This document shows, piece by piece, positions 1 through 64,000 of a stretch of DNA of 64,000 bases. The stretch lies in NCBI RefSeq assembly GCF_055900595.2, contig NZ_CM148325.1. One strand, 5' to 3'. How positions within the stretch are numbered: the first letter of the stretch is position 1; each line of letters begins with the position of its first letter. The notes under the pieces are model-generated. The model had not been told where the DNA came from. It worked only from the letters and a program-made list of their open reading frames with translations, and did not search any database. A program made the position numbers and the translations under genes.

Positions 1-133
1 CATCGGAGAGATCCGGCAGCGCATCCACTGGCGTGTTAATGATAGTCCAGGTGCCCCAGATACTCAGAAACAACGCGCCCATCAGCACCAGAAAACGGTT
101 CGCCACCGAGCGACGAATAATCCATTCAATCAT
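1..133 (-). CDS. cusA: CusA RND copper/silver efflux pump, N-terminal fragment only (gene runs off the window edge)
   Basis: Reverse complement translates [44 protein letters not shown] from ATG at 131-133, directly downstream of the cusB stop; matches remembered CusA N-terminus. Confidence 0.85.
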
Positions 134-144
134 TGGTTATTCCC

Positions 145-1368
145 TCAATGCGCATGGGTAGCACTTTCAGAGCGCATCCGCTCCAGTGCGCCAGAAATAT
201 TGGCTTCAGAATCAATCAGGTACAGGCCGCTGGAAACCACCTTTTCACCTTCCGCCAGACCAGAACGTAGCGCGGTGACGCCTTGCGACGCCTGGAAAAC
301 AGCAACGCGTTTCGGTACAAAGCGCCCGTCGGCATCAACGGTAATCACCCGCTGTTCGTTACCAGTATCAATCAGTGCCTGTGACGGAATGAGCAGCATC
401 GGTTCACTGGCGGTGTTGAGTTGCAACCAGGCGTTCATTCCCGGTTTTAGCGCCTCGTCGGCGTTGTCGACCTCCAGACGCAGTTGCAGCGTGCGGGTCG
501 CGGCATCCACGCCGGGTAGAAGGGTCCATTTGCGGATGCTGAGCGTTTTATCCGGTCGCGCCGGAACGGTGAGCGTAAATTGCGAGGCATCTTTCACCAG
601 CCAGGCGATGGACTCCGGGATCGCAGCAGTGACCCACACCGGGTCCATACCCTGAATTTTCGCGACCACGTTATCTTTGGCGATATTCATTCCCGCGCGC
701 AGATCAAACGCGGTGATCACGCCATCAATGGGCGCTTTGAGCGTAAAGCGAGTCTGGATTTTTTGCGTGGTAATCAGGCGGCGAATATCGGCCTCCGGCA
801 TTCCCGCCAGCCGCAGGCGCTCAAGAATGCCTTCAGTCTGGGTCGCCGTACCGCCGGTTTCGCGCAGCAGTAAATACTCACTCTGCGCTTCCACCCAGTC
901 GGGAATGGTCAGGTCGAGAAGCGGTGTGCCCTTTTGCACTTTATCGCCCACGGTGAGCGGATACACCTTGTCGATAAACCCGGCGGCGCGGGCCTGCACA
1001 ATGGCAAACTGATACTCGTTGTAACTCACATTCGCTGGGAAACTCTGGGCAAAAGTCAGCGGCCCGCGCGTGACGGTCGCCGTTTTCACCCCCAGATTTT
1101 GCGTCTGGGTCGGGTCAATGCGCACACCAGACGCAGAACTCTCTTCATCGGCATATTTCGGCACCAGATCCATATCCATAAACGGCGATTTACCTGGTTT
1201 ATCGAACCGCGTATTGGGATACATTGGGTCGTACCAGAATAAGACTTTACGTTCTGCGGTCGACGTTTTTTCTGCGGGCGGTTCAGCCTTTGCAAACCAG
1301 GTAAAACCTGCCGCAGAAATAATACCGCCCGCGATCATGCTGCCGATAATAAGCGCGATTTTTTTCAT
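145..1368 (-). CDS. cusB: CusB membrane fusion (periplasmic adaptor) protein of the CusCFBA efflux system
   Basis: 407-aa ORF with signal/lipid anchor-like N-terminus and adaptor-family sequence; order cusC-cusF-cusB-cusA. Confidence 0.9.
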   Translation of the reverse strand: MKKIALIIGSMIAGGIISAAGFTWFAKAEPPAEKTSTAERKVLFWYDPMYPNTRFDKPGKSPFMDMDLVPKYADEESSASGVRIDPTQTQNLGVKTATVTRGPLTFAQSFPANVSYNEYQFAIVQARAAGFIDKVYPLTVGDKVQKGTPLLDLTIPDWVEAQSEYLLLRETGGTATQTEGILERLRLAGMPEADIRRLITTQKIQTRFTLKAPIDGVITAFDLRAGMNIAKDNVVAKIQGMDPVWVTAAIPESIAWLVKDASQFTLTVPARPDKTLSIRKWTLLPGVDAATRTLQLRLEVDNADEALKPGMNAWLQLNTASEPMLLIPSQALIDTGNEQRVITVDADGRFVPKRVAVFQASQGVTALRSGLAEGEKVVSSGLYLIDSEANISGALERMRSESATHAH

Positions 1369-1383
1369 CTCATTAAACCTGGG

Positions 1384-1716
1384 TTACTGGCTGACTTTAA
1401 TATCCTGTAATAAAGAAAGGTTGCCCTGCTGGACAAAATTAAACGCTACTTTGTCGCCAGTTTTAATTTCACTCATTTTCGTCTGCGGGGTGATGGTAAA
1501 GCGCATGGTCATCTCCGGCCAGTTCACGGCAGCAATCGGATCGTGATGGATGGTGATTTTTTTGCTTTCCAGATCAACACCTTTTACCACACCGGTGGCG
1601 CTAATAACCTGTGGTTGTGCTTCGCTCATGGTTTCATGGTGATGTTCGTTAGCCTGGGCATTAAAGCCAATAACAGTAAACAGACTGAACATTACGACTT
1701 GCAGTGCTTTTTTCAT
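1384..1716 (-). CDS. cusF: CusF periplasmic copper/silver-binding chaperone
   Basis: 110-aa ORF with signal peptide, His-rich stretch (NEHHHETMSE) and position between cusC and cusB. Confidence 0.9.
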   Translation of the reverse strand: MKKALQVVMFSLFTVIGFNAQANEHHHETMSEAQPQVISATGVVKGVDLESKKITIHHDPIAAVNWPEMTMRFTITPQTKMSEIKTGDKVAFNFVQQGNLSLLQDIKVSQ

Positions 1717-1738
1717 TATTCTCTCCTGGAGTTAAAAT

Positions 1739-3121
1739 TTATTGCTGCCAACCGCCACCCAGGGCGGTATATAAGGAAACTTCGTTAACCTGACGGGCAT
1801 AATTCAGGTCGAGTAAAGTTTGTCGGGTTGCAAATAAAGAACGTTCGGCATCCAGCACTTCCAGATAACTTACCGCGCCGTGCTGATATAATGCCCGCGC
1901 CCGTTGCAGGGTAATTTGCAGCGACGCCAGATAACGCTGCTGGGCGCTGATTTGATCGTTCAGGCTTTGACGTAATGCAAGCGCATCTGCCACTTCTTTA
2001 AAGGCGTTCTGAATTTTCTGTTCATAATTCACCACCGACTGCTGCTGGCGAATTTCGGCGATATCCAGATTGGCCTGGTTGCGTCCGGCATTAAAAATGG
2101 GGATCTCAATTTTGGGAATAAAATTCCACATCCCGCTGCTGGCGTTAAATAATGATGACAGATCGCTGCTGGCGGTTGATATTCCACTGGTCAGGCTTAT
2201 AGACGGGAAAAATGCCGCACGCGCAGCACCAATATTGGCATTAGCCGCCATTAACGCGTGTTCAGCTTCCATAATATCCGGGCGCTGCAACAAGATTTGC
2301 GACGACAAGCCCGCCGGTAATTTAACGCTTTGCAGGCTGTCGCTGTTTACTGTCTGCGCTTGCGGCAGCTTGCCGTAGTTTCCCAATAACAGTTGCAATG
2401 CATTATTCGCCTGCGCCAGTTCCCCCTGACGTTTAGCGATATCACTGCGGGTACTTTCTATCACCCCGCGAGCCTGTTCCAGCGCCAGAACATTGCTGCT
2501 ACCAGTCAAAAGTTGTTTTTCGACAAACGCATATGACTGCTGATAATTACGCAGCGTTTCTTCGGCTATTTGTAATTGCGCATAAGCCAGTTGCTGATTG
2601 AAATAGCTTTGCGCGACATTAGAAACCAGCAGAATATGCACCGCGCGCTGAGCTTCCTCAGTGGCTAAATAATTTTGTCGCTCGGCTTCGCTCATGTTCT
2701 TTAAGCGACCGAAAAAATCGAGATCAAAGCTGGCGTTAAGGCCAGTCGAGAACTCCCGCGTCGTGGCTGAATCGCCTTTAAGATTGCCGCTCCAGCTGCC
2801 GCTACCCTCGCCATTGAGCTGCGGGTAGCGGTCGGCATCGGTCAGACGATATTGCGCCCGTGCCTCCTGCACTTTCAGCGTCGCCATGCGCAAATCCCGA
2901 TTATTCACCAGCGCCTCGCTAATCAGCGTCTTCACCTGATTATCAACAAAAAAGGTGCGCCAGCCCGCGTTCTGGTAGTTATCTACCGCGTTAACCAGGC
3001 CGTTCTGGCTGAGTGAGAACTGCTGCGGCACGGGCATTGCCGGACGCTGATATTCCGGTGCCAGTGAACAACCGGTTAGCGCAAGGGCCACACAAAATGG
3101 CAGAAGTTTACAAGGAGACAT
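1739..3121 (-). CDS. cusC: CusC outer-membrane efflux channel lipoprotein (TolC family)
   Basis: 460-aa ORF with lipobox (LTGCS) and outer-membrane factor repeats; divergent from cusRS. Confidence 0.9.
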   Translation of the reverse strand: MSPCKLLPFCVALALTGCSLAPEYQRPAMPVPQQFSLSQNGLVNAVDNYQNAGWRTFFVDNQVKTLISEALVNNRDLRMATLKVQEARAQYRLTDADRYPQLNGEGSGSWSGNLKGDSATTREFSTGLNASFDLDFFGRLKNMSEAERQNYLATEEAQRAVHILLVSNVAQSYFNQQLAYAQLQIAEETLRNYQQSYAFVEKQLLTGSSNVLALEQARGVIESTRSDIAKRQGELAQANNALQLLLGNYGKLPQAQTVNSDSLQSVKLPAGLSSQILLQRPDIMEAEHALMAANANIGAARAAFFPSISLTSGISTASSDLSSLFNASSGMWNFIPKIEIPIFNAGRNQANLDIAEIRQQQSVVNYEQKIQNAFKEVADALALRQSLNDQISAQQRYLASLQITLQRARALYQHGAVSYLEVLDAERSLFATRQTLLDLNYARQVNEVSLYTALGGGWQQ

Positions 3122-3190
3122 AGGCTCATAATTTCTGGTGATTTTATGCCGCCAACTTTACTCGCCAGGCTCTGATTTTCCGGTGACAGG

Positions 3191-3212
3191 AAAATGACAA
3201 AATTGTCATTTT
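3191..3212. promoter_or_regulatory. Palindromic CusR box in the cusC-cusR divergent promoter region
   Basis: Perfect inverted repeat AAAATGACAAAATTGTCATTTT seen in the cusC/cusR intergenic region; matches the remembered CusR binding consensus. Confidence 0.75.
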
Positions 3213-3277
3213 GCCAATAAGCGATTGCCATCTGATCCCGCTACTCTAGAATTGCCCGGGCAACATGCGGAGGAAAT

Positions 3278-3961
3278 ATGAAACTGTTGATTGTCGAAGA
3301 TGAAAAGAAAACCGGCGAATACTTAACCAAAGGGTTAACCGAGGCCGGTTTTGTGGTTGATTTGGCCGATAACGGGCTGAATGGATACCATCTGGCGATG
3401 ACAGGTGATTATGACCTGATAATCCTAGATATTATGCTGCCGGACGTGAACGGCTGGGATATCGTGCGTATGTTGCGTTCCGCCAATAAAGGGATGCCGA
3501 TTCTGTTGCTTACCGCGCTTGGCACCATTGAACATCGCGTCAAGGGGCTGGAGCTGGGAGCGGATGACTATCTGGTGAAGCCGTTCGCTTTTGCTGAACT
3601 GCTGGCGCGGGTGCGCACTCTACTGCGTCGCGGGGCGGCGGTGATTATCGAAAGTCAGTTTCAGGTTGCCGATTTAATGGTTGATCTGGTCAGCCGCAAA
3701 GTCACCCGCAGCGGCACGCGCATCACTTTGACCAGTAAAGAGTTTACTCTGCTGGAGTTTTTCCTTCGCCATCAGGGCGAAGTGCTGCCCCGCTCGCTTA
3801 TCGCCTCGCAGGTGTGGGACATGAATTTCGACAGCGACACTAACGCCATTGATGTGGCGGTGAAGCGGCTGCGCGGCAAAATCGACAACGACTTTGAGCC
3901 GAAGCTGATTCAAACCGTGCGCGGCGTGGGTTACATGCTTGAGGTGCCGGATGGTCAGTAA
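3278..3961 (+). CDS. cusR: CusR OmpR-family response regulator
   Basis: 227-aa ORF with receiver domain (LIVEDE...[11 protein letters not shown]) and winged-helix C-terminus. Confidence 0.9.
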
Positions 3962-5393
3962 GCCGTTTCAGCGCCCGTTTTCGCTGGCAACCCGCCTGAC
4001 CTTTTTTATTAGCCTGGCCACCATCGCGGCGTTTTTCGCCTTTGCATGGATCATGATCCACTCAGTAAAAGTGCATTTTGCCGAGCAGGATATTAATGAT
4101 TTAAAAGAGATTAGCGCCACACTTGAACGGGTACTTAATCACCCTGACGAAACGCAAGCCCGACGCTTAATGACGCTGGAAGATATTGTCAGTGGTTATT
4201 CCAATGTGTTGATTTCTCTGGCAGATAGCCACGGTAAAACGGTGTATCACTCCCCCGGCGCGCCGGATATCCGCGAGTTTGCACGTGATGCCATACCCGA
4301 TAAAGACGCTCGGGGCGGCGAGGTGTATCTCCTTTCCGGCCCGACAATGATGATGCCAGGCCACGGTCACGGGCATATAGAACACAGCAACTGGCGGATG
4401 ATTAACTTGCCGGTTGGCCCGCTGGTGGACGGCAAACCGATTTATACGCTCTACATCGCGCTGTCTATTGATTTTCATCTTCATTACATTAATGATTTGA
4501 TGAATAAACTTATTATGACCGCATCGATCATCAGCATCCTGATCGTCTTTATCGTGCTGTTGGCGGTACATAAAGGCCACGCGCCAATTCGCAGCGTCAG
4601 CCGTCAAATCCAGAACATTACCTCGAAAGATCTCGACGTTCGCCTCGATCCACAGACCGTGCCCATTGAACTGGAACAACTGGTGCTGTCGTTCAACCAT
4701 ATGATCGAGCGTATCGAGGATGTCTTTACCCGCCAGTCCAATTTCTGTGCGGATATCGCCCACGAAATTCGCACGCCGATTACGAATCTCATAACGCAAA
4801 CGGAAATCGCCCTCAGCCAGTCGCGCAGCCAGAAGGAGCTGGAAGATGTGCTCTACTCTAATCTCGAAGAGCTGACGCGAATGGCGAAAATGGTCAGCGA
4901 TATGCTGTTTCTCGCTCAGGCCGATAACAACCAGTTAATCCCCGAAAAGAAAATGCTCAACCTGGCGGATGAAGTTGGTAAAGTGTTCGATTTTTTCGAG
5001 GCGTTAGCGGAAGATCGCGGCGTAGCACTACGGTTTGTTGGCGACAAATGTCAGGTTGCGGGCGATCCGCTGATGCTGCGTCGGGCGCTAAGCAACCTGC
5101 TTTCTAACGCCCTGCGTTATACGCCGCCCGGAGAGGCAATTGTAGTGCGCTGTCAAACGGTCGATCACCAGGTGCAAGTTACCGTCGAAAACCCCGGTAC
5201 GCCCATTGCGCCCGAGCACTTACCGCGTTTGTTTGACCGTTTCTACCGCGTTGATCCTTCCCGCCAGCGAAAAGGTGAAGGTAGCGGTATTGGTCTGGCG
5301 ATAGTGAAATCAATTGTTGTCGCGCATAAAGGCACGGTTGCGGTAACGTCAGATGCGCGGGGGACAAGGTTTGTTATCATATTACCCGCTTAA
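3951..5393 (+). CDS. cusS: CusS sensor histidine kinase
   Basis: ORF 3939-5393; start placed at the internal Met ([10 protein letters not shown]) that gives a 480-aa protein overlapping the cusR stop; HisKA (HEIRTP) and HATPase motifs. Confidence 0.85.
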
Positions 5394-5542
5394 TCCTTCA
5401 GCAATCGGCAACTTTTATAACCAGTGTAAAAATAACGTGCCGCAATAATCCTACCTATTAATGATAAAAAGCTGTCACAATTCATAAAAAACTTTAATAT
5501 ACGCCACCCTAAACATAACCAGCGTTAATGTAAGGTTTTTGT

Positions 5543-7780
5543 GTGGACTGGCTTCTTGATGTTTTTGCAACCTGGCTATATGGCTTAAAAGTAATCGCGA
5601 TAACGTTAGCGGTCATCATGTTCATCAGCGGGCTGGACGATTTTTTTATTGATGTCGTCTACTGGGTACGCCGCATTAAACGCAAGTTGAGTGTTTATCG
5701 CCGCTACCCGCGAATGAGTTACCGCGAACTGTATAAACCAGATGAAAAACCGTTAGCGATTATGGTTCCGGCGTGGAATGAAACGGGCGTCATCGGCAAT
5801 ATGGCCGAGCTGGCGGCGACCACGCTCGACTATGAAAACTATCATATCTTTGTTGGCACCTACCCCAACGACCCAGATACTCAGCGTGATGTTGACGAAG
5901 TGTGCGCTCGCTTCCCAAACGTGCATAAGGTAGTCTGCGCGCGTCCTGGCCCCACCAGCAAAGCCGACTGCCTGAACAACGTGCTGGACGCCATCACCCA
6001 GTTTGAGCGTAGCGCCAATTTCGCTTTTGCTGGTTTTATTCTGCATGACGCCGAAGACGTAATTTCACCGATGGAATTGCGTCTGTTCAACTATCTGGTC
6101 GAGCGTAAAGATCTGATTCAGATCCCGGTATACCCATTCGAACGCGAATGGACGCACTTCACCAGCATGACTTACATTGATGAGTTTTCAGAACTGCATG
6201 GCAAAGATGTTCCGGTGCGTGAAGCCCTCGCCGGACAGGTGCCCAGCGCAGGCGTCGGTACTTGTTTCAGCCGCCGCGCCGTGACCGCACTGTTAGCTGA
6301 TGGTGACGGTATTGCTTTCGACGTGCAGAGTCTTACTGAAGATTACGACATTGGTTTCCGCCTGAAAGAAAAAGGTATGACGGAAATTTTTGTCCGTTTT
6401 CCGGTGGTGGACGAAGCCAAAGAACGCGAGCAGCGTAAATTTTTACAGCACGCGCGGACGTCAAACATGATCTGCGTGCGCGAATATTTCCCCGATACCT
6501 TTTCGACGGCGGTTCGACAAAAATCTCGCTGGATCATCGGCATTGTTTTCCAGGGCTTTAAAACCCATAAATGGACCTCCAGCCTGACGCTGAACTACTT
6601 TCTCTGGCGCGACCGCAAAGGGGCAATCAGTAACTTTGTCAGCTTCCTCGCGATGCTGGTGATGATCCAGCTTTTGCTGTTACTGGCGTATGAAAGTTTC
6701 TGGCCCGATGCCTGGCATTTCCTTTCTATTTTCAGCGGCAGCGCATGGTTAATGACCCTGCTGTGGCTAAACTTTGGTTTGATGGTTAACCGCATCGTGC
6801 AGCGGGTGATTTTTGTCACTGGCTACTACGGTCTGACGCAGGGGCTGCTATCTGTCCTGCGTCTTTTCTGGGGCAACCTGATTAACTTCATGGCCAACTG
6901 GCGCGCGTTAAGACAGGTACTTCAACACGGCGATCCACGTCGCGTCGCGTGGGATAAAACAACGCATGACTTCCCCAGCGTCACTGGCGATACCCGCTCG
7001 TTGCGCCCGTTAGGTCAAATTCTGCTGGAAAATCAGGTCATCACTGAAGAACAACTCGATACGGCACTGCGTAATCGTGTCGAAGGTCTACGCTTGGGCG
7101 GTTCAATGTTGATGCAGGGGCTGATTAGCGCCGAACAGCTGGCACAGGCACTGGCAGAGCAAAACGGCGTGGCGTGGGAGTCCATCGATGCCTGGCAGAT
7201 CCCTTCTTCGCTGATTGCCGCGATGCCGGCCTCCGTGGCGCTGCATTATGCGGTGCTACCGCTGCGTCTGGAAAATGATGAGTTAATTGTCGGCAGTGAA
7301 GATGGTATTGACCCGGTTTCGCTGGCAGCCCTGACGCGTAAAGTTGGATGCAAAGTGCGTTACGTCATTGTTCTGCGGGGACAAATTGTCACGGGGTTAC
7401 GTCACTGGTATGCACGCCGACGCGGTCACGATCCGCGGGCAATGTTGTACAATGCGGTTCAGCATCAGTGGCTCACGGAACAGCAGGCCGGTGAAATCTG
7501 GCGGCAATATGTGCCGCATCAGTTCCTGTTCGCCGAAATACTGACCACGCTCGGTCATATTAATCGTTCAGCAATTAACGTGTTGTTATTGCGCCATGAA
7601 CGCAGTTCTCTGCCGCTCGGCAAGTTTTTGGTCACCGAAGGCGTTATCAGCCAGGAAACGTTGGATCGCGTCCTGACAATTCAACGCGAATTACAAGTTT
7701 CGATGCAATCACTATTACTCAAAGCAGGTTTAAACACAGAACAGGTTGCGCAACTGGAGTCCGAAAATGAAGGAGAATAA
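5543..7780 (+). CDS. nfrB: NfrB, bacteriophage N4 adsorption protein B (inner-membrane glycosyltransferase-like)
   Basis: 745-aa ORF matching remembered NfrB length and position next to nfrA. Confidence 0.85.
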   Translation: MDWLLDVFATWLYGLKVIAITLAVIMFISGLDDFFIDVVYWVRRIKRKLSVYRRYPRMSYRELYKPDEKPLAIMVPAWNETGVIGNMAELAATTLDYENYHIFVGTYPNDPDTQRDVDEVCARFPNVHKVVCARPGPTSKADCLNNVLDAITQFERSANFAFAGFILHDAEDVISPMELRLFNYLVERKDLIQIPVYPFEREWTHFTSMTYIDEFSELHGKDVPVREALAGQVPSAGVGTCFSRRAVTALLADGDGIAFDVQSLTEDYDIGFRLKEKGMTEIFVRFPVVDEAKEREQRKFLQHARTSNMICVREYFPDTFSTAVRQKSRWIIGIVFQGFKTHKWTSSLTLNYFLWRDRKGAISNFVSFLAMLVMIQLLLLLAYESFWPDAWHFLSIFSGSAWLMTLLWLNFGLMVNRIVQRVIFVTGYYGLTQGLLSVLRLFWGNLINFMANWRALRQVLQHGDPRRVAWDKTTHDFPSVTGDTRSLRPLGQILLENQVITEEQLDTALRNRVEGLRLGGSMLMQGLISAEQLAQALAEQNGVAWESIDAWQIPSSLIAAMPASVALHYAVLPLRLENDELIVGSEDGIDPVSLAALTRKVGCKVRYVIVLRGQIVTGLRHWYARRRGHDPRAMLYNAVQHQWLTEQQAGEIWRQYVPHQFLFAEILTTLGHINRSAINVLLLRHERSSLPLGKFLVTEGVISQETLDRVLTIQRELQVSMQSLLLKAGLNTEQVAQLESENEGE

Positions 7781-10739
7781 CCTTAATCGCGTCATCGGAT
7801 GGTCTGGTTTACTGCTGACGTCTTTATTGAGTACCAGCGCACTCGCAGACAATATCGGCACCAGCGCAGAAGAGCTGGGGCTGAGCGATTATCGCCATTT
7901 TGTTATTTATCCCCGTCTCGATAAGGCGCTGAAGGCACAGAAAAATAACGACGAAGCAACCGCCATCCGCGAATTTGAATATATACACCAGCAGGTGCCG
8001 GATAATATTCCGCTGACTTTATACCTTGCGGAAGCCTATCGCCATTTTGGTCATGATGACCGGGCGCGGCTGTTGCTTGAGGATCAACTGAAACGTCACC
8101 CAGGAGATGCCCGACTTGAGCGCAGTCTGGCGGCTATTCCAGTTGAAGTGAAAAGCGTTACGACTGTTGAAGAACTGCTTGCCCAGCAAAAAGCGTGCGA
8201 CGCTGCGCCGACCCTGCGTTGTCGCAGTGAAGTCGGGCAGAATGCCCTGCGGCTGGCACAATTACCTGTCGCCAGAGCGCAACTGAACGATGCGACGTTT
8301 GCTGCATCGACGGAAGGAAAAACGCTGCGAACCGATCTGCTGCAACGGGCAATCTACCTCAAGCAGTGGTCGCTGGCAGAAGCGTTGTTCAGTGAATCAC
8401 GGCAACAAAATACATTAAACGCAGCTGAGCGCCGTCAGTGGTTTGATGTTCTGCTCGCAGGCCAGCTGGATGATCGGATCCTGGCGCTGCAATCAGAGGG
8501 GATCTTCACCGATCCACAGTCATATATTACTTACGCGACCGCGCTGGCTTATCGTGGCGAGAAAGCACGCCTCCAGCATTATCTCATTGAAAATAAGCCG
8601 CTGTTTACCACGGACGCACAAGAGAAAAGTTGGCTCTATCTGTTATCTAAATACAGCGCCAACCCCGTTCAGGCGTTGGCGAATTATACGGTACAGTTTG
8701 CCGATAACCGCCAGTATGTTGTTGGCGCGACGCTACCGGTGCTGTTAAAAGAAGGTCAGTACGACGCAGCGCAAAAACTGCTCGCCACCCTCCCCGCCAA
8801 TGAAATGCTTGAGGAGCGTTATACCGTTAGCGTAGCGACCCATAACAAGGCTGAAGCTCTGCGTCTGGCACGATTGCTGTATCAGCAAGAACCGGCAAAT
8901 CTTACCCGCCTGGATCAACTGACCTGGCAACTGATGCAGAACGAGCAGTCACGCGAAGCTGCCGATTTATTGCTGCAACGCTATCCTTTCCAGGGCGATG
9001 CGCGTGTCAGCCAGACTTTAATGGCGCGACTGGCGTCTCTGCTGGAAAGTCATCCTTACCTGGCAACTCCGGCGAAGGTGGCGATTTTATCGAAACCCTT
9101 ACCGCTGGCGGAGCAACGTCAGTGGCAAAGTCAGTTGCCGGGTATTGCAGATAATTGCCCGGCAATAGTTCGCTTGCTGGGCGATATGTCGCCTTCCTAC
9201 GATGCCGCCGCCTGGAACCGTCTGGCAAAGTGTTATCGGGACACGCTACCCGGCGTGGCGTTGTATGCATGGCTTCAGGCCGAACAACGGCAACCGAACG
9301 CCTGGCAACATCGTGCGGTAGCCTATCAGGCGTATCAGGTTGAGGATTACGCCACCGCACTGGCGGCCTGGCAGAAAATCAGTCTTCACGACATGAGCAA
9401 TGAGGATCTGCTTGCTGCTGCCAATACCGCCCAGGCGGCAGGAAATGGTGCGGCTCGCGATCGCTGGCTTCAGCAGGCAGAACAACGTGGGCTGGGAAAC
9501 AATGCCCTCTACTGGTGGCTGCATGCGCAACGTTACATTCCTGGTCAGCCGGAACTCGCACTGAACGATCTCACGCGCTCAATCAATATTGCGCCTTCTG
9601 CCAACGCTTACGTTGCGCGGGCGACAATTTATCGCCAACGTCATAATGTCCCGGCGGCGGTGAGTGATTTGCGCGCCGCTCTGGAACTGGAACCGAATAA
9701 TAGCAACACCCAGGCAGCGCTCGGTTACGCCTTGTGGGATAGCGGTGATATTGCACAGTCGCGGGAAATGCTCGAACAGGCGCATAAAGGGCTACCGGAC
9801 GATCCGGCACTTATCCGACAACTGGCCTACGTGAACCAGCGTCTGGATGATATGCCTGCGACGCAGCACTACGCCCGGCTGGTGATTGATGACATTGATA
9901 ATCAGGCGCTGATAACCCCACTGACCCCAGAGCAAAATCAGCAACGCTTCAATTTCCGCCGTCTGCATGAGGAGGTCGGTCGCCGCTGGACGTTCAGTTT
10001 CGATTCTTCTATCGGCTTGCGTTCCGGCGCAATGAGTACCGCTAACAATAATGTCGGCGGCGCAGCGCCAGGGAAAAGCTATCGTAGCTACGGGCAACTG
10101 GAAGCCGAGTACCGCATCGGACGCAATATGCTGCTGGAAGGCGACCTGCTCTCGGTTTACAGCCGTGTATTTGCCGATACCGGAGAAAACGGGGTGATGA
10201 TGCCGGTGAAAAATCCGATGTCCGGCACCGGTCTGCGCTGGAAGCCGCTGCGCGATCAGATCTTTTTCCTCGCCGTCGAACAGCAGTTGCCGCTGAACGG
10301 GCAAAATGGCGCATCCGATACCATGCTGCGCGCCAGCGCCTCATTCTTTAATGGCGGCAAATACAGCGACGAATGGCACCCGAACGGTTCAGGCTGGTTT
10401 GCCCAAAACCTGTACCTCGATGCGGCGCAATATGTCCGCCAGGATATTCAGGCGTGGACGGCAGATTATCGCTTAAGCTGGCATCAGAAGGTGGCGAACG
10501 GACAGACTATTGAGCCTTACGCTCACGTTCAGGACAACGGCTATCGGGATAAAGGTACCCAGGGCGCGCAGCTTGGCGGTGTCGGTGTCCGCTGGAATAT
10601 CTGGACCGGCGAGACGCACTACGACGCCTGGCCGCACAAAGTCAGTCTCGGCGTCGAATATCAACATACCTTTAAGGCGATTAATCAACGTAACGGAGAG
10701 CGCAACAACGCGTTTCTCACCATTGGAGTGCACTGGTAA
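7767..10739 (+). CDS. nfrA: NfrA, bacteriophage N4 adsorption protein A (outer membrane, TPR-rich)
   Basis: ORF 7746-10739; start at internal Met (MKENNLNRVIG) gives 990 aa with signal peptide; overlaps nfrB end. Confidence 0.85.
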   Translation: MKENNLNRVIGWSGLLLTSLLSTSALADNIGTSAEELGLSDYRHFVIYPRLDKALKAQKNNDEATAIREFEYIHQQVPDNIPLTLYLAEAYRHFGHDDRARLLLEDQLKRHPGDARLERSLAAIPVEVKSVTTVEELLAQQKACDAAPTLRCRSEVGQNALRLAQLPVARAQLNDATFAASTEGKTLRTDLLQRAIYLKQWSLAEALFSESRQQNTLNAAERRQWFDVLLAGQLDDRILALQSEGIFTDPQSYITYATALAYRGEKARLQHYLIENKPLFTTDAQEKSWLYLLSKYSANPVQALANYTVQFADNRQYVVGATLPVLLKEGQYDAAQKLLATLPANEMLEERYTVSVATHNKAEALRLARLLYQQEPANLTRLDQLTWQLMQNEQSREAADLLLQRYPFQGDARVSQTLMARLASLLESHPYLATPAKVAILSKPLPLAEQRQWQSQLPGIADNCPAIVRLLGDMSPSYDAAAWNRLAKCYRDTLPGVALYAWLQAEQRQPNAWQHRAVAYQAYQVEDYATALAAWQKISLHDMSNEDLLAAANTAQAAGNGAARDRWLQQAEQRGLGNNALYWWLHAQRYIPGQPELALNDLTRSINIAPSANAYVARATIYRQRHNVPAAVSDLRAALELEPNNSNTQAALGYALWDSGDIAQSREMLEQAHKGLPDDPALIRQLAYVNQRLDDMPATQHYARLVIDDIDNQALITPLTPEQNQQRFNFRRLHEEVGRRWTFSFDSSIGLRSGAMSTANNNVGGAAPGKSYRSYGQLEAEYRIGRNMLLEGDLLSVYSRVFADTGENGVMMPVKNPMSGTGLRWKPLRDQIFFLAVEQQLPLNGQNGASDTMLRASASFFNGGKYSDEWHPNGSGWFAQNLYLDAAQYVRQDIQAWTADYRLSWHQKVANGQTIEPYAHVQDNGYRDKGTQGAQLGGVGVRWNIWTGETHYDAWPHKVSLGVEYQHTFKAINQRNGERNNAFLTIGVHW

Positions 10740-11630
10740 ATGCGTAAGTTCATTTTCGTATTGCTGACACTGCTTTTGGTCAGCCCTTTTTCCTTTGCGA
10801 TGAAAGGTATTATCTGGCAACCACAAAACCGTGATAGTCAGGTTACCGATACCCAGTGGCAGGGGCTGATGAGTCAGTTACGTTTGCAAGGCTTCGATAC
10901 CCTGGTTTTGCAATGGACCCGTTACGGCGATGCATTCACCCAGCCAGAACAGCGCGCGTTATTGTTTAAGCGTGCCGCAGCTGCGCAACAGGCTGGCCTG
11001 AAGCTGATTGTCGGGCTGAATGCCGATCCGGAATTTTTTATGCACCAGAAACAGTCATCCGCGGCGCTGGAAAGCTATCTTAATCGCCTGCTGGCTGCCG
11101 ATCTCCAGCAAGCCAGATTATGGAGCGCCGTACCTGGCGTAACGCCGGATGGCTGGTACATCAGCGCGGAAATTGACGACCTGAACTGGCGCAGCGAAGC
11201 CGTCCGTCAGCCCTTGCTAACGTGGTTAAACAATGCGCAGCGGCTGATTAGTGATGTTTCGGCAAAACCGGTTTATATCAGTAGTTTTTTCGCCGGAAAT
11301 ATGTCGCCCGATGGCTATCGCCAACTGCTGGAACACGTTAAAGCAACCGGCGTTAATGTCTGGGTTCAGGATGGCAGCGGCGTTGATAAACTCACCGCTG
11401 AACAGCGTGAACGTTATCTACAGGCCAGCGCCGATTGCCAAAGCTCCGCCCCAGCAAGCGGCATTGTTTATGAACTGTTTGTCGCCGGCAAAGGCAAAAC
11501 CTTTACCGCGAAACCGAAACCGGATGCAGAGATCGCCTCGCTGTTAGCGAAACGTTCCTCTTGCGGTAAAGACACGCTCTATTTCTCTCTGCGCTATTTG
11601 CCCGTCGCGCACGGCATTCTCGAGTATTAA
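10740..11630 (+). CDS. ybcH: YbcH, uncharacterised exported protein
   Basis: 296-aa ORF with signal peptide, abutting the nfrA stop; position matches the K-12 gene order. Confidence 0.75.
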   Translation: MRKFIFVLLTLLLVSPFSFAMKGIIWQPQNRDSQVTDTQWQGLMSQLRLQGFDTLVLQWTRYGDAFTQPEQRALLFKRAAAAQQAGLKLIVGLNADPEFFMHQKQSSAALESYLNRLLAADLQQARLWSAVPGVTPDGWYISAEIDDLNWRSEAVRQPLLTWLNNAQRLISDVSAKPVYISSFFAGNMSPDGYRQLLEHVKATGVNVWVQDGSGVDKLTAEQRERYLQASADCQSSAPASGIVYELFVAGKGKTFTAKPKPDAEIASLLAKRSSCGKDTLYFSLRYLPVAHGILEY

Positions 11631-11812
11631 ATCTCCTCCAGGTAAGTCGGGTACGACCTGGCTTACCTCTTTCGCTCTCGTCAGAATTCCATCAAGATTA
11701 ATTGCTAAAAAGCGTGCTAAAGAAAGAAGATCGTTATCGGCGAACGGGCCGATCACTCATGCAGGAAGCATAGATCCTTTGAGCGGAGTTTCTGATATCT
11801 GAGGAGTGCGAA

Positions 11813-12574
11813 ATGCAATTGAGCAGCAGTGAACCTTGCGTGGTGATCCTGACCGAAAAAGAGGTAGAGGTAAGCGTCAATAACCATGCTACGTTTACCC
11901 TTCCGAAAAACTACCTGGCCGCCTTCGCGTGCAACAATAACGTCATTGAACTCTCAACGTTAAATCACGTATTAATCACCCACATCAACCGTAACATCAT
12001 CAACGATTATCTGTTGTTTTTAAATAAGAACTTAACCTGTGTAAAGCCCTGGTCGCGGCTGGCTACCCCGGTTATCGCTTGTCATAGCCGTACACCGGAA
12101 GTGTTCCGGCTAGCCGCCAACCACAGCAAGCAGCAACCCAGCAAACCCTGCGAAGCGGAGTTGACGCGCGCATTGCTTTTTACCGTATTGTCTAACTTTC
12201 TTGAGCAATCGCGGTTTATTGCCCTACTGATGTATATCTTACGCAGCAGCGTCCGCGACAGCGTCTGCCGCATTATTCAAAGCGATATTCAGCATTACTG
12301 GAATCTGCGAATTGTCGCCAGTTCGCTATGTTTAAGCCCCAGCCTGCTCAAAAAGAAATTAAAAAACGAAAATACCAGCTATAGCCAGATTGTCACAGAG
12401 TGTCGTATGCGTTACGCCGTACAGATGTTATTGATGGATAACAAAAATATCACTCAGGTAGCGCAATTATGTGGCTATAGCAGCACGTCGTACTTTATCT
12501 CTGTTTTTAAGGCGTTTTACGGCCTGACACCGTTGAATTATCTCGCCAAACAGCGACAAAAAGTGATGTGGTGA
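11813..12574 (+). CDS. envY: EnvY AraC-family transcriptional regulator (porin thermoregulation)
   Basis: 253-aa ORF with C-terminal AraC-type HTH (QVAQLCGYSSTSYFISVFKAFYGLTP); AT-rich gene. Confidence 0.85.
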   Translation: MQLSSSEPCVVILTEKEVEVSVNNHATFTLPKNYLAAFACNNNVIELSTLNHVLITHINRNIINDYLLFLNKNLTCVKPWSRLATPVIACHSRTPEVFRLAANHSKQQPSKPCEAELTRALLFTVLSNFLEQSRFIALLMYILRSSVRDSVCRIIQSDIQHYWNLRIVASSLCLSPSLLKKKLKNENTSYSQIVTECRMRYAVQMLLMDNKNITQVAQLCGYSSTSYFISVFKAFYGLTPLNYLAKQRQKVMW

Positions 12575-12617
12575 AGGGCAAAGCGGAAACAGATAAGACT
12601 GGCATAAATCAAGAAGA

Positions 12618-12664
12618 AATGGCGCGCCCTGCAGGATTCGAACCTGCGGCCCACGACTTAGAAG
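12618..12664. repeat. Prophage attachment-site repeat (attR): 47-bp identical copy of the 3' part of argU
   Basis: 12618-12664 is identical to 53560-53606 (3' 45 nt of the argU tRNA plus 2 nt), then diverges; marks the distal prophage boundary. Confidence 0.8.
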
Positions 12665-13086
12665 TTCCTAGAACGACATTTTAAGTCAACAACTTACCGC
12701 GCCATCTCTGCGCTCACACGTCCCACTACCTCAAAACATGTAAAGCCTTGCAAGCCATTGTGAGGCCTTATGTGTCTCAGTTTTGTCCCTCTTTTTTGTA
12801 CTAAAAAACATAGTAATTGAGGATAAACCTCATGCTATTTTCGCTTATATGCCTCTAAAGGCATGGCACTTAAATAGATAAAAGCACCACAAAAGCATAA
12901 AAAACCACACAGTAAAACCGCAATATGAAACAATAACAGATAATTAAACCAAAAACAGATAGCGCATTGTGATAATCATTCAATACTAAACAAAATATAA
13001 ACAGTGGAGCAATATGTAATTGACTCATTAAGTTAGATATAAAAAATACATATTCAATCATTAAAACGATTGAATGGAGAACTTTT

Positions 13087-14040
13087 ATGCGGGCGAAACT
13101 TCTGGGAATATTCCTGACAACCCCTATTGCGATCAGCTCTTTTGCTTCTACCGAGACTTTATCGTTTACTCCTGACAACATAAATGCGGACATTAGTCTT
13201 GGAACTCTGAGCGGAAAAACAAAAGAGCGTGTTTATCTAGCCGAAGAAGGAGGCCGAAAAGTCAGTCAACTCGACTGGAAATTCAATAACGCTGCAATTA
13301 TTAAAGGTGCAATTAATTGGGATTTGATGCCCCAGATATCTATTGGGGCTGCGGGCTGGACTACTCTCGGCAGCCGAGGTGGCAATATGGTCGATCAGGA
13401 CTGGATGGATTCCAGTAACCCCGGAACCTGGACAGATGAAAGTAGGCACCCTGATACACAACTCAATTATGCCAACGAATTTGATCTGAATATAAAAGGC
13501 TGGCTCCTCAACGAACCCAATTACCGCCTGGGACTCATGGCCGGATATCAGGAAAGCCGTTATAGCTTTACAGCCAGAGGTGGTTCCTATATCTACAGTT
13601 CTGAGGAGGGATTCAGAGATGATATCGGCTCCTTCCCGAATGGAGAAAGAGCAATCGGCTACAAACAACGTTTTAAAATGCCCTACATTGGCTTGACTGG
13701 AAGTTATCGTTATGAAGATTTTGAGCTAGGTGGCACATTTAAATACAGCGGCTGGGTGGAAGCATCTGATAACGATGAGCACTATGACCCAGGAAAAAGA
13801 ATCACTTATCGCAGTAAAGTCAAAGACCAAAATTACTATTCTGTTGCAGTCAATGCAGGTTATTACGTAACACCTAACGCAAAAGTTTATGTTGAAGGCG
13901 CATGGAATCGGGTTACGAATAAAAAAGGTAATACTTCACTTTATGATCACAATGATAACACTTCAGACTACAGCAAAAATGGTGCAGGCATAGAAAACTA
14001 TAACTTCATCACTACTGCTGGTCTTAAGTACACATTTTAA
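13087..14040 (+). CDS. ompT: OmpT outer-membrane protease (omptin)
   Basis: 317-aa ORF with signal peptide and omptin family sequence; classical DLP12 b-region cargo. Confidence 0.9.
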   Translation: MRAKLLGIFLTTPIAISSFASTETLSFTPDNINADISLGTLSGKTKERVYLAEEGGRKVSQLDWKFNNAAIIKGAINWDLMPQISIGAAGWTTLGSRGGNMVDQDWMDSSNPGTWTDESRHPDTQLNYANEFDLNIKGWLLNEPNYRLGLMAGYQESRYSFTARGGSYIYSSEEGFRDDIGSFPNGERAIGYKQRFKMPYIGLTGSYRYEDFELGGTFKYSGWVEASDNDEHYDPGKRITYRSKVKDQNYYSVAVNAGYYVTPNAKVYVEGAWNRVTNKKGNTSLYDHNDNTSDYSKNGAGIENYNFITTAGLKYTF

Positions 14041-14289
14041 GAACGCCAACTAAAATTTCCCCGAGGTGAAAATCGCCCCGGGGAATAACTAGCCATTTCA
14101 ATGTAACAATTAACCCTTAAAATAAACCCAGAAGGTTATTAACTAAATCACATAGAAAACCATCAATTATAGTGTGTATAAAATAGCCGACAGCAACCCA
14201 ATTACAAATTAATGGTTCCAGAATATCACATCAAAAAACACGCTGTATAATATTATAATTAACATGTAGACAACTTGTAATAAACATTA

Positions 14290-15039
14290 TCAGTCAATTG
14301 TTTTGTTTATTCCATCTGTGACGCCGATTATTTTCTCAAAATAATGAGATGGCGTGACACCATAATAATCTTTAAATGCACATATGAAATATGAAGTACT
14401 GTTATAGCCACATTTCTGGGCTACGACATTGATAGAATAAGAGTTTGAAGTTATGAGTTTTTTTGCATACCTCATCCTAGTATCTCTCAATATTTCAGTA
14501 AATGACGTTCCTTCATCCCTTAATCTTTTTTTTATTAAACTTTCACTCGTATAAATCAATTCCGCAATATCTTTTAAATGCCATTGCCGCTCAATATTAA
14601 AACTGATTATTCCAGTAATTTTACATGTAAATGTATTTATATTTGTTAGTATAAATGAATTTACACTTTCGCGTTTTTTGAACATGGCAAGTAAGGATAT
14701 ACATAGTCTTTCTTTTAACCAAAGGGAGTGTGAGTCTGCTATTTTAATCCCTTCAAACAGAGAAAAAACAAGCGATAATGGAGGTTCCTCTTCAGCAATA
14801 TAGCCATTCTTATCAAGAGTAAATTTGCCAGGCAACTCATTATTCACGTCGATAAAAAAGGATAAACATGTTTTCTTATCTATATCAACAATTCTTAGTT
14901 TAGAGGGGCATACTGGTAACTCTCTTCTAATTTTGTCGCTTACAATAAACAATGAATTTTTTTTGAACGAGATAACTCTCCTGTTTATAATTAAATCAAA
15001 TGATTGACAGATGAAAACTACGGAGCAAACATAATCCAT
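14290..15039 (-). CDS. appY: AppY AraC-family transcriptional activator
   Basis: 249-aa AT-rich ORF with C-terminal AraC HTH ([26 protein letters not shown]). Confidence 0.85.
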
Positions 15040-15714
15040 CTTGCACCTATCATAAAATTAAAACAAGTTGATAGTAGTCAAATAACAGCCAATTAAATAC
15101 ACAATCATAATCAGGATGATGTGCATTTATATTTTTATACACAAAATTATAGTTTGCAAATTTTAATAAGTTTCATTTAAGATTAAATTATTATATGTAT
15201 ATTGTTTTTTATTCTAACGTATTTCAAAGTTACATTTTTCAACGCTTACTATGCTTTTTATTAACATAAACTCACTACAACGCACCTGAAACCTCTTGCT
15301 ATATATATGTCAACCGTTTGAATTTAAAATAAAAAGAGTATCATTTTTACTTGCATTTCTTATCAAGTCACATTCAACAACAGTAAAAAAACATTATTAG
15401 AACCATTCAATTAACAAAAAACCAACATCCAGCTTGCTTAATTTTTCTTTATTAAACGATATTGAAAATCAATTGATAAAATACATCTAAACAACCTTTT
15501 GGGGCGCAAAAGCATAACATCAAACAAACAAATAACACACCGAAAAAACTCACAATTAATAACCTATGATATACATACTGTTTATTATGGTTGAATAAGC
15601 CACTCGATATCTGGTGCTACGGAAGTGTCCACACGGTTTAGCAGCACCCGATACTTTTTCCAGGCTTCCAGCAACGAGTTTTCTTCCTCCGTTGCATATA
15701 CAGCTCACCTTTTT

Positions 15715-16008
15715 TCACCCACGATTAACCAACAGCCAGACCAGCAGACACGCCACCACCGGCACAGCAAAATCCATCAGGCTTGCCACATCCCATGCAC
15801 GTGTATCAAAACCGCCCCACCACGGCATATTCATTCGCTTGCCATGCCCGAACATTTCGATCCAGCGATATTCTGCCTGGGTGTGTTCACGCGCAATGAA
15901 GAACGTACAACCGGCTATCGCCCCGTAAGCCCAGTTTCCGGTAAAAAGACCAACCAGTACCTGCGCAGCCACAGCACAAAGTGCATGAAGGAAAGGTGTT
16001 ATATCCAT
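15715..16008 (-). CDS. Small hydrophobic membrane protein, function unknown, at the end of the tail-fibre remnant
   Basis: 97-aa ORF with two predicted transmembrane stretches; chosen over the overlapping plus-strand ORF 15625-16170 because of coherent hydrophobic segments and co-orientation with neighbouring phage genes. Confidence 0.4.
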   Translation of the reverse strand: MDITPFLHALCAVAAQVLVGLFTGNWAYGAIAGCTFFIAREHTQAEYRWIEMFGHGKRMNMPWWGGFDTRAWDVASLMDFAVPVVACLLVWLLVNRG

Positions 16009-16018
16009 TATTCCTCCT

Positions 16019-16723
16019 TTATCCGATATCGCTTCGGGAAGTTAATAACAACTTTAATTCTGACTCAAGTTCATCAACTCTTTCAGTCAGCTTCTGGATA
16101 TGGTGAATCAGTGGAACAACCAGACGTTCGTACATTACACCTTCGGCAACAAGGCCATTGCTGGAAATAGCTTCAGGAGCATCATCTTCGTTAGCTGGTC
16201 GCCAGTGTACAAACTGAGGGGCAATTTCTCCTACTTCCTCGGCAATCAATCCGTAGAACCCCCAGTCACGCCTGTCATTTTCGCATTGCGACCTGTACCA
16301 CACAGGGCGCATCCTGAAAATGACATCGGCGTGCTCTGAATCTATCGTCTCTACTGAATGTTTATAGCGGATAGACGATGTGGACCGCAGTACAGACGAA
16401 ATTGCAGGGTCAGGATTAAGATAAAGGTTTGCCGCCGCAGTAGTCGTGCCCAACCCCCATAAATAAAACGCTTCGCGGCCAGTCAGCGGGTAAAAATCAC
16501 CGCCATAACGACCGCTTTCCAGATCGTTCGCTTCCACTTTGTTTTTCAGCTTATTATCAACTTCAGTTTTTGTGTATCTGGTGCTGATATCCTGCTTTGC
16601 ACTGGTCATATCAATCTGAAGCGTTGATACTTTTCCGTTAATTGAGGAAATATCTTCCTTAGTTTTACTGACATCTCCCTTTAGCGTGGTGATATCTCCA
16701 GGAATTACTGTCGATGTAGCCAT
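16019..16723 (-). CDS. Phage tail-fibre C-terminal domain protein (coiled-coil plus putative chaperone-like C-terminus)
   Basis: 234-aa ORF; heptad-rich N-terminal half (TTLKGDVSKTKEDISSINGKVSTLQIDMTSAKQDIS) and C-terminal coiled coil typical of tail-fibre/spike tips. Confidence 0.5.
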   Translation of the reverse strand: MATSTVIPGDITTLKGDVSKTKEDISSINGKVSTLQIDMTSAKQDISTRYTKTEVDNKLKNKVEANDLESGRYGGDFYPLTGREAFYLWGLGTTTAAANLYLNPDPAISSVLRSTSSIRYKHSVETIDSEHADVIFRMRPVWYRSQCENDRRDWGFYGLIAEEVGEIAPQFVHWRPANEDDAPEAISSNGLVAEGVMYERLVVPLIHHIQKLTERVDELESELKLLLTSRSDIG

Positions 16724-16732
16724 TTGTCTCCC

Positions 16733-17014
16733 TCACATCCAGCCACGAAGTTGATGCTCAACAACAACCGCGTATTCATCGAATATTGACGGTGTTTTCA
16801 CATCATTAATGATGCGCACGTTTACAAAATATCCGTCTTCCTTAACACATACCGGCTCGCCATCTTCAGTAATTTCCCCGGTTTCTTTGTACACGTTACC
16901 TATCACATCAATGAGAACATTGTTCTGCATCACCTCGTCATCGTCATAACCAATGCTATCCATAAAGGCCGAAAAGTCGGCCTTGTCTGTGAATTTGATA
17001 ATTAAGTCTCGCAT
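16733..17014 (-). CDS. Hypothetical phage protein
   Basis: 93-aa acidic ORF, start overlaps the upstream tail-fibre-like gene stop (operon-like). Confidence 0.4.
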   Translation of the reverse strand: MRDLIIKFTDKADFSAFMDSIGYDDDEVMQNNVLIDVIGNVYKETGEITEDGEPVCVKEDGYFVNVRIINDVKTPSIFDEYAVVVEHQLRGWM

Positions 17015-18024
17015 TATATTACCTCTCCCATTTGTGCATCGGTTAATTCTTTATGCCATATACGAAAATTACGAATGTGACCGAAAAGATGACGTAGACC
17101 GCTATTAGTCTGTCCCCCAATCCTGAAGAAATAACCAGATTTAACACCGACATGATCCGTGGTTTTAGGAGTCCCATGCTGGGCATTGCTAACGAAATGC
17201 ACATTACCAGATTCATTTAAAACAAATCCAAGAACAGATTTTTGTTCAAATAATACTGGCGATACGGCGGCTACTGTACTACCGTTTTTATTGTGCATCG
17301 TAACACCAGGAAATAATGTTGAACTAATAGCAACACTTATATATTGACCCGGAGTTGTGCTCCCACCACTGGTATCAAAAATTCGTGGTGCTGCATTTGG
17401 CGTTTCGTTCCAGTTTGTATGAACTTCAGCTAGAAATGTTAAAGGTGGTGTACCGATATTGTTATTTGTTGGTATATTCACCATATCACTGGCTCTTGTG
17501 ACTGGCGTTGCCTCAGTAATAATAAACGAAGAAGCGCACGAACCGCCTTCGACCTGAGGAGTTGCAACATAAATATAATCATCTGCACCAGTGCTTCCCC
17601 CTTTTGGTGGTGCATATTGCACCATCGCACCGATCATATTTTCTGTATCAAGTGCCTTAATTGTTGCCTCAAAGAAAATCCATTTGCTTGCTTCATTTTT
17701 AACAGCCCTTGCAGTAATACGACTTGCAGCGCCGCCAGTTTTATCAATCGATAAATCTGTCATATTTAAGTAAGCATCACCCAGGAATTTGTAGGTAGAT
17801 CCATCATATTCTTCAAATCGTAATCGACATCTTAAATTTGGAGTCCCACTTTGTACCCTGCATGAGATAGTTACATACTTTTCATCGCCGGTAACATCAT
17901 ATCCTTTGCTTCCAGATACTGTGACAATAGAAATGGCTGAGGTTTGCCCCACCATTTCTGGTTTTAATGTGAATTTTGCGTACTGGAAACCAAAATCATC
18001 TACACCTGATGTATTTAAAATCAT
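17014..18024 (-). CDS. Phage tail fibre / receptor-binding-like protein, 5' end abutting IS1 (possibly truncated)
   Basis: ORF 17014-18048 begins with a non-ATG start inside IS1; first ATG (MILNTSG) at 18024; Gly/Thr/Ser-rich beta-type sequence with C-terminal motif NFRIWHKELTDAQMGEVI resembling lectin-like tail-fibre tips. Confidence 0.5.
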   Translation of the reverse strand: MILNTSGVDDFGFQYAKFTLKPEMVGQTSAISIVTVSGSKGYDVTGDEKYVTISCRVQSGTPNLRCRLRFEEYDGSTYKFLGDAYLNMTDLSIDKTGGAASRITARAVKNEASKWIFFEATIKALDTENMIGAMVQYAPPKGGSTGADDYIYVATPQVEGGSCASSFIITEATPVTRASDMVNIPTNNNIGTPPLTFLAEVHTNWNETPNAAPRIFDTSGGSTTPGQYISVAISSTLFPGVTMHNKNGSTVAAVSPVLFEQKSVLGFVLNESGNVHFVSNAQHGTPKTTDHVGVKSGYFFRIGGQTNSGLRHLFGHIRNFRIWHKELTDAQMGEVI

Positions 18025-18049
18025 ATTTGATGACGGTAATGACTCCAAC

Positions 18050-18553
18050 TTATTGATAGTGTTTTATGTTCAGATAATGCCCGATGACTTTGTCATGCAG
18101 CTCCACCGATTTTGAGAACGACAGCGACTTCCGTCCCAGCCGTGCCAGGTGCTGCCTCAGATTCAGGTTATGCCGCTCAATTCGCTGCGTATATCGCTTG
18201 CTGATTACGTGCAGCTTTCCCTTCAGGCGGGATTCATACAGCGGCCAGCCATCCGTCATCCATATCACCACGTCAAAGGGTGACAGCAGGCTCATAAGAC
18301 GCCCCAGCGTCGCCATAGTGCGTTCACCGAATACGTGCGCAACAACCGTCTTCCGGAGCCTGTCATACGCGTAAAACAGCCAGCGCTGGCGCGATTTAGC
18401 CCCGACATAGCCCCACTGTTCGTCCATTTCCGCACAGACGATGACGTCACTGCCCGGCTGTATGCGCGAGGTTACCGACTGCGGCCTGAGTTTTTTAAGT
18501 GACGTAAAATCGTGTTGAGGCCAACGCCCATAATGCGGGCAGTTGCCCGGCAT
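18050..18553 (-). CDS. insB: IS1 transposase InsB
   Basis: 167-aa ORF identical in character to IS1 InsB ([25 protein letters not shown]...). Confidence 0.95.
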
Positions 18554-18747
18554 CCAACGCCATTCATGGCCATATCAATGATTTTCTGGTGCGTACCGGG
18601 TTGAGAAGCGGTGTAAGTGAACTGCAGTTGCCATGTTTTACGGCAGTGAGAGCAGAGATAGCGCTGATGTCCGGCGGTGCTTTTGCCGTTACGCACCACC
18701 CCGTCAGTAGCTGAACAGGAGGGACAGCTGATAGAAACAGAAGCCAC
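18472..18747 (-). CDS. insA: IS1 protein InsA
   Basis: 91-aa [43 protein letters not shown]..., classic InsA with zinc finger. Confidence 0.95.
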
Positions 18748-18797
18748 TGGAGCACCTCAAAAACACCATCATACACTAAATCAGTAAGTTGGCAGCA

Positions 18798-19430
18798 TCA
18801 CCCATTACCGCCCATAATGATGATATTAGTGACGCCCTCACTAAATTCTGCGTAGCTCTCAATATCATCATTTGGATCAAAAGTTTCTTTATCCTTACCT
18901 GACCACTCAGCACCGCCAGACTGAGTGATGATATTTTGTGGTTTAATATTCCAGTCCAGCTCATAACGTTCAATACCATCGCCCTCAATGATATTTTTCC
19001 CCGTTGTGATTGCCTGAACGGCAAGCCATTCAATACGTGCACGAATAGCTTTAGCCTGATTTACAATCGCCTGTTTAACTTTAATATTACGCGCTCCAAA
19101 AGCATTGTATTGCTCAGGTGATACACCAGCAGGGCGCACAGCTAACTTATTTGGATCAATGCTGCTTTTCGGCTTCATATAGCCTGGACGAATTGTTTTT
19201 GATTCGAACCCTTCGTCACGTGAAACTTTACTACCCACCATAGGAGAACAAAACGCTGCAATTGGGATATTTGGATCGTCGATTGTATCAAGAATAATAT
19301 CGCGCGATTCAAACATTACCGAGCGAGTAAAAAACAAACTGGTAAACAACGCATTTAGTTGTTTTTGTACATCTACAGCATTAACCACCTGTACAAGCTG
19401 AGTAGGCGAATATAAATCAACCATACGCAT
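18798..19430 (-). pseudogene. Divergent lambda-E-family major capsid protein gene, 3' end truncated by IS1
   Basis: From Met at about 19430 the translation aligns with lambda gpE (FFTRSVMFESRD..., PGYMKPK, NIITQSGGAEWSGKDKETFDPNDDIESYA) and terminates at the IS1 junction after NIII, roughly half the length of gpE. Confidence 0.65.
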
Positions 19431-19640
19431 CCTCTTTGCATTCATTAAAAATAATTGTGGATATATGCTATCACCGATATTTGTCATGCGAACACATGCA
19501 ACCGAGTGCAATGTTGTATAAAGTTTTGGGGTGACAACTTCAGTGCGGACAATTAGTGTTAATATCTTCACTCCCTTTGGTCGGGATTTATGTAGCATGC
19601 CGGAAAATTTATTTTTTCTGGCTTTTTTTATTGGCAATAT

Positions 19641-20090
19641 TTAAAACGGGATATCATCTCCCCATTGCTCATTATCTCCCACTGGTGGCTGGCTTCCTTG
19701 CTGATCTGCCTGTTGTTTTGCTCTGTTCAGTGCGTCAGTAGCCTGCCCCTGTTGGCCTTTATTGCCGCCCGGTCGCACCGATCGCGCACTGATTACGCTG
19801 TCTGCGATAACCTGCCAGCCCTGCCGCGTTTCGCCGTTCTGTCCAGTCCACTGGCTCATCTGCATGTTACCCGCCACGCTCAGGAGTTCGCCTTTGTGAT
19901 GCTTTGCCAGCGCGTCGGCTTGTCTGCCAAACGCCAGGACAGATAACCACATCGTCGCCTGACCGTCATCCGACTGACTGCAGGGCAGTGATACCGCCAT
20001 ACGCGCCAGCGTCATGGGGGTGCCCTTGCTGGTCTGTTTTGTCTGCGGGTCGTCCACCAACCGCCCGTAAACTGATATTTGCGCCGTCAT
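19641..20090 (-). CDS. ssb: Single-stranded DNA-binding protein (SSB), phage/plasmid type
   Basis: 149-aa ORF with OB-fold-like N-terminus, Gly/Gln-rich linker and acidic C-terminal tail ending DDIPF. Confidence 0.8.
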   Translation of the reverse strand: MTAQISVYGRLVDDPQTKQTSKGTPMTLARMAVSLPCSQSDDGQATMWLSVLAFGRQADALAKHHKGELLSVAGNMQMSQWTGQNGETRQGWQVIADSVISARSVRPGGNKGQQGQATDALNRAKQQADQQGSQPPVGDNEQWGDDIPF

Positions 20091-20332
20091 GCTGCCTGCT
20101 CTCCGGACTTAATATTGATTGTTGTCACTTCCTCCGCTTCAGCAATCTCCCGTTCGGTCAGAGTGGCAAAGTTTGCAGCCGCCGTTGTCATGAATGCGCT
20201 AATCAGTTCGGGATGTGCTTTCGCGTATCCTTCCCCGGCGTTGCGGTCGATGATTTTTATCGACACCCTTAACCAGTGTTCCGTCAAATCAAGGGCGTGC
20301 GATTGTGATTTTTTTGTGTGCTTCGCTGTCAT
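20087..20332 (-). CDS. Hypothetical protein upstream of ssb
   Basis: 81-aa ORF overlapping the ssb start by 4 nt. Confidence 0.4.
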   Translation of the reverse strand: MTAKHTKKSQSHALDLTEHWLRVSIKIIDRNAGEGYAKAHPELISAFMTTAAANFATLTEREIAEAEEVTTINIKSGEQAA

Positions 20333-20384
20333 AGGCTTTATCTCACAGCAGTAAATTAAAATTTTTGCGTTTTAACCCTTCACC

Positions 20385-20605
20385 TGTTCACCTTTTGATA
20401 TTTTCTCTTTTAATTCATAATGTTAATGGGTGAACAGTTTCACAAAAACTATTCACCAACTGTTCACCACTGTTCACCCTTGAAGCTCAATAAACAATCA
20501 AAAAGGTGAACAGTGAATAGTTTGGTGAACAGTTCATAAATAACTGTTCACCCTATAATATACTGATATAAAAGATATTTATGACAGGGTGAACAGTGGT
20601 GAACA
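20385..20605. repeat. P4-type replication origin/crr-like iteron cluster (TGTTCACC octamers)
   Basis: Nine copies of TGTTCACC / GGTGAACA in both orientations (20385, 20429, 20461, 20471, 20505, 20524, 20545, 20588, 20598) with an AT-rich stretch, immediately 3' of the primase gene. Confidence 0.75.
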
Positions 20606-20619
20606 GTTATTCCATAAGT

Positions 20620-22440
20620 TTAATTTTTGCTATCGTCATTAGTGACCGATACACATGATGGCATCCAGTCTTCTGATTCCTCCGTCAGTGTCACGTTTGA
20701 ACGCAAACCGTGCTTCGTTTTCCGTTTCATATACTCCCTGCCATATTCCGCCATTGCCCCCGGCATATCTTTACCGAAGCGCGTCAGTGTTACAGGTTTA
20801 CCAAACCCATGTGCCCTCATATAAGCCAGATAGGCATGATAGAGATACCTGCGTGGGCTAAATGGCACAATTTCAGCATTACCCACTAACAGGCCATCAC
20901 ACATTACCGATGCCATGAGATAGCCGCAGAAGTCCACCAGCGAATCCCCCTCTCGCTTTATCGCCAGTGCTTCTTCAGATTTCTGCTGCTCATATAACAG
21001 GCGTCTGGCTTCGTCCTGATCATCAAACCGTGTAAGCAGATGACGAATCACTACCGCCAGCTCACCTTCTATTTTTTCCGCCAGCATCGAATCGCGTTCG
21101 TTCTCCGGTACAACTTCCGAAAAATTGAATATCACCCGACGACGTGAGATCCCCCCGCTGCGGTCACTGAATGACATGGCGTTATTGTTAACCGCCAGCA
21201 CTACTGCCGGAATACGCGTTGAATAGGGGGCTTTGTGTTTCGGGTCAATTGCCACCTTGTCACCGCCTGTAATGGCCTTAATCCCTGCCCCATCACCAGC
21301 GTAGCGGGTCATATCCGGCATGATAATCAGCGAAAAGCCAACCACTAACGCACGTTCCCTTGCATCTTCCAGCGCCTTCATGCTTGCTGATACTGTATTA
21401 GCCTTACCCGCCAGCATGGTGCAAATCTCCGCCATCACACTTTTACCACTTCCCCCCGGCCCTGTTACCTCAATGAATAACTGCCAGTCGTACCGGTTCG
21501 CCAGCACCATGAATAATGCCGCCAGTACGCGATCTGCCTTGCGGTCATTCTCAGCCACCGAACGGCGCAACCACTTCCAGAAATTCGGCGCATGTGTTGC
21601 CAGCGTTTCCCCCTCTGCTGGTGGGCTGAAAGGTAATTCACTGGCAATTAACAACCAGTCGTTTTTGTTATGCTCCCGAAAATTACCTGTTCTGGTATCA
21701 AATACCCCGTTACTGAATCCAATCAGGTTACGGGCTGTATTCCCCATTACAGGCAAACTTAACTTCATGGTATCTACCGCCGATTTAATGGCGTTCTGCG
21801 AATAGCTGATCTCCACATCAATGAAAATCTGCGCCATAGCACGCTGTAACTCTTTATCCTGAACCGGCTCCCATACAACGCCGTTGTAATGATGAACGGT
21901 GTCAGAGTCGGCATTGATTGCCAGTTCGCCGCCGTAATGTGCCAGGAGAACTTCACCGCGCTGGCTGGCCCCCATCTGATTCAACGCCAAAGATGAAGCA
22001 CGCTCGTCATTTTTGCGCTCTGCCTTCTTCACTGGCAGTTCAATCACCAGACTTTCCCCATGCTCCGCTTCAGCTTTTAGGCCGACAAGGCGCGGAGTCC
22101 AGTCTTCAGGCTCTCGATCAACAAAGCTACGGTAACAACGTGCTTCCTTTACGCCTGCAATAGCAAGTAATGTCGCAACCTTCGTCAGATTTTTCTCTGC
22201 GATCTTTCCGGCACGATAAACACGCACATAATGACGGCCTTCATCGATAATTTGCATATCATCCAGGTTTTCCAGTTGTTCCGTACCCAGAATTACTGGT
22301 GGTGTATCATCTGCTGCAATATGCTTACCCGCCCATTCATTCCATTCTTTTGCATGGCTCCAGGCATCACTGCCAGCAAAAATGATGACTTCTGTCATTT
22401 TGTCGCGCGGTTGGTATTTTAAGTTCGGAGCACGTTTCAT
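20620..22440 (-). CDS. P4-alpha-family primase/helicase (phage/plasmid primase, P-loop NTPase)
   Basis: 606-aa ORF with Walker A GPGGSGKS and primase C-terminal-type sequence; adjacent to TGTTCACC iterons. Confidence 0.8.
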   Translation of the reverse strand: MKRAPNLKYQPRDKMTEVIIFAGSDAWSHAKEWNEWAGKHIAADDTPPVILGTEQLENLDDMQIIDEGRHYVRVYRAGKIAEKNLTKVATLLAIAGVKEARCYRSFVDREPEDWTPRLVGLKAEAEHGESLVIELPVKKAERKNDERASSLALNQMGASQRGEVLLAHYGGELAINADSDTVHHYNGVVWEPVQDKELQRAMAQIFIDVEISYSQNAIKSAVDTMKLSLPVMGNTARNLIGFSNGVFDTRTGNFREHNKNDWLLIASELPFSPPAEGETLATHAPNFWKWLRRSVAENDRKADRVLAALFMVLANRYDWQLFIEVTGPGGSGKSVMAEICTMLAGKANTVSASMKALEDARERALVVGFSLIIMPDMTRYAGDGAGIKAITGGDKVAIDPKHKAPYSTRIPAVVLAVNNNAMSFSDRSGGISRRRVIFNFSEVVPENERDSMLAEKIEGELAVVIRHLLTRFDDQDEARRLLYEQQKSEEALAIKREGDSLVDFCGYLMASVMCDGLLVGNAEIVPFSPRRYLYHAYLAYMRAHGFGKPVTLTRFGKDMPGAMAEYGREYMKRKTKHGLRSNVTLTEESEDWMPSCVSVTNDDSKN

Positions 22441-22724
22441 TTGTTACCTCCGGCAACTAACATTGCCCGAATTTTGCGGATATAGCCTGCGGCACGCCTC
22501 TGATTATCTGTCTTGCAATTTTTTACCAGAATGAAATCTCTTTCGAACTGCTGACGCGGCATAACACATTCAAAATCATAACCATCACGCAAATAAGAGA
22601 CACGACGATCATCAACCGAAATAATCTTTACCCGATAGCCATAGCTGTCTTTGAAAATATCCCCAAGGCTGATTTTTGAATGAGTTTGACCGCTGGCAAT
22701 AAAGCCAGAAAATTTATTTTTCAT
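22437..22724 (-). CDS. Hypothetical protein of the P4-like module
   Basis: 95-aa ORF overlapping the primase start (operon-like). Confidence 0.45.
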   Translation of the reverse strand: MKNKFSGFIASGQTHSKISLGDIFKDSYGYRVKIISVDDRRVSYLRDGYDFECVMPRQQFERDFILVKNCKTDNQRRAAGYIRKIRAMLVAGGNK

Positions 22725-22727
22725 TTT

Positions 22728-22952
22728 TTATTCTCCGGTATAGCTCTGGTCGTGTATTTTTATAGCTTCATCCAGCTCTTTGATGACAGGATCAAGTAAC
22801 GTAATTAACGCTCCAGCTAAATTAGCATCCCGTTCATCGTGTTCCGCATTTGTTGTCCCATCAAGCCAGGTTGATAAGATTTCTCGCATATTTTTGCCAC
22901 AAACGAGCGCGTTTTCAGCATGTGTCAGCACTTTAAAATAAAGATCATTCAT
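22728..22952 (-). CDS. Hypothetical protein of the P4-like module
   Basis: 74-aa acidic ORF in tandem with downstream genes. Confidence 0.4.
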   Translation of the reverse strand: MNDLYFKVLTHAENALVCGKNMREILSTWLDGTTNAEHDERDANLAGALITLLDPVIKELDEAIKIHDQSYTGE

Positions 22953-23259
22953 GGCACACCTCCTGACGAATACGGGCGGCGAATATCATCACGTAGCCAG
23001 TTGGGGATTGCAGCCGGGCTTCCTGTTCGCTGGCGGCCTCGATGGTAATCACGCGCGGTTGTGCCGTACTCAGGGCGATAAAACGCCAGATGTATTTATT
23101 CAGGTTGTGCGGGTCCCGCCCTTGCGGGTGTGTGGTATGATTTCTCATAGCTACCTCGATACTGTTGCTATCGTTGGTGGTTAGAAGCCCGTTGGTGTTC
23201 CTAGCACCTTCGGGCTTTGCTTTTTTAAGTGCCTCCGTGTTAAGGTGGTCACCTAACAA
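22945..23259 (-). CDS. Hypothetical protein of the P4-like module (true start probably the internal Met at 23148)
   Basis: 104-aa ORF; 5' part overlaps an opposite-strand ORF, so a shorter 67-aa product from 23148 is more plausible. Confidence 0.35.
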   Translation of the reverse strand: MLGDHLNTEALKKAKPEGARNTNGLLTTNDSNSIEVAMRNHTTHPQGRDPHNLNKYIWRFIALSTAQPRVITIEAASEQEARLQSPTGYVMIFAARIRQEVCHE

Positions 23260-23479
23260 TGAAAAGGCTAATTCAATAGGTGGTCACTTGTCAACGATCA
23301 AACGCGATAAAAGTCCTAAGGGTGATGGGCAATCTCCACAATTCAGAATGCGAATTTCTCCAGAGCTAAAAGAGCAATTCGACAAAGAAGCGCAGAGCGA
23401 CGGCATAAGCCTAGCCAACTGGCTTAAAGAATTAGGGCGCAAAGAGCTGCTACGGCGCGGTATTGAACCAAAAGGATAA
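23165..23479 (+). CDS. Putative ribbon-helix-helix DNA-binding protein (true start probably internal)
   Basis: C-terminal 45 residues (QFRMRISPELKEQFDKEAQSDGISLANWLKELGRKELL) fit an Arc/CopG-type RHH pattern; two GGTGGTCAC direct repeats lie just upstream of the likely start. Confidence 0.45.
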   Translation: MLSLVVRSPLVFLAPSGFAFLSASVLRWSPNNEKANSIGGHLSTIKRDKSPKGDGQSPQFRMRISPELKEQFDKEAQSDGISLANWLKELGRKELLRRGIEPKG

Positions 23480-23506
23480 GAATAATTGAAGTCAAGGAGC
23501 TAACAC

Positions 23507-23863
23507 ATGAAATACGAATTCTTCGCAACAAGTAGCAGTAGTTTGGATGTATACATAGTCACTGTATCAAACGATTCTGGCTCTCTAATCATGACTTGTA
23601 ATTGTCCAGCAGGAAGTAAAGGTATTCTATGTAGACACCGTAAAGCTTTAATTACCGGAAAAATCCGCGGTATATTCACTCCCCCAAGAAGGAATAATCC
23701 CGAAAAATTACAAGAAGCTATAAATTTAATAGCCACATATGGCATAGATAAAACATTAAAGTTGTACACTGATGAGTTAGAACGAGCAGAACAGACTTGG
23801 ATAAGTGTTCGCGATAATTTGAGAGCAATGATAAACGCTCTTGTTGAACCACCTAAATATTGA
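23507..23863 (+). CDS. Small SWIM-zinc-finger-like protein (cargo gene)
   Basis: 118-aa AT-rich ORF with CxC-x8-CxH motif (CNCPAGSKGILCRH); followed by a hairpin terminator. Confidence 0.55.
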   Translation: MKYEFFATSSSSLDVYIVTVSNDSGSLIMTCNCPAGSKGILCRHRKALITGKIRGIFTPPRRNNPEKLQEAINLIATYGIDKTLKLYTDELERAEQTWISVRDNLRAMINALVEPPKY

Positions 23864-23929
23864 ACTGTTCACATTGCCTATCAGGCGATAACCTCGTATT
23901 CTGATTAAGGCTAACTATATACTCACATT

Positions 23930-23955
23930 GGCGACCAATTCTGGTCGCCTTTATC
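23930..23955. terminator. Hairpin between two convergent cargo genes (likely bidirectional intrinsic terminator)
   Basis: GGCGACC-aattct-GGTCGCC stem-loop followed by TTTATC; sits between the convergent 118-aa and 284-aa genes. Confidence 0.55.
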
Positions 23956-23994
23956 TACCATTTTTATAATATCATAGATTAAGAGTGTTAATCC

Positions 23995-24849
23995 TTACCC
24001 CCTGAATGGAATTGATGAGGATTTAATTTCCACAGAACCAAATCCTCTTGAATCCAAAAACATTTTTATACCAGCCTCAATAAAATCATAATCGCTTGTC
24101 GGGCCAATTGTAATGCTTTTAATTGGTAACTTTCTATTATCTTTATTATTAATAATGATATAAGGGATGATACCATTATTATTTATTCTAAATTTCACAT
24201 CTGGCATTTGTATCCACGGAGTAAACACCAGTCTAAATTCATTTTCTTCGATAAAACTAGGATGTTTAAAAAATGGGATATATTTAGATATAAATTGATA
24301 CGTAGAGACCATTGTTACAAAATGATCATTCATTTCTTTAATGTTAATACCATTACAAGAAAAAAACTCATCCAACTCCTTACTCATCTTTGTAATATCG
24401 TCATTATTTGAATATATAACATCATGTGCAACACAATTTAAATAAATATTTTGACAAAAACTCACAAGTTCATCCGCATCAAATTCAATGCAAACGCCCT
24501 GTTTATTTCCGTAACCTCTCCACTGACTTAACTTATCGTTTTCTTTACAAAAAGATATGCTATAAACATGTTTATCAATCCCTTTTTCTTTTTGTAACTT
24601 CCCTTTCTCATACATGTCAAGAGACTTGAGCAAAATAGTTTTCTTATCTTTTGGGATGATATTATCATCAACTATTTTAATTGTATTTCGAAAACATTCA
24701 CATCCATGGTTAGACTCCTCTTTATCATTTAAGAAATATATATTTGTAGCCCATAAAGAATTAGAGTCTAATATACCTTTCAAACCAAAAAGATCTGTAT
24801 AATGAAATATAGCCACAATGCCCCACCTAATAGTTAAGTCGTTTCCCAC
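23995..24849 (-). CDS. DUF2971-like protein (candidate anti-phage cargo gene)
   Basis: 284-aa very AT-rich ORF; motifs FHYTDLFGLKGIL, YFLNDKEE, SISFC...LSQWRGYGN..GVCIEFD resemble my recollection of DUF2971; overlaps the alpA stop (co-transcribed). Confidence 0.5.
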   Translation of the reverse strand: MGNDLTIRWGIVAIFHYTDLFGLKGILDSNSLWATNIYFLNDKEESNHGCECFRNTIKIVDDNIIPKDKKTILLKSLDMYEKGKLQKEKGIDKHVYSISFCKENDKLSQWRGYGNKQGVCIEFDADELVSFCQNIYLNCVAHDVIYSNNDDITKMSKELDEFFSCNGINIKEMNDHFVTMVSTYQFISKYIPFFKHPSFIEENEFRLVFTPWIQMPDVKFRINNNGIIPYIIINNKDNRKLPIKSITIGPTSDYDFIEAGIKMFLDSRGFGSVEIKSSSIPFRG

Positions 24850-25064
24850 TCACCTCGAATCCATGCCTGCACTTCTGAAAGACGATATGCAACAGCAGTG
24901 GAACCAATCTTGATCCGCTTAGGAAATTTTCCTTCCTTCTCCAGCTTCCAGCGTGTGCTGTTCGCAAGAGTGGTTAGCTCCCGACATTCTTTCTCACGGA
25001 TCATACGATCGATGTTAGGAATGTACTCCAGACCCTTTTTATCAACAATTGCCATTTTTTTCAT
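24834..25064 (-). CDS. alpA: AlpA-family phage transcriptional regulator/excisionase-like HTH protein
   Basis: 76-aa ORF directly downstream of the integrase, sequence pattern (ELTTLANSTRWKLEKEGKFPKRIKIGSTAVAYRLSEVQAWI) typical of AlpA. Confidence 0.8.
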   Translation of the reverse strand: MKKMAIVDKKGLEYIPNIDRMIREKECRELTTLANSTRWKLEKEGKFPKRIKIGSTAVAYRLSEVQAWIRGEWETT

Positions 25065-25065
25065 G

Positions 25066-26352
25066 TTAACCAGCCTTTTGTTTGAGGATTGTCACTTTTG
25101 AATCAGCACCTGCGATGCTATTGAGATATGTAGTCCAGAGTTCCAGAGCATCCAGTTTTTTAGCCATAAACTTACTCCGGTTGTAAACACCCGCCACGCC
25201 AGGTAGCGCATGGCCTAACAGTTGTTCTACTACATAAAATTCAACACCGAGATCACTTAGATGAGTAGATAGCGTTCTTCTAAGGTCGTGTAGTGACCAT
25301 TGTTTTTCATGGCCCAAACGTTTACCGATTTTCCCCCCAATCTTGCTTACGCTTTCTCTAATTCGCAGACTTCCCAGCACATAACCAGTATGTTTTGTCT
25401 CTTCGTGAACATCCGTTACCCACTGTCGTAGAATTTCAGGTACTGGTCTGACGATTTCAACACCAGTTTTTGAGTGATCTTTTGGTACCGTCCAAACCCA
25501 ACTTTCGAGATCCCATTCGCTCCATTCAGATAATCGGGCTTCACTCATTCGACATCCAAATACTGTACAAAGCACAAACATTTTTCGCGTGTATTCAGAC
25601 ATTAGTTTTAAATCAGGCTCGACAAAAATTGCCTTCCAGAGCTGGCCGAGTTCGGCTTCATCCAGAACCCGATCCCGCTTACCTGCAATCTGCCCCACAT
25701 CACTCATGCGCAAATCCTTTAAAGCATCACACGTCGCGTACTGGCGTACCCGACAAAAACGAAGAGCTAATTTAGTGTCAGAAAAAACATACGCCGCCAT
25801 AACTGGTGCATTACGTTTAATTCGGTCAAAACAGTCCAGCCATTCATATAGGTGAGTGTCATTTACGGGCAAATGACCGATATAGGGAAAGATATGCTTT
25901 CGAAATCTGCCAAGCGTTACAGCATGAGTTTTACGACGCACCTTACAGTAATTTTCATACCAGTAATTTAGTGCATCCTCCACTGTGACCGGCTTTAAGC
26001 GTTCTTCAGCCTGAATCTTAATCTGGATACGCGGATCACGTTTGTCAGCCAACCAACCACGGCACTCGTCGCGCTTTTCCCTTGCCTGTTTGAGTGACAT
26101 ATCAGGATATTTACCCAACGTTAGCCAGACCGGAGCAGCCCGGCCACCTGCTAACCTGTAGAAGAAAACAAAGCTCACAGCCCCTTTAGTACTCACACGA
26201 ATAGAAAGCCCCTTTCCATCAGCAATGGTGATCTGCTTTTCTCTGGGTTTCCCCAGATATCCTTTAAGCGCTTTGTCGCTCAGTTTGTTCTCGCCAGCCA
26301 TTTTTAGCCCCAAAAAGCAATACAAGCTGCAATACAGAGATGATTGCAACAC
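25066..26352 (-). CDS. Tyrosine recombinase/integrase (P4-type)
   Basis: 428-aa ORF with C-terminal catalytic region containing HDLRRT and LLGHA...Y motifs; int-alpA arrangement typical of P4-like islands. Confidence 0.85.
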   Translation of the reverse strand: MLQSSLYCSLYCFLGLKMAGENKLSDKALKGYLGKPREKQITIADGKGLSIRVSTKGAVSFVFFYRLAGGRAAPVWLTLGKYPDMSLKQAREKRDECRGWLADKRDPRIQIKIQAEERLKPVTVEDALNYWYENYCKVRRKTHAVTLGRFRKHIFPYIGHLPVNDTHLYEWLDCFDRIKRNAPVMAAYVFSDTKLALRFCRVRQYATCDALKDLRMSDVGQIAGKRDRVLDEAELGQLWKAIFVEPDLKLMSEYTRKMFVLCTVFGCRMSEARLSEWSEWDLESWVWTVPKDHSKTGVEIVRPVPEILRQWVTDVHEETKHTGYVLGSLRIRESVSKIGGKIGKRLGHEKQWSLHDLRRTLSTHLSDLGVEFYVVEQLLGHALPGVAGVYNRSKFMAKKLDALELWTTYLNSIAGADSKVTILKQKAG

Positions 26353-26433
26353 ACAGATAACGAGGAAAATTCAGTGAAAGCACCAGATAAACTTATTCTT
26401 TATTATCAAAAGATTAAGTGTAAAAACCAGCAA

Positions 26434-26709
26434 CTACACGAAAGCCTCAGAAAGCCATGCTAAGTGCTTGGGTTTGACATAACCCGGCGTAAATTCAGAG
26501 GTGGAGCCGCCACGGGATCGGATAACCTCACCGGAAACAATCGGCGAAACGTACAGCGCCATGTTTACCAGTCCCGGAATTTGTGAGAGATAGACTTTTT
26601 CCGTGGTGAAAGGATAGGTTTCACGGAAAAACAGGCGCAGAAACAGCGGATCGAACTTAAAGTGATGCTGGGTCGATGCCAGTAATTCTGCAGTTGTATA
26701 TACAGACAT
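26434..26709 (-). pseudogene. E: Lambda major capsid protein E, N-terminal ~80 codons only (truncated)
   Basis: MSVYTTAELLASTQHHFKFDPLFLRLFFRETYPFTTEKVYLSQIPGLVNMALYVSPIVSGEVIRSRGGSTSEFTPGYVKPKH is near-identical to lambda gpE N-terminus, then diverges and stops. Confidence 0.85.
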
Positions 26710-26764
26710 AAATTATTTCCATAAAAAAAGCCGCACAGGCGGCCTTTGTTGATGAAGGGGAAGA

Positions 26765-27097
26765 TTAAACGATGCTGATTGCCGTTCCGGCAAACGCGGT
26801 CCGTTTTTTAGTCTCGTCGCTGGCAGCCTCCGGCCAGAGCACATCCTCATAACGGAACGAGCCGGACTTGTAGAACGTCAGTGTGGTGCTGGTCTGGTCA
26901 GCAGCAACCGCCAGAATGCCAACGGCTGCACCGTCGGTGGTGCCATCCCACACAACCAGCTTACGGGTAGTGCCATCCAGCATCAGCGGGGTCATTGCAG
27001 GCGTTTTCGCACTCAATCCGCCAGGCGCAATTGCTGTATGAGCCGGATCACTGTTACCCAGCGGCTGGTAATGGTTAAACTCTTCTTTTGTCGCCAT
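26765..27097 (-). CDS. D: Head decoration protein D
   Basis: 110-aa ORF closely matching lambda gpD ([14 protein letters not shown]...FAGTAISIV). Confidence 0.9.
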
Positions 27098-27106
27098 AAC
27101 TGCCTC

Positions 27107-28418
27107 TTATACCGGTAAAGCTTCAGGTGTATTAAGTAATTCTTTATTGGTATCAGATGCCAGGTTACCTGCAGCCAGCGGTGCCGGTGCACCCTGCATC
27201 AGACGATCCAGCGCAGTGTCACTGCGCGCCTGTGCACTCTGTGGTGCTGCAGCCAGAATGCGGCGGGCCGTTTCCACGGTCATTCCGGGGGTTTCGGCCA
27301 GAACGCGCGCCTGTTCTTCGCGTCCGTGAGCCTCCTCACAGTTGAGGATCCCCATAATGCGGCTGTTTTCTGCCGCAACCGCTGCGGTGATCTGCGCGTT
27401 CACGTCCGGCTGCGCCGCGCTGGCGTTTTCGCCCTCCGTCGCTGGCACCACGTCAGTAACGTCAGCCTGCGAAGCAGTGGCTGAAACAGTTGTTGATTGA
27501 GTCTCTTTGGTCATTCGCCCTCCTGAGAGACGGGATTTACGCGCATCCAGTGCATCACGCATGACGGTGATCGCATCGGTGCTGTTAACAAGTTCATCAG
27601 CCAGTCCGGCATCAATGGCCTCCTGACCGCTGTACACTGCAGCCTCGGTATCCAGCACAGCCTGCACAGACAGGCCGGTATATGCCGACACCTTCTGCGC
27701 AAACATCTGGCGGGTTGCGTCCATCCGGGACTGCAGTGTCTCCCGGACGTCATCCGGAAGATGGCTGTAGGGATTGCCATCCACCTTATGGCTGCCGCTG
27801 TAAATCAGCGTGATTTCCACACCCTGTTTCTCCAGGGCAGCACCGTAATTACTGTGAGCCATCATGACGCCGATGGAGCCTGTCCGGGCGGTCTGCGTGA
27901 CCAGACGCCGGGAGGCGGCACTGGCAAGCAGCTGACCTGCACTGCAGTTCATGTCGTTGGCCAGCGCCCATACCGGTTTTATGTCACGCACACGGGCGAT
28001 GATGTCAGCGCAGTCAAATGCCCCCGCCACCATTCCGCCTGGCGTGTCCATATCGAGCAGAATGCCGTCCACCATCGGGTCGCTGGCAGCCTGTTGCAGA
28101 CGGGCGATAATGCCGTTGTAACCGGTCATCCCCGAGTACGGCTGCAGCGCCCGCGTCCGGCTGACCAGCGTGCCGGACACCGGCAGCACGGCGATGCCGT
28201 TCATGACCTGATAACTGCGGGCCTGTCGTGGTCCGTCATCATCACCGGATAATGCCAGCGTCGCGAGTGCCTCCTGGGCAGTCAGGCTGTCGCCGGACAC
28301 CGCATCCGTCAGGCGGCTGATCCCAAGCTGGCCTGCAAGCGCACAAAAGAAAACCCGCGCATAGGCGGGTTCAAGCATCAGCGGCTCATTAAAGGCCATG
28401 CTGGCAATATGCGGGAGA

Positions 28419-28438
<20 letters not shown>
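27107..28438 (-). CDS. C: Head maturation protease/scaffold C (S49 family; Nu3 nested)
   Basis: ORF 27107-28552; start placed at the codon giving VTAELRNLPHIASMAFNEPL as in lambda gpC; overlaps portal gene end. Confidence 0.85.
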
Positions 28439-32119
<3,681 letters not shown>

Positions 32120-32145
<26 letters not shown>

Positions 32146-32665
32146 TCAGCAACCCCGGTATCAGTTCATCCAGCGCGGCTGCTTTGTTCATGGCTTTGAT
32201 GATATCCCGTTTCAGGAAATCAACATGTCGGTTTTCCAGTTCCGGAAAACGCCGCTGCACCGACAGGGGGATCCCGTCGAGAATACTGGCAATTTCACCT
32301 GCGATCCGCGACAGCACGAAAGTACAGAATGCGGTTTCCACCACTTCAGCGGAGTCTCTGGCATTTTTCAGCTCCTGTGCGTCGGCCTGTGCACGCGTAA
32401 GTCGGTGGCGTTCGTACTCAATAGTCCCTGGCTGGAGATCTGTCTCGCTGGCCTGCCGCAGTTCTTCAACTTCCCGGCGCAGCTTTTCGTTCTCAATTTC
32501 AGCATCCCTTTCGGCATACCATTTTATAACGGCGGCAGAGTCATAAAGCACCTCATTACCCTTGCCACCGCCTCGCAGAACGGGCATTCCCTGTTCCTGC
32601 CAGTTCTGAATGGTACGGATACTCGCACCGAAAATGTCAGCCAGCTGCTTTTTGTTGACTTCCAT
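32120..32665 (-). CDS. nu1: Terminase small subunit Nu1
   Basis: 181-aa ORF MEVNKKQLADIFGASIRTIQNWQEQGMPVLRGGGKGNEVLYDSAAVIKWY matching lambda Nu1. Confidence 0.9.
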
Positions 32666-32699
32666 TGTTCATTCCACGGCCAAAAACAGAGAAAGGAAA

Positions 32700-32870
32700 C
32701 GACAGAGGCCCAAAAGTTCGTTTTCAGCACCTGTCGCTTCCTTTCTTTTCAGGGGGTATTTTAAATAAAAACATTAAGTTACGACGAAGAAGAACGGAAA
32801 CGCCTTAAACCGGAAAATTTTCATAAATAGCGAAAACCCGCGAGGTCGCCGCCCCGTAACCTGTCGGATC
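32700..32870 (-). other. cos site region (cosB plus cosN)
   Basis: Reverse complement of 32843-32854 is GGGCGGCGACCT, the lambda 12-nt cohesive end, followed by sequence matching the lambda left end (cosB) upstream of Nu1. Confidence 0.8.
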
Positions 32871-33053
32871 GCCGGAAAGGACCCGCAAAATGATAATAAT
32901 TATCATCTACATGTCACAACGTGCATCTACGCCATCAAACCACGTCAAATAATCAATTATGACGCAGGTATCGTATTAATTGATCTGCATCAACTTAACG
33001 TAAAAACAACTTCAGACAATACAAATCAGCGACACTGAATACGGGGCAACCTC

Positions 33054-33248
33054 ATGTCAACTAAGAACAGAACCCGCAGAACAACAACCCGCAACATCCG
33101 CTTTCCTAACCAAATGATTGAACAAATTAACATCGCTCTTGAGCAAAAAGGGTCTGGGAATTTCTCAGCCTGGGTCATTGAAGCCTGCCGTCGGAGACTA
33201 ACGTCAGAAAAGAGAGCATATACATCAATCCAGAGTGATGATGAATAA
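33054..33248 (+). CDS. ylcI: Small basic DNA-binding-like protein near the prophage right end (YlcI/DUF3950-like)
   Basis: 64-aa ORF with Arg/Thr-rich N-terminus and RHH-like core; position between cos and bor. Confidence 0.5.
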   Translation: MSTKNRTRRTTTRNIRFPNQMIEQINIALEQKGSGNFSAWVIEACRRRLTSEKRAYTSIQSDDE

Positions 33249-33607
33249 ACATCCCGGTTTCTTCCACCATCGCACCGGAAAAGCGACTATGAGGGTAACC
33301 CTGCGTCTGTCAGCACAGTAAAACCCGGTGTGCATCGTTTTTGATTATTCCCGCACACTCACGCAGAAGGAATTCCCCGTCGGGCTACGGTCATGGTTAA
33401 TGCGGGAATACGGCGACGATACAGCGCAGCTAAAAGGGTAATGGACAGAAAGAGCGGTTTATTTCATTCCACAGGATTCTGAGTGCCCCCCTCCTCCAAT
33501 AGGCTGAGCATCCACCTATATAGTTTTAATTTTCATCAATCCATTTAACTATCGTTTAATTGTTGTCACATAGGATTCTGCCGTTTTTAACAATGCAGGA
33601 TAATAAG

Positions 33608-33901
33608 ATGAAAAAAATGTTGTTTTCTGCCGCTCTGGCAATGCTTATTACAGGATGTGCTCAACAGACGTTTACTGTTGGAAACAAACCGACAGCAGTA
33701 ACACCAAAGGAAACCATCACCCATCACTTCTTCGTTTCGGGAATTGGACAGGAGAAAACTGTTGATGCAGCCAAAATTTGTGGCGGCGCAGAAAATGTTG
33801 TTAAAACAGAAACCCAGCAAACATTCGTAAATGGATTGCTCGGTTTTATTACTTTAGGCATTTATACTCCGCTGGAAGCGCGTGTGTATTGCTCACAATA
33901 A
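33608..33901 (+). CDS. borD: Bor serum-resistance lipoprotein
   Basis: ORF 33560-33901; start at MKKMLFSAALAMLITGCAQQ (lipobox) gives a 97-aa protein matching lambda Bor. Confidence 0.85.
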   Translation: MKKMLFSAALAMLITGCAQQTFTVGNKPTAVTPKETITHHFFVSGIGQEKTVDAAKICGGAENVVKTETQQTFVNGLLGFITLGIYTPLEARVYCSQ

Positions 33902-33932
33902 TTGCATGAGTTGCCCATCGATATGGGCAGCT

Positions 33933-34394
33933 CTATCTGCACTGCTCATTAATATACTTCTGGGTTCCTTCCAGTTGTTTTTGCATAGTGATCAGCCTCT
34001 CTCTGAGGGTGAAATAATCCCGTTCAGCGGTGTCTGCCAGTCGGGGGGAGGCTGCATTATCCACGCCGGAGGCGGTGGTGGCTTCACGCACTGACTGACA
34101 GACTGCTTTGATGTGCAACCGACGACGACCAGCGGCAACATCATCACGCAGAGCATCATTTTCAGCTTTCGCATTAGCTAACTCCTTCGTGTATTTTTCA
34201 TCCAGTGCAGCAACATCACGCTGGCGCATCTGCATGTCAGTAATTGCCGCGTTCGCCAGCTTCAGTTCTCTGGCATTTTTGTCGCGCTGGGCTTTGTAGG
34301 TAATGGCGTTATCACGGTAATGATTAACAGCCCATGACAGGCAGACGATGATGCAGATAACCAGAGCGGAGATAATCGCGGTTACTCTGTTCAT
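33933..34394 (-). CDS. rzpD: Rz i-spanin
   Basis: ORF 33933-34406; start at [17 protein letters not shown] (TM anchor) then coiled-coil; overlaps R stop. Confidence 0.85.
33992..34174 (-). CDS. rzoD: Rz1 o-spanin lipoprotein embedded in Rz in the +1 frame
   Basis: 60-aa ORF with lipobox (VVVGCTS) and proline-rich segment ([18 protein letters not shown]) wholly inside Rz. Confidence 0.85.
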
Positions 34395-34888
34395 TGCTGA
34401 CCCCACAAACAGATTTCACGCTCAATCTCACGACGAGTCATGAGACCTTTCCATTGCTTACCGCCAGCATATGTCCAGCGACGTAGCTGATCACATGCGC
34501 CTTTGATATCGCCCTGGTTTATTTTGCGAAGAAGCGTCGATGTTCTGAAATTGCCAGCGCCCACGTTGTAAACGAACGAGTAAAGAGCGCCGCGCGTTGT
34601 TTCCGGTATATCAACTTTTATGTACGGGTTAATTTGTCTGGCGACCGTGGCAAGGTCTTTATTCAGGAGGGCTTTGCATTCTGCTTTGGTATACGTTTTA
34701 CCGAGCATGATGTCTTTTCCTGTATGCCCGTGACATACAGTCCATACACCAACAATATCTTTGTATGGTATGTAGCTGACACCTTCCAGACCATCGTTAC
34801 CACTTGGGCCAGTGATTAACACTGATGCTATAGCAATTGCTCCGCCACCAATAGCAGCAGCAACGGCTTTTCGTAATGATGGAGGCAT
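34391..34888 (-). CDS. rrrD: R endolysin (lysozyme)
   Basis: 165-aa ORF matching remembered DLP12 RrrD lysozyme. Confidence 0.9.
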
Positions 34889-35103
34889 TATTCACCTCTC
34901 GCAGCCTTGCGCTTATCTTCTTTAATCTTGAAATAAAGGTTTGTCAGGTACGTCAGCAGGCCAAATACCAGGCTACCCAGCACACCTATTGCTGCCCACT
35001 GTGAGGGCGTGACTTTATCGAGCAGCTGTAAAAACCAGTAACCGGCACTACCTGCTGAGGTGCCATAGGCGACACCCGTTGTTAACTTATCCATGGATTT
35101 CAT
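34888..35103 (-). CDS. essD: S holin
   Basis: ORF 34888-35148; start at [14 protein letters not shown] gives a 71-aa holin with two TM segments; overlaps R start. Confidence 0.85.
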
Positions 35104-35822
35104 AACCCCACCTCGCAGACAAAGCGGGTGTAAATTGAGGGAATACAACGTATCGCAAAAAAGCAGAAACGTAACAGACTCGGAGTCAGTGAATAACTCA
35201 GGTATTGAGTTATCAGCTAATATCGAGACTCAAAAAATGGAAAAACCAGCTCGACGGCGGGTTTAAGCTGTGTGACGAAGTAACCACTCTTAACAGCATA
35301 ACCAATTTTTTACGTACGTAAACCACTGAATGATATTTATGAGAATGCTACCGAGTGTTCAAAACACCACCACAAATATATAAGAAAACCTCAACAAATA
35401 ACCAATAAATAATTTCCGGCGTTATTTTTAGTTGATTTGAATTAAACCACCGAATTATAGAACCCCCATAAATAACAGCCATTAATATAAATTAGCTAAT
35501 AGGTTTATTTTTGTTCAAATAAGAGCCATAAATAGGTTTCGATAGAAAAAGTTCAGATAAAAATAGAGATCTACTTCACAAATTAAATGAGAAACTAAAA
35601 CTTACATCTTGAAATAATCACATTGATTAGATGAATATTTATCGCGCAGTGACATCATTTTTTAATAATAGTTCAAAAAAAAGGGCTCACGATGAAAAAA
35701 TTAACAGTGGCAATTTCTGCTGTAGCTGCATCAGTACTGATGGCGATGTCTGCTCAGGCAGCTGAAATTTATAATAAAGACAGTAACAAGCTGGATCTGT
35801 ACGGGAAAGTTAATGCCAAGCA

Positions 35823-37151
35823 CTGATGAATCCCCTAATGATTTTGGTAAAAATCATTAAGTTAAGGTGGATACACATCTTGTCATATGATCAAATGGTT
35901 TCGCCAAAAATCAATAATCAGACAACAAAATGTGCGAACTCGATATTTTACACGACTCTCTTTACCAATTCTGCCCCGAATTACACTTAAAACGACTCAA
36001 CAGCTTAACGTTGGCTTGCCACGCCTTACTTGACTGTAAAACTCTCACTCTTACCGAACTTGGCCGTAACCTGCCAACCAAAGCGAGAACAAAACATAAC
36101 ATCAAACGAATCGACCGATTGTTAGGTAATCGTCACCTCCACAAAGAGCGACTCGCTGTATACCGTTGGCATGCTAGCTTTATCTGTTCGGGCAATACGA
36201 TGCCCATTGTACTTGTTGACTGGTCTGATATCCGTGAGCAAAAACGGCTTATGGTATTGCGAGCTTCAGTCGCACTACACGGTCGTTCTGTTACTCTTTA
36301 TGAGAAAGCGTTCCCGCTTTCAGAGCAATGTTCAAAGAAAGCTCATGACCAATTTCTAGCCGACCTTGCGAGCATTCTACCGAGTAACACCACACCGCTC
36401 ATTGTCAGTGATGCTGGCTTTAAAGTGCCATGGTATAAATCCGTTGAGAAGCTGGGTTGGTACTGGTTAAGTCGAGTAAGAGGAAAAGTACAATATGCAG
36501 ACCTAGGAGCGGAAAACTGGAAACCTATCAGCAACTTACATGATATGTCATCTAGTCACTCAAAGACTTTAGGCTATAAGAGGCTGACTAAAAGCAATCC
36601 AATCTCATGCCAAATTCTATTGTATAAATCTCGCTCTAAAGGCCGAAAAAATCAGCGCTCGACACGGACTCATTGTCACCACCCGTCACCTAAAATCTAC
36701 TCAGCGTCGGCAAAGGAGCCATGGATTCTAGCAACTAACTTACCTGTTGAAATTCGAACACCCAAACAACTTGTTAATATCTATTCGAAGCGAATGCAGA
36801 TTGAAGAAACCTTCCGAGACTTGAAAAGTCCTGCCTACGGACTAGGCCTACGCCATAGCCGAACGAGCAGCTCAGAGCGTTTTGATATCATGCTGCTAAT
36901 CGCCCTGATGCTTCAACTAACATGTTGGCTTGCGGGCGTTCATGCTCAGAAACAAGGTTGGGACAAGCACTTCCAGGCTAACACAGTCAGAAATCGAAAC
37001 GTACTCTCAACAGTTCGCTTAGGCATGGAAGTTTTGCGGCATTCTGGCTACACAATAACAAGGGAAGACTCACTCGTGGCTGCAACCCTGCTTACTCAAA
37101 ATCTATTCACACATGGTTACGTTTTGGGGAAATTATGAGGGGATCTCTCAG
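35823..37151 (+). mobile_element. IS10 insertion sequence (1329 bp) with 9-bp target-site duplication
   Basis: Ends CTGATGAATCCCCTAATGATTTTGG... and ...GAAATTATGAGGGGATCTCTCAG; flanked by direct repeats TGCCAAGCA at 35814-35822 and 37152-37160. Confidence 0.95.
35930..37138 (+). CDS. IS10 transposase
   Basis: 402-aa ORF beginning 107 bp inside IS10, matching IS10 transposase sequence. Confidence 0.95.
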
Positions 37152-38301
37152 TGCCAAGCACTACTTTTCCTCTAACGATGCAGATGATGGTGATACTACT
37201 TATGCCCGTCTTGGCTTCAAAGGTGAAACCCAAATCAACGATCAACTGACTGGTTTCGGTCAGTGGGAATATGAATTCAAAGGCAACCGCGCTGAATCTC
37301 AAGGTTCCTCCAAAGACAAAACCCGTCTTGCATTTGCAGGCCTGAAATTCGGTGACTACGGCTCAATCGATTACGGCCGTAACTACGGTGTAGCATACGA
37401 CATCGGTGCGTGGACTGACGTCCTGCCAGAATTCGGTGGTGATACCTGGACCCAAACAGATGTGTTCATGACTGGTCGCACTACTGGTGTTGCAACTTAT
37501 CGTAACAACGACTTCTTTGGTCTGGTCGATGGCCTGAACTTTGCTGCTCAGTATCAGGGTAAAAATGACCGCACTGACGTAACTGAAGCCAATGGTGATG
37601 GTTTCGGTTTCTCCACTACTTATGAGTATGAAGGATTCGGCGTGGGTGCAACCTATGCTAAATCAGATCGCACTGACGGTCAGGTCGCCTATGGTAAGAG
37701 CAAATTCAATGCCTCCGGCAAAAATGCGGAAGTATGGGCTGCAGGCCTGAAATATGATGCGAACAATATCTATCTGGCTACCACATATTCTGAAACTCAG
37801 AATATGACCGTTTTTGGTAATAACCATATTGCAAACAAAGCACAAAACTTTGAAGCAGTAGCACAATATCAGTTTGACTTCGGTCTGCGCCCATCTGTTG
37901 CTTACCTTCAGTCAAAAGGTAAAGACCTTGGTGTTCATGGTGACCGAGACTTAGTCAAGTATGTCGATGTCGGTGCTACTTACTACTTTAATAAAAACAT
38001 GTCCACTTTTGTTGATTACAAAATCAACTTAATTGACGATAGTAAGTTTACCAAAACAGCTGGTATTGATACTGATGACATCGTTGCTGTAGGTCTGGTT
38101 TACCAGTTCTAATCTGATTACGAAAAAGATATGTTGCGGGAGGCGTTGCCTCCCCAACATATAAGTGGCTCCCTCAAGCCACTTCCTTTAGAAGCACAAC
38201 CTTGCTTCTAACTATATAAACCTTCTGTTATATATTACCCTTTATTTTTGGGGGCGTCTCAACGCCCCATTTTTAATAATTTTTAGTAAACAATTGGCAT
38301 A

Positions 38302-38700
38302 TTAATTAGAGTTATTAACAACGATATCCATCTCTAACCGGATATCTAATGCCATTAACATCCCTTCAATTATGCCCTCAGCCTTTTGTAACCTTTTCCC
38401 GATATAACCATCAGAGCAGCAATGCTTACCTGCCAGTGACATGAATGTCATACCGACTACATAATAATCTACTAATAAATCGTGCAAATCGCTGTTGTTC
38501 TTTTTCAGACGGGCCATGCACCCGCAAATGATCATCGCGTCATCGTCACAACATTGCGGGCGAGATTTTACTTTTGAAGGAATTAATCCCTTAAAACCGG
38601 CGGCAATGGACGACCAGGTCACATCTTCATGATTATTAGCCGCCCACGCTCCCCAACGCTCAAGAACCATCTGAATATCACGCATCAACTTACTCCACAA
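38302..38700 (-). CDS. quuD: Q late-gene antiterminator
   Basis: 132-aa Cys-rich ORF ([16 protein letters not shown]...HCCSDGY) upstream of the lysis cassette. Confidence 0.8.
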
Positions 38701-38907
38701 AACTCAGACCAGAACGCCAATTACAAGCAAAAATCAACAAAACAGTATTAGTTGATTGTTATCTCTGACTTCATACTCCTGCTCCTGTCAGTGTTTTGGC
38801 GTAATTCTTCAGTATTCGGTAATCGGTCAAAACAGAGCCGGGGAAACGATATAAGCGCAGACGCCCCCAGCGGTGGCGAAGAAGTTCTGCCATATTAAAC
38901 TCAAACA

Positions 38908-39270
38908 TCATTCATTCCCCATTTCGGTGATGGTCAGTTCCAGCCTCCCACCTTTGGTAACAGGCATCTTCACAACGCGGTAATCAACGACCTGAGCATC
39001 ATCCAGCCAGAAACCTGCTTTAGTGAGTGCGTCAAAAGCGGCTTTTTGCAGATTATCCAGGTCACGGCGACGGCGATCCGGCATGTGGCACTCAATGCGG
39101 ATTTTCACAGGCATAGCCAGGCCGATATCCAGCATTGCGTTTTTAATGATTCGGGCGACGTTATCGCGGTATGCCTGCCCCTCTGCGCTGACGTGCGTGC
39201 GCCCGCGATTATGGCGGTAATAGCGATTATTGCTCGGAGGCCAGGGTAGTGTGATGTGGTAAGTATTCAC
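38908..39270 (-). CDS. rusA: RusA Holliday-junction resolvase
   Basis: 120-aa [34 protein letters not shown]... matching RusA. Confidence 0.9.
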
Positions 39271-39557
39271 GCCTTAATTACCCTCTCTTTCAGCCAGATA
39301 ACCTGCGTTCTCGCCATACCTTCCAGCGCGCATTCTTTTGCATATCCAGCGTCAACAAAATGCGTGCGGCGGTCGATTTCGTCGTGGCAGGCAGAACATG
39401 CAATGGTGGCAATCAGGTCTGGCGGTTTGATACCGGTACCGCACAATCCAGCCAGCCGGATATGTGCCAGTACAGACGTCTCAGAATTGCCATTACATAC
39501 GCCAGGGATTCTTACCTGGCATTCCCGACCACGCGCTGCTTTTCTCAAATCAGCCAT
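39267..39557 (-). CDS. ybcO: YbcO-like nin-region nuclease (DUF1364)
   Basis: ORF 39267-39596; start at [10 protein letters not shown]; Cys-rich ([12 protein letters not shown]...ACSACHDE); overlaps rusA start. Confidence 0.75.
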
Positions 39558-39720
39558 GATTCCTCCTTGCTGCCAGTCGCAACCATTTTTTATCAACCAG
39601 GCTAGCGGTATATCCGAGCAGTGTTGGTATTTCGGATGGCTTCAGCTCAGGCTTACGCTTACGACGATTTGATACTCTGTAGATGTGTCCGTTCATGACA
39701 CGAATAAGCGGTGTAGCCAT
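39550..39720 (-). CDS. ninE: NinE-like small basic protein (below ORF-track cutoff)
   Basis: 56-aa [59 protein letters not shown] read from the minus strand; start overlaps ybcN stop and stop overlaps ybcO start. Confidence 0.6.
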   Translation of the reverse strand: MATPLIRVMNGHIYRVSNRRKRKPELKPSEIPTLLGYTASLVDKKWLRLAARRNHG

Positions 39721-40175
39721 TACGCCTCCTGCTTGTCGCGGAGCAGCTGGAACTCGCAGCTCTGCGGAATAGTCAGGTGGCAGCCAATATTCATCGCCCA
39801 GGCTTCAACCTTACACAGGAAGACATACATCTCTCCGGTATCAAGATTGGAGGTATGGCGTAACGACTGGATAGTGGTGATATCACCGGTTACGACATCA
39901 ACCAGGTCTTTGGTTTCATAACCGAGATATGTGTGTTTGAGAGCATCTTTTACCCAAGCTGGAGTGGCGAACGTTTTACCCCTGCTGATGAGGTATTCAC
40001 TGATTTCGCTGTACCACATGTGGCTGAGTGCATTCTGGGAAAGACTGCGTTTCTCACGCCACGGTTTAAGCACCAGGCGAAAGCATTTGCCCTCCTCCAG
40101 ATAAGGCTGGATCTGCCGACCGATAGCGGTGAAGTTGCCGCGATGTAATTTGATGCCGTCTTGTGAGAGGTTCAC
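39720..40175 (-). CDS. ybcN: NinB/YbcN recombination protein
   Basis: 151-aa ORF matching remembered DLP12 YbcN / lambda NinB family. Confidence 0.8.
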
Positions 40176-40208
40176 GCTTCCCCTCCGCAGAGGTCAAACG
40201 TTGGATGC

Positions 40209-40333
40209 AAAAAAACGCAGGTGCATTTCTGCATCTGTGAAGGGAGAAGAGAGTTTGGATTGTATGTGCGCATAAACGTCCCCGTTTAGCGCAGAAGTCA
40301 CCGGAGTTGTTCAGGCTCCGATGACATGATTAT
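40209..40333 (-). repeat. Direct repeat copy A (~125 bp) with terminator-like hairpin at its 3' end on the minus strand
   Basis: About 85 percent identical to 42596-42720; minus-strand hairpin CAGATGCA-gaaa-TGCACCTG followed by a T7 run (plus-strand 40209-40237). Confidence 0.6.
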
Positions 40334-40359
40334 GGCGGGTTGATTATTGAAAATCAAAG

Positions 40360-41037
40360 TTAATCGTACGAGTCGAGTATGTTCTGAAACGCCCAGCCAT
40401 CCTCCTTAGGAACACAAGACAGAATCGAATGAATTAGATCCCCTGCGGAAAGAAGTAACCCTTCTTGCCCTTCAAGAAAATAACGCCATTTAGGTCCATG
40501 AAACAGATTGTTCCGTAACCGGAAACAAACGAACAAGCACACTGCAAGCTGAGTCTCAGGCTCGGTTGTCATAGCTTGCATGGCTGAAAAACAGTCATCT
40601 CTCGCCTTTTGAGAGGTGTGGTGTAATTCCCCGCATAGGCTTTCAAACTTGCTTTTATCATTTACATAGCGTTCTGAAAAAAAATCGTATGTACACTTGA
40701 GAACCCCCAGATCCACAACCTCCATTTGCAAAAGACGATTGGCATATTTCGCACTTTTGCCTTGCCCCCCAGCGCAATTAAGAAGTAGAGACTCGAAGAA
40801 AGAGAAGTACAAAAAATAACGATTAACGGCGGTAAGGATAGATGGGGTAATCCTGCCTTCTGCATTAATCAACTCGTCAAATTCTGATGAAAAATCCAAC
40901 TGTTCATCCTTTTCCATTATATTCGGCCATTTATTGATATTGCACATCAGTCGCTCTTGGCAATGACAGGTTTGCTCTCGGTAATGTCTCAAACGCCCCA
41001 AAAAGTAGTCTCGCAAATGCTCTAGTTGCTCGCGCAT
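40360..41037 (-). CDS. Hypothetical protein with Rx4-6H (HEPN-like) motif; candidate abortive-infection cargo
   Basis: 225-aa ORF, no recognisable phage core function; contains RLRNNLFHG matching the HEPN Rx4-6H signature. Confidence 0.4.
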   Translation of the reverse strand: MREQLEHLRDYFLGRLRHYREQTCHCQERLMCNINKWPNIMEKDEQLDFSSEFDELINAEGRITPSILTAVNRYFLYFSFFESLLLNCAGGQGKSAKYANRLLQMEVVDLGVLKCTYDFFSERYVNDKSKFESLCGELHHTSQKARDDCFSAMQAMTTEPETQLAVCLFVCFRLRNNLFHGPKWRYFLEGQEGLLLSAGDLIHSILSCVPKEDGWAFQNILDSYD

Positions 41038-41197
41038 AACAACTTCGGCGATAACCGGCTATTCGGTCGTTCTTTATACGCTACGCTTGAAGGCGCAAGG
41101 CCAACGCTTACCTTGTCACGTTCCTATTGCGGTTTTGCTGCAATGTTCCTGTCAGTCTGACATAAAAAACCCCTCAATCATCTGAGGGGATTAGACA

Positions 41198-41398
41198 TCA
41201 TTGCTTCCAATACTTTTGAACCCGGATATTCATTGGCACACAAACATTTTCATAGATAGGGCCGCTAACAGTCATGACTATATAAATACCATCAAGACCA
41301 TCAATATTAAGCGAGAGTCTATCTCCGGCTCTAACCTCACGCTCTAGTTCAATATCTTCTACTCGTCCAGTATCATCGAAAGTCACTGAATACATCAT
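41198..41398 (-). CDS. Hypothetical small protein
   Basis: 66-aa ORF between Bro-N gene and the HEPN-like gene, same strand. Confidence 0.35.
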   Translation of the reverse strand: MMYSVTFDDTGRVEDIELEREVRAGDRLSLNIDGLDGIYIVMTVSGPIYENVCVPMNIRVQKYWKQ

Positions 41399-41560
41399 TT
41401 CAAATTTCCATCTAAGTGCATGAGGTGTCTAACGAAAATACCATAAAGAGAATTTGATTACATTGAACTTTTTCAGTGCTTACTTGGCTTATCTGAAGCC
41501 TTAATCATTGCCGCCCAGTGCGCTACCTGCTTGCATCCATTCAGCGCCTAATATGTAAAA

Positions 41561-42169
41561 CTATTGCAATCTAGCCTGACGCAAATGTGGCAATACCCTG
41601 CTCCACTTATTATCCTGCCAAGGCTGGAATTTTACATGTGCCGTTTTTCTGGCAAGGATTTCGCGCGCCTTATGTAGTATCTGGGGATATTCTTGCTCGA
41701 TAGAAGTAAAGCGACCGGCTTCGCGGTGTTCCGCAACCTGAAGAAGTGGAGTAACGTTCTGGCAGGCGGTTAACATCGTATCACTTGCTCGCCATAACCA
41801 AGCAAGTGTGCAAAGTTCGTTATCAGTGAATTGTTTTGTGATCGGGGATTGTTGAACTTCTCGATCGAGAATATCCAGAACCCAGCGGCGGAACTCTTTG
41901 GCTACAGGAGTTCGTGCAAACATGGCGATCAAATGGGCTCCGCGAAGGCTAAATACTCGAGACTCCTGCATTCCACGAGGGGTGGTCACTTTGACCACCC
42001 TTGTCATCATATCTGTAAATTCATCTGAGTGACGAGAGTAAATGCGCTGAACTGCTTTATCGTCCGCATATTCCAGAGCTAAACCAACTTCAGTGGCAGT
42101 AAGCCAAATTCTGTTATTGTGGCAAATTGGGGTAAACGTCGTTTTGTGGAATGCTAATTGAGTAGTCAT
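41561..42169 (-). CDS. Bro-N domain protein (antirepressor-like)
   Basis: 202-aa ORF; N-terminal half fits Bro-N pattern (F..F.....RI.LTATEV..ALEY...RIYSRHSDEF...RVF...G..LIA....TPVAKEFRRWVLDIL). Confidence 0.6.
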   Translation of the reverse strand: MTTQLAFHKTTFTPICHNNRIWLTATEVGLALEYADDKAVQRIYSRHSDEFTDMMTRVVKVTTPRGMQESRVFSLRGAHLIAMFARTPVAKEFRRWVLDILDREVQQSPITKQFTDNELCTLAWLWRASDTMLTACQNVTPLLQVAEHREAGRFTSIEQEYPQILHKAREILARKTAHVKFQPWQDNKWSRVLPHLRQARLQ

Positions 42170-42595
42170 AGTATCACCTCATCAGGTTAACCATCACCAC
42201 CAACGACGCCAATCGACTGGTGGTGAACTGTGCAAGGTTGGCGTAACCGGCTACTCAAACCCGGCGCTCCCGAAGAAGCCCTCACACAGCCCACCATAAT
42301 TTGGGCGTAGCCGTGCTTAGCGCATAAAAAAACCGCTTAACGCGGTATGCGTTGAGTAGTATTCCGGGACGCCAATCCCGTGTGCCGATTTTGCGGCAAC
42401 GCACAGAATATAGCGCCGGATAAATAATGTCGTCAACCCTTGCAAATGGGTGGCGCGATGATCACTACTACCACTATAACCGCTCCAACTGTTGCAACTA
42501 CTTTAGGCCAAGACATCAAGATTTCCATATCACCTTTAGCTGCGAAACGAACAGAGGTTCCCATCTCTATACTGCCGAGGCCAAACACCGAATAT

Positions 42596-42720
42596 AAAAA
42601 ACCGCAGGTGCATTTCTGCATCTATGACGGGAGAAGATAGTTTGGATTGTGTGGGCTCATAAACTCCCCGTTTGGTGCAGTAGTCACCGTAGTTGTTCAT
42701 ATTCTGATGACATGATAATT
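42596..42720 (-). repeat. Direct repeat copy B (~125 bp), paralogue of 40209-40333
   Basis: Aligns base-for-base with copy A at about 85 percent identity; weaker hairpin plus T-run on minus strand. Confidence 0.6.
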
Positions 42721-42917
42721 TCCTATTGAATAGAAAAAATTAACACTACTCATTCTTATGACTAGAAAAAGCAATCATGCTAATAATCATTGTTGTTCCA
42801 GTTCCAAATGCAGCGAAATAATCACTAATATTTTTTCTACCGGTTTCGACTTTGATGCTATATTCTGCTAACACCTAACTAACACTACGTTTCACACAGC
42901 AATTACATGGAAATAAC

Positions 42918-43265
42918 ATGACTATCAAAGCGACTGACATAGAGATTCTTCATCGTTATGCTGAAGGGGTAATGGAACGTTCTAACCATCATGCAAAAAA
43001 TGTTGGTGCAGCCGCTCTTACATTGCTAGGAGGTGTTATCTGGAAAGCCCTGCCCGGCTCAATCGAGATAAGAACGTATAACGGAAGTCTTGCAAATATG
43101 GTGTGGTGGCAAAGCGAAAGAACATTAAAAAATTATGCAATCTCATACAACCATAATTCATGTGAAATTGAAATGAGAGATGAATCAGTCAAAGGTGCTG
43201 TATTATTTAGCATTTCCAACGAAACCACTCCAGAAAAAATATTATCACAGCTTTCTGAGCTTTAA
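42918..43265 (+). CDS. Hypothetical protein, opposite strand to the surrounding early-right operon
   Basis: 115-aa ORF with AT-rich upstream region and a GGCGGTG-ctaa-CACCGCC hairpin right after its stop. Confidence 0.45.
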   Translation: MTIKATDIEILHRYAEGVMERSNHHAKNVGAAALTLLGGVIWKALPGSIEIRTYNGSLANMVWWQSERTLKNYAISYNHNSCEIEMRDESVKGAVLFSISNETTPEKILSQLSEL

Positions 43266-43270
43266 TTAAA

Positions 43271-43288
43271 GGCGGTGCTAACACCGCC
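43271..43288. terminator. Stem-loop after the 115-aa gene (possible terminator, no clear T-tract)
   Basis: GGCGGTG-ctaa-CACCGCC perfect 7-bp stem. Confidence 0.35.
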
Positions 43289-43469
43289 CATACCATTACT
43301 CCACATCTTACGCAACTTGATAATTATGCTCTATTAAATACCCACAATATTTCATCAATGCATGGGTCAGCTATAAAATGTTTACCGTGGTAATTCCTGT
43401 TTTCGCAACATCTCAAAAGAACAATAAACACTGTATTTCTTCAAGTAACGAAGAATCTTTCTTTGCCCG

Positions 43470-44171
43470 TCATACACTTGCTCCTTTCAGCCCAAACTTA
43501 GCTTTGATTTCTGCGATCTTCGCCAGAGCCTGTGCACGATTTAGAGGTCTACCGCCCATGACAGGAAGTTGTTTTACTGGTTCAGGTATCGCCTCACCAC
43601 GGTTAATTCGCGCGGTCATACAGGTCAGCTCATCGGCAGCTTTACGCCGTAATTCCGCGTCAGTCAGCGCATTGGCCCGCATGTTCTGGTACAGGTTGGT
43701 AACCAACCAGTAGTGCGCGTTTGATTTCCATGGATAAGACTCTGCGTCCGGATACAGGCCACGCTTCCGGCAATACTCGTAAACCATATCAACCAGCTCG
43801 CTAGCGTTTGGCAGCCCGGCGGTAACGGATGCTTCTTCCCGGCACCAGGCAACAAACTGCCCGGGTGATGGCAGGAATGGTCGATTCTGCCGACGGGCTA
43901 CGCGCATTCCAGCGTTAACCTGTTCCATCGTGGTGATCCCATTTTCCCGGAAAGCCAGAACCCACTGGCGGCGGATTTCGTTCAGTTCGTTCTGGTCACG
44001 GTTAGCCAGGCTCGCAGGGAAAGTTGCCAGTAACTGGCTGAACACACCGTTGATGATCTGCGCTACCTGCTGTACCTGCGGCTTTTCGTCGTACTGTTCC
44101 GGCATGTTGTTGGCGATCCGACGCATCTGCTCACGGTCAAAGTTAACCATCTGTGCGGCGATGTTTTTCAT
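43470..44171 (-). CDS. P: Replication protein P (DnaB helicase loader)
   Basis: 233-aa ORF essentially matching lambda P (MKNIAAQMVNFDREQMRRIANNMPEQYDEKPQVQQVAQIINGVFSQ...). Confidence 0.95.
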   Translation of the reverse strand: MKNIAAQMVNFDREQMRRIANNMPEQYDEKPQVQQVAQIINGVFSQLLATFPASLANRDQNELNEIRRQWVLAFRENGITTMEQVNAGMRVARRQNRPFLPSPGQFVAWCREEASVTAGLPNASELVDMVYEYCRKRGLYPDAESYPWKSNAHYWLVTNLYQNMRANALTDAELRRKAADELTCMTARINRGEAIPEPVKQLPVMGGRPLNRAQALAKIAEIKAKFGLKGASV

Positions 44172-45097
44172 AGATCAACCCCGTAAATCCAGTCTGTGTT
44201 TGTCAGGTCGAGTTTTGGTTTGCTGGCTGTCACGCCTGCCTGTTGCTTGTTACGGTTGATTTCGAGCTGGGTCCACTTGTCGCGGAGTTTGGCCGGACTT
44301 AGCACGTTACCGGACCAGAAGTTGTCCTGGCATGCCCAGCGGAACAGCACGCACATGTCGCGGTGGTTACGTCCGTCACGTTCACGCATCAGGCGGATAT
44401 CGTTAGCCCACCCTGCAAAATTCGGTTTTCTGGCTGATGGCGCGATGGTCTTCACCATGTCAAACATCCACTCTGCGGCGGTCAGGTCTTCTGCTGTCCC
44501 CCACTTGCTGCCGCTCTGAATCGCAGCATCCGGTTTCACCACAGGAAGGTCGTTTTCTGGCTGATCAGAGGATTCGCCAGAATTCTCGGACGAATAAGGT
44601 TTTATATTGTCTTTTGTTAGTTTGTCTTTTGTGTTTACCTGATTCGGGTAAACGCCTTTACCTGATTTGGGTAAACTTTTCTTACCTGATTCAGGTAAAT
44701 TTACCTCTTTCAGGTAAACTTTATTTTTCTTACCTGATTCGGGTAATGTTGACCATTCACTGACCACATTATTAATACCGATATTCCGCCCGCTCTGAAT
44801 CAAAATCCCACGCTTTACCAGAACACTTTTTGCAGCAGAACACTTGTGCGGTAATATCTCGGTCAATCCAGACAGTTGCTCGTTGCTCACCCAATCCAGT
44901 TTTTTATTAAAGCCATATGTTTTGCGCATGACAGCCAGGAAGACCAGAAGCTGGTGCTGTGTTAATCCGGCCAGCATCACAGCTTCCAGCAACTCATTTG
45001 CAATGCGCGTATAACCATCATCGAGATCTGCCACGCGCGGCTCCTTTTGTGCCGCATCCGGCACTGGAAAATTGAATATCTCAGCAGTGTTTGCCAT
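44168..45097 (-). CDS. O: Replication initiator O
   Basis: ORF 44168-45187; start placed at MANTAEIFNFPVP by analogy with lambda O; iterons lie inside the gene; C-terminus conserved with lambda O. Confidence 0.85.
   Translation of the reverse strand: MANTAEIFNFPVPDAAQKEPRVADLDDGYTRIANELLEAVMLAGLTQHQLLVFLAVMRKTYGFNKKLDWVSNEQLSGLTEILPHKCSAAKSVLVKRGILIQSGRNIGINNVVSEWSTLPESGKKNKVYLKEVNLPESGKKSLPKSGKGVYPNQVNTKDKLTKDNIKPYSSENSGESSDQPENDLPVVKPDAAIQSGSKWGTAEDLTAAEWMFDMVKTIAPSARKPNFAGWANDIRLMRERDGRNHRDMCVLFRWACQDNFWSGNVLSPAKLRDKWTQLEINRNKQQAGVTASKPKLDLTNTDWIYGVDL
44635..44747. repeat. ori-lambda-type iterons inside the O gene
   Basis: Five 18-bp repeats of TACCTGATTCGGGTAAAC type (44635, 44658, 44682, 44701, 44730) with an adjacent AT-rich run. 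Confidence 0.85.
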
Positions 45098-45183
45098 AAT
45101 TCCTCCCGCAATGAGTGTGTTACGATTTGCACCTGAAAGTCGGTTCTGTTCCAGCAGACCGGCTTTCGCCATTTCTGAACCTG

Positions 45184-45723
45184 TCATATCGCCCCCAGCA
45201 TGGTAGTAACCATCGCCATCAATGGACCAGCCAGATCTGGGTCCACACGAAACATCGATACAATACCTTCACTAATTTCCTTCAGTTTCTGGTGGCGTGG
45301 TGCGTTGAGAATGACAGCCTGTTTTGCCTCACTGAGTTCCTTTTCCATTTCAGCCAGCCGAGCTATGAAGCTATCCTGCTCAACCAGGTGGCCGCGATAT
45401 TCCAGCGGTAGTACCGCCAGAATTGCCGGGGTCAGTTCACGCACGTTATTTCGGTATTTTTCAGAATCGAATTTGTTATCGAGGAAGCGGAACAGCTTCT
45501 GGCGTGCACGGCTGACATCATCAGGGAAATCGATGGTGCCGCCGCCCTGCTCCCGATACTCATTCACAATGAGTGCGGCAACGACATCCTGATTATCTAC
45601 AGCCGACCAGGCGCGGACGGCATCACGGATTTTTTCGTGGCCTGGAGCTTGTTTTGTTTGAGAACGATTTATCACCGCAGTCGGGCTAAATCCGCTAGTC
45701 TGTTGGTATGTAAGTGGTTGCAT
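45184..45723 (-). CDS. YdaT/CII-position regulatory protein (function uncertain)
   Basis: 179-aa ORF located between the cro-like gene and O, the slot occupied by cII in lambda and ydaT in Rac. Confidence 0.45.
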   Translation of the reverse strand: MQPLTYQQTSGFSPTAVINRSQTKQAPGHEKIRDAVRAWSAVDNQDVVAALIVNEYREQGGGTIDFPDDVSRARQKLFRFLDNKFDSEKYRNNVRELTPAILAVLPLEYRGHLVEQDSFIARLAEMEKELSEAKQAVILNAPRHQKLKEISEGIVSMFRVDPDLAGPLMAMVTTMLGAI

Positions 45724-45792
45724 AATTGACTCCTTTAGTTTGAATTGACTGTTAAGTTGATTGCTTATTGTTAAAGAGCGTGAAATGGAAAT

Positions 45793-46023
45793 TTAAGCTG
45801 CGTTCTTTTCAGTGTGTGGAAACAACTTCGGAAGATCCGGGCGAATCTGGTATGCCTTCACTACTCCACCAGTAGCCGTAACAATGCTGCCGACATGTTC
45901 AGGGGATACCTTTGCTTTGTTGTGAAGCCACTTATAGACGGCCTGCTGTGAAACTTCGCAGGCAGCGCCTAGTTTCTTTTGTGAACCAACGATATTGATC
46001 GCTGTTTTGATGGCTGGGTTCAT
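45793..46023 (-). CDS. Cro/YdaS-like HTH regulator
   Basis: 76-aa ORF divergent from cI with HTH-like segment (LGAACEVSQQAVYKWL). Confidence 0.7.
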   Translation of the reverse strand: MNPAIKTAINIVGSQKKLGAACEVSQQAVYKWLHNKAKVSPEHVGSIVTATGGVVKAYQIRPDLPKLFPHTEKNAA

Positions 46024-46127
46024 AACAACCTCCGTGGTTAATTTGAATCAAGATTAAAACTATGGTTGTTTTTAGTCAACAACCATTTTCGTTTGATGAA
46101 ATAAAACCTTGGTTGTACATTTGGACT
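46024..46127. promoter_or_regulatory. Immunity-region divergent promoter/operator region (OR-like)
   Basis: Intergenic between cro-like and cI genes; inverted repeats built on GGTTGT/ACAACC (ATGGTTGTTTTTAGTCAACAACCAT, AACCTTGGTTGTACA). Confidence 0.55.
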
Positions 46128-46817
46128 ATGAAAACAACACTCTCAGAAAGACTTAAAGAAGCCAGATTAGCGCGAGGCCTTACACAAAAGGCGCTTGGGG
46201 ATTTGGTCGGGGTTAGCCAAGCAGCTATTCAGAAAATCGAAACAGGGAAAGCTAACCAAACAACTAAAATCGTGGAGATCGCGAACGCTTTGGGTGTGCG
46301 CGCAGAATGGTTATCTTCTGGCGTTGGAAATATGTCAGACAGTACAGTGCAACCAATACAAACAACTGTCAGCCATTCCAAATACTTTAAGATTGACGTT
46401 CTTGATATCGAAGTGAGTGCCGGGCCGGGAGTCATCAACCGTGAGTTTGTAGAAGTTCTACGTTCGGTTGAGTATTCGTTTGACGATGCTCGTCACATGT
46501 TCGATGGCAGGAAGGCGGAAAATATCCGTATCATTAACGTACGCGGTGACAGCATGTCAGGAACGATCGAACCAGGTGATCTGCTATTCGTTGATATCAC
46601 TGTTAAATCTTTCGACGGTGATGGTATCTATGCGTTTCTGTACGACGACACAGCCCATGTAAAGCGCCTGCAAATGATGAAGGATAAACTGCTGGTTATC
46701 TCTGATAACAAGAGCTACTCACCGTGGGACCCAATCGAGAAAGACGAGATGAACCGGGTATTCATCTTCGGGAAAGTCATCGGGAGCATGCCGCAGACGT
46801 ATAGGAAGCATGGATAA
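46128..46817 (+). CDS. cI: CI-type repressor (HTH plus S24 LexA-like autopeptidase domain)
   Basis: ORF 46062-46817; start at MKTTLSERLKEARLARGLTQKALGDLVGVSQAAIQKIE (HTH); C-terminal S24 motifs (RGDSMSGTI, KRL). Confidence 0.85.
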   Translation: MKTTLSERLKEARLARGLTQKALGDLVGVSQAAIQKIETGKANQTTKIVEIANALGVRAEWLSSGVGNMSDSTVQPIQTTVSHSKYFKIDVLDIEVSAGPGVINREFVEVLRSVEYSFDDARHMFDGRKAENIRIINVRGDSMSGTIEPGDLLFVDITVKSFDGDGIYAFLYDDTAHVKRLQMMKDKLLVISDNKSYSPWDPIEKDEMNRVFIFGKVIGSMPQTYRKHG

Positions 46818-46912
46818 TTCGACATAAATTCAACAAGTTAACTTTGGCTTCAAAAAAGCATCGATAACATTGCATTATATTTTTCCTTTTGTCTAACTTA
46901 AAAGGATGAACA

Positions 46913-47638
46913 ATGGAAGAACGTGGGAATTACCTAATAGACCCCCTAGAAGTAATTGGTTCTGGCGGTTTTGGCCTTGTAGAAAAAATAAGGTTATATA
47001 ACTCACAAAGAAAAATTTGTGGTCTATATGCCAGAAAAATTTTACGACCTGATGCAACAGATCCTGAACTCTTTACCAGATTTGAACGAGAAGTAAGATA
47101 TCAAACTGAATGCCTGCATACTAATATTGTCCAAATATTCATATGCCACTTACAGAATGCTCAGCCTTGGTTCGTAATGGAACTAGCAGAAACAAATCTT
47201 GAAGAAGAAATAAAAAGTGGAACTCTTACAAAGGCTGAAAAAATCTCTATTGTAAAAATGGTACTAAATGCCGTCGGATGGATTCATAAGAAAGGATATC
47301 TTCATCGGGATATAAAACCACTAAATGTACTAAAATTTAAAGATGGAATTTATAAGTTATCTGACTTCGGCCTTGCAAAAAATGTGTCACCAGATGCCAA
47401 TACACAGCTATTAACACAAATTGGCCAATACCCCGCTACTCCTAAATACTTTGATTACAACGTTTTCCTCAACGGATATTCAAAACAATCAGATATATAT
47501 TCAATTGGTATTTTAATTGAAGAATTAAATATTGATGGTTTTGATGATATAATAAACAAATGTACGCATAGACAACTTAACAAAAGATTCCTGACCGTAG
47601 AGCAGATCTTTGAGGAATTGGAGTTGAAACGCTTATGA
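46913..47638 (+). CDS. Eukaryotic-like (Hanks-type) Ser/Thr protein kinase, minimal 241-aa form
   Basis: Gly-rich loop GSGGFGLV, catalytic loop HRDIKPLN, DFG (SDFGLAK); very AT-rich; directly downstream of cI in the rexAB slot. Confidence 0.8.
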   Translation: MEERGNYLIDPLEVIGSGGFGLVEKIRLYNSQRKICGLYARKILRPDATDPELFTRFEREVRYQTECLHTNIVQIFICHLQNAQPWFVMELAETNLEEEIKSGTLTKAEKISIVKMVLNAVGWIHKKGYLHRDIKPLNVLKFKDGIYKLSDFGLAKNVSPDANTQLLTQIGQYPATPKYFDYNVFLNGYSKQSDIYSIGILIEELNIDGFDDIINKCTHRQLNKRFLTVEQIFEELELKRL

Positions 47639-48378
47639 TTAGCATACTCTCATCATCCATATTTTCTGTACCAAAACATAATGGCAGGGAAAATCAAGAT
47701 AGCGTGCTTTATCCACTTCAAACACCAAATGGTTATCTTATGGCTATAGCTGATGGGGTTGGTGGTTATAAAGGAGGAAAAGAAGCATCTGCAGCAGTAA
47801 TAAATCATTTGTATAGTATTAAAGACAGCTTCACTCATGAAGACAATGTCTTATCCTTACTTAAGACCCTACAAGAAAAGGTGGCATCTCTTTCGTCAGT
47901 TGATAAAGAATTAGCATCTGCTGCTACAACTTTAACAATGTGCCTACTTCACAATCAAGGTCTAACAATTATACATGTAGGTGACTGTCGTGTTTATTTA
48001 AAAAATGGAAATAAGCTAATCCAATTAACAACAGATCATACTCAACATCAAATGTTGATAGATAGCGGTATTTATACAGCTCGACAGCTCAAAAATGCAA
48101 AAGGTAAAAATATTATTACAACTGCACTTGCTGCCAAGATCCCCCTTCAACATCAAGTCATAAATATTGATAAAGATGAACTTCCTCTTGACGATGGTGT
48201 TCTATCTCTATTCATCATGTCTGATGGCGCGCATACCTTTTGGGAGCAACGCCCACGATTTTCTTACCGTACATTGTCAACCGCATCAAGGTTTGCCTCC
48301 AGCCTAATGCGAAGAATAGAGACAAAAGGCCCGACTGACGATTATTCTCTTATAGCGGTAAATGTAAAGTATTTGTAA
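47635..48378 (+). CDS. PP2C-family Ser/Thr protein phosphatase
   Basis: 247-aa ORF overlapping kinase stop by 4 nt (ATGA); motifs AIADGVGG, GDCRVY, TTDHT, SDG. Confidence 0.75.
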   Translation: MISILSSSIFSVPKHNGRENQDSVLYPLQTPNGYLMAIADGVGGYKGGKEASAAVINHLYSIKDSFTHEDNVLSLLKTLQEKVASLSSVDKELASAATTLTMCLLHNQGLTIIHVGDCRVYLKNGNKLIQLTTDHTQHQMLIDSGIYTARQLKNAKGKNIITTALAAKIPLQHQVINIDKDELPLDDGVLSLFIMSDGAHTFWEQRPRFSYRTLSTASRFASSLMRRIETKGPTDDYSLIAVNVKYL

Positions 48379-48382
48379 ACTT

Positions 48383-48410
48383 CCCGGCCACCGTGCCGGG
48401 TTTTCTTTTA
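48383..48410 (+). terminator. Intrinsic terminator after the cI-kinase-phosphatase unit
   Basis: CCCGGC-caccgt-GCCGGG hairpin followed by TTTTCTTTT, 5 nt after the phosphatase stop. Confidence 0.8.
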
Positions 48411-48774
48411 TCCCCTCCCCTCATCACGTATACCGTTCAAAAAACCACCACAATCTCCCTTCAGTTATCGCTATGCGATGCAAGTCACAAAATAAATCCA
48501 TCCTAAATACAACCAGTTACATCTAAAACAACCAATAAAACAACTTTTGTTGTTGACGATAAAACAACTATAGTTTTAAATAAATTCATCGCAACAACAC
48601 AACGATACGGCAACCACCTGATTCACCGTTGCGATGACCGCTTAGATCCGCAGCTTGAATTTCAGCAGGCTTCGGGGAGTGCGAGGGATGAAACGGACGC
48701 GTGAACGTCGGTGTGACCAGCTGAAATCAACTCAACATTTCATACCTTAGTCGCTTCAACGAGGCGGCTTAGTT

Positions 48775-49065
48775 ATGACAACCGGCGGCCATCCACCGCC
48801 TGAATACGCGCAGAAGTCTTTATATGTTCAGCAGCCCAGCTTACGGGCAGGAGTTTTTATGGTTCATCAACATTACGGAACGCAGACCGTTAATCGAGGT
48901 GCGGTCATGCCAGGAATGCTGGTCAAACACAAAGATGGTACCTGGACTGCATCAGCTAATTTACGCGGACGGCTTTATCTGCATCGCGGCATCGAGCGCA
49001 CTTATACCCGTGATTTGCTCGTGGAAGTTTTTCTCGACGGACGCGGTAACGGCCTGAATCACTAA
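48775..49065 (+). CDS. Hypothetical protein upstream of gam (kil/cIII position)
   Basis: 96-aa ORF in the early-left operon; no family recognised. Confidence 0.35.
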
Positions 49066-49141
49066 CCCCCCTTTCCTGTTTTCCTTATCAGCCTGGCATT
49101 TCGCGGGCGATATTTTCACAGCCATTTTCAGGAGTTCAGCC

Positions 49142-49438
49142 ATGAACGCTTATTACATTCAGGATCGTCTTGAGGCTCAGAGCTGGGCGCGTCACTACCA
49201 GCAGATCGCCCGTGAAGAGAAAGAGGCAGAACTGGCAGACGACATGGAAAAAGGCCTGCCCCAGCACCTGTTTGAATCGCTATGCATCGATCATTTGCAA
49301 CGCCACGGGGCCAGCAAAAAAGCCATTACCCGTGCGTTTGATGACGATGTTGAGTTTCAGGAGCGCATGGCAGAACACATCCGTTACATGGTTGAAACCA
49401 TTGCTCACCACCAGGTTGATATTGATTCAGAGGTATAA
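49142..49438 (+). CDS. gam: Gam RecBCD inhibitor (short form)
   Basis: 98-aa [63 protein letters not shown]... matching lambda GamS. Confidence 0.9.
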
Positions 49439-49443
49439 AACGG

Positions 49444-50229
49444 ATGAGTACAGCACTCGCAACGCTGGCTGGGAAGCTGGCTGAACGTGTCGGCATGGAT
49501 TCTGTCGACCCACAGGAACTGATCACCACTCTTCGCCAGACGGCATTTAAAGGTGATGCCAGCGATGCGCAGTTTATCGCATTGCTGATCGTTGCCAACC
49601 AGTACGGCCTTAATCCGTGGACGAAAGAAATTTACGCCTTCCCTGATAAGCAGAACGGCATCGTTCCTGTGGTGGGCGTTGATGGCTGGTCCCGCATCAT
49701 TAATGAAAACCAGCAGTTTGATGGCATGGACTTTGAGCAGGACAATGAATCATGTACATGCCGGATTTACCGCAAGGACCGTAATCATCCGATCTGCGTT
49801 ACCGAGTGGATGGATGAATGCCGCCGCGAACCATTCAAAACCCGCGAAGGCAGAGAAATCAAGGGACCGTGGCAGTCGCATCCCAAACGGATGTTAAGGC
49901 ATAAAGCTATGATTCAGTGTGCCCGTCTGGCCTTCGGATTTGCTGGTATCTATGACAAGGATGAAGCCGAGCGCATTGTCGAAAATACCGCATACACTGC
50001 AGAACGTCAGCCGGAACGCGACATCACTCCGGTTAACGATGAAACCATGCAGGAGATTAACACTCTGCTGATCGCCCTGGATAAAACATGGGATGACGAC
50101 TTATTGCCGCTCTGTTCCCAGATATTTCGCCGCGACATTCGCGCATCGTCAGAACTGACACAGGCCGAAGCAGTGAAAGCTCTTGGATTCCTGAAACAGA
50201 AAGCCACTGAGCAGAAGGTGGCAGCATGA
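49444..50229 (+). CDS. bet: Bet single-strand annealing recombinase
   Basis: 261-aa ORF matching lambda Bet. Confidence 0.9.
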
Positions 50230-50906
50230 CACCGGACATTATCCTGCAGCGTACCGGGATCGACGTGAGAGCTGTCGAACAGGGGGATGATGCATGGCAC
50301 AAATTACGGCTCGGCGTCATCACCGCTTCAGAAGTTCACAACGTGATAGCTAAGCCCCGCTCAGGAAAGAAGTGGCCTGACATGAAAATGTCCTACTTCC
50401 ACACCCTGCTGGCTGAGGTTTGCACCGGTGTGGCTCCGGAAGTTAATGCTAAGGCGCTGGCCTGGGGAAAACAGTACGAGAACGACGCCAGAACCCTGTT
50501 TGAATTCACTTCCGGCGTGAATGTTACTGAATCCCCGATCATCTATCGCGACGAAAGTATGCGCACAGCCTGCTCTCCCGATGGTTTATGCAGTGACGGC
50601 AATGGCCTTGAGCTGAAATGCCCGTTTACCTCTAGGGATTTCATGAAGTTCCGGCTCGGTGGTTTCGAGGCCATAAAGTCGGCTTACATGGCCCAGGTGC
50701 AGTACAGCATGTGGGTGACGCGAAAAGATGCCTGGTACTTTGCCAACTATGACCCGCGTATGAAGCGTGAAGGCCTGCATTATGTCGTGATTGAGCGGAA
50801 TGAAAAGTACATGGCGAATTTTGACGAGATGGTGCCGGAGTTCATCGAAAAAATGGACGTGGCACTGGCTGAAATTGGTTTTGTATTTGGGGAGCAATGG
50901 CGATGA
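50226..50906 (+). CDS. exo: Exo 5'-3' exonuclease
   Basis: 226-aa [43 protein letters not shown]... matching lambda Exo. Confidence 0.9.
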
Positions 50907-51085
50907 AGCATCCTCACGATAATATCCGGGTAGGCGCGATCACTTTCGTCTACTCCGTTACAAAGCGAGGCTGGGTATTTCCCGGCCTTCCTGTTATCCG
51001 AAATCCCCTGAAAGCACAGCGGCTGGCTGAGGAGATAAATAATAAACGGGGGGCTGTATGCACAAAGCATCTCCTGTTGAGTTAA
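50897..51085 (+). CDS. Hypothetical protein (ea-region)
   Basis: 62-aa ORF overlapping exo stop. Confidence 0.35.
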
Positions 51086-51249
51086 GAACGAGTATCGAGA
51101 TGGCACATAGCCTCGCTCAAATTGGAGTCAGGTTTGTGCCAATACCAGTAGAAACAGACGAAGAATTTCATACGTTAGCCACATCCCTTTCACAAAAGCT
51201 GGAAATGATGTTGGCGAAAGCAGAAGCAGATGAGAGAGACCAGGTATGA
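51058..51249 (+). CDS. Hypothetical protein (ea-region)
   Basis: 63-aa ORF in tandem. Confidence 0.35.
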   Translation: MHKASPVELRTSIEMAHSLAQIGVRFVPIPVETDEEFHTLATSLSQKLEMMLAKAEADERDQV

Positions 51250-51259
51250 CAACCACTGA

Positions 51260-51541
51260 ATGCATTTTTCTGGCAGCGGGCTTCATATTCTGTGTGCTTA
51301 TGCTTGCCGACATGGGGCTTGTTCAGTGACACCTCAGCAGGAAAACGCCCTTCGCAGCATTGCCCGTCAGGCTAATTCTGAAATCAAAAAAACCAGACAG
51401 CAGTTTCCGGATAAAAACGTCGATGACATTTGCCGTAGCGTACTGAAGAAGCACCGCGAAACGGTAACGCTGATGGGATTCACACCGACTCATTTAAGCC
51501 TGGCAATCGGCATGTTAAACGGCGTTTTTAAGGAACGGTGA
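51260..51541 (+). CDS. Hypothetical protein (ea-region)
   Basis: 93-aa ORF in tandem; start uncertain. Confidence 0.3.
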   Translation: MHFSGSGLHILCAYACRHGACSVTPQQENALRSIARQANSEIKKTRQQFPDKNVDDICRSVLKKHRETVTLMGFTPTHLSLAIGMLNGVFKER

Positions 51542-51639
51542 ACATGAAAAGCAAAATCATCAGGGAGCTACAGGCTCCTTTTTTATTATTCGCATTCACC
51601 CTCAAGCGTATTAACCAACAATTCAGGGATTAATGAAAG

Positions 51640-51858
51640 ATGGCAGACATCATTGATTCAGCATCAGAAATTGAAGAATTACAGCGCAACACAGCAATAA
51701 AAATGCGCCGCCTGAACCACCAGGCTATATCTGCCACTCATTGTTGTGAGTGTGGCGATCCCATAGATGAGCGAAGACGCCTGGCCGTTCAGGGTTGTCG
51801 GACTTGTGCAAGTTGCCAGGAGGAGATCGAACTTAAGAACAAACAATGGGGACTGTGA
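51640..51858 (+). CDS. TraR/DksA-family C4 zinc-finger protein
   Basis: 72-aa ORF with CCECGDPIDERRRLAVQGCRTCASCQ (four-Cys finger). Confidence 0.75.
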   Translation: MADIIDSASEIEELQRNTAIKMRRLNHQAISATHCCECGDPIDERRRLAVQGCRTCASCQEEIELKNKQWGL

Positions 51859-51905
51859 TGGCCTCAAAGCAGCAAATTTCAACATCGTCCAACTGAGGTG
51901 TAAAA

Positions 51906-52184
51906 ATGTTCAGAATCATTTTTCCTAACACCTGGTACGTCGACCACCACGGCACTCCCTGCAAAATCCTGCGTTCTACCCACAACAAAGTTCACTACAT
52001 CCGAAAAGGCAGAACATGTATCGCCAGCATGTTCCGCTTTAATCATGACTTTGAACCTGTGAATAAAGCTGATGCAGATCGGATAGCAGAAGAGATCGAA
52101 ACGGCAGAACACATTAAGAAGTTACGTGACATGCGTTCAAAAAGCAGAGGTAACCATGGAATCATACAGCCTCACACTCGATGA
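51906..52184 (+). CDS. Hypothetical protein
   Basis: 92-aa ORF upstream of xis. Confidence 0.35.
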   Translation: MFRIIFPNTWYVDHHGTPCKILRSTHNKVHYIRKGRTCIASMFRFNHDFEPVNKADADRIAEEIETAEHIKKLRDMRSKSRGNHGIIQPHTR

Positions 52185-52527
52185 GGCCTGTCAGTTTCTT
52201 AAGATATCCAGACCAACCGCCACCAACTGGATACGAACAGGCCGCCTACAGGCAACACGTAAAGATCCAACCAAGCCAAAATCTCCTTACCTCACAACAC
52301 GGCAAGCCTGCATTGCGGCGCTTCAGTCTCCGCTGCATACTGTCCAGGTGAGCGCGGGTGATGGCATAACAGAGGAAAGAAAATGTCACTCTTCCGCAGA
52401 AATGAAATATGGTATGCCTCGTATTCGCTCCCGGGCGGGAAACGAATTAAGGAATCTCTTGGCACAAAGGACAAGCGGCAAGCTCAGGAGTTGCACGACA
52501 AGCGAAAAGCAGAACTCTGGCGAGTAG
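52156..52527 (+). CDS. xisD: Excisionase-like HTH protein (3' end overlaps int; true stop uncertain)
   Basis: From Met at 52156: [37 protein letters not shown] is an Xis/AlpA-type HTH; overlap with int as in lambda xis-int. Confidence 0.5.
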
Positions 52528-53546
52528 AAAAGCTAGGGGATTTACCTGATGTCACTTTTGAAGAGGCCTGCCTAAGATGGCTTGAGGAAAAAGCTGATAA
52601 AAAATCTCTCGATTCAGATAAAAGCCGGATTGAGTTCTGGCTTGAACATTTTGAGGGTATAAGGCTTAAAGATATCTCGGAGGCAAAGATTTACTCTGCT
52701 GTAAGCAGAATGCATAACAGAAAGACGAAAGAAATATGGAAACAGAAAGTTCAGGCCGCCATCAGGAAAGGTAAAGAACTGCCTGTTTATGAACCAAAGC
52801 CAGTATCAACTCAGACAAAGGCAAAGCATCTTGCCATGATAAAGGCCATTCTCCGTGCTGCAGAACGCGACTGGAAGTGGCTGGAAAAAGCGCCTGTCAT
52901 CAAGATACCAGCGGTCAGAAACAAGCGAGTCAGATGGCTGGAAAAGGAGGAAGCAAAACGCCTTATTGATGAGTGCCCCGAACCACTGAAATCTGTCGTC
53001 AAGTTTGCGCTGGCAACTGGTCTGAGAAAGTCGAACATCATAAATCTGGAATGGCAACAAATCGACATGCAGCGACGAGTTGCCTGGGTGAATCCAGAAG
53101 AGAGCAAATCAAACCGCGCCATTGGTGTGGCGCTGAACGATACCGCCTGTAAAGTGTTGCGTGATCAAATAGGCAAGCATCACAAATGGGTGTTTGTACA
53201 TACCAAGGCGGCTAAGCGAGCAGATGGAACATCAACGCCTGCGGTCAGGAAGATGCGCATCGACAGCAAGACATCATGGCTATCAGCTTGTCGTCGTGCA
53301 GGAATTGAAGATTTCCGTTTCCATGACCTCAGACACACCTGGGCAAGCTGGCTGATTCAGTCAGGCGTCCCATTATCAGTGCTTCAGGAAATGGGCGGAT
53401 GGGAGTCCATAGAAATGGTTCGTAGGTATGCTCACCTTGCGCCTAATCATTTGACAGAGCATGCGAGGAAAATAGACGACATTTTTGGTGATAATGTCCC
53501 AAATATGTCCCACTCTGAAATTATGGAGGATATAAAGAAGGCGTAA
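52383..53546 (+). CDS. intD: Prophage tyrosine integrase
   Basis: 387-aa ORF with HDLRHTWAS...VRRYAHL catalytic motifs, ending 15 bp from argU. Confidence 0.9.
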
Positions 53547-53561
53547 CTGATTGAATTGTAA

Positions 53562-53638
53562 TGGCGCGCCCTGCAGGATTCGAACCTGCGGCCCACGACT
53601 TAGAAGGTCGTTGCTCTATCCAACTGAGCTAAGGGCGC
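53562..53638 (-). tRNA. argU: tRNA-Arg (UCU anticodon), prophage attL
   Basis: Reverse complement gives GCGCCCTTAGCTCAGTTGGATAGAGCAACGACCTTCTAAGTCGTGGGCCGCAGGTTCGAATCCTGCAGGGCGCGCCA, cloverleaf-compatible with CCA end. Confidence 0.9.
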
Positions 53639-53880
53639 GTTGATACCGCAATGCGGTGTAATCGCGTGAATTATACGGTCAACCCTTGCTGAGTCAATGG
53701 CTTTTGATCTGGTTGCTGAACAAGTGAACGACCGCGTCTGATTTTCTGATTTATTTCGCTATAGCGGCAAACAAACGTACACCGCTGCGCGTCTGAATCA
53801 AGAAAACCCGTATTTTCATGTATCAAAGTACAATTTCCCGCCCTAACGGAAAATTGTCCGATCCTATGAGACTGATAACT

Positions 53881-64000: not shown

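What the first reader, a model, noticed from the sequence alone, without database searches (positions are those of the whole stretch)
46024..46127. Shared GGTTGT/ACAACC inverted-repeat motifs on both sides of the immunity module
The cro-cI intergenic region contains ATGGTTGTTTTTAGTCAACAACCAT and AACCTTGGTTGTACA. Downstream of the kinase-phosphatase terminator, at about 48520-48580, the sequence AAAACAACCAATAAAACAACTTTTGTTGTTGACGATAAAACAAC repeats the same hexamer, including a perfect AACAAC-tttt-GTTGTT palindrome. These are candidate OR and OL operators for this particular CI-type repressor and would define the immunity specificity.
Basis: seen in the sequence. Interest (0 to 1): 0.3.

Follow-up and report, generated by a model that had tools for sequence, protein, structure and literature searches.

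The report
Repressor operator sites of a prophage
The repeated ACAAC/GTTGT motifs are very probably the DNA sites where this lambda-like prophage's CI repressor and Cro bind to switch its early promoters on and off; this is a textbook arrangement in an immunity type that appears not to have been described.

Summary
The quoted sequences are present as described: 46062-46086, 46106-46120 and 48525-48568. The motif is not enriched over the 64 kb as a whole. However, the cro-cI gap and the pL region are the two densest clusters of it in the window.

The operator unit needs correcting. It is a 14-bp, phage-434-like site, ACAAC-N4-GTT(G/T)T.
- OR has three sites: OR1 46056-46069, OR2 46079-46092, OR3 46103-46116, with centres 23 and 24 bp apart.
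- pL has two sites: OL2 48540-48553 and OL1 48564-48577, with centres 24 bp apart.

The main evidence:
- Exact pattern matches occur only at OR and OL in the 64 kb.
- Half-site columns are almost invariant across 160+ related loci, while site centres and spacers vary.
- Heteroimmune relatives replace only two segments, cro-OR-CI helix-turn-helix and a ~96-bp pL cassette. A Klebsiella phage shares only the cro-OR-cI stretch and that cassette.
- HK639 has a Pro for Ala in the recognition helix and uses ATAAC-N4-GTTAT.

No binding experiment exists. I rate this a new member of a known kind, of low interest.

The parts
46056..46069 (-). OR1: ACAACCATAGTTTT, read on the minus strand. It lies in the pR -35/-10 spacer and overlaps the -10 by 1 bp.
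   Evidence: Zero-mismatch match to ACAACNNNNGTTKT. 19 nt around it are 95% identical to the OL1 region (I2). Half-sites are invariant across loci while the centre is polymorphic.
46079..46092 (+). OR2: ACAACCATTTTCGT, with one good half and one weak half. It overlaps the pR -35 by 1 bp, abuts the pRM -35, and its centre is at -42.5 from the cI ATG.
   Evidence: Identical in the E. coli and Klebsiella lineages; ACAACTATATTCGT in the Providencia phage. Its centre is 23 bp from OR1 and 24 bp from OR3.
46103..46116 (-). OR3: ACAACCAAGGTTTT, read on the minus strand. It lies inside the pRM spacer and overlaps the pRM -10 by 1 bp.
   Evidence: Zero-mismatch match. Half-sites are invariant while the centre varies (CTTG, CATG, CACG) across lineages.
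46025..46038 (+). Possible fourth site ('site 0'): ACAACCTCCGTGGT. It lies in the pR-transcribed leader, over the cro Shine-Dalgarno sequence.
   Evidence: One-mismatch match. It is kept as a 9/10 match, with different mismatches, in the Klebsiella phage (ACAACCTCCGTAGT) and the Providencia phage (AAAACCTCCGTTGT). Its conservation may instead reflect the ribosome-binding site. Uncertain.
46051..46079 (-). Inferred pR: -35 TTGACT (46079..46074), 17-bp spacer, -10 TAATCT (46056..46051), start near 46044.
   Evidence: Read from the sequence. The layout is homologous to pL. The -10 is kept as TATTCT in Klebsiella and TATTAT in Providencia. The simple consensus scan did not call it. Inferred.
46093..46121 (+). 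Inferred pRM: -35 TTGATG (46093-46098), 17-bp spacer, -10 TACATT (46116-46121). The start would fall on the A of the cI ATG at 46128, giving a leaderless cI mRNA.
   Evidence: Sequence. TA[C/A]ATT and TTG are kept across lineages, and no Shine-Dalgarno sequence precedes the ATG. A leaderless repressor gene has been shown experimentally in the related prophage CP-933P (PMC8630535). Inferred here.
46128..46817 (+). cI repressor, 229 aa: N-terminal 434-like helix-turn-helix (recognition helix S30-Q-A-A-I-Q-K36) and C-terminal S24 autocleavage domain.
   Evidence: Pfam HTH_3 and Peptidase_S24. The best solved relatives are the 434 repressor DNA-binding domain (E = 4.5e-9) and 434 Cro. The start matches the cI annotated in PhiR47_2.
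45793..46023 (-). cro, YdaS family, 76 aa. Its recognition helix VSQQAVYKW resembles that of CI.
   Evidence: Pfam YdaS_toxin and P22_Cro. The Cro and CI helices co-vary across immunity types. YdaS acts as Cro in CP-933P (PMC8630535).
48540..48553 (+). It overlaps the pL -35 by 1 bp.
   Evidence: The only exact ACAA-N6-TTGT match in the 64 kb. Half-sites are invariant and the centre is polymorphic. The Klebsiella equivalent is ACAACTATTGTTGT.
48564..48577 (+). OL1: ACAACTATAGTTTT. It lies in the pL spacer and overlaps the -10 by 1 bp. Its centre is 24 bp from OL2.
   Evidence: (D9, I2). The Klebsiella equivalent is ACAACTATGGTTTT.
48553..48582 (+). Inferred pL: -35 TTGACG (48553-48558), 18-bp spacer, -10 TAAATA (48577-48582), start near 48589-48590.
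   Evidence: Sequence. It is homologous to pR on the opposite strand (I1 and I2). The predicted start coincides with the right end of the immunity-specific cassette. Inferred.
48509..48522 (+). Conserved ACAACCA half-site starting 31 bp upstream of the start of OL2. It may be a weak OL3, but it has no recognisable second half.
   Evidence: It is kept at the same 31-bp offset in the diverged Klebsiella-type pL, while the surrounding sequence differs. The second ACAACC at 48528 is polymorphic and absent in the Klebsiella type.
45725..46260 (.). Immunity-specific segment A: cro, OR and CI residues 1-44, which include the helix-turn-helix.
   Evidence: Homology to the heteroimmune 4A7-type phages (96-97% up to 45724) breaks here and resumes at 46261.
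48494..48589 (.). Immunity-specific segment B: the pL/OL cassette.
   Evidence: 4A7-type phages share both flanks but replace this stretch with a cassette carrying their own OR motif, AATAGCAATnnGTATT. In the 44000-49600 stretch compared, the Klebsiella phage L089 matches only 45827-46817 and 48489-48600.
48383..48408 (+). Intrinsic terminator ending the cI-kinase-phosphatase operon.
   Evidence: Six G-C pair stem followed by TTTTCTTTT. Conserved downstream of every cargo variant.

Best explanation
These are the OR and OL operators of a lambdoid genetic switch.

Inferred binding: dimers of CI bind 14-bp pseudo-palindromes ACAAC-N4-GTT(G/T)T. CI has a phage-434-type helix-turn-helix with recognition helix SQAAIQK. 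Cro, a YdaS-family protein with helix SQQAVYK, would bind the same sites.

At OR, three sites have centres 23 and 24 bp apart, the spacing I recall for lambda (not checked here).
- OR1 fills the pR spacer up to the -10.
- OR2 overlaps the pR -35. Its centre is 42.5 bp upstream of the leaderless cI start, so CI there would both block pR and activate pRM.
- OR3 lies inside pRM. It would give negative autoregulation by CI and be the site through which Cro shuts off cI.

At pL, OL1 and OL2 occupy the same positions relative to the -10 and -35. A conserved ACAACCA half-site sits upstream.

Immunity specificity resides in two co-inherited segments: cro-OR-CI residues 1-44 (45725-46260) and the 96-bp pL cassette (48494-48589).

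Shown by computation: motif positions, conservation, covariation and homology to the 434 repressor. Inferred: binding, promoter positions, activation, and the order in which sites are occupied.
For: 1. Exact ACAACNNNNGTTKT matches occur only at 46056, 46103, 48540 and 48564 in 64 kb.
2. pR and pL are near-identical in layout on opposite strands (I1 and I2).
3. Conservation in 84 OR and 78 OL loci of the same immunity: polymorphic columns are 1/50 in half-sites, 6/20 in site centres and 41/130 elsewhere (Fisher P = 4.7e-6).
4. Conservation in a wider set chosen only by the protein helix SQAAIQKIETG (167 loci, 16 distinct DNA-binding domains; 36 of the 48 distinct OR sequences could be laid in register and were scored): 1/30 against 6/12 and 31/62 (P = 2.7e-6).
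5. Reciprocal mosaicism. 4A7-type phages share everything except segments A and B. They carry their own shared OR/OL motif. Within the 5.6 kb compared, the Klebsiella phage ST101-KPC2phi6.1 shares only cro-OR-cI (45827-46817) and segment B. It keeps all five sites at the same spacing, with altered centres and spacers.
6. Providencia phage PSTCR7lys has a DNA-binding domain 52% identical but the same recognition helix, and it keeps the same sites.
7. HK639 CI differs in the helix by Ala to Pro (SQPAIQK). It has six ATAAC-N4-GTTAT sites, three at OR and three at pL, against 0.12 expected.
8. The CI domain is homologous to the 434 repressor (E = 4.5e-9), whose operator is ACAA-N6-TTGT (operator sequence from my own knowledge).
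9. No locus pairs this CI with a foreign pL cassette, although the cI-stop-to-pL distance takes many different values from 300 to 1935 bp.
10. In the related prophage CP-933P, the repressor and YdaS footprint on the equivalent intergenic region, the repressor gene is leaderless, and PL shares its -35 and -10 with PR (PMC8630535).
Against: No binding or expression data exist for this repressor.

The consensus promoter scan did not call pR, pRM or pL, because their -10 hexamers are weak.

OR2 has a poor second half (TTCGT). The model therefore relies on cooperativity, which is assumed.

The related loci share ancestry, so the column tests are not fully independent.

OL sites in the wider set were located with a motif-based pattern, so their invariance there is partly circular. 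The OR set was anchored on protein and does not have this problem.

An extended 16-19 bp site cannot be excluded.
Confidence: 0.8

Rival explanations
1. The operator units are the inverted repeats the reader highlighted. These are GGTTGT-N9-ACAACC (the 25-bp repeat at 46062-46086) and its pL counterpart. The repressor would bind half-sites that point away from each other.
For: The 25-bp repeat is real, with 8-bp arms. It scores as a hairpin above shuffles (z = -1.8 on the plus strand and -3.0 on the minus strand). It spans the pR -35.
Against: The pL counterpart (GTTGT-N10-ACAAC) has a different spacer length.

In the Klebsiella lineage the left arm is TTAGTTGT, so only the 5-bp cores survive.

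The GGTTGT at 46111 has no partner at that spacing.

434-type dimers read ACAA inward from each end (from my own knowledge). The 14-bp model gives this orientation; this rival does not.

HK639 shows three regularly spaced 14-bp palindromes with no such outer repeat.
Confidence: 0.07
2. The shared motifs only reflect common ancestry of two duplicated promoters, pR and pL, and have no role as protein-binding sites.
For: pR and pL are alignable over about 30 bp (I1 and I2).
Against: Ancestry alone would not keep half-site columns invariant while centres and spacers vary. It would not explain OR3, which lies on a different promoter. It would not explain replacement of the motif together with the CI and Cro helices in heteroimmune relatives, which keep the TTGA -35 core at a corresponding position.
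Confidence: 0.04
3. The sites are bound by another factor, not CI or Cro. Candidates are the CII-like YdaT protein or a host protein.
For: YdaT is a DNA-binding protein encoded next to cro.
Against: The published YdaT site, TTGATT-N6-AATCAA (PMC9986795), is not matched at OR or OL better than 2 mismatches.

ydaT is 96-97% identical between the two immunity types, whereas the motifs differ.

The motifs track the CI and Cro recognition helices instead.
Confidence: 0.03

Closest known systems
Phage lambda OR (OR1-OR3) and OL operators with PR, PRM and PL
   Same: Divergent cI and cro. Three operators with centres 23-24 bp apart over two back-to-back promoters (lambda's spacing is from my own knowledge). 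OR2 centred near -42 of a leaderless cI. Homologous operators at pL. An accessory operon between cI and pL in the rexAB position. CI with an S24 autocleavage domain.
   Different: Sites are 14 bp (ACAAC-N4-GTTKT), not 17 bp. The CI DNA-binding domain is 434-type, not lambda-type. Cro is YdaS-family. The CII position is held by YdaT. There is no N gene. Only two clear OL sites are present.
Phage 434 repressor and Cro, with 14-bp operators ACAA-N6-TTGT
   Same: The CI N-terminal domain aligns with the 434 repressor over 64 residues (E = 4.5e-9). Gln17 and Gln28 equivalents are conserved (Q20, Q31). Operators are 14 bp with ACAA outer bases. OL2 is an exact ACAA-N6-TTGT match.
   Different: 434 Gln29, Ser30 and Gln33 are Ala, Ala and Lys here. 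Position 5 is fixed as C. Most sites have AAAAC as their second half. No nucleotide similarity to 434 was seen among phage records. This is therefore a different immunity specificity, not imm434.
CP-933P prophage switch in E. coli O157:H7 (PaaR2 repressor, YdaS, YdaT; PMC8630535, PMC9986795)
   Same: The same cro (YdaS) and cII-like (YdaT) families. Leaderless repressor gene. PL with promoter elements like those of PR. Four repeats reported in its OR, which parallels the possible fourth site here. Accessory genes next to the repressor gene.
   Different: The repressor and the operator consensus (GTTTAGTAA, 18-bp palindromes) differ. PaaR2 is not the S24-type CI found here.
Phage HK639 immunity region
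   Same: CI is 47-48% identical over the N-terminal ~90 residues, with recognition helix SQPAIQK. It has the same 14-bp 5-N4-5 architecture, with three sites at OR and three at pL spaced 21-25 bp. Cro is in the same family.
   Different: The half-site is ATAAC instead of ACAAC. This goes with Pro instead of Ala at the position equivalent to 434 Gln29. HK639 has a clear OL3 and an annotated putL-like antiterminator RNA, which the window lacks.

Membership tests
Lambdoid CI/Cro bistable switch (OR/OL operators) | Divergently transcribed repressor and cro genes separated by a roughly 100-bp regulatory gap | tested here: met
   cro at 46023..45793 (minus strand) and cI at 46128-46817 (plus strand), with a 104-bp gap.
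Lambdoid CI/Cro bistable switch (OR/OL operators) | Repressor with an N-terminal helix-turn-helix and a C-terminal LexA/S24-type autocleavage domain | tested here: met
   Pfam HTH_3 (E = 5.5e-13) and Peptidase_S24 (E = 1.2e-18). An Ala-Gly pair (VSAGPG), Ser (GDSMSG) and Lys (HVKRL) are visible in the translation.
Lambdoid CI/Cro bistable switch (OR/OL operators) | Three partly symmetric, regularly spaced operators overlapping two back-to-back promoters | tested here: met
   Sites at 46056, 46079 and 46103 with centres 23 and 24 bp apart. They overlap inferred pR and pRM hexamers that are conserved across lineages. The promoters themselves are inferred.
Lambdoid CI/Cro bistable switch (OR/OL operators) | Operators of the same sequence family at a second early promoter (pL) beyond the repressor operon | tested here: met
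   OL2 at 48540 and OL1 at 48564, on a promoter laid out like pR.
Lambdoid CI/Cro bistable switch (OR/OL operators) | Operator sequence co-varies with the repressor's DNA-binding domain (immunity specificity) | tested here: met
   4A7-type, Klebsiella, Providencia and HK639 comparisons.
Lambdoid CI/Cro bistable switch (OR/OL operators) | Repressor and Cro physically bind the sites and control pR, pRM and pL | not testable with these tools
   Requires gel-shift, footprinting or reporter assays. None were found in the literature for this immunity type.
Phage 434-type repressor/operator system | DNA-binding domain homologous to the 434 repressor and Cro | tested here: met
   phmmer against PDB: 1per (434 repressor) E = 4.5e-9; 434 Cro E = 2.7e-7.
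Phage 434-type repressor/operator system | 14-bp operators with ACAA ... TTGT outer bases | tested here: met
   OL2 matches exactly and OR1, OR2, OR3 and OL1 each have one mismatch. The same 14-bp frame appears in HK639.
Phage 434-type repressor/operator system | The 434 recognition residues (Gln28, Gln29, Gln33), and therefore imm434 specificity | tested here: not met
   Only the Gln28 equivalent is kept. Gln29 is Ala and Gln33 is Lys. This works like 434 but does not belong to the 434 immunity group.

The most novel reading that the evidence does not exclude
This CI/Cro clade may follow a simple, readable recognition code. The residue after the invariant Gln of the recognition helix, equivalent to 434 Gln29, would set base 2 of the half-site: Ala or Gln gives ACAAC, and Pro gives ATAAC. 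CI and Cro carry almost the same helix within each phage.

In addition, the ACAAC group may have a fourth operator lying over the cro ribosome-binding site in the transcribed leader.

If both hold, immunity groups could be predicted from sequence, and re-engineered, for a prophage family found in about 28% of complete E. coli genomes.
Probability: 0.3. Interest if true: 0.4.

Novelty: new member of a known kind. Interest (0 to 1): 0.25.

Why it matters
The cro-cI module of this immunity type is present, at 80% coverage or more, in 1518 of 5426 complete E. coli genomes. Relatives occur in Klebsiella and Providencia phages. Yet I found no description of its operators in the searchable literature.

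Defining the sites has several uses:
- It allows sequence-based prediction of which prophages are homoimmune.
- It explains why accessory cargo in the rexAB position is swapped freely while cI and the pL cassette stay linked. Here the cargo is a PD-T4-6-like kinase plus a PP2C phosphatase.
- It gives precise targets for reporter constructs and for induction studies.

Conceptually it adds nothing beyond the lambda and 434 paradigm.

Tried and rejected
1. Whole-window enrichment of GGTTGT is absent. Only the clustering is significant.

2. The 25-bp inverted repeat as a terminator or RNA element. The consensus scan flags it. However, it lies upstream of both the pR and pRM starts, it folds weakly (-9 to -11 kcal/mol), and its arms are not conserved in Klebsiella.

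3. A full OL3. No 14-bp site lies 20-25 bp upstream of OL2. Only a conserved ACAACCA half-site, starting 31 bp upstream of the start of OL2, is present. The ACAACC at 48528 is polymorphic.

4. A YdaT (CII-like) site at OR or OL: not present.

5. Rfam families in 45000-49500: none. A putL-like RNA after pL: no similarity to the HK639 element, and the leader folds no better than shuffles (z = -0.24).

6. Literature searches for the operator strings, the recognition-helix peptides and the related phage names gave nothing relevant.

7. The Yersinia YP3 and Aeromonas AsXd-1 repressors (helix SQGAIQK) gave no clear 14-bp palindromes in the cro-cI gap. They could not be added to the code table.

Full report
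**Context**

The window around 43.4-51 kb is the early region of a lambdoid prophage of E. coli. The cro-cI module's best match is 99.9% identical in E. coli strain T2. At 80% coverage or more, the cro-cI module is present in 1518 of 5426 complete genomes.

On the minus strand lie:
- cro (46023..45793; Pfam YdaS_toxin and P22_Cro);
- a YdaT-family gene in the cII position (45723..45184);
- replication genes O and P.

On the plus strand lie:
- cI (46128-46817; HTH_3 plus Peptidase_S24);
- a protein kinase (46913-47638);
- a PP2C phosphatase (47635-48378);
- an intrinsic terminator (48383-48408);
- a non-coding stretch, followed by kil, gam, bet and exo.

**Observation**

Every quoted string is present.
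- The 25-bp inverted repeat is at 46062-46086.
- AACCTTGGTTGTACA is at 46106-46120.
- The long pL string is at 48525-48568, with a perfect 16-bp palindrome at 48539-48554.

The exact hexamer occurs four times in the 104-bp gap but only twice near pL. The other pL copies share only the pentamer ACAAC/GTTGT.

Over 64 kb the hexamer is at chance level (32 copies against 30.1 expected). The gap and the pL cassette are nevertheless the two densest 104-bp windows of the whole sequence, for both the hexamer and the pentamer. Poisson P values range from 3e-7 to 1e-3.

**What the unit is**

Read on the strand of each promoter, pR and pL are almost superimposable:
- pR: GTTGTTGAC-TAAAAACAACCATAGTTTTAAT
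- pL: GTTGTTGACGATAAAACAACTATAGTTTTAAAT

(I1 and I2.)

The recurring element is a 14-bp pseudo-palindrome, ACAAC-N4-GTT(G/T)T.

| Site | Coordinates | Sequence |
|---|---|---|
| OR1 | 46056-46069 | ACAACCATAGTTTT (minus strand) |
| OR2 | 46079-46092 | ACAACCATTTTCGT (weak second half) |
| OR3 | 46103-46116 | ACAACCAAGGTTTT (minus strand) |
| OL2 | 48540-48553 | ACAACTTTTGTTGT |
| OL1 | 48564-48577 | ACAACTATAGTTTT |

Centres are 23 and 24 bp apart at OR and 24 bp apart at OL. As I recall, not checked here, that is lambda's operator spacing.

The pattern ACAACNNNNGTTKT has exactly four perfect matches in 64 kb, and all are these sites. With one mismatch allowed it has 22 matches against 9.2 +/- 3.5 expected.

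One is the GTTGT half of OR1. The other is the ACAAC half of OR2, which faces away from it. The arms extend to 8 bp because both sites happen to begin ACAACCAT.

**Promoters (inferred)**

- pR: TTGACT (46079..46074), 17-bp spacer, TAATCT (46056..46051), on the minus strand.
- pRM: TTGATG (46093-46098), 17-bp spacer, TACATT (46116-46121). This places the start on the A of the cI ATG at 46128, giving a leaderless mRNA as in lambda.
- pL: TTGACG (48553-48558), 18-bp spacer, TAAATA (48577-48582).

The -10 hexamers are weak and the simple scan did not call them. They are, however, conserved in position across diverged lineages:
- pR: TAATCT, TATTCT, TATTAT;
- pRM: TA[C/A]ATT

.

With these assignments:
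- O1 fills each spacer and touches the -10;
- O2 overlaps each -35 by one base;
- OR2 is centred at -42.5 of pRM;
- OR3 lies inside pRM.

**Conservation test**

80 IMG/VR loci with an essentially identical CI were combined with five of the six phage records of the same immunity (Turner was not fetched) and the window itself. This gave 84 OR and 78 OL sequences.

| Column class | Polymorphic columns |
|---|---|
| Half-sites | 1 of 50 |
| Site centres | 6 of 20 |
| Other non-coding columns | 41 of 130 |

Fisher P = 4.7e-6.

A wider set was gathered with the Klebsiella DNA-binding domain and selected only by the protein helix SQAAIQKIETG. It comprised 167 loci with 16 distinct domains and 48 distinct OR sequences. 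The 36 that could be laid in register without gaps were scored. It gave 1/30 against 6/12 and 31/62 (P = 2.7e-6). Counting only polymorphisms seen in three or more haplotypes gave 0/30 against 27/74.

The sequences are related, so these are column-level contrasts and not independent events.

**Covariation test**

Heteroimmune relatives (4A7, PhiR70_1, PhiR30_1) are 96-97% identical up to 45724. Homology is then lost across 45725-46260, which holds cro, OR and CI residues 1-44, and resumes at 46261. These phages share both flanks of pL.

Inside pL, about 96 bp (48494-48589) is replaced by a cassette whose motif, AATAGCAATnnGTATT, is the one in their own OR.

The reverse holds for Klebsiella phage ST101-KPC2phi6.1. 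Within the 5.6 kb compared (44000-49600), it matches only 45827-46817 (73%) and 48489-48600 (80%). Its CI domain is 60% identical and has the same recognition helix. All five sites sit at the same spacing, with different centres and spacers.

Providencia phage PSTCR7lys has a domain 52% identical and the same helix, and it also keeps the sites.

HK639 CI differs in the helix only by Ala to Pro (SQPAIQK). It has six ATAAC-N4-GTTAT sites, three at OR and three at pL, against 0.12 expected.

Cro helices co-vary in parallel:

| Immunity type | CI helix | Cro helix |
|---|---|---|
| This window (ACAAC) | SQAAIQK | SQQAVYK |
| HK639 (ATAAC) | SQPAIQK | SQPAVHK |
| 4A7 type | AQPTIWR | AQPTVWR |

No locus combines this CI with a foreign pL cassette, although the distance from the cI stop to pL takes many different values between 300 and 1935 bp. 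Of the 14 loci with no OL found:
- 10 have under 1.2 kb of sequence after cI;
- two more (L139, L145) have 1.6-1.85 kb and probably end before pL, which I did not confirm;
- two carry deletions through pL

.

**Relation to known systems**

The CI domain's best solved relatives are the 434 repressor (E = 4.5e-9) and 434 Cro.
- Equivalents of 434 Gln17 and Gln28 are kept (Q20, Q31).
- Gln29 is Ala and Gln33 is Lys.
- OL2 is an exact ACAA-N6-TTGT site, the 434 operator form as I recall it. The other four sites have one mismatch each.

So this repressor works like 434 but belongs to a different immunity group.

The overall layout is lambda's. The closest experimentally studied relative is the CP-933P switch. 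There, the repressor PaaR2 and YdaS footprint the equivalent gap, the repressor gene is leaderless, and PL shares promoter elements with PR. Four repeats were reported in that gap (PMC8630535). The operator sequence and the repressor are different there.

I found no description of the ACAAC operators or of this repressor in the searchable literature. GenBank records of the six phages annotate only cI and cro.

**Uncertain parts**

Two candidate extra sites remain unresolved.

1. Site 0 (46025-46038, ACAACCTCCGTGGT) lies in the pR leader, over the cro Shine-Dalgarno sequence. It is kept as a 9/10 match with different mismatches in three lineages. Its centre is fixed by the ribosome-binding site, so the conservation may not reflect operator function.

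2. An ACAACCA half-site at 48509 is conserved at the same offset in the Klebsiella type (31 bp between its start and the start of OL2). It has no second half.

The ACAACC at 48528 is polymorphic and is probably not functional.

**Verdict**

The interpretation as OR and OL operators that define immunity is well supported by position, conservation and covariation. The operator unit is refined to five 14-bp, 434-like sites.

This is an uncharacterised immunity specificity of a textbook kind of switch. It has practical value for classifying a very common E. coli prophage family, but it is not conceptually new.

Noticed in passing
window 46913-48378 (+): The accessory operon in the rexAB position encodes a Ser/Thr/Tyr-type kinase and a PP2C phosphatase. 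The kinase's best defence-library hits are mad6, PD-T4-6 and Stk2. Phages of the same immunity carry other cargo at this spot (GevT/GevA, HipA-like pair, lipoprotein, or nothing). The cI-stop-to-pL distance ranges from 300 to 1935 bp. This marks a hotspot for defence or toxin cargo expressed with cI.
   Followed up: partly
window 45768-45802 (-) and 48590-48775 (+): There is no N-like gene between pL and kil. A near-perfect rrn-type boxA (CGCTCTTTAACAA) lies 13 nt after the cro stop, on the minus strand at 45780..45768. A 15-nt string, CGCAGCTT[A/G]AATTTC, is shared by the pR transcript (45802..45788) and the pL transcript (48649-48663) (I4). The pL leader is conserved across immunity types. 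It has no Rfam hit, no similarity to the HK639 putL-like RNA, and no unusual fold. How early antitermination works here is unexplained.
   Followed up: partly
window 40340-40357: A perfect copy of the published YdaT (CII-equivalent) binding palindrome, TTGATTATTGAAAATCAA, lies in the nin region. It sits between an ORF at 40360-41037 (minus strand) and a NinB-like ORF at 39720-40175 (minus strand). This is the only exact match in 64 kb. It may mark a YdaT-controlled promoter.
   Followed up: partly
window 45793-46023 (-) and 46128-46260 (+); L005, L089, L090, L172: Within each immunity type the CI and Cro recognition helices are almost the same peptide: SQAAIQK/SQQAVYK, SQPAIQK/SQPAVHK and AQPTIWR/AQPTVWR. 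They change together between types.
   Followed up: partly
L053 and L118 (IMG/VR prophage loci): Two related prophages have lost pL. L053 lacks 24 bp (OL2 plus the -35), apparently through recombination between the ATAAAACAACT direct repeats. L118 has a deletion running from OL2 through pL. Several other loci carry single substitutions in the pR -35. These look like decaying prophages.
   Followed up: no
window 42918-43265 (+): An ORF on the opposite strand, between the P-like replication gene and a Bro-N/P22 antirepressor-like gene, matches the integron cassette protein family VCH_CASS14 (E = 5.7e-20).
   Followed up: no

Follow-up and report, generated by a model that had tools for sequence, protein, structure and literature searches.

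Directly behind the cI repressor gene of a lambda-like prophage, the 64,000-nucleotide stretch of DNA analysed here (the window) carries a gene for a small protein kinase followed by one for a PP2C phosphatase, and the question raised by this locus is what such a pair does for its carrier. The reading favoured from genomic context, at a probability of about one half, is that the pair is a lysogen-expressed, phosphorylation-based toxin/antidote defence module that travels as horizontally mobile cargo.

The cargo slot behind cI

The cI gene lies on the plus strand at 46128..46817 and encodes a 229-aa repressor of the S24 peptidase family, as judged from the list of open reading frames and the PGAP annotation. 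An upstream ATG at 46062 was set aside in favour of 46128, the start annotated by PGAP and the most likely one. At the equivalent place in locus L001, PGAP annotates WP_042107501.1, an S24 family peptidase, and the DNA of cI is 97-98% identical to that of cI in phage PhiR47_2. The genes for the kinase (46913..47638, 241 aa) and the phosphatase (47635..48378, 247 aa, catalytic domain only) follow on the same strand. Their coordinates agree with the original prediction, including the gap of 95 nt between the end of cI at 46817 and the kinase start at 46913, and the ATGA in which the stop codon of the first gene overlaps the start codon of the second (47635..47638, plus strand). This overlap implies translational coupling of kinase and phosphatase.

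The gap is occupied by an AT-rich leader of 95 nt (46818..46912, plus strand). At its end, 8 nt ahead of the kinase ATG, stands AAGGA, which resembles a Shine-Dalgarno sequence. As had been claimed, no terminator-like site was found in it, and its RNA fold was no better than that of shuffled sequence (z = -0.32). A promoter scan found no sigma-70-like promoter on the plus strand of the leader, and a weak TTGCAT-18-TAACTT, seen by eye, was rejected as evidence for a promoter of the pair's own. Because the gap contains no terminator and the leader no convincing promoter, co-transcription of the pair with cI is plausible. The leader has no match in PhiR47_2 or in the Raoultella allele, and no conserved upstream element was found among the upstream regions of 12 homologous pairs. 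An Rfam search of 45.5-49.5 kb gave no match, a repeated operator half-site, CAACAACY, occurred at chance level only, and PADLOC models matched none of four other open reading frames of the window.

The right edge of the slot is formed by the intrinsic terminator of the immunity transcript (48383..48410, plus strand). At 48383-48400 it has a 6-bp all-GC stem, followed by TTTTCTTTT, and it folds with -12.2 kcal/mol (z = -2.25). The pair had been described as ending at a terminator of this kind, which is present but is phage backbone and not a part of the cassette, because homology to PhiR47_2 resumes at 48382 and the terminator flank occurs in 336 E. coli genomes versus 14 for the cassette. The terminator is common to PhiR47_2 and SCU-152, each of which carries other cargo. 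On the left, homology to PhiR47_2 ends at 46816, and blastn break points against loci L002 and L003 delimit an exchangeable unit of leader, kinase and PP2C at 46817..48381. These sharp breaks at both edges, together with the low GC content, bear out the view of the pair as acquired cargo. Its GC content is 36% (0.34 for the kinase and 0.37 for the PP2C gene, with 0.28 for the leader), compared with 47-49% outside it (single values: cI 0.46, the next 1.5 kb 0.50 and the rest of the prophage 0.47), in line with the AT-richness first noted.

The interval runs on the cI strand from the cI stop codon to the immunity terminator, and its content varies between shared flanks, as in the cargo slot of lambdoid phages. 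In other strains the same cI protein is followed by PDC-M11 A+B or by PDC-S42, which are PADLOC defence candidates, and PDC-M11 A+B is annotated in PhiR47_2 as the GevT/GevA toxin/antitoxin. When sequenced phages were searched by megablast with the cassette DNA, matches were confined to the flanks. The comparison with the rexAB and stk position also stands, with cI on one side of the pair and, on the other, the terminator in front of the kil-gam-bet-exo operon. In 933W-type phages stk precedes a terminator annotated as tRM, which the 24B record describes as putatively ending the pRM transcript. RexAB of lambda is expressed in the lysogen and gives exclusion through a sensor and a membrane ion channel. 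Its two cargo genes, also placed between cI and the immunity terminator, are a positional and probably a transcriptional analogue of the pair but have no sequence or mechanistic relation to it, and no Rex model is among the PADLOC matches listed.

Two intact enzymes inherited together

The kinase matches Pfam Pkinase at 7e-32, and the overlapping PK_Tyr_Ser-Thr is the only other kinase-family Pfam match in its 241 residues; no accessory domain was found. The Gly-rich loop, the VAIK lysine (K42, the predicted catalytic Lys), the helix-C glutamate, HRDxKxxN (catalytic loop H131-R-D-I-K-P-L-N138) and DFG (151-153) are all present and place it, by sequence signatures, among the Hanks-type Ser/Thr kinases, with HRDxK and a near-invariant T176 as the Ser/Thr-type signatures. 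An AF2 model (pLDDT 89.8) has the kinase fold, with TM scores of 0.76-0.84 to PknB and others. In alignment with StkP/PknB, however, the protein is without some 36 residues after helix F, between that helix and the last helices, in the helix G region of the C-lobe, and its APE motif is unrecognisable.

The phosphatase matches Pfam PP2C_2 (1e-11) and PP2C (1.5e-7), and NCBIfam Stp1_PP2C at 1e-31, under the curated cut-off. The aspartates of motifs 1, 2, 8 and 11, which correspond to the metal-binding residues D22, D40, D197 and D235/D236, and a beta-sandwich fold assign it to the PPM/PP2C family. Its AF2 model (pLDDT 91.9) is closest in fold to PstP, tPphA, Stp1 and PppA, with TM scores of 0.74-0.80 to the first three. 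The phosphatase also matches positions 276-519 of the 565-position phrog_5650; a fused kinase-PP2C protein, at which this match hints, was rejected for the pair because the kinase does not match phrog_5650. The Hanks and PP2C motifs quoted in the original prediction were found at catalytic positions in both proteins, and the profile-HMM and structure-prediction checks proposed there bear out the Pkinase and PP2C domain assignments.

That prediction had named a lack of conserved catalytic residues in homologues as the finding that would count against it. Conservation was assessed in 28 divergent homologous pairs with a mean identity of 43-46%. In all 28, the kinase residues G16/G18/G21/V23, K42, E60, H131-R-D-x-K135-x-x-N138 and D151-F-G and the phosphatase residues D22, D40-G41, D197-G198 and D235-D236 are invariant, and the catalytic residues of the kinase are likewise invariant across a separate set of 24 homologues. 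A hydroxyl residue stands in the kinase activation loop at position 168 in 28/28 pairs and at position 164 in 26/28 (T168 and T164 here). The PP2C proteins have, in addition, a family-specific motif, W203-x2-R206-P-R-F209.

The two genes are also closely linked. Stop and start codons overlap in 25 of the 28 pairs, the overlap being 4 nt long in 22, and no pair has a gap of more than 7 nt; pairwise identities of kinase and PP2C are correlated (r = 0.72, 28 pairs). A first scan from the kinase side found a PP2C gene directly downstream in 27 of 28 family loci, with the 28th ending at a contig edge, and no second kinase in any of the 28. When a DNA-pattern scan was run from the kinase side, both genes were full length and adjacent in 70 of 80 loci. 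Eight of the other ten are uninformative: six end at a contig or locus edge, L238 is only distantly related and its downstream DNA is too short, and L244 is a long-form relative with a PP2C. The last two hold an intact PP2C next to a damaged kinase, C-terminally shortened in L253 and frameshifted in L226. Scanning from the PP2C side gave a full kinase directly upstream in 73 of 78 loci and a broken kinase next to an intact PP2C in 5, which represent three independent events. An intact kinase without an intact PP2C was found in none of the loci of both kinase-side scans, and truncated kinases at 98-99% identity are present in the protein collection (P0005, P0007). A third conserved gene was rejected because what lies downstream changes from context to context. 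On sequence evidence, Gammaproteobacteria share a two-gene module, kinase followed by PP2C, that is conserved and mobile.

The asymmetry in decay is of the kind expected for a toxin and its antidote and is statistically weak (one-sided Fisher test, p = 0.036 on raw loci and p = 0.13 on the three independent events). Such decay, the tight translational coupling and the occurrence of the pair next to RelE/ParE genes on small plasmids that are not mobilisable would also suit a pure addiction module that stabilises its carrier by post-segregational killing and plays no part against incoming phages. This explanation is considered distinctly unlikely: an integrated prophage would gain little from segregational killing, the phosphatase would act as antidote by catalysis, and there is no obvious reason why it should be lost faster than the kinase; and defence candidates are commoner than maintenance genes among the neighbours of the pair.

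Distribution of the pair and what it suggests

Of 5,426 complete E. coli genomes, 14 have the window allele and 53 others, including 55989 and E24377A, have related alleles. One Klebsiella allele occurs in 885 blocks of the assembly collection. The pair occupies at least five phage moron slots. Divergent alleles lie behind three different repressors, and other phage alleles are located after Q, between Rz and terS, after Ant, and within the head-tail connector genes. Klebsiella elements with satellite-type primases also carry the pair. In Yersinia it adjoins a slot in which a ThsB-like TIR plus STAND or PDC-M38 are swapped, and on small Acinetobacter plasmids it adjoins either a RelE/ParE toxin-antitoxin pair or a pair of AAA ATPase and HNH genes. 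The annotation of this HNH gene reads 'retron system putative HNH endonuclease', and its GO term is defense response to virus. Further copies, in Acinetobacter and in a metagenomic gammaproteobacterium, lie in bare chromosome without mobile or defence neighbours.

The position directly behind cI and two other repressor types raises the alternative that the pair, rather than killing, controls how far a regulator of the host or the prophage is phosphorylated (a nucleoid protein or the repressor pathway, for instance) and so tunes lysogeny maintenance, induction or host physiology. A reversible kinase/phosphatase pair would be a switch by design, and both activities appear to be conserved; the published kinase-kinase-phosphatase module KKP, discussed below, has such a second function, through MvaU. 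Such a role is nevertheless judged unlikely, as the pair is also found in late-gene slots, satellites, plasmids and the plain chromosome of distant genera, and such free movement would be surprising in the regulator of one prophage's circuit. Neither a DNA-binding nor a sensor domain is present.

Copies in late operons and on the late-gene strand (after Q, after Rz and among the connector genes) are numerous and point to a different use, during lytic growth. Here the kinase would remodel the host, as the T7 gp0.7 kinase remodels host proteins, or the PP2C would erase phosphorylation laid down by host defence, the partner enzyme limiting self-harm. However, a lysogen-expressed slot behind a repressor holds the window copy and the copies of two or more other allele groups, and there are copies in satellite-like elements, plasmids and non-phage islands. 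In strain ChlosBP-23-1, moreover, the tail genes and most of the head genes are gone from the prophage but the pair is still there. An offensive or counter-defence tool of lytic growth is for these reasons regarded as highly unlikely. The same distribution does not speak for the defence reading without reservation, since lysogen expression is not the default in the many late-operon slots, and the copies in bare chromosome without mobile or defence neighbours also count against it.

Known kinase systems and the defence reading

In sequence and fold, both proteins are closest to the housekeeping pairs PknB/PstP, Stk1/Stp1, PrkC/PrpC and PpkA/PppA, in which the cognate PP2C dephosphorylates the activation loop of the kinase. 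The housekeeping kinases are long sensors anchored in the membrane, with PASTA or FHA partners; their genes belong to the core genome and usually follow that of the phosphatase. The window pair, by contrast, is soluble, minimal, AT-rich and mobile cargo. NCBIfam scores fall far under the equivalog cut-offs (105 versus 450 and 110 versus 230 bits). No TerY/vWA gene is adjacent, the neighbours being cI and the terminator, which places the pair outside TerY-P.

Among PADLOC models, the kinase matches mad6, PD-T4-6 and Stk2 through the generic kinase domain only. Stk2 of staphylococci and PD-T4-6 of E. coli give abortive-type defence by phosphorylation; their models match at 2e-27 and down to 1.5e-34, respectively, but over the kinase core alone (about positions 15-205 of 292-327). 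Each of these defences consists of one protein, extended at the C-terminus and without a dedicated phosphatase, whereas the window kinase has an obligate PP2C partner. For the PP2C there is one candidate model at E <= 0.01, a weak match to PDC-M21C (8e-9). The restriction of the kinase matches to the generic domain, the weak PP2C match and the absence of a sensor domain from the kinase weigh against the defence reading.

Stk of 933W had been put forward as a parallel. In 933W and 24B the stk gene stands in the corresponding slot, behind cI on the same strand and before the putative pRM terminator, and to that extent the comparison is sound; the 348-aa Stk, however, shares only 26% identity with the window kinase over the kinase core, and no phosphatase gene accompanies it. 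The 933W protein is said to have been published (by Friedman et al., in 2011) as a tyrosine kinase and reportedly causes abortive infection on HK97 superinfection.

The closest precedent is KKP (PfpC-PfkB-PfkA), a prophage kinase-kinase-phosphatase defence module of the toxin/antitoxin type (Guo et al. 2024, PMC11341870). In KKP toxicity comes from the kinases and the PP2C acts as the antidote, defence starts when a phage protein inhibits the phosphatase, and a second function consists of regulation through MvaU (PMC11341870). Both systems are cargo of Gram-negative prophages or satellites and combine Hanks-type Ser/Thr kinase with PP2C_2 phosphatase in one operon. KKP, however, has three genes in the order PP2C-kinase-kinase, with both kinases needed, where the window has a single 241-aa kinase followed by a PP2C, the only two genes between cI and the terminator; and the C-terminal CSD (PfkA) or FHA (PfkB) domain needed for toxicity of the KKP kinases is absent from the window kinase. 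The KKP census took triplets of 900-1300-bp genes (PMC11341870), and for that reason the two-gene family fell outside it. The pair lies outside KKP, as a presumed simpler relative that probably works along similar lines, and KKP is a precedent for PP2C-restrained prophage kinases in defence.

The pair had been called unrecognised as a described defence system. This holds for the exact two-gene family, on which no paper was found, but not for the principle, which is published as KKP. A literature search returned no paper on the kinase-PP2C pair, and nothing on its two RefSeq accessions or on GevT/GevA; a Hanks kinase plus PP2C pair is absent from the E. coli pangenome screen, DefensePredictor, the domain-centric screen and the P2/P4 hotspot paper.

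Under the defence reading, the pair would be transcribed with cI in the lysogen by read-through from the repressor promoter, and its translation would be coupled. The PP2C would steadily dephosphorylate the kinase activation loop (positions 164 and 168) and any substrates, keeping a potentially harmful kinase silent. Infection by another phage would tip this balance, through inhibition or loss of the phosphatase or through direct activation of the kinase, and the freed kinase would then phosphorylate host proteins, phage proteins or both, leading to growth arrest or a block to the phage and protecting the lysogen population. A more specific version is put forward tentatively, as possible but doubtful: the pair could be an autonomous immune module in its simplest form, with the W-x2-RPRF surface of the PP2C as bait for the phage and the helix-G-less kinase as executioner. 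If so, the pair would represent the core, and multi-domain systems such as KKP would be elaborations of it.

The interval between cI and the terminator, for which this phage group has at least four alternative occupants, joins the defence-cargo hotspots. The pair itself is a 1.5-kb cassette, native to E. coli and located in the best-understood prophage slot, which makes it easy to test. Should it act in defence, no smaller kinase-based immune module would be known, since it consists of two catalytic domains and no sensor domain; how infection is sensed would then come into question, with the phosphatase, as in KKP, the leading candidate for the sensor.

Kinase and phosphatase genes behind cI

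Behind cI in this lambda-like E. coli prophage lie two plus-strand genes that share an ATGA, encoding a Hanks-type kinase of 241 aa (46913-47638) and a PP2C phosphatase of 247 aa (47635-48378), exactly where the original prediction had placed them. Its domain assignments agree with both profile searches and AlphaFold structure prediction: the kinase matches Pfam Pkinase (7e-32), and the phosphatase matches PP2C_2 and PP2C. Models built from family alignments were confident (pLDDT 89.8 for the kinase and 91.9 for the PP2C), the kinase activation loop being the only poorly defined part. Alignment to StkP and PknB identified K42 as the VAIK lysine and showed that the helix G region, some 36 residues following helix F, is missing from the kinase. 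The solved structures nearest to the PP2C protein are PstP, tPphA, Stp1 and PppA, phosphatases that have Hanks kinase partners. NCBIfam scores of both proteins fell far under the housekeeping Stk1/Stp1 equivalog cut-offs; on that basis, neither protein is an orthologue of its counterpart in the cell-wall-sensing kinase/phosphatase pairs. Residues 203-209 of the PP2C read W-x-x-R-P-R-F, a motif invariant or nearly so in its family and missing from the housekeeping PP2Cs aligned with it; this stretch may be the surface on which the kinase, or a phage trigger, docks.

The cI gene (46128-46817, plus strand; 229 aa, S24 family; start as annotated by PGAP in a nearly identical prophage) is separated from the kinase by a 95-nt plus-strand leader. 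As had been proposed, no terminator-like site was found in this leader; the site scan also found no consensus promoter on its plus strand, and its RNA fold was no better than background (z = -0.32). The GC content of the leader (0.28), kinase (0.34) and PP2C (0.37) is low compared with that of cI (0.46) and the remaining prophage (0.47-0.50), in agreement with the AT-richness noted previously. A plus-strand terminator, a 6-bp all-GC hairpin followed by a T-tract, lies 3' of the PP2C gene at 48383-48410.

The terminator scan also marked, on both strands, a perfect 9-bp inverted repeat, ATGGTTGTT-N7-AACAACCAT, in the cro-cI intergenic region (46062-46086). This repeat overlaps the upstream ATG of the long cI ORF and is more likely a candidate repressor operator than a terminator; matches to its half-site elsewhere were at chance level only. 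Between the immunity terminator and kil-gam-bet-exo (48411-49140), neither an N-like antiterminator gene nor an Rfam match was found, and a promoter-like TTGACG...TATAGT near 48550-48580 is followed by about 250 untranslated nucleotides. Elsewhere in the window, a plus-strand gene for a 402-aa IS4-family transposase (35930-37138) directly adjoins a porin gene of the prophage (37135-38112; phrog_410) that lacks the first ~37 profile positions. The segment 35930-38112 looks like an nmpC/ompC-like moron, sited between the lysis genes and Q, with an IS inserted into its 5' end.

Conservation and pairing of the two enzymes

Both protein families are well delimited by search scores and lengths. The kinase search returned 58 clusters of 156-282 aa (most 241-282 aa) at 175-541 bits, beyond which scores fell sharply to 115 bits, and the PP2C search returned at least 120 clusters of about 245-256 aa. 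About 20 representatives exceeded 200 bits in a library of 1.84 billion proteins clustered at 50% identity. Source-named taxa were almost all Gammaproteobacteria, including many Enterobacterales, Acinetobacter, Xanthomonas, Pseudomonas, Vibrio and Neptunomonas.

Pairing, counted in a viral contig collection, is obligate. A kinase-profile scan found the PP2C directly downstream in 27 of 28 family loci, the 28th ending with its contig, and a second kinase in none of the 28. Both genes were full and adjacent at 70 of 80 loci from a kinase DNA-pattern scan and at 73 of 78 from a PP2C-profile scan. Of the ten remaining loci in the DNA-pattern scan, six are truncated at the end of a contig or locus; the others are one kinase shortened C-terminally, one frameshifted kinase, one distant relative with downstream DNA too short to judge, and one long-form relative of 418 aa that also has a PP2C. 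This long-form kinase, on a high-GC phage contig (L244, 4410-6433), has the same PWFxMxLA and HRD core and is separated by 56 nt from the 236-aa PP2C downstream; its C-terminal extension of about 170 aa may be the sensor domain missing from the minimal form.

The enzymes themselves are intact. Across 28 distinct pairs (mean pairwise identity 43% for the kinase and 46% for the PP2C), all catalytic residues of both are invariant, so the residue loss in homologues that the original prediction had named as evidence against itself was not found. An activation-loop Ser/Thr is present at position 164 in 26 pairs and at position 168 in all 28, the two genes overlap in 25, and kinase and PP2C divergence are correlated (r = 0.72).

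A disrupted kinase beside an intact PP2C was found at 5 of 78 PP2C-anchored loci, representing three independent events: deletion of the N-terminal two-thirds of the kinase (L165, L169 and L177, ~2720-3714), a frameshift (L176, 2175-3744), and scrambling by partial tandem duplications beside a PP2C enlarged to 366 aa (L142, 1-2534). Truncated kinases in the protein collection are 98-99% identical to the window kinase. At the roughly 72 kinase-anchored loci that could be evaluated, an intact kinase was never seen without an intact PP2C. This asymmetry hints that the kinase does harm when its phosphatase is missing. Statistically it is weak (one-sided p = 0.036 for raw loci and 0.13 for independent events). 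That the pair is purely an addiction module is a reading we consider improbable.

A mobile cargo unit in many settings

Homology to PhiR47_2, a phage with the same cro-cI region and other cargo, ends at 46816 and restarts at 48382. What is exchanged therefore comprises the leader and the two genes, with the terminator left outside the cassette as part of the phage backbone. These break points and the low GC identify the pair as acquired cargo, as had been suggested. The terminator flank occurs in 336 and the cassette in 14 of 5,426 complete E. coli genomes.

In this lambdoid group, the interval from cI to the terminator is a hotspot for cargo. Behind the identical cI protein (WP_042107501.1) it holds either a 353-aa protein and an ASCH protein (L024, 2581-3997), full-length matches to the PADLOC defence candidates PDC-M11A/B and annotated as GevT/GevA toxin/antitoxin in PhiR47_2, or a single 313-aa protein with a full-length PDC-S42 match (L025, 3054-3995); behind a related cI it holds an ImmA/IrrE peptidase and a DUF4411 protein (L003, 3353-5001). 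Phages of the 24B/933W type carry stk in the corresponding interval, ending at a terminator labelled tRM (putative pRM transcript terminator) by the record annotation, and the proposed analogy with the rexAB slot is therefore sound.

In Rac-like prophages of E. coli and Raoultella/Klebsiella, divergent alleles follow two further, unrelated repressors. The pair also occurs directly 3' of antiterminator Q (Cronobacter phage phiES15, E. coli 55989), the stx site of Stx phages, between Rz and terS (phage Flotzy, E. coli A38), after Ant, and within head-tail connector genes. The abundance of late-operon sites among these is the main fact that a defence model alone leaves unexplained. A role in lytic-cycle offence or counter-defence seems improbable. 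Klebsiella satellite-like elements with satellite-type primases carry the pair as well, one PP2C allele appearing in 885 blocks of the assembly collection. On an island in two Yersinia enterocolitica strains (L007, 8051-10602; L008, 8100-9952), the pair has identical flanks and the adjoining slot holds either a ThsB-like TIR protein with a STAND NTPase (PDC-S60) or PDC-M38, an AbiL-like AAA_15 ATPase with DUF3226. On small Acinetobacter plasmids it adjoins a RelE/ParE pair or an AAA ATPase and HNH pair, the HNH record being annotated as a retron-system putative HNH endonuclease (GO defense response to virus). Occasionally the pair sits in plain chromosome without mobile or defence neighbours. 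Regulation of lysogeny or physiology is an unlikely function. In nearly every setting the GC of the pair is markedly below that of the flanks. The pair is a conserved mobile unit and behaves like a typical moron, having reached most of the moron slots known.

In E. coli ChlosBP-23-1, a related, tail-less prophage carries a 'beta family protein' and a 'sce7726 family protein' between a terminase remnant and the lysis genes (L107, 32201-33830). They may be another cargo pair, and were not found at the corresponding place in the window.

Known systems and a proposed function

In KKP, a prophage kinase-kinase-PP2C module, the kinases are toxic jointly and are neutralised by PP2C catalysis; modules of several bacteria shield E. 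coli from T4 and T-odd phages, and the system is set off when T4 Gp59 inhibits the phosphatase (PMC11341870). KKP is the precedent for a toxin/antidote model here, one missed by the original prediction, whose observation is confirmed and whose interpretation is supported in part: its domain assignments, the cargo status and the slot hold. KKP has three genes in the order P-K-K, so one kinase followed by a PP2C fails to qualify, and its toxicity needs CSD and FHA domains, both absent from the present kinase. The KKP census was limited to triplets of genes 900-1300 bp long, a design that excluded the two-gene pair (PMC11341870). The kinase shares 26% identity, and only the kinase fold, with 933W Stk, and PADLOC models mad6, PD-T4-6 and Stk2 match its catalytic core only; for the PP2C there is a weak match to a single candidate model, PDC-M21C. 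RefSeq annotation of both genes is generic, and no published work on the two-gene family was found in the searchable literature.

The best-supported model, to which we give a probability of about 0.5, is a lysogen-expressed, phosphorylation-based toxin/antidote module. The lysogen would express the pair, with the PP2C keeping a toxic kinase off. In PknB/PstP the phosphatase acts on the activation-loop Ser/Thr of the kinase, and the corresponding conserved residues would be the natural substrate here. Infection would be the trigger, upsetting the kinase/PP2C balance. The observations establish that the enzymes are intact, that they are obligately paired, that they are cargo, and which genes accompany them; expression, toxicity, trigger and phenotype we infer. 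The pair is a minimal prophage kinase/PP2C module, of a kind already known rather than categorically new, and makes a good and cheap experimental target.

Follow-up and report, generated by a model that had tools for sequence, protein, structure and literature searches.

A lambdoid early-left control region without N, boxB, put RNA or cIII is a family trait of DLP12/Bievrevirus-type phages

In the textbook picture, early control in lambdoid phages is of the N/nut type, and that of phage HK022 is based on the put RNA. KilR of the Rac prophage is silenced by Rho/NusG. The lambdoid phages LLS and ST64B have been described as N-less, and put was suggested, as a guess, for LLS (PMC12315714, Casjens group). 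The boxA sequence binds NusB-NusE and acts independently of N in rrn operons and at suhB (PMC3177189; PMC5725501), and kilR is central in a further report (PMC5793797). We found no paper in the literature treating early control in the DLP12/Bievrevirus group, to which the prophage described here belongs by both nucleotide identity and early-region gene order.

The DNA analyzed here (the window, 64,000 nucleotides) carries a lambdoid prophage whose int adjoins tRNA-Arg(tct). Its PR operon lies on the minus strand and comprises cro (45793-46023), a YdaT or "CII-like" gene (45184-45723, 179 aa), O, P and Q (38302-38700, phrog_79), and the cI, Ser/Thr kinase and PP2C phosphatase genes are on the plus strand. 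From 48383 to 49142 the order is immunity-operon terminator, OL/PL, a 271-nt leader, kil and the gam-bet-exo module (Table 1). The initial annotation had remarked on a gap of ~730 bp between the kinase-phosphatase terminator (48383-48410) and the gam start (49142), in which neither N nor cIII could be recognized although Q, exo, bet and gam were conserved; the gap is real, and these four genes are indeed present.

Table 1. Positions in the window of the features of the early-left region and of the related early signals.
Feature	Position	Strand	Basis or detail
Exact rrn-type boxA GCTCTTTAACAA	45768..45779	-	13 nt after the cro stop, nutR position
Intrinsic terminator closing the cI-kinase-PP2C immunity operon	48383..48410	+	CCCGGCCACCGTGCCGGG plus T-run; stem of 6 GC pairs plus TTTTCTTTT (scan)
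Conserved palindrome ATCGC-TAT-GCGAT upstream of OL	48467..48479	.	Read from sequence
OL/PL: operator repeats and inferred promoter	48496..48587	+	Match to OR, homology breakpoint
Conserved 271-nt PL leader, in place of nutL plus N	48588..48858	+	Homology, diversity
Degraded boxA-like sequence GACCGCTTAGA	48636..48646	+	By eye against the lambda PL leader (lambda nutL: GACGCTCTTAA)
Arginine-rich mini-ORF, first ORF after PL	48655..48750	+	31 aa from TTG; 20 aa MKRTRERRCDQLKSTQHFIP from ATG 48688
boxC-like motif GGCTTCGGGGAGTGCGA	48668..48684	+	Begins at +81 from the inferred start; lambda GGCTTTGGGGTGTGTGA (boxC region) also at +81
Hairpin block: 16-bp helix 48741-48777, then GGCGG-N7-CCGCC 48783-48799	48741..48799	+	Folding, conservation
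kil, KilR-type FtsZ (cell-division) inhibitor, predicted, 68 aa	48859..49065	+	phrog_294, E 1.2e-38
gam, opening gene of the gam-bet-exo recombination module	49142..49438	+	Pfam Gam, E 3.4e-65
First strong terminator-like hairpin of the PL operon	51562..51590	+	AGGGAGCTACAGGCTCCTT plus T-run; scanner

For the search for N and cIII, the segment 48379-49160 was translated in six frames with stops masked and scanned against Pfam, PHROGs and NCBIfam at permissive thresholds (E<=10). Kil was the sole family matched (phrog_294, E 6e-38; NF008465 "FtsZ inhibitor protein", E 1.8e-17), and no frame matched an N family or a cIII family of these three collections even at E<=10. The absence of both genes from 48411-49141 was thus confirmed, and the 96-aa ORF that had been noted there (48775-49065) exists but proved to be Kil, a homologue of neither N nor cIII. 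N is absent in all six frames and early control must be non-N, which was one of the options raised for this region, and no N-like protein is encoded in either early operon of the window. The missing cIII is expected, because the "cII" of this prophage, the gene after cro, encodes a 179-aa YdaT-domain protein and not lambda CII; a CII partner of the lambda type is absent.

Homology to related phages begins exactly at the terminator at 48383, with 75 of 80 related viral loci aligning from query position 1-4, and the 763-bp block from this terminator to gam is found at full length, in synteny and with 90-97% identity in at least 15 isolated phages, which include 4A7, 4C10, Perceval, Turner, IdasGreatGrand and the PhiR phages. 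The window and its related phages have in common the gene order cI, two variable genes, gap, kil, gam, bet and exo, and there are relatives with nin genes of the DLP12 type (emrE, ybcK, ybcN, ninE, rusA and ylcG). The leader was found in 2231 of 5426 complete E. coli genomes (41%), O157:H7 included. The complete genome of phage 4A7, of the genus Bievrevirus (49,168 bp), has a Q-like gene and no N-like gene anywhere among its 70 CDS. Prophages of the Bievrevirus phages 4A7 and 4C10 are released spontaneously at ~5e6 PFU/ml, both are inducible, with a ~100-fold rise in titre for 4A7, and both were titrated as plaques, 4C10 on E. coli C (bioRxiv 10.64898/2026.05.26.727859). Because the block is common to inducible, plaque-forming phages and to many E. 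coli genomes, the N-less layout is the normal state, and the absence of N, boxB, put RNA and cIII is a family trait of a large and active phage group, a native layout and not prophage decay.

Diversity along the region was taken from 78 aligned copies, 66 of them distinct. The segment 48496-48587 is by far the most diverse (pi 0.32), as expected for immunity specificity, and it carries inverted repeats that recur in OR, between cI and cro (I1, 29 nt; I5, 19 nt, 95%). Upstream of it, only 4 columns of the block 48466-48495, which includes the palindrome, vary among the 66 variants, in contrast to its variable flanks. In ~700 E. coli prophages with other immunity, homology starts at 48588/48589. 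Since a consensus promoter scanner made no call there, PL is a promoter that we infer, with a -35 element TTGACG (48553-48558), a 17-nt spacer, a -10 element TTAAAT (48576-48581) and a start at ~48588; this layout resembles that of UPF_BP1, phi80, S9-5 and HK639, with similar first 25 nt of the transcript.

The nucleotide diversity of the leader (pi 0.025) is ~2-fold lower than that of its neighbours, the third positions of kil (0.049) and the kil-gam spacer (0.043), which indicates moderate, not extreme, constraint. Very strong purifying selection, as read from counts of variable columns, was rejected because this reduction is only ~2-fold. The 66 leader variants all share at least 95% identity, and a search of 50,697 phage records gave no relative of the 5' part (upstream of ~48738) at a lower identity. 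The 5' end is C-rich and G-poor, as 11 of the first 30 nt are C and 4 are G, and the core (48622-48740) folds no more stably than shuffled sequence (z +0.8). A search of Rfam over 43000-50000 at E<=10 gave chance matches only, and the leader matches no family. The leader is present in one copy per genome, as nhmmer searches of the window and of phage 4A7 recovered no other. A collinear similarity between the leader (CGCAGCTTGAATTTC ... AATCAACTCAACA) and the end of cro, with boxA plus AATCAACTTAACA, was seen by blastn-short and local alignment (6 of 1000 shuffles), but it was not recovered by nhmmer, and a second copy in the PR operon was given little weight and set aside. An AgvB or anti-sRNA reading, suggested by the CA-rich 5' end of the leader, was likewise dropped, since AgvB genes are located downstream of PR' (PMC4104026), and the Pas sRNA was judged not relevant.

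No boxB hairpin was found in the PL leader, and no site in it matches the consensus boxA; the boxA-like assignment is weak because GACCGCTTAGA misfits GCTCTTTA. The leader segment 48649-48723 aligns with lambda +63..+141, just downstream of the boxB of nutL (5 of 500 shuffles score as well), and nhmmer placed a lambda match at the same spot (E 1.1); by sequence, the likeness to the lambda PL leader is weak. A degenerate boxC motif, searched in viral contigs, delineated three classes of PL leaders, namely the window type (97 loci), a lambda type that carries boxA and boxB (11 loci), and a phage-21-like nutL with a consensus boxA, a hairpin of its own and an N gene whose product has an arginine-rich N-terminus. 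In lambda and in the 21-like locus L204, a long-range pairing of boxC with the stretch that precedes the N start is apparent from the sequence, whereas such pairing is absent in the window, where no long-range partner of the boxC-like motif was found beyond chance (47 of 300 shuffles). Judged by these motifs, the leader seems derived from a nutL-type leader, having kept the boxC-like motif at +81 and lost boxB and a usable boxA.

The hairpin block of the leader is exceptionally stable, as the folding energy of 48738-48805 has a z of -4.06 and none of 200 shuffles is equally stable. In the predicted fold, the helix 48741-48777 pairs CAU (48741-48743) with AUG (48775-48777) and buries GAGG. The block is conserved, with 2 compensatory pairs, in phi80, Enterobacter phage ENT1 and HK225. 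Its place in phi80 is immediately behind the terminator downstream of the gene annotated N, and in ENT1 behind the terminator downstream of the positional counterpart of that gene, so that 48588-48737 fills the place of nutL plus N in these two phages. Compared with the N/nut systems of lambda, 21, P22 and phi80, the window has the same map order of terminator, OL/PL, leader and early-left genes, the boxC-like motif, a boxA right after cro, and the downstream hairpin block in common with phi80, but it has no N gene and no boxB at either site, and the boxA of its leader is degraded.

On the PR side, GCTCTTTAACAA is the only exact boxA match in the 64 kb, and the nascent PR transcript thereby contains a consensus boxA (GCUCUUUAACAA). 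No boxB was found after cro, the 45 nt from boxA to the next start codon being free of any G+C-rich hairpin. This boxA is kept in ~43 of 84 related loci, those sharing this cro allele; in phage 4A7, whose cro allele is different, cro and ydaT are 30 nt apart and the early operons are devoid of boxA, and boxA therefore cannot be the general solution of the phage family. As boxA stands ~30 nt before the ribosome-binding site, a suhB-like translational effect is equally possible. The likeness to the rrn operons and the suhB leader lies in an exact boxA in a nascent transcript without boxB and without N, whereas the boxA of the window is confined to the PR side and to this cro allele, and its Nus-factor dependence is putative.

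A model of put was built from an alignment of 8 put sequences (putL and putR of HK022, putL of HK639 and five others; 18 pairs), in which the predicted fold is supported by covariation. Run over the whole window with filters off, the covariance model gave a best E of 0.6, outside 48588-48860 and the early PR transcript, and noise matches (E 1.2 and 3.9) at the Q-proximal end of the PR operon, and a put RNA in the PL leader or the cro-proximal PR transcript was rejected on this ground. The earlier suggestion that nut- or put-like elements be sought here thus had a mixed outcome, with no boxB and no put RNA but with an exact boxA after cro and a degraded boxA and a boxC-like motif in the leader. 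Like HK022 and HK639, the prophage is a lambdoid without N that has a non-coding element immediately after PL; the first ~25 nt of its transcript resemble those of S9-5, phiEt88 and HK639, and HK639 also has the YdaT-like, Kil and Gam genes. Unlike the put phages, it has neither the conserved CGAACGGC...GGGTTCAGGATGAACGGCAAT core nor the two-stem fold. LLS and ST64B are similar in possessing Q and no recognizable N, but put was suggested for LLS, whereas the window tested negative for put and retains visible nut remnants. The region is best described as a lambdoid early-left control region that is nut-derived and is without boxB, N and put.

From PL to 51562 and from PR to the end of P, the terminator scanner reported only weak, short stems, with the first strong ones further on, and the delayed-early genes are tightly packed. 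The hairpin at 51562-51590 follows exo and three small ORFs and precedes a traR-like gene, xis and int, and its like is also found in phage 4A7 and in 56 of 84 related loci. Between PR and Q, strong terminator-like hairpins stand at 42346, 41189 and 40236 on the minus strand, and the viable phage 4A7 has strong terminators between P and Q as well. Because strong terminators stand before Q and before xis/int, a readthrough device or internal promoters must exist.

We give about an even chance to a native N-less early-left region in which the delayed-early genes need no phage antiterminator, the leader gates kil and boxA aids PR. The delayed-early genes would be transcribed without N or any other phage antiterminator, and none would be needed because the way from PL to kil-gam-bet-exo, like that from PR to cro-ydaT-O-P, is free of strong terminators. 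The leader would serve as a cis gate on the toxic kil, in which the C-rich, G-poor first 45 nt may be open to Rho and the hairpin 48741-48777 would contribute by burying a start codon together with a ribosome-binding site. The boxA after cro in this immunity type would recruit host factors of the NusB/NusE type and could make the PR transcript resistant to Rho, in an rrn-like and Nus-factor-dependent manner, until it reaches Q. Rho gating of kil is suggested by base composition and by the likeness to Rac, where a KilR-family FtsZ inhibitor is also encoded downstream of a repressor-controlled left promoter, together with a YdaT-type protein and no N. In contrast to Rac, the Kil of the window belongs to a sister subfamily and is not the Rac equivalog, because its score of 63 bits is below the curated NF008465 cut-off of 92 bits, its leader has no sequence relation to anything tested, and its Rho dependence is presumptive. 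Against this mechanism, the terminators on the Q side and on the xis/int side are left unexplained, 4A7 has no boxA, the likeness to the lambda leader is weak, and the leader core is no more structured than shuffles and conserved only ~2-fold.

As the leader is the sole element common to the whole phage family, a new cis-acting antitermination signal is a live rival. The leader might act as a processive antiterminator from PL through 51562 to xis/int, either as an RNA that is put-like but unrelated to put or as a boxB-less nut site that loads Nus factors without N, which we consider rather unlikely. In a wording that takes in both operons, it would be an N-independent antitermination signal, a boxB-less nut site with a boxC-like motif that some immunity types would combine with an rrn-type boxA after cro and that loads host elongation factors or acts as RNA on RNA polymerase, and this we regard as doubtful. 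Such a role would suit an element that sits where nutL/N or putL sit in related phages, that is unchanged across prophages with different immunity and less diverse than neighbouring neutral sites, and that keeps the boxC-like motif common to true nutL sites, and a terminator is conserved downstream of it in the PL operon, viable phages included. However, the leader matches neither the put model nor any Rfam family, it has no usable boxA and no unusually structured core, and there is no second copy for the PR operon, where the terminators before Q are more numerous. The plain fold of the core, together with the lack of any homologue found below 95% identity and a diversity only ~2-fold below that of neutral neighbours, would fit a leader that is functionless, a hitch-hiking nutL remnant that is similar among genomes only through recent recombinational spread of the PL-kil module. 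This is unlikely, as the adjacent kil third positions and the kil-gam spacer are twice as diverse in the same loci, recombination breakpoints fall at the 5' edge of the leader and not inside it, and the hairpin block is conserved with compensatory changes in distant phages.

The alternatives that preserve an antiterminator protein or invoke its deletion are weaker still. The initial annotation, which saw no arginine-rich N-like motif in the 96-aa ORF, had missed the arginine-rich mini-ORF, which has the highest Arg/Lys density among the ORFs of both early operons and could be imagined as a small N-like RNA-binding peptide that in the CAG haplotype would be joined to Kil in frame as an N-terminal extension. 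Of the ORFs that follow PL it comes first, its RTRERR recalls the RRRERR of lambda N, GGGGAG lies 8 nt upstream of its start codon, it overlaps a small hairpin with a GUGA loop, and its arginine core is invariant save for one singleton, the common variants there being synonymous or ATG to GTG (61 of 66 variants have GTG in place of ATG 48688). Nevertheless, the resemblance to N is one of composition, as 266 of 2000 composition-preserving shuffles score as well, which is not significant; the arginine codons are the product of a CG-rich stretch in this frame. A peptide of 20-31 aa is too short to hold the NusA- and RNA-polymerase-binding parts of lambda N. Polymorphism in this frame is unlike that of a protein: the stop at 48748 is TAG in 27 of 66 variants and CAG in 39, and upstream of 48859 there are 9 synonymous and 17 non-synonymous variants, a 5-nt indel in 3 variants and a frame-shifting duplication. 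The boxB target is absent at both PL and PR, and no relatives were found by profile (Pfam, PHROGs, NCBIfam) or by tblastn against phages. The mini-ORF product is therefore probably not functional, a small N-like peptide is very unlikely, and an unrecognized small protein as antiterminator, which had also been proposed, is unlikely. Least probable of all, to the point of being barely credible, is that the region is a deletion scar from which N, cIII and their neighbours were removed in a defective prophage, as the initial annotation had put forward. The distance from PL to gam is short relative to lambda and the leader does resemble a nutL leader minus boxB, but the block recurs at the identity and synteny given above in isolated phages and thousands of prophages, and the plaque-forming 4A7 has the same layout and no N in its complete genome; any loss of N would be ancient and fixed in a functional lineage, not decay of the copy in the window.

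The DLP12/Bievrevirus group is thus an abundant and active phage family with neither N/nut nor put, in which early terminators are still present before Q and before xis/int. For passage of these terminators, the leader and the boxA site are concrete candidates, and a new antitermination signal, if true, would explain terminator readthrough without N or put in ~40% of E. coli genomes.

For annotation, the absence of N is no sign of a defective prophage, and that of cIII accompanies a CII of the YdaT type and not of the lambda type. In addition, a 68-aa gene of the KilR type should be called in place of the 96-aa ORF, which is an over-call, as only its last 68 codons behave as coding and the true gene is 48859-49065. 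NF008465 aligns residues 1-68 of the short Kil to its profile positions 1-70 of 73, at the E value of the six-frame scan, and this full-length match places the protein in the KilR/FtsZ inhibitor family, from which inhibition of FtsZ is predicted here. The 68-aa kil is regarded as the real gene because of this profile fit, the AGGAG 5 nt ahead of its ATG at 48859 and the 207-bp kil annotated in RefSeq and in the 4A7 record, and because the stop/sense polymorphism, indel and duplication all lie in the upstream frame; variants in which that frame is shifted retain the 68-aa kil.

The stop codon that closes the arginine-rich mini-ORF of the leader between the inferred early-left promoter PL and kil is polymorphic. 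Among the 66 distinct sequences of the terminator-to-gam block, position 48748 shows a balanced TAG/CAG polymorphism, 27 versus 39, in which TAG closes the mini-ORF whereas CAG joins it in frame to Kil via the 96-aa ORF, so that about half the family could make an extended Kil if the upstream start is used. Such a protein would have an Arg-rich N-terminus and a length of at least ~128 aa, set by the choice of start codon.

The PL transcript opens with a CA-rich run, CAACAACACAAC (48593-48603), and its CACAAC nearly matches CACAACA, the consensus that the host sRNA GcvB recognises. Similarly, the PL transcripts of the comparison phages phi80, HK639, S9-5 and phiEt88 also open CA-rich. Upstream of PL, a perfect palindrome may be a protein-binding site; its half-sites ATCGCAAC and GTTGCGAT recur at 48588-48595 and 48629-48636, bracketing nucleotides 1-49 of the PL transcript. 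When a profile of the leader was searched with nhmmer (99-kb search), the top match outside its own family was in HK639 (239-308, minus strand, E 0.008), between a tail-fibre gene and a UmuD-like gene and far from PL, and this match may be due to chance. Further along the PL operon, termination at a conserved terminator-like hairpin could be modulated by translation through the 31-aa ORF that encloses it; at the position of this ORF, the record of the plaque-forming Bievrevirus phage 4A7 has a 29-aa hypothetical CDS (gp38).

Features of the prophage and its integration site (window coordinates)
Feature	Coordinates	Strand	Remarks
nin region	40150-42700	-	between P and Q; Ant-like gene and small unknown ORFs
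Anti-repressor (Ant)-like gene	41561-42169	-	in nin region
TTTACCTGATTCGGGTAAA-like inverted repeats	44630-44750		at least 5 copies, within O gene
Ser/Thr protein kinase and PP2C phosphatase genes	46913-48378	+	Pfam Pkinase E 3e-32; PP2C E 5e-12
Perfect palindrome ATCGC-TAT-GCGAT	48467-48479		30-nt conserved island, upstream of hypervariable operators
31-aa ORF MNMKSKIIRELQAPFLLFAFTLKRINQQFRD	51538-51633	+	encloses conserved terminator-like hairpin of PL operon
tRNA-Arg (anticodon tct)	53562-53638	-	directly after int

Downstream of cI, the rexA/rexB position is occupied in the window by the kinase–phosphatase pair, whereas 4A7 and TW14359 have an unknown gene and an ASCH-domain gene there instead. 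The gene pairs differ among relatives, and this position is a swappable slot whose role is probably phage exclusion. On the path from PR to Q, the Ant-like gene and the small ORFs have the appearance of inserted “moron” cassettes; terminator-like hairpins delimit them, of which the one at 41189-41170 is the strongest. The repeats within O are probably the iterons of the replication origin; they also produced spurious Rfam matches to mir-26 and rliD. At the integration site, the tRNA-Arg gene is argU, which serves the cryptic prophage DLP12 of K-12 as attachment site, and the element in the window appears to be a more complete relative of that prophage.
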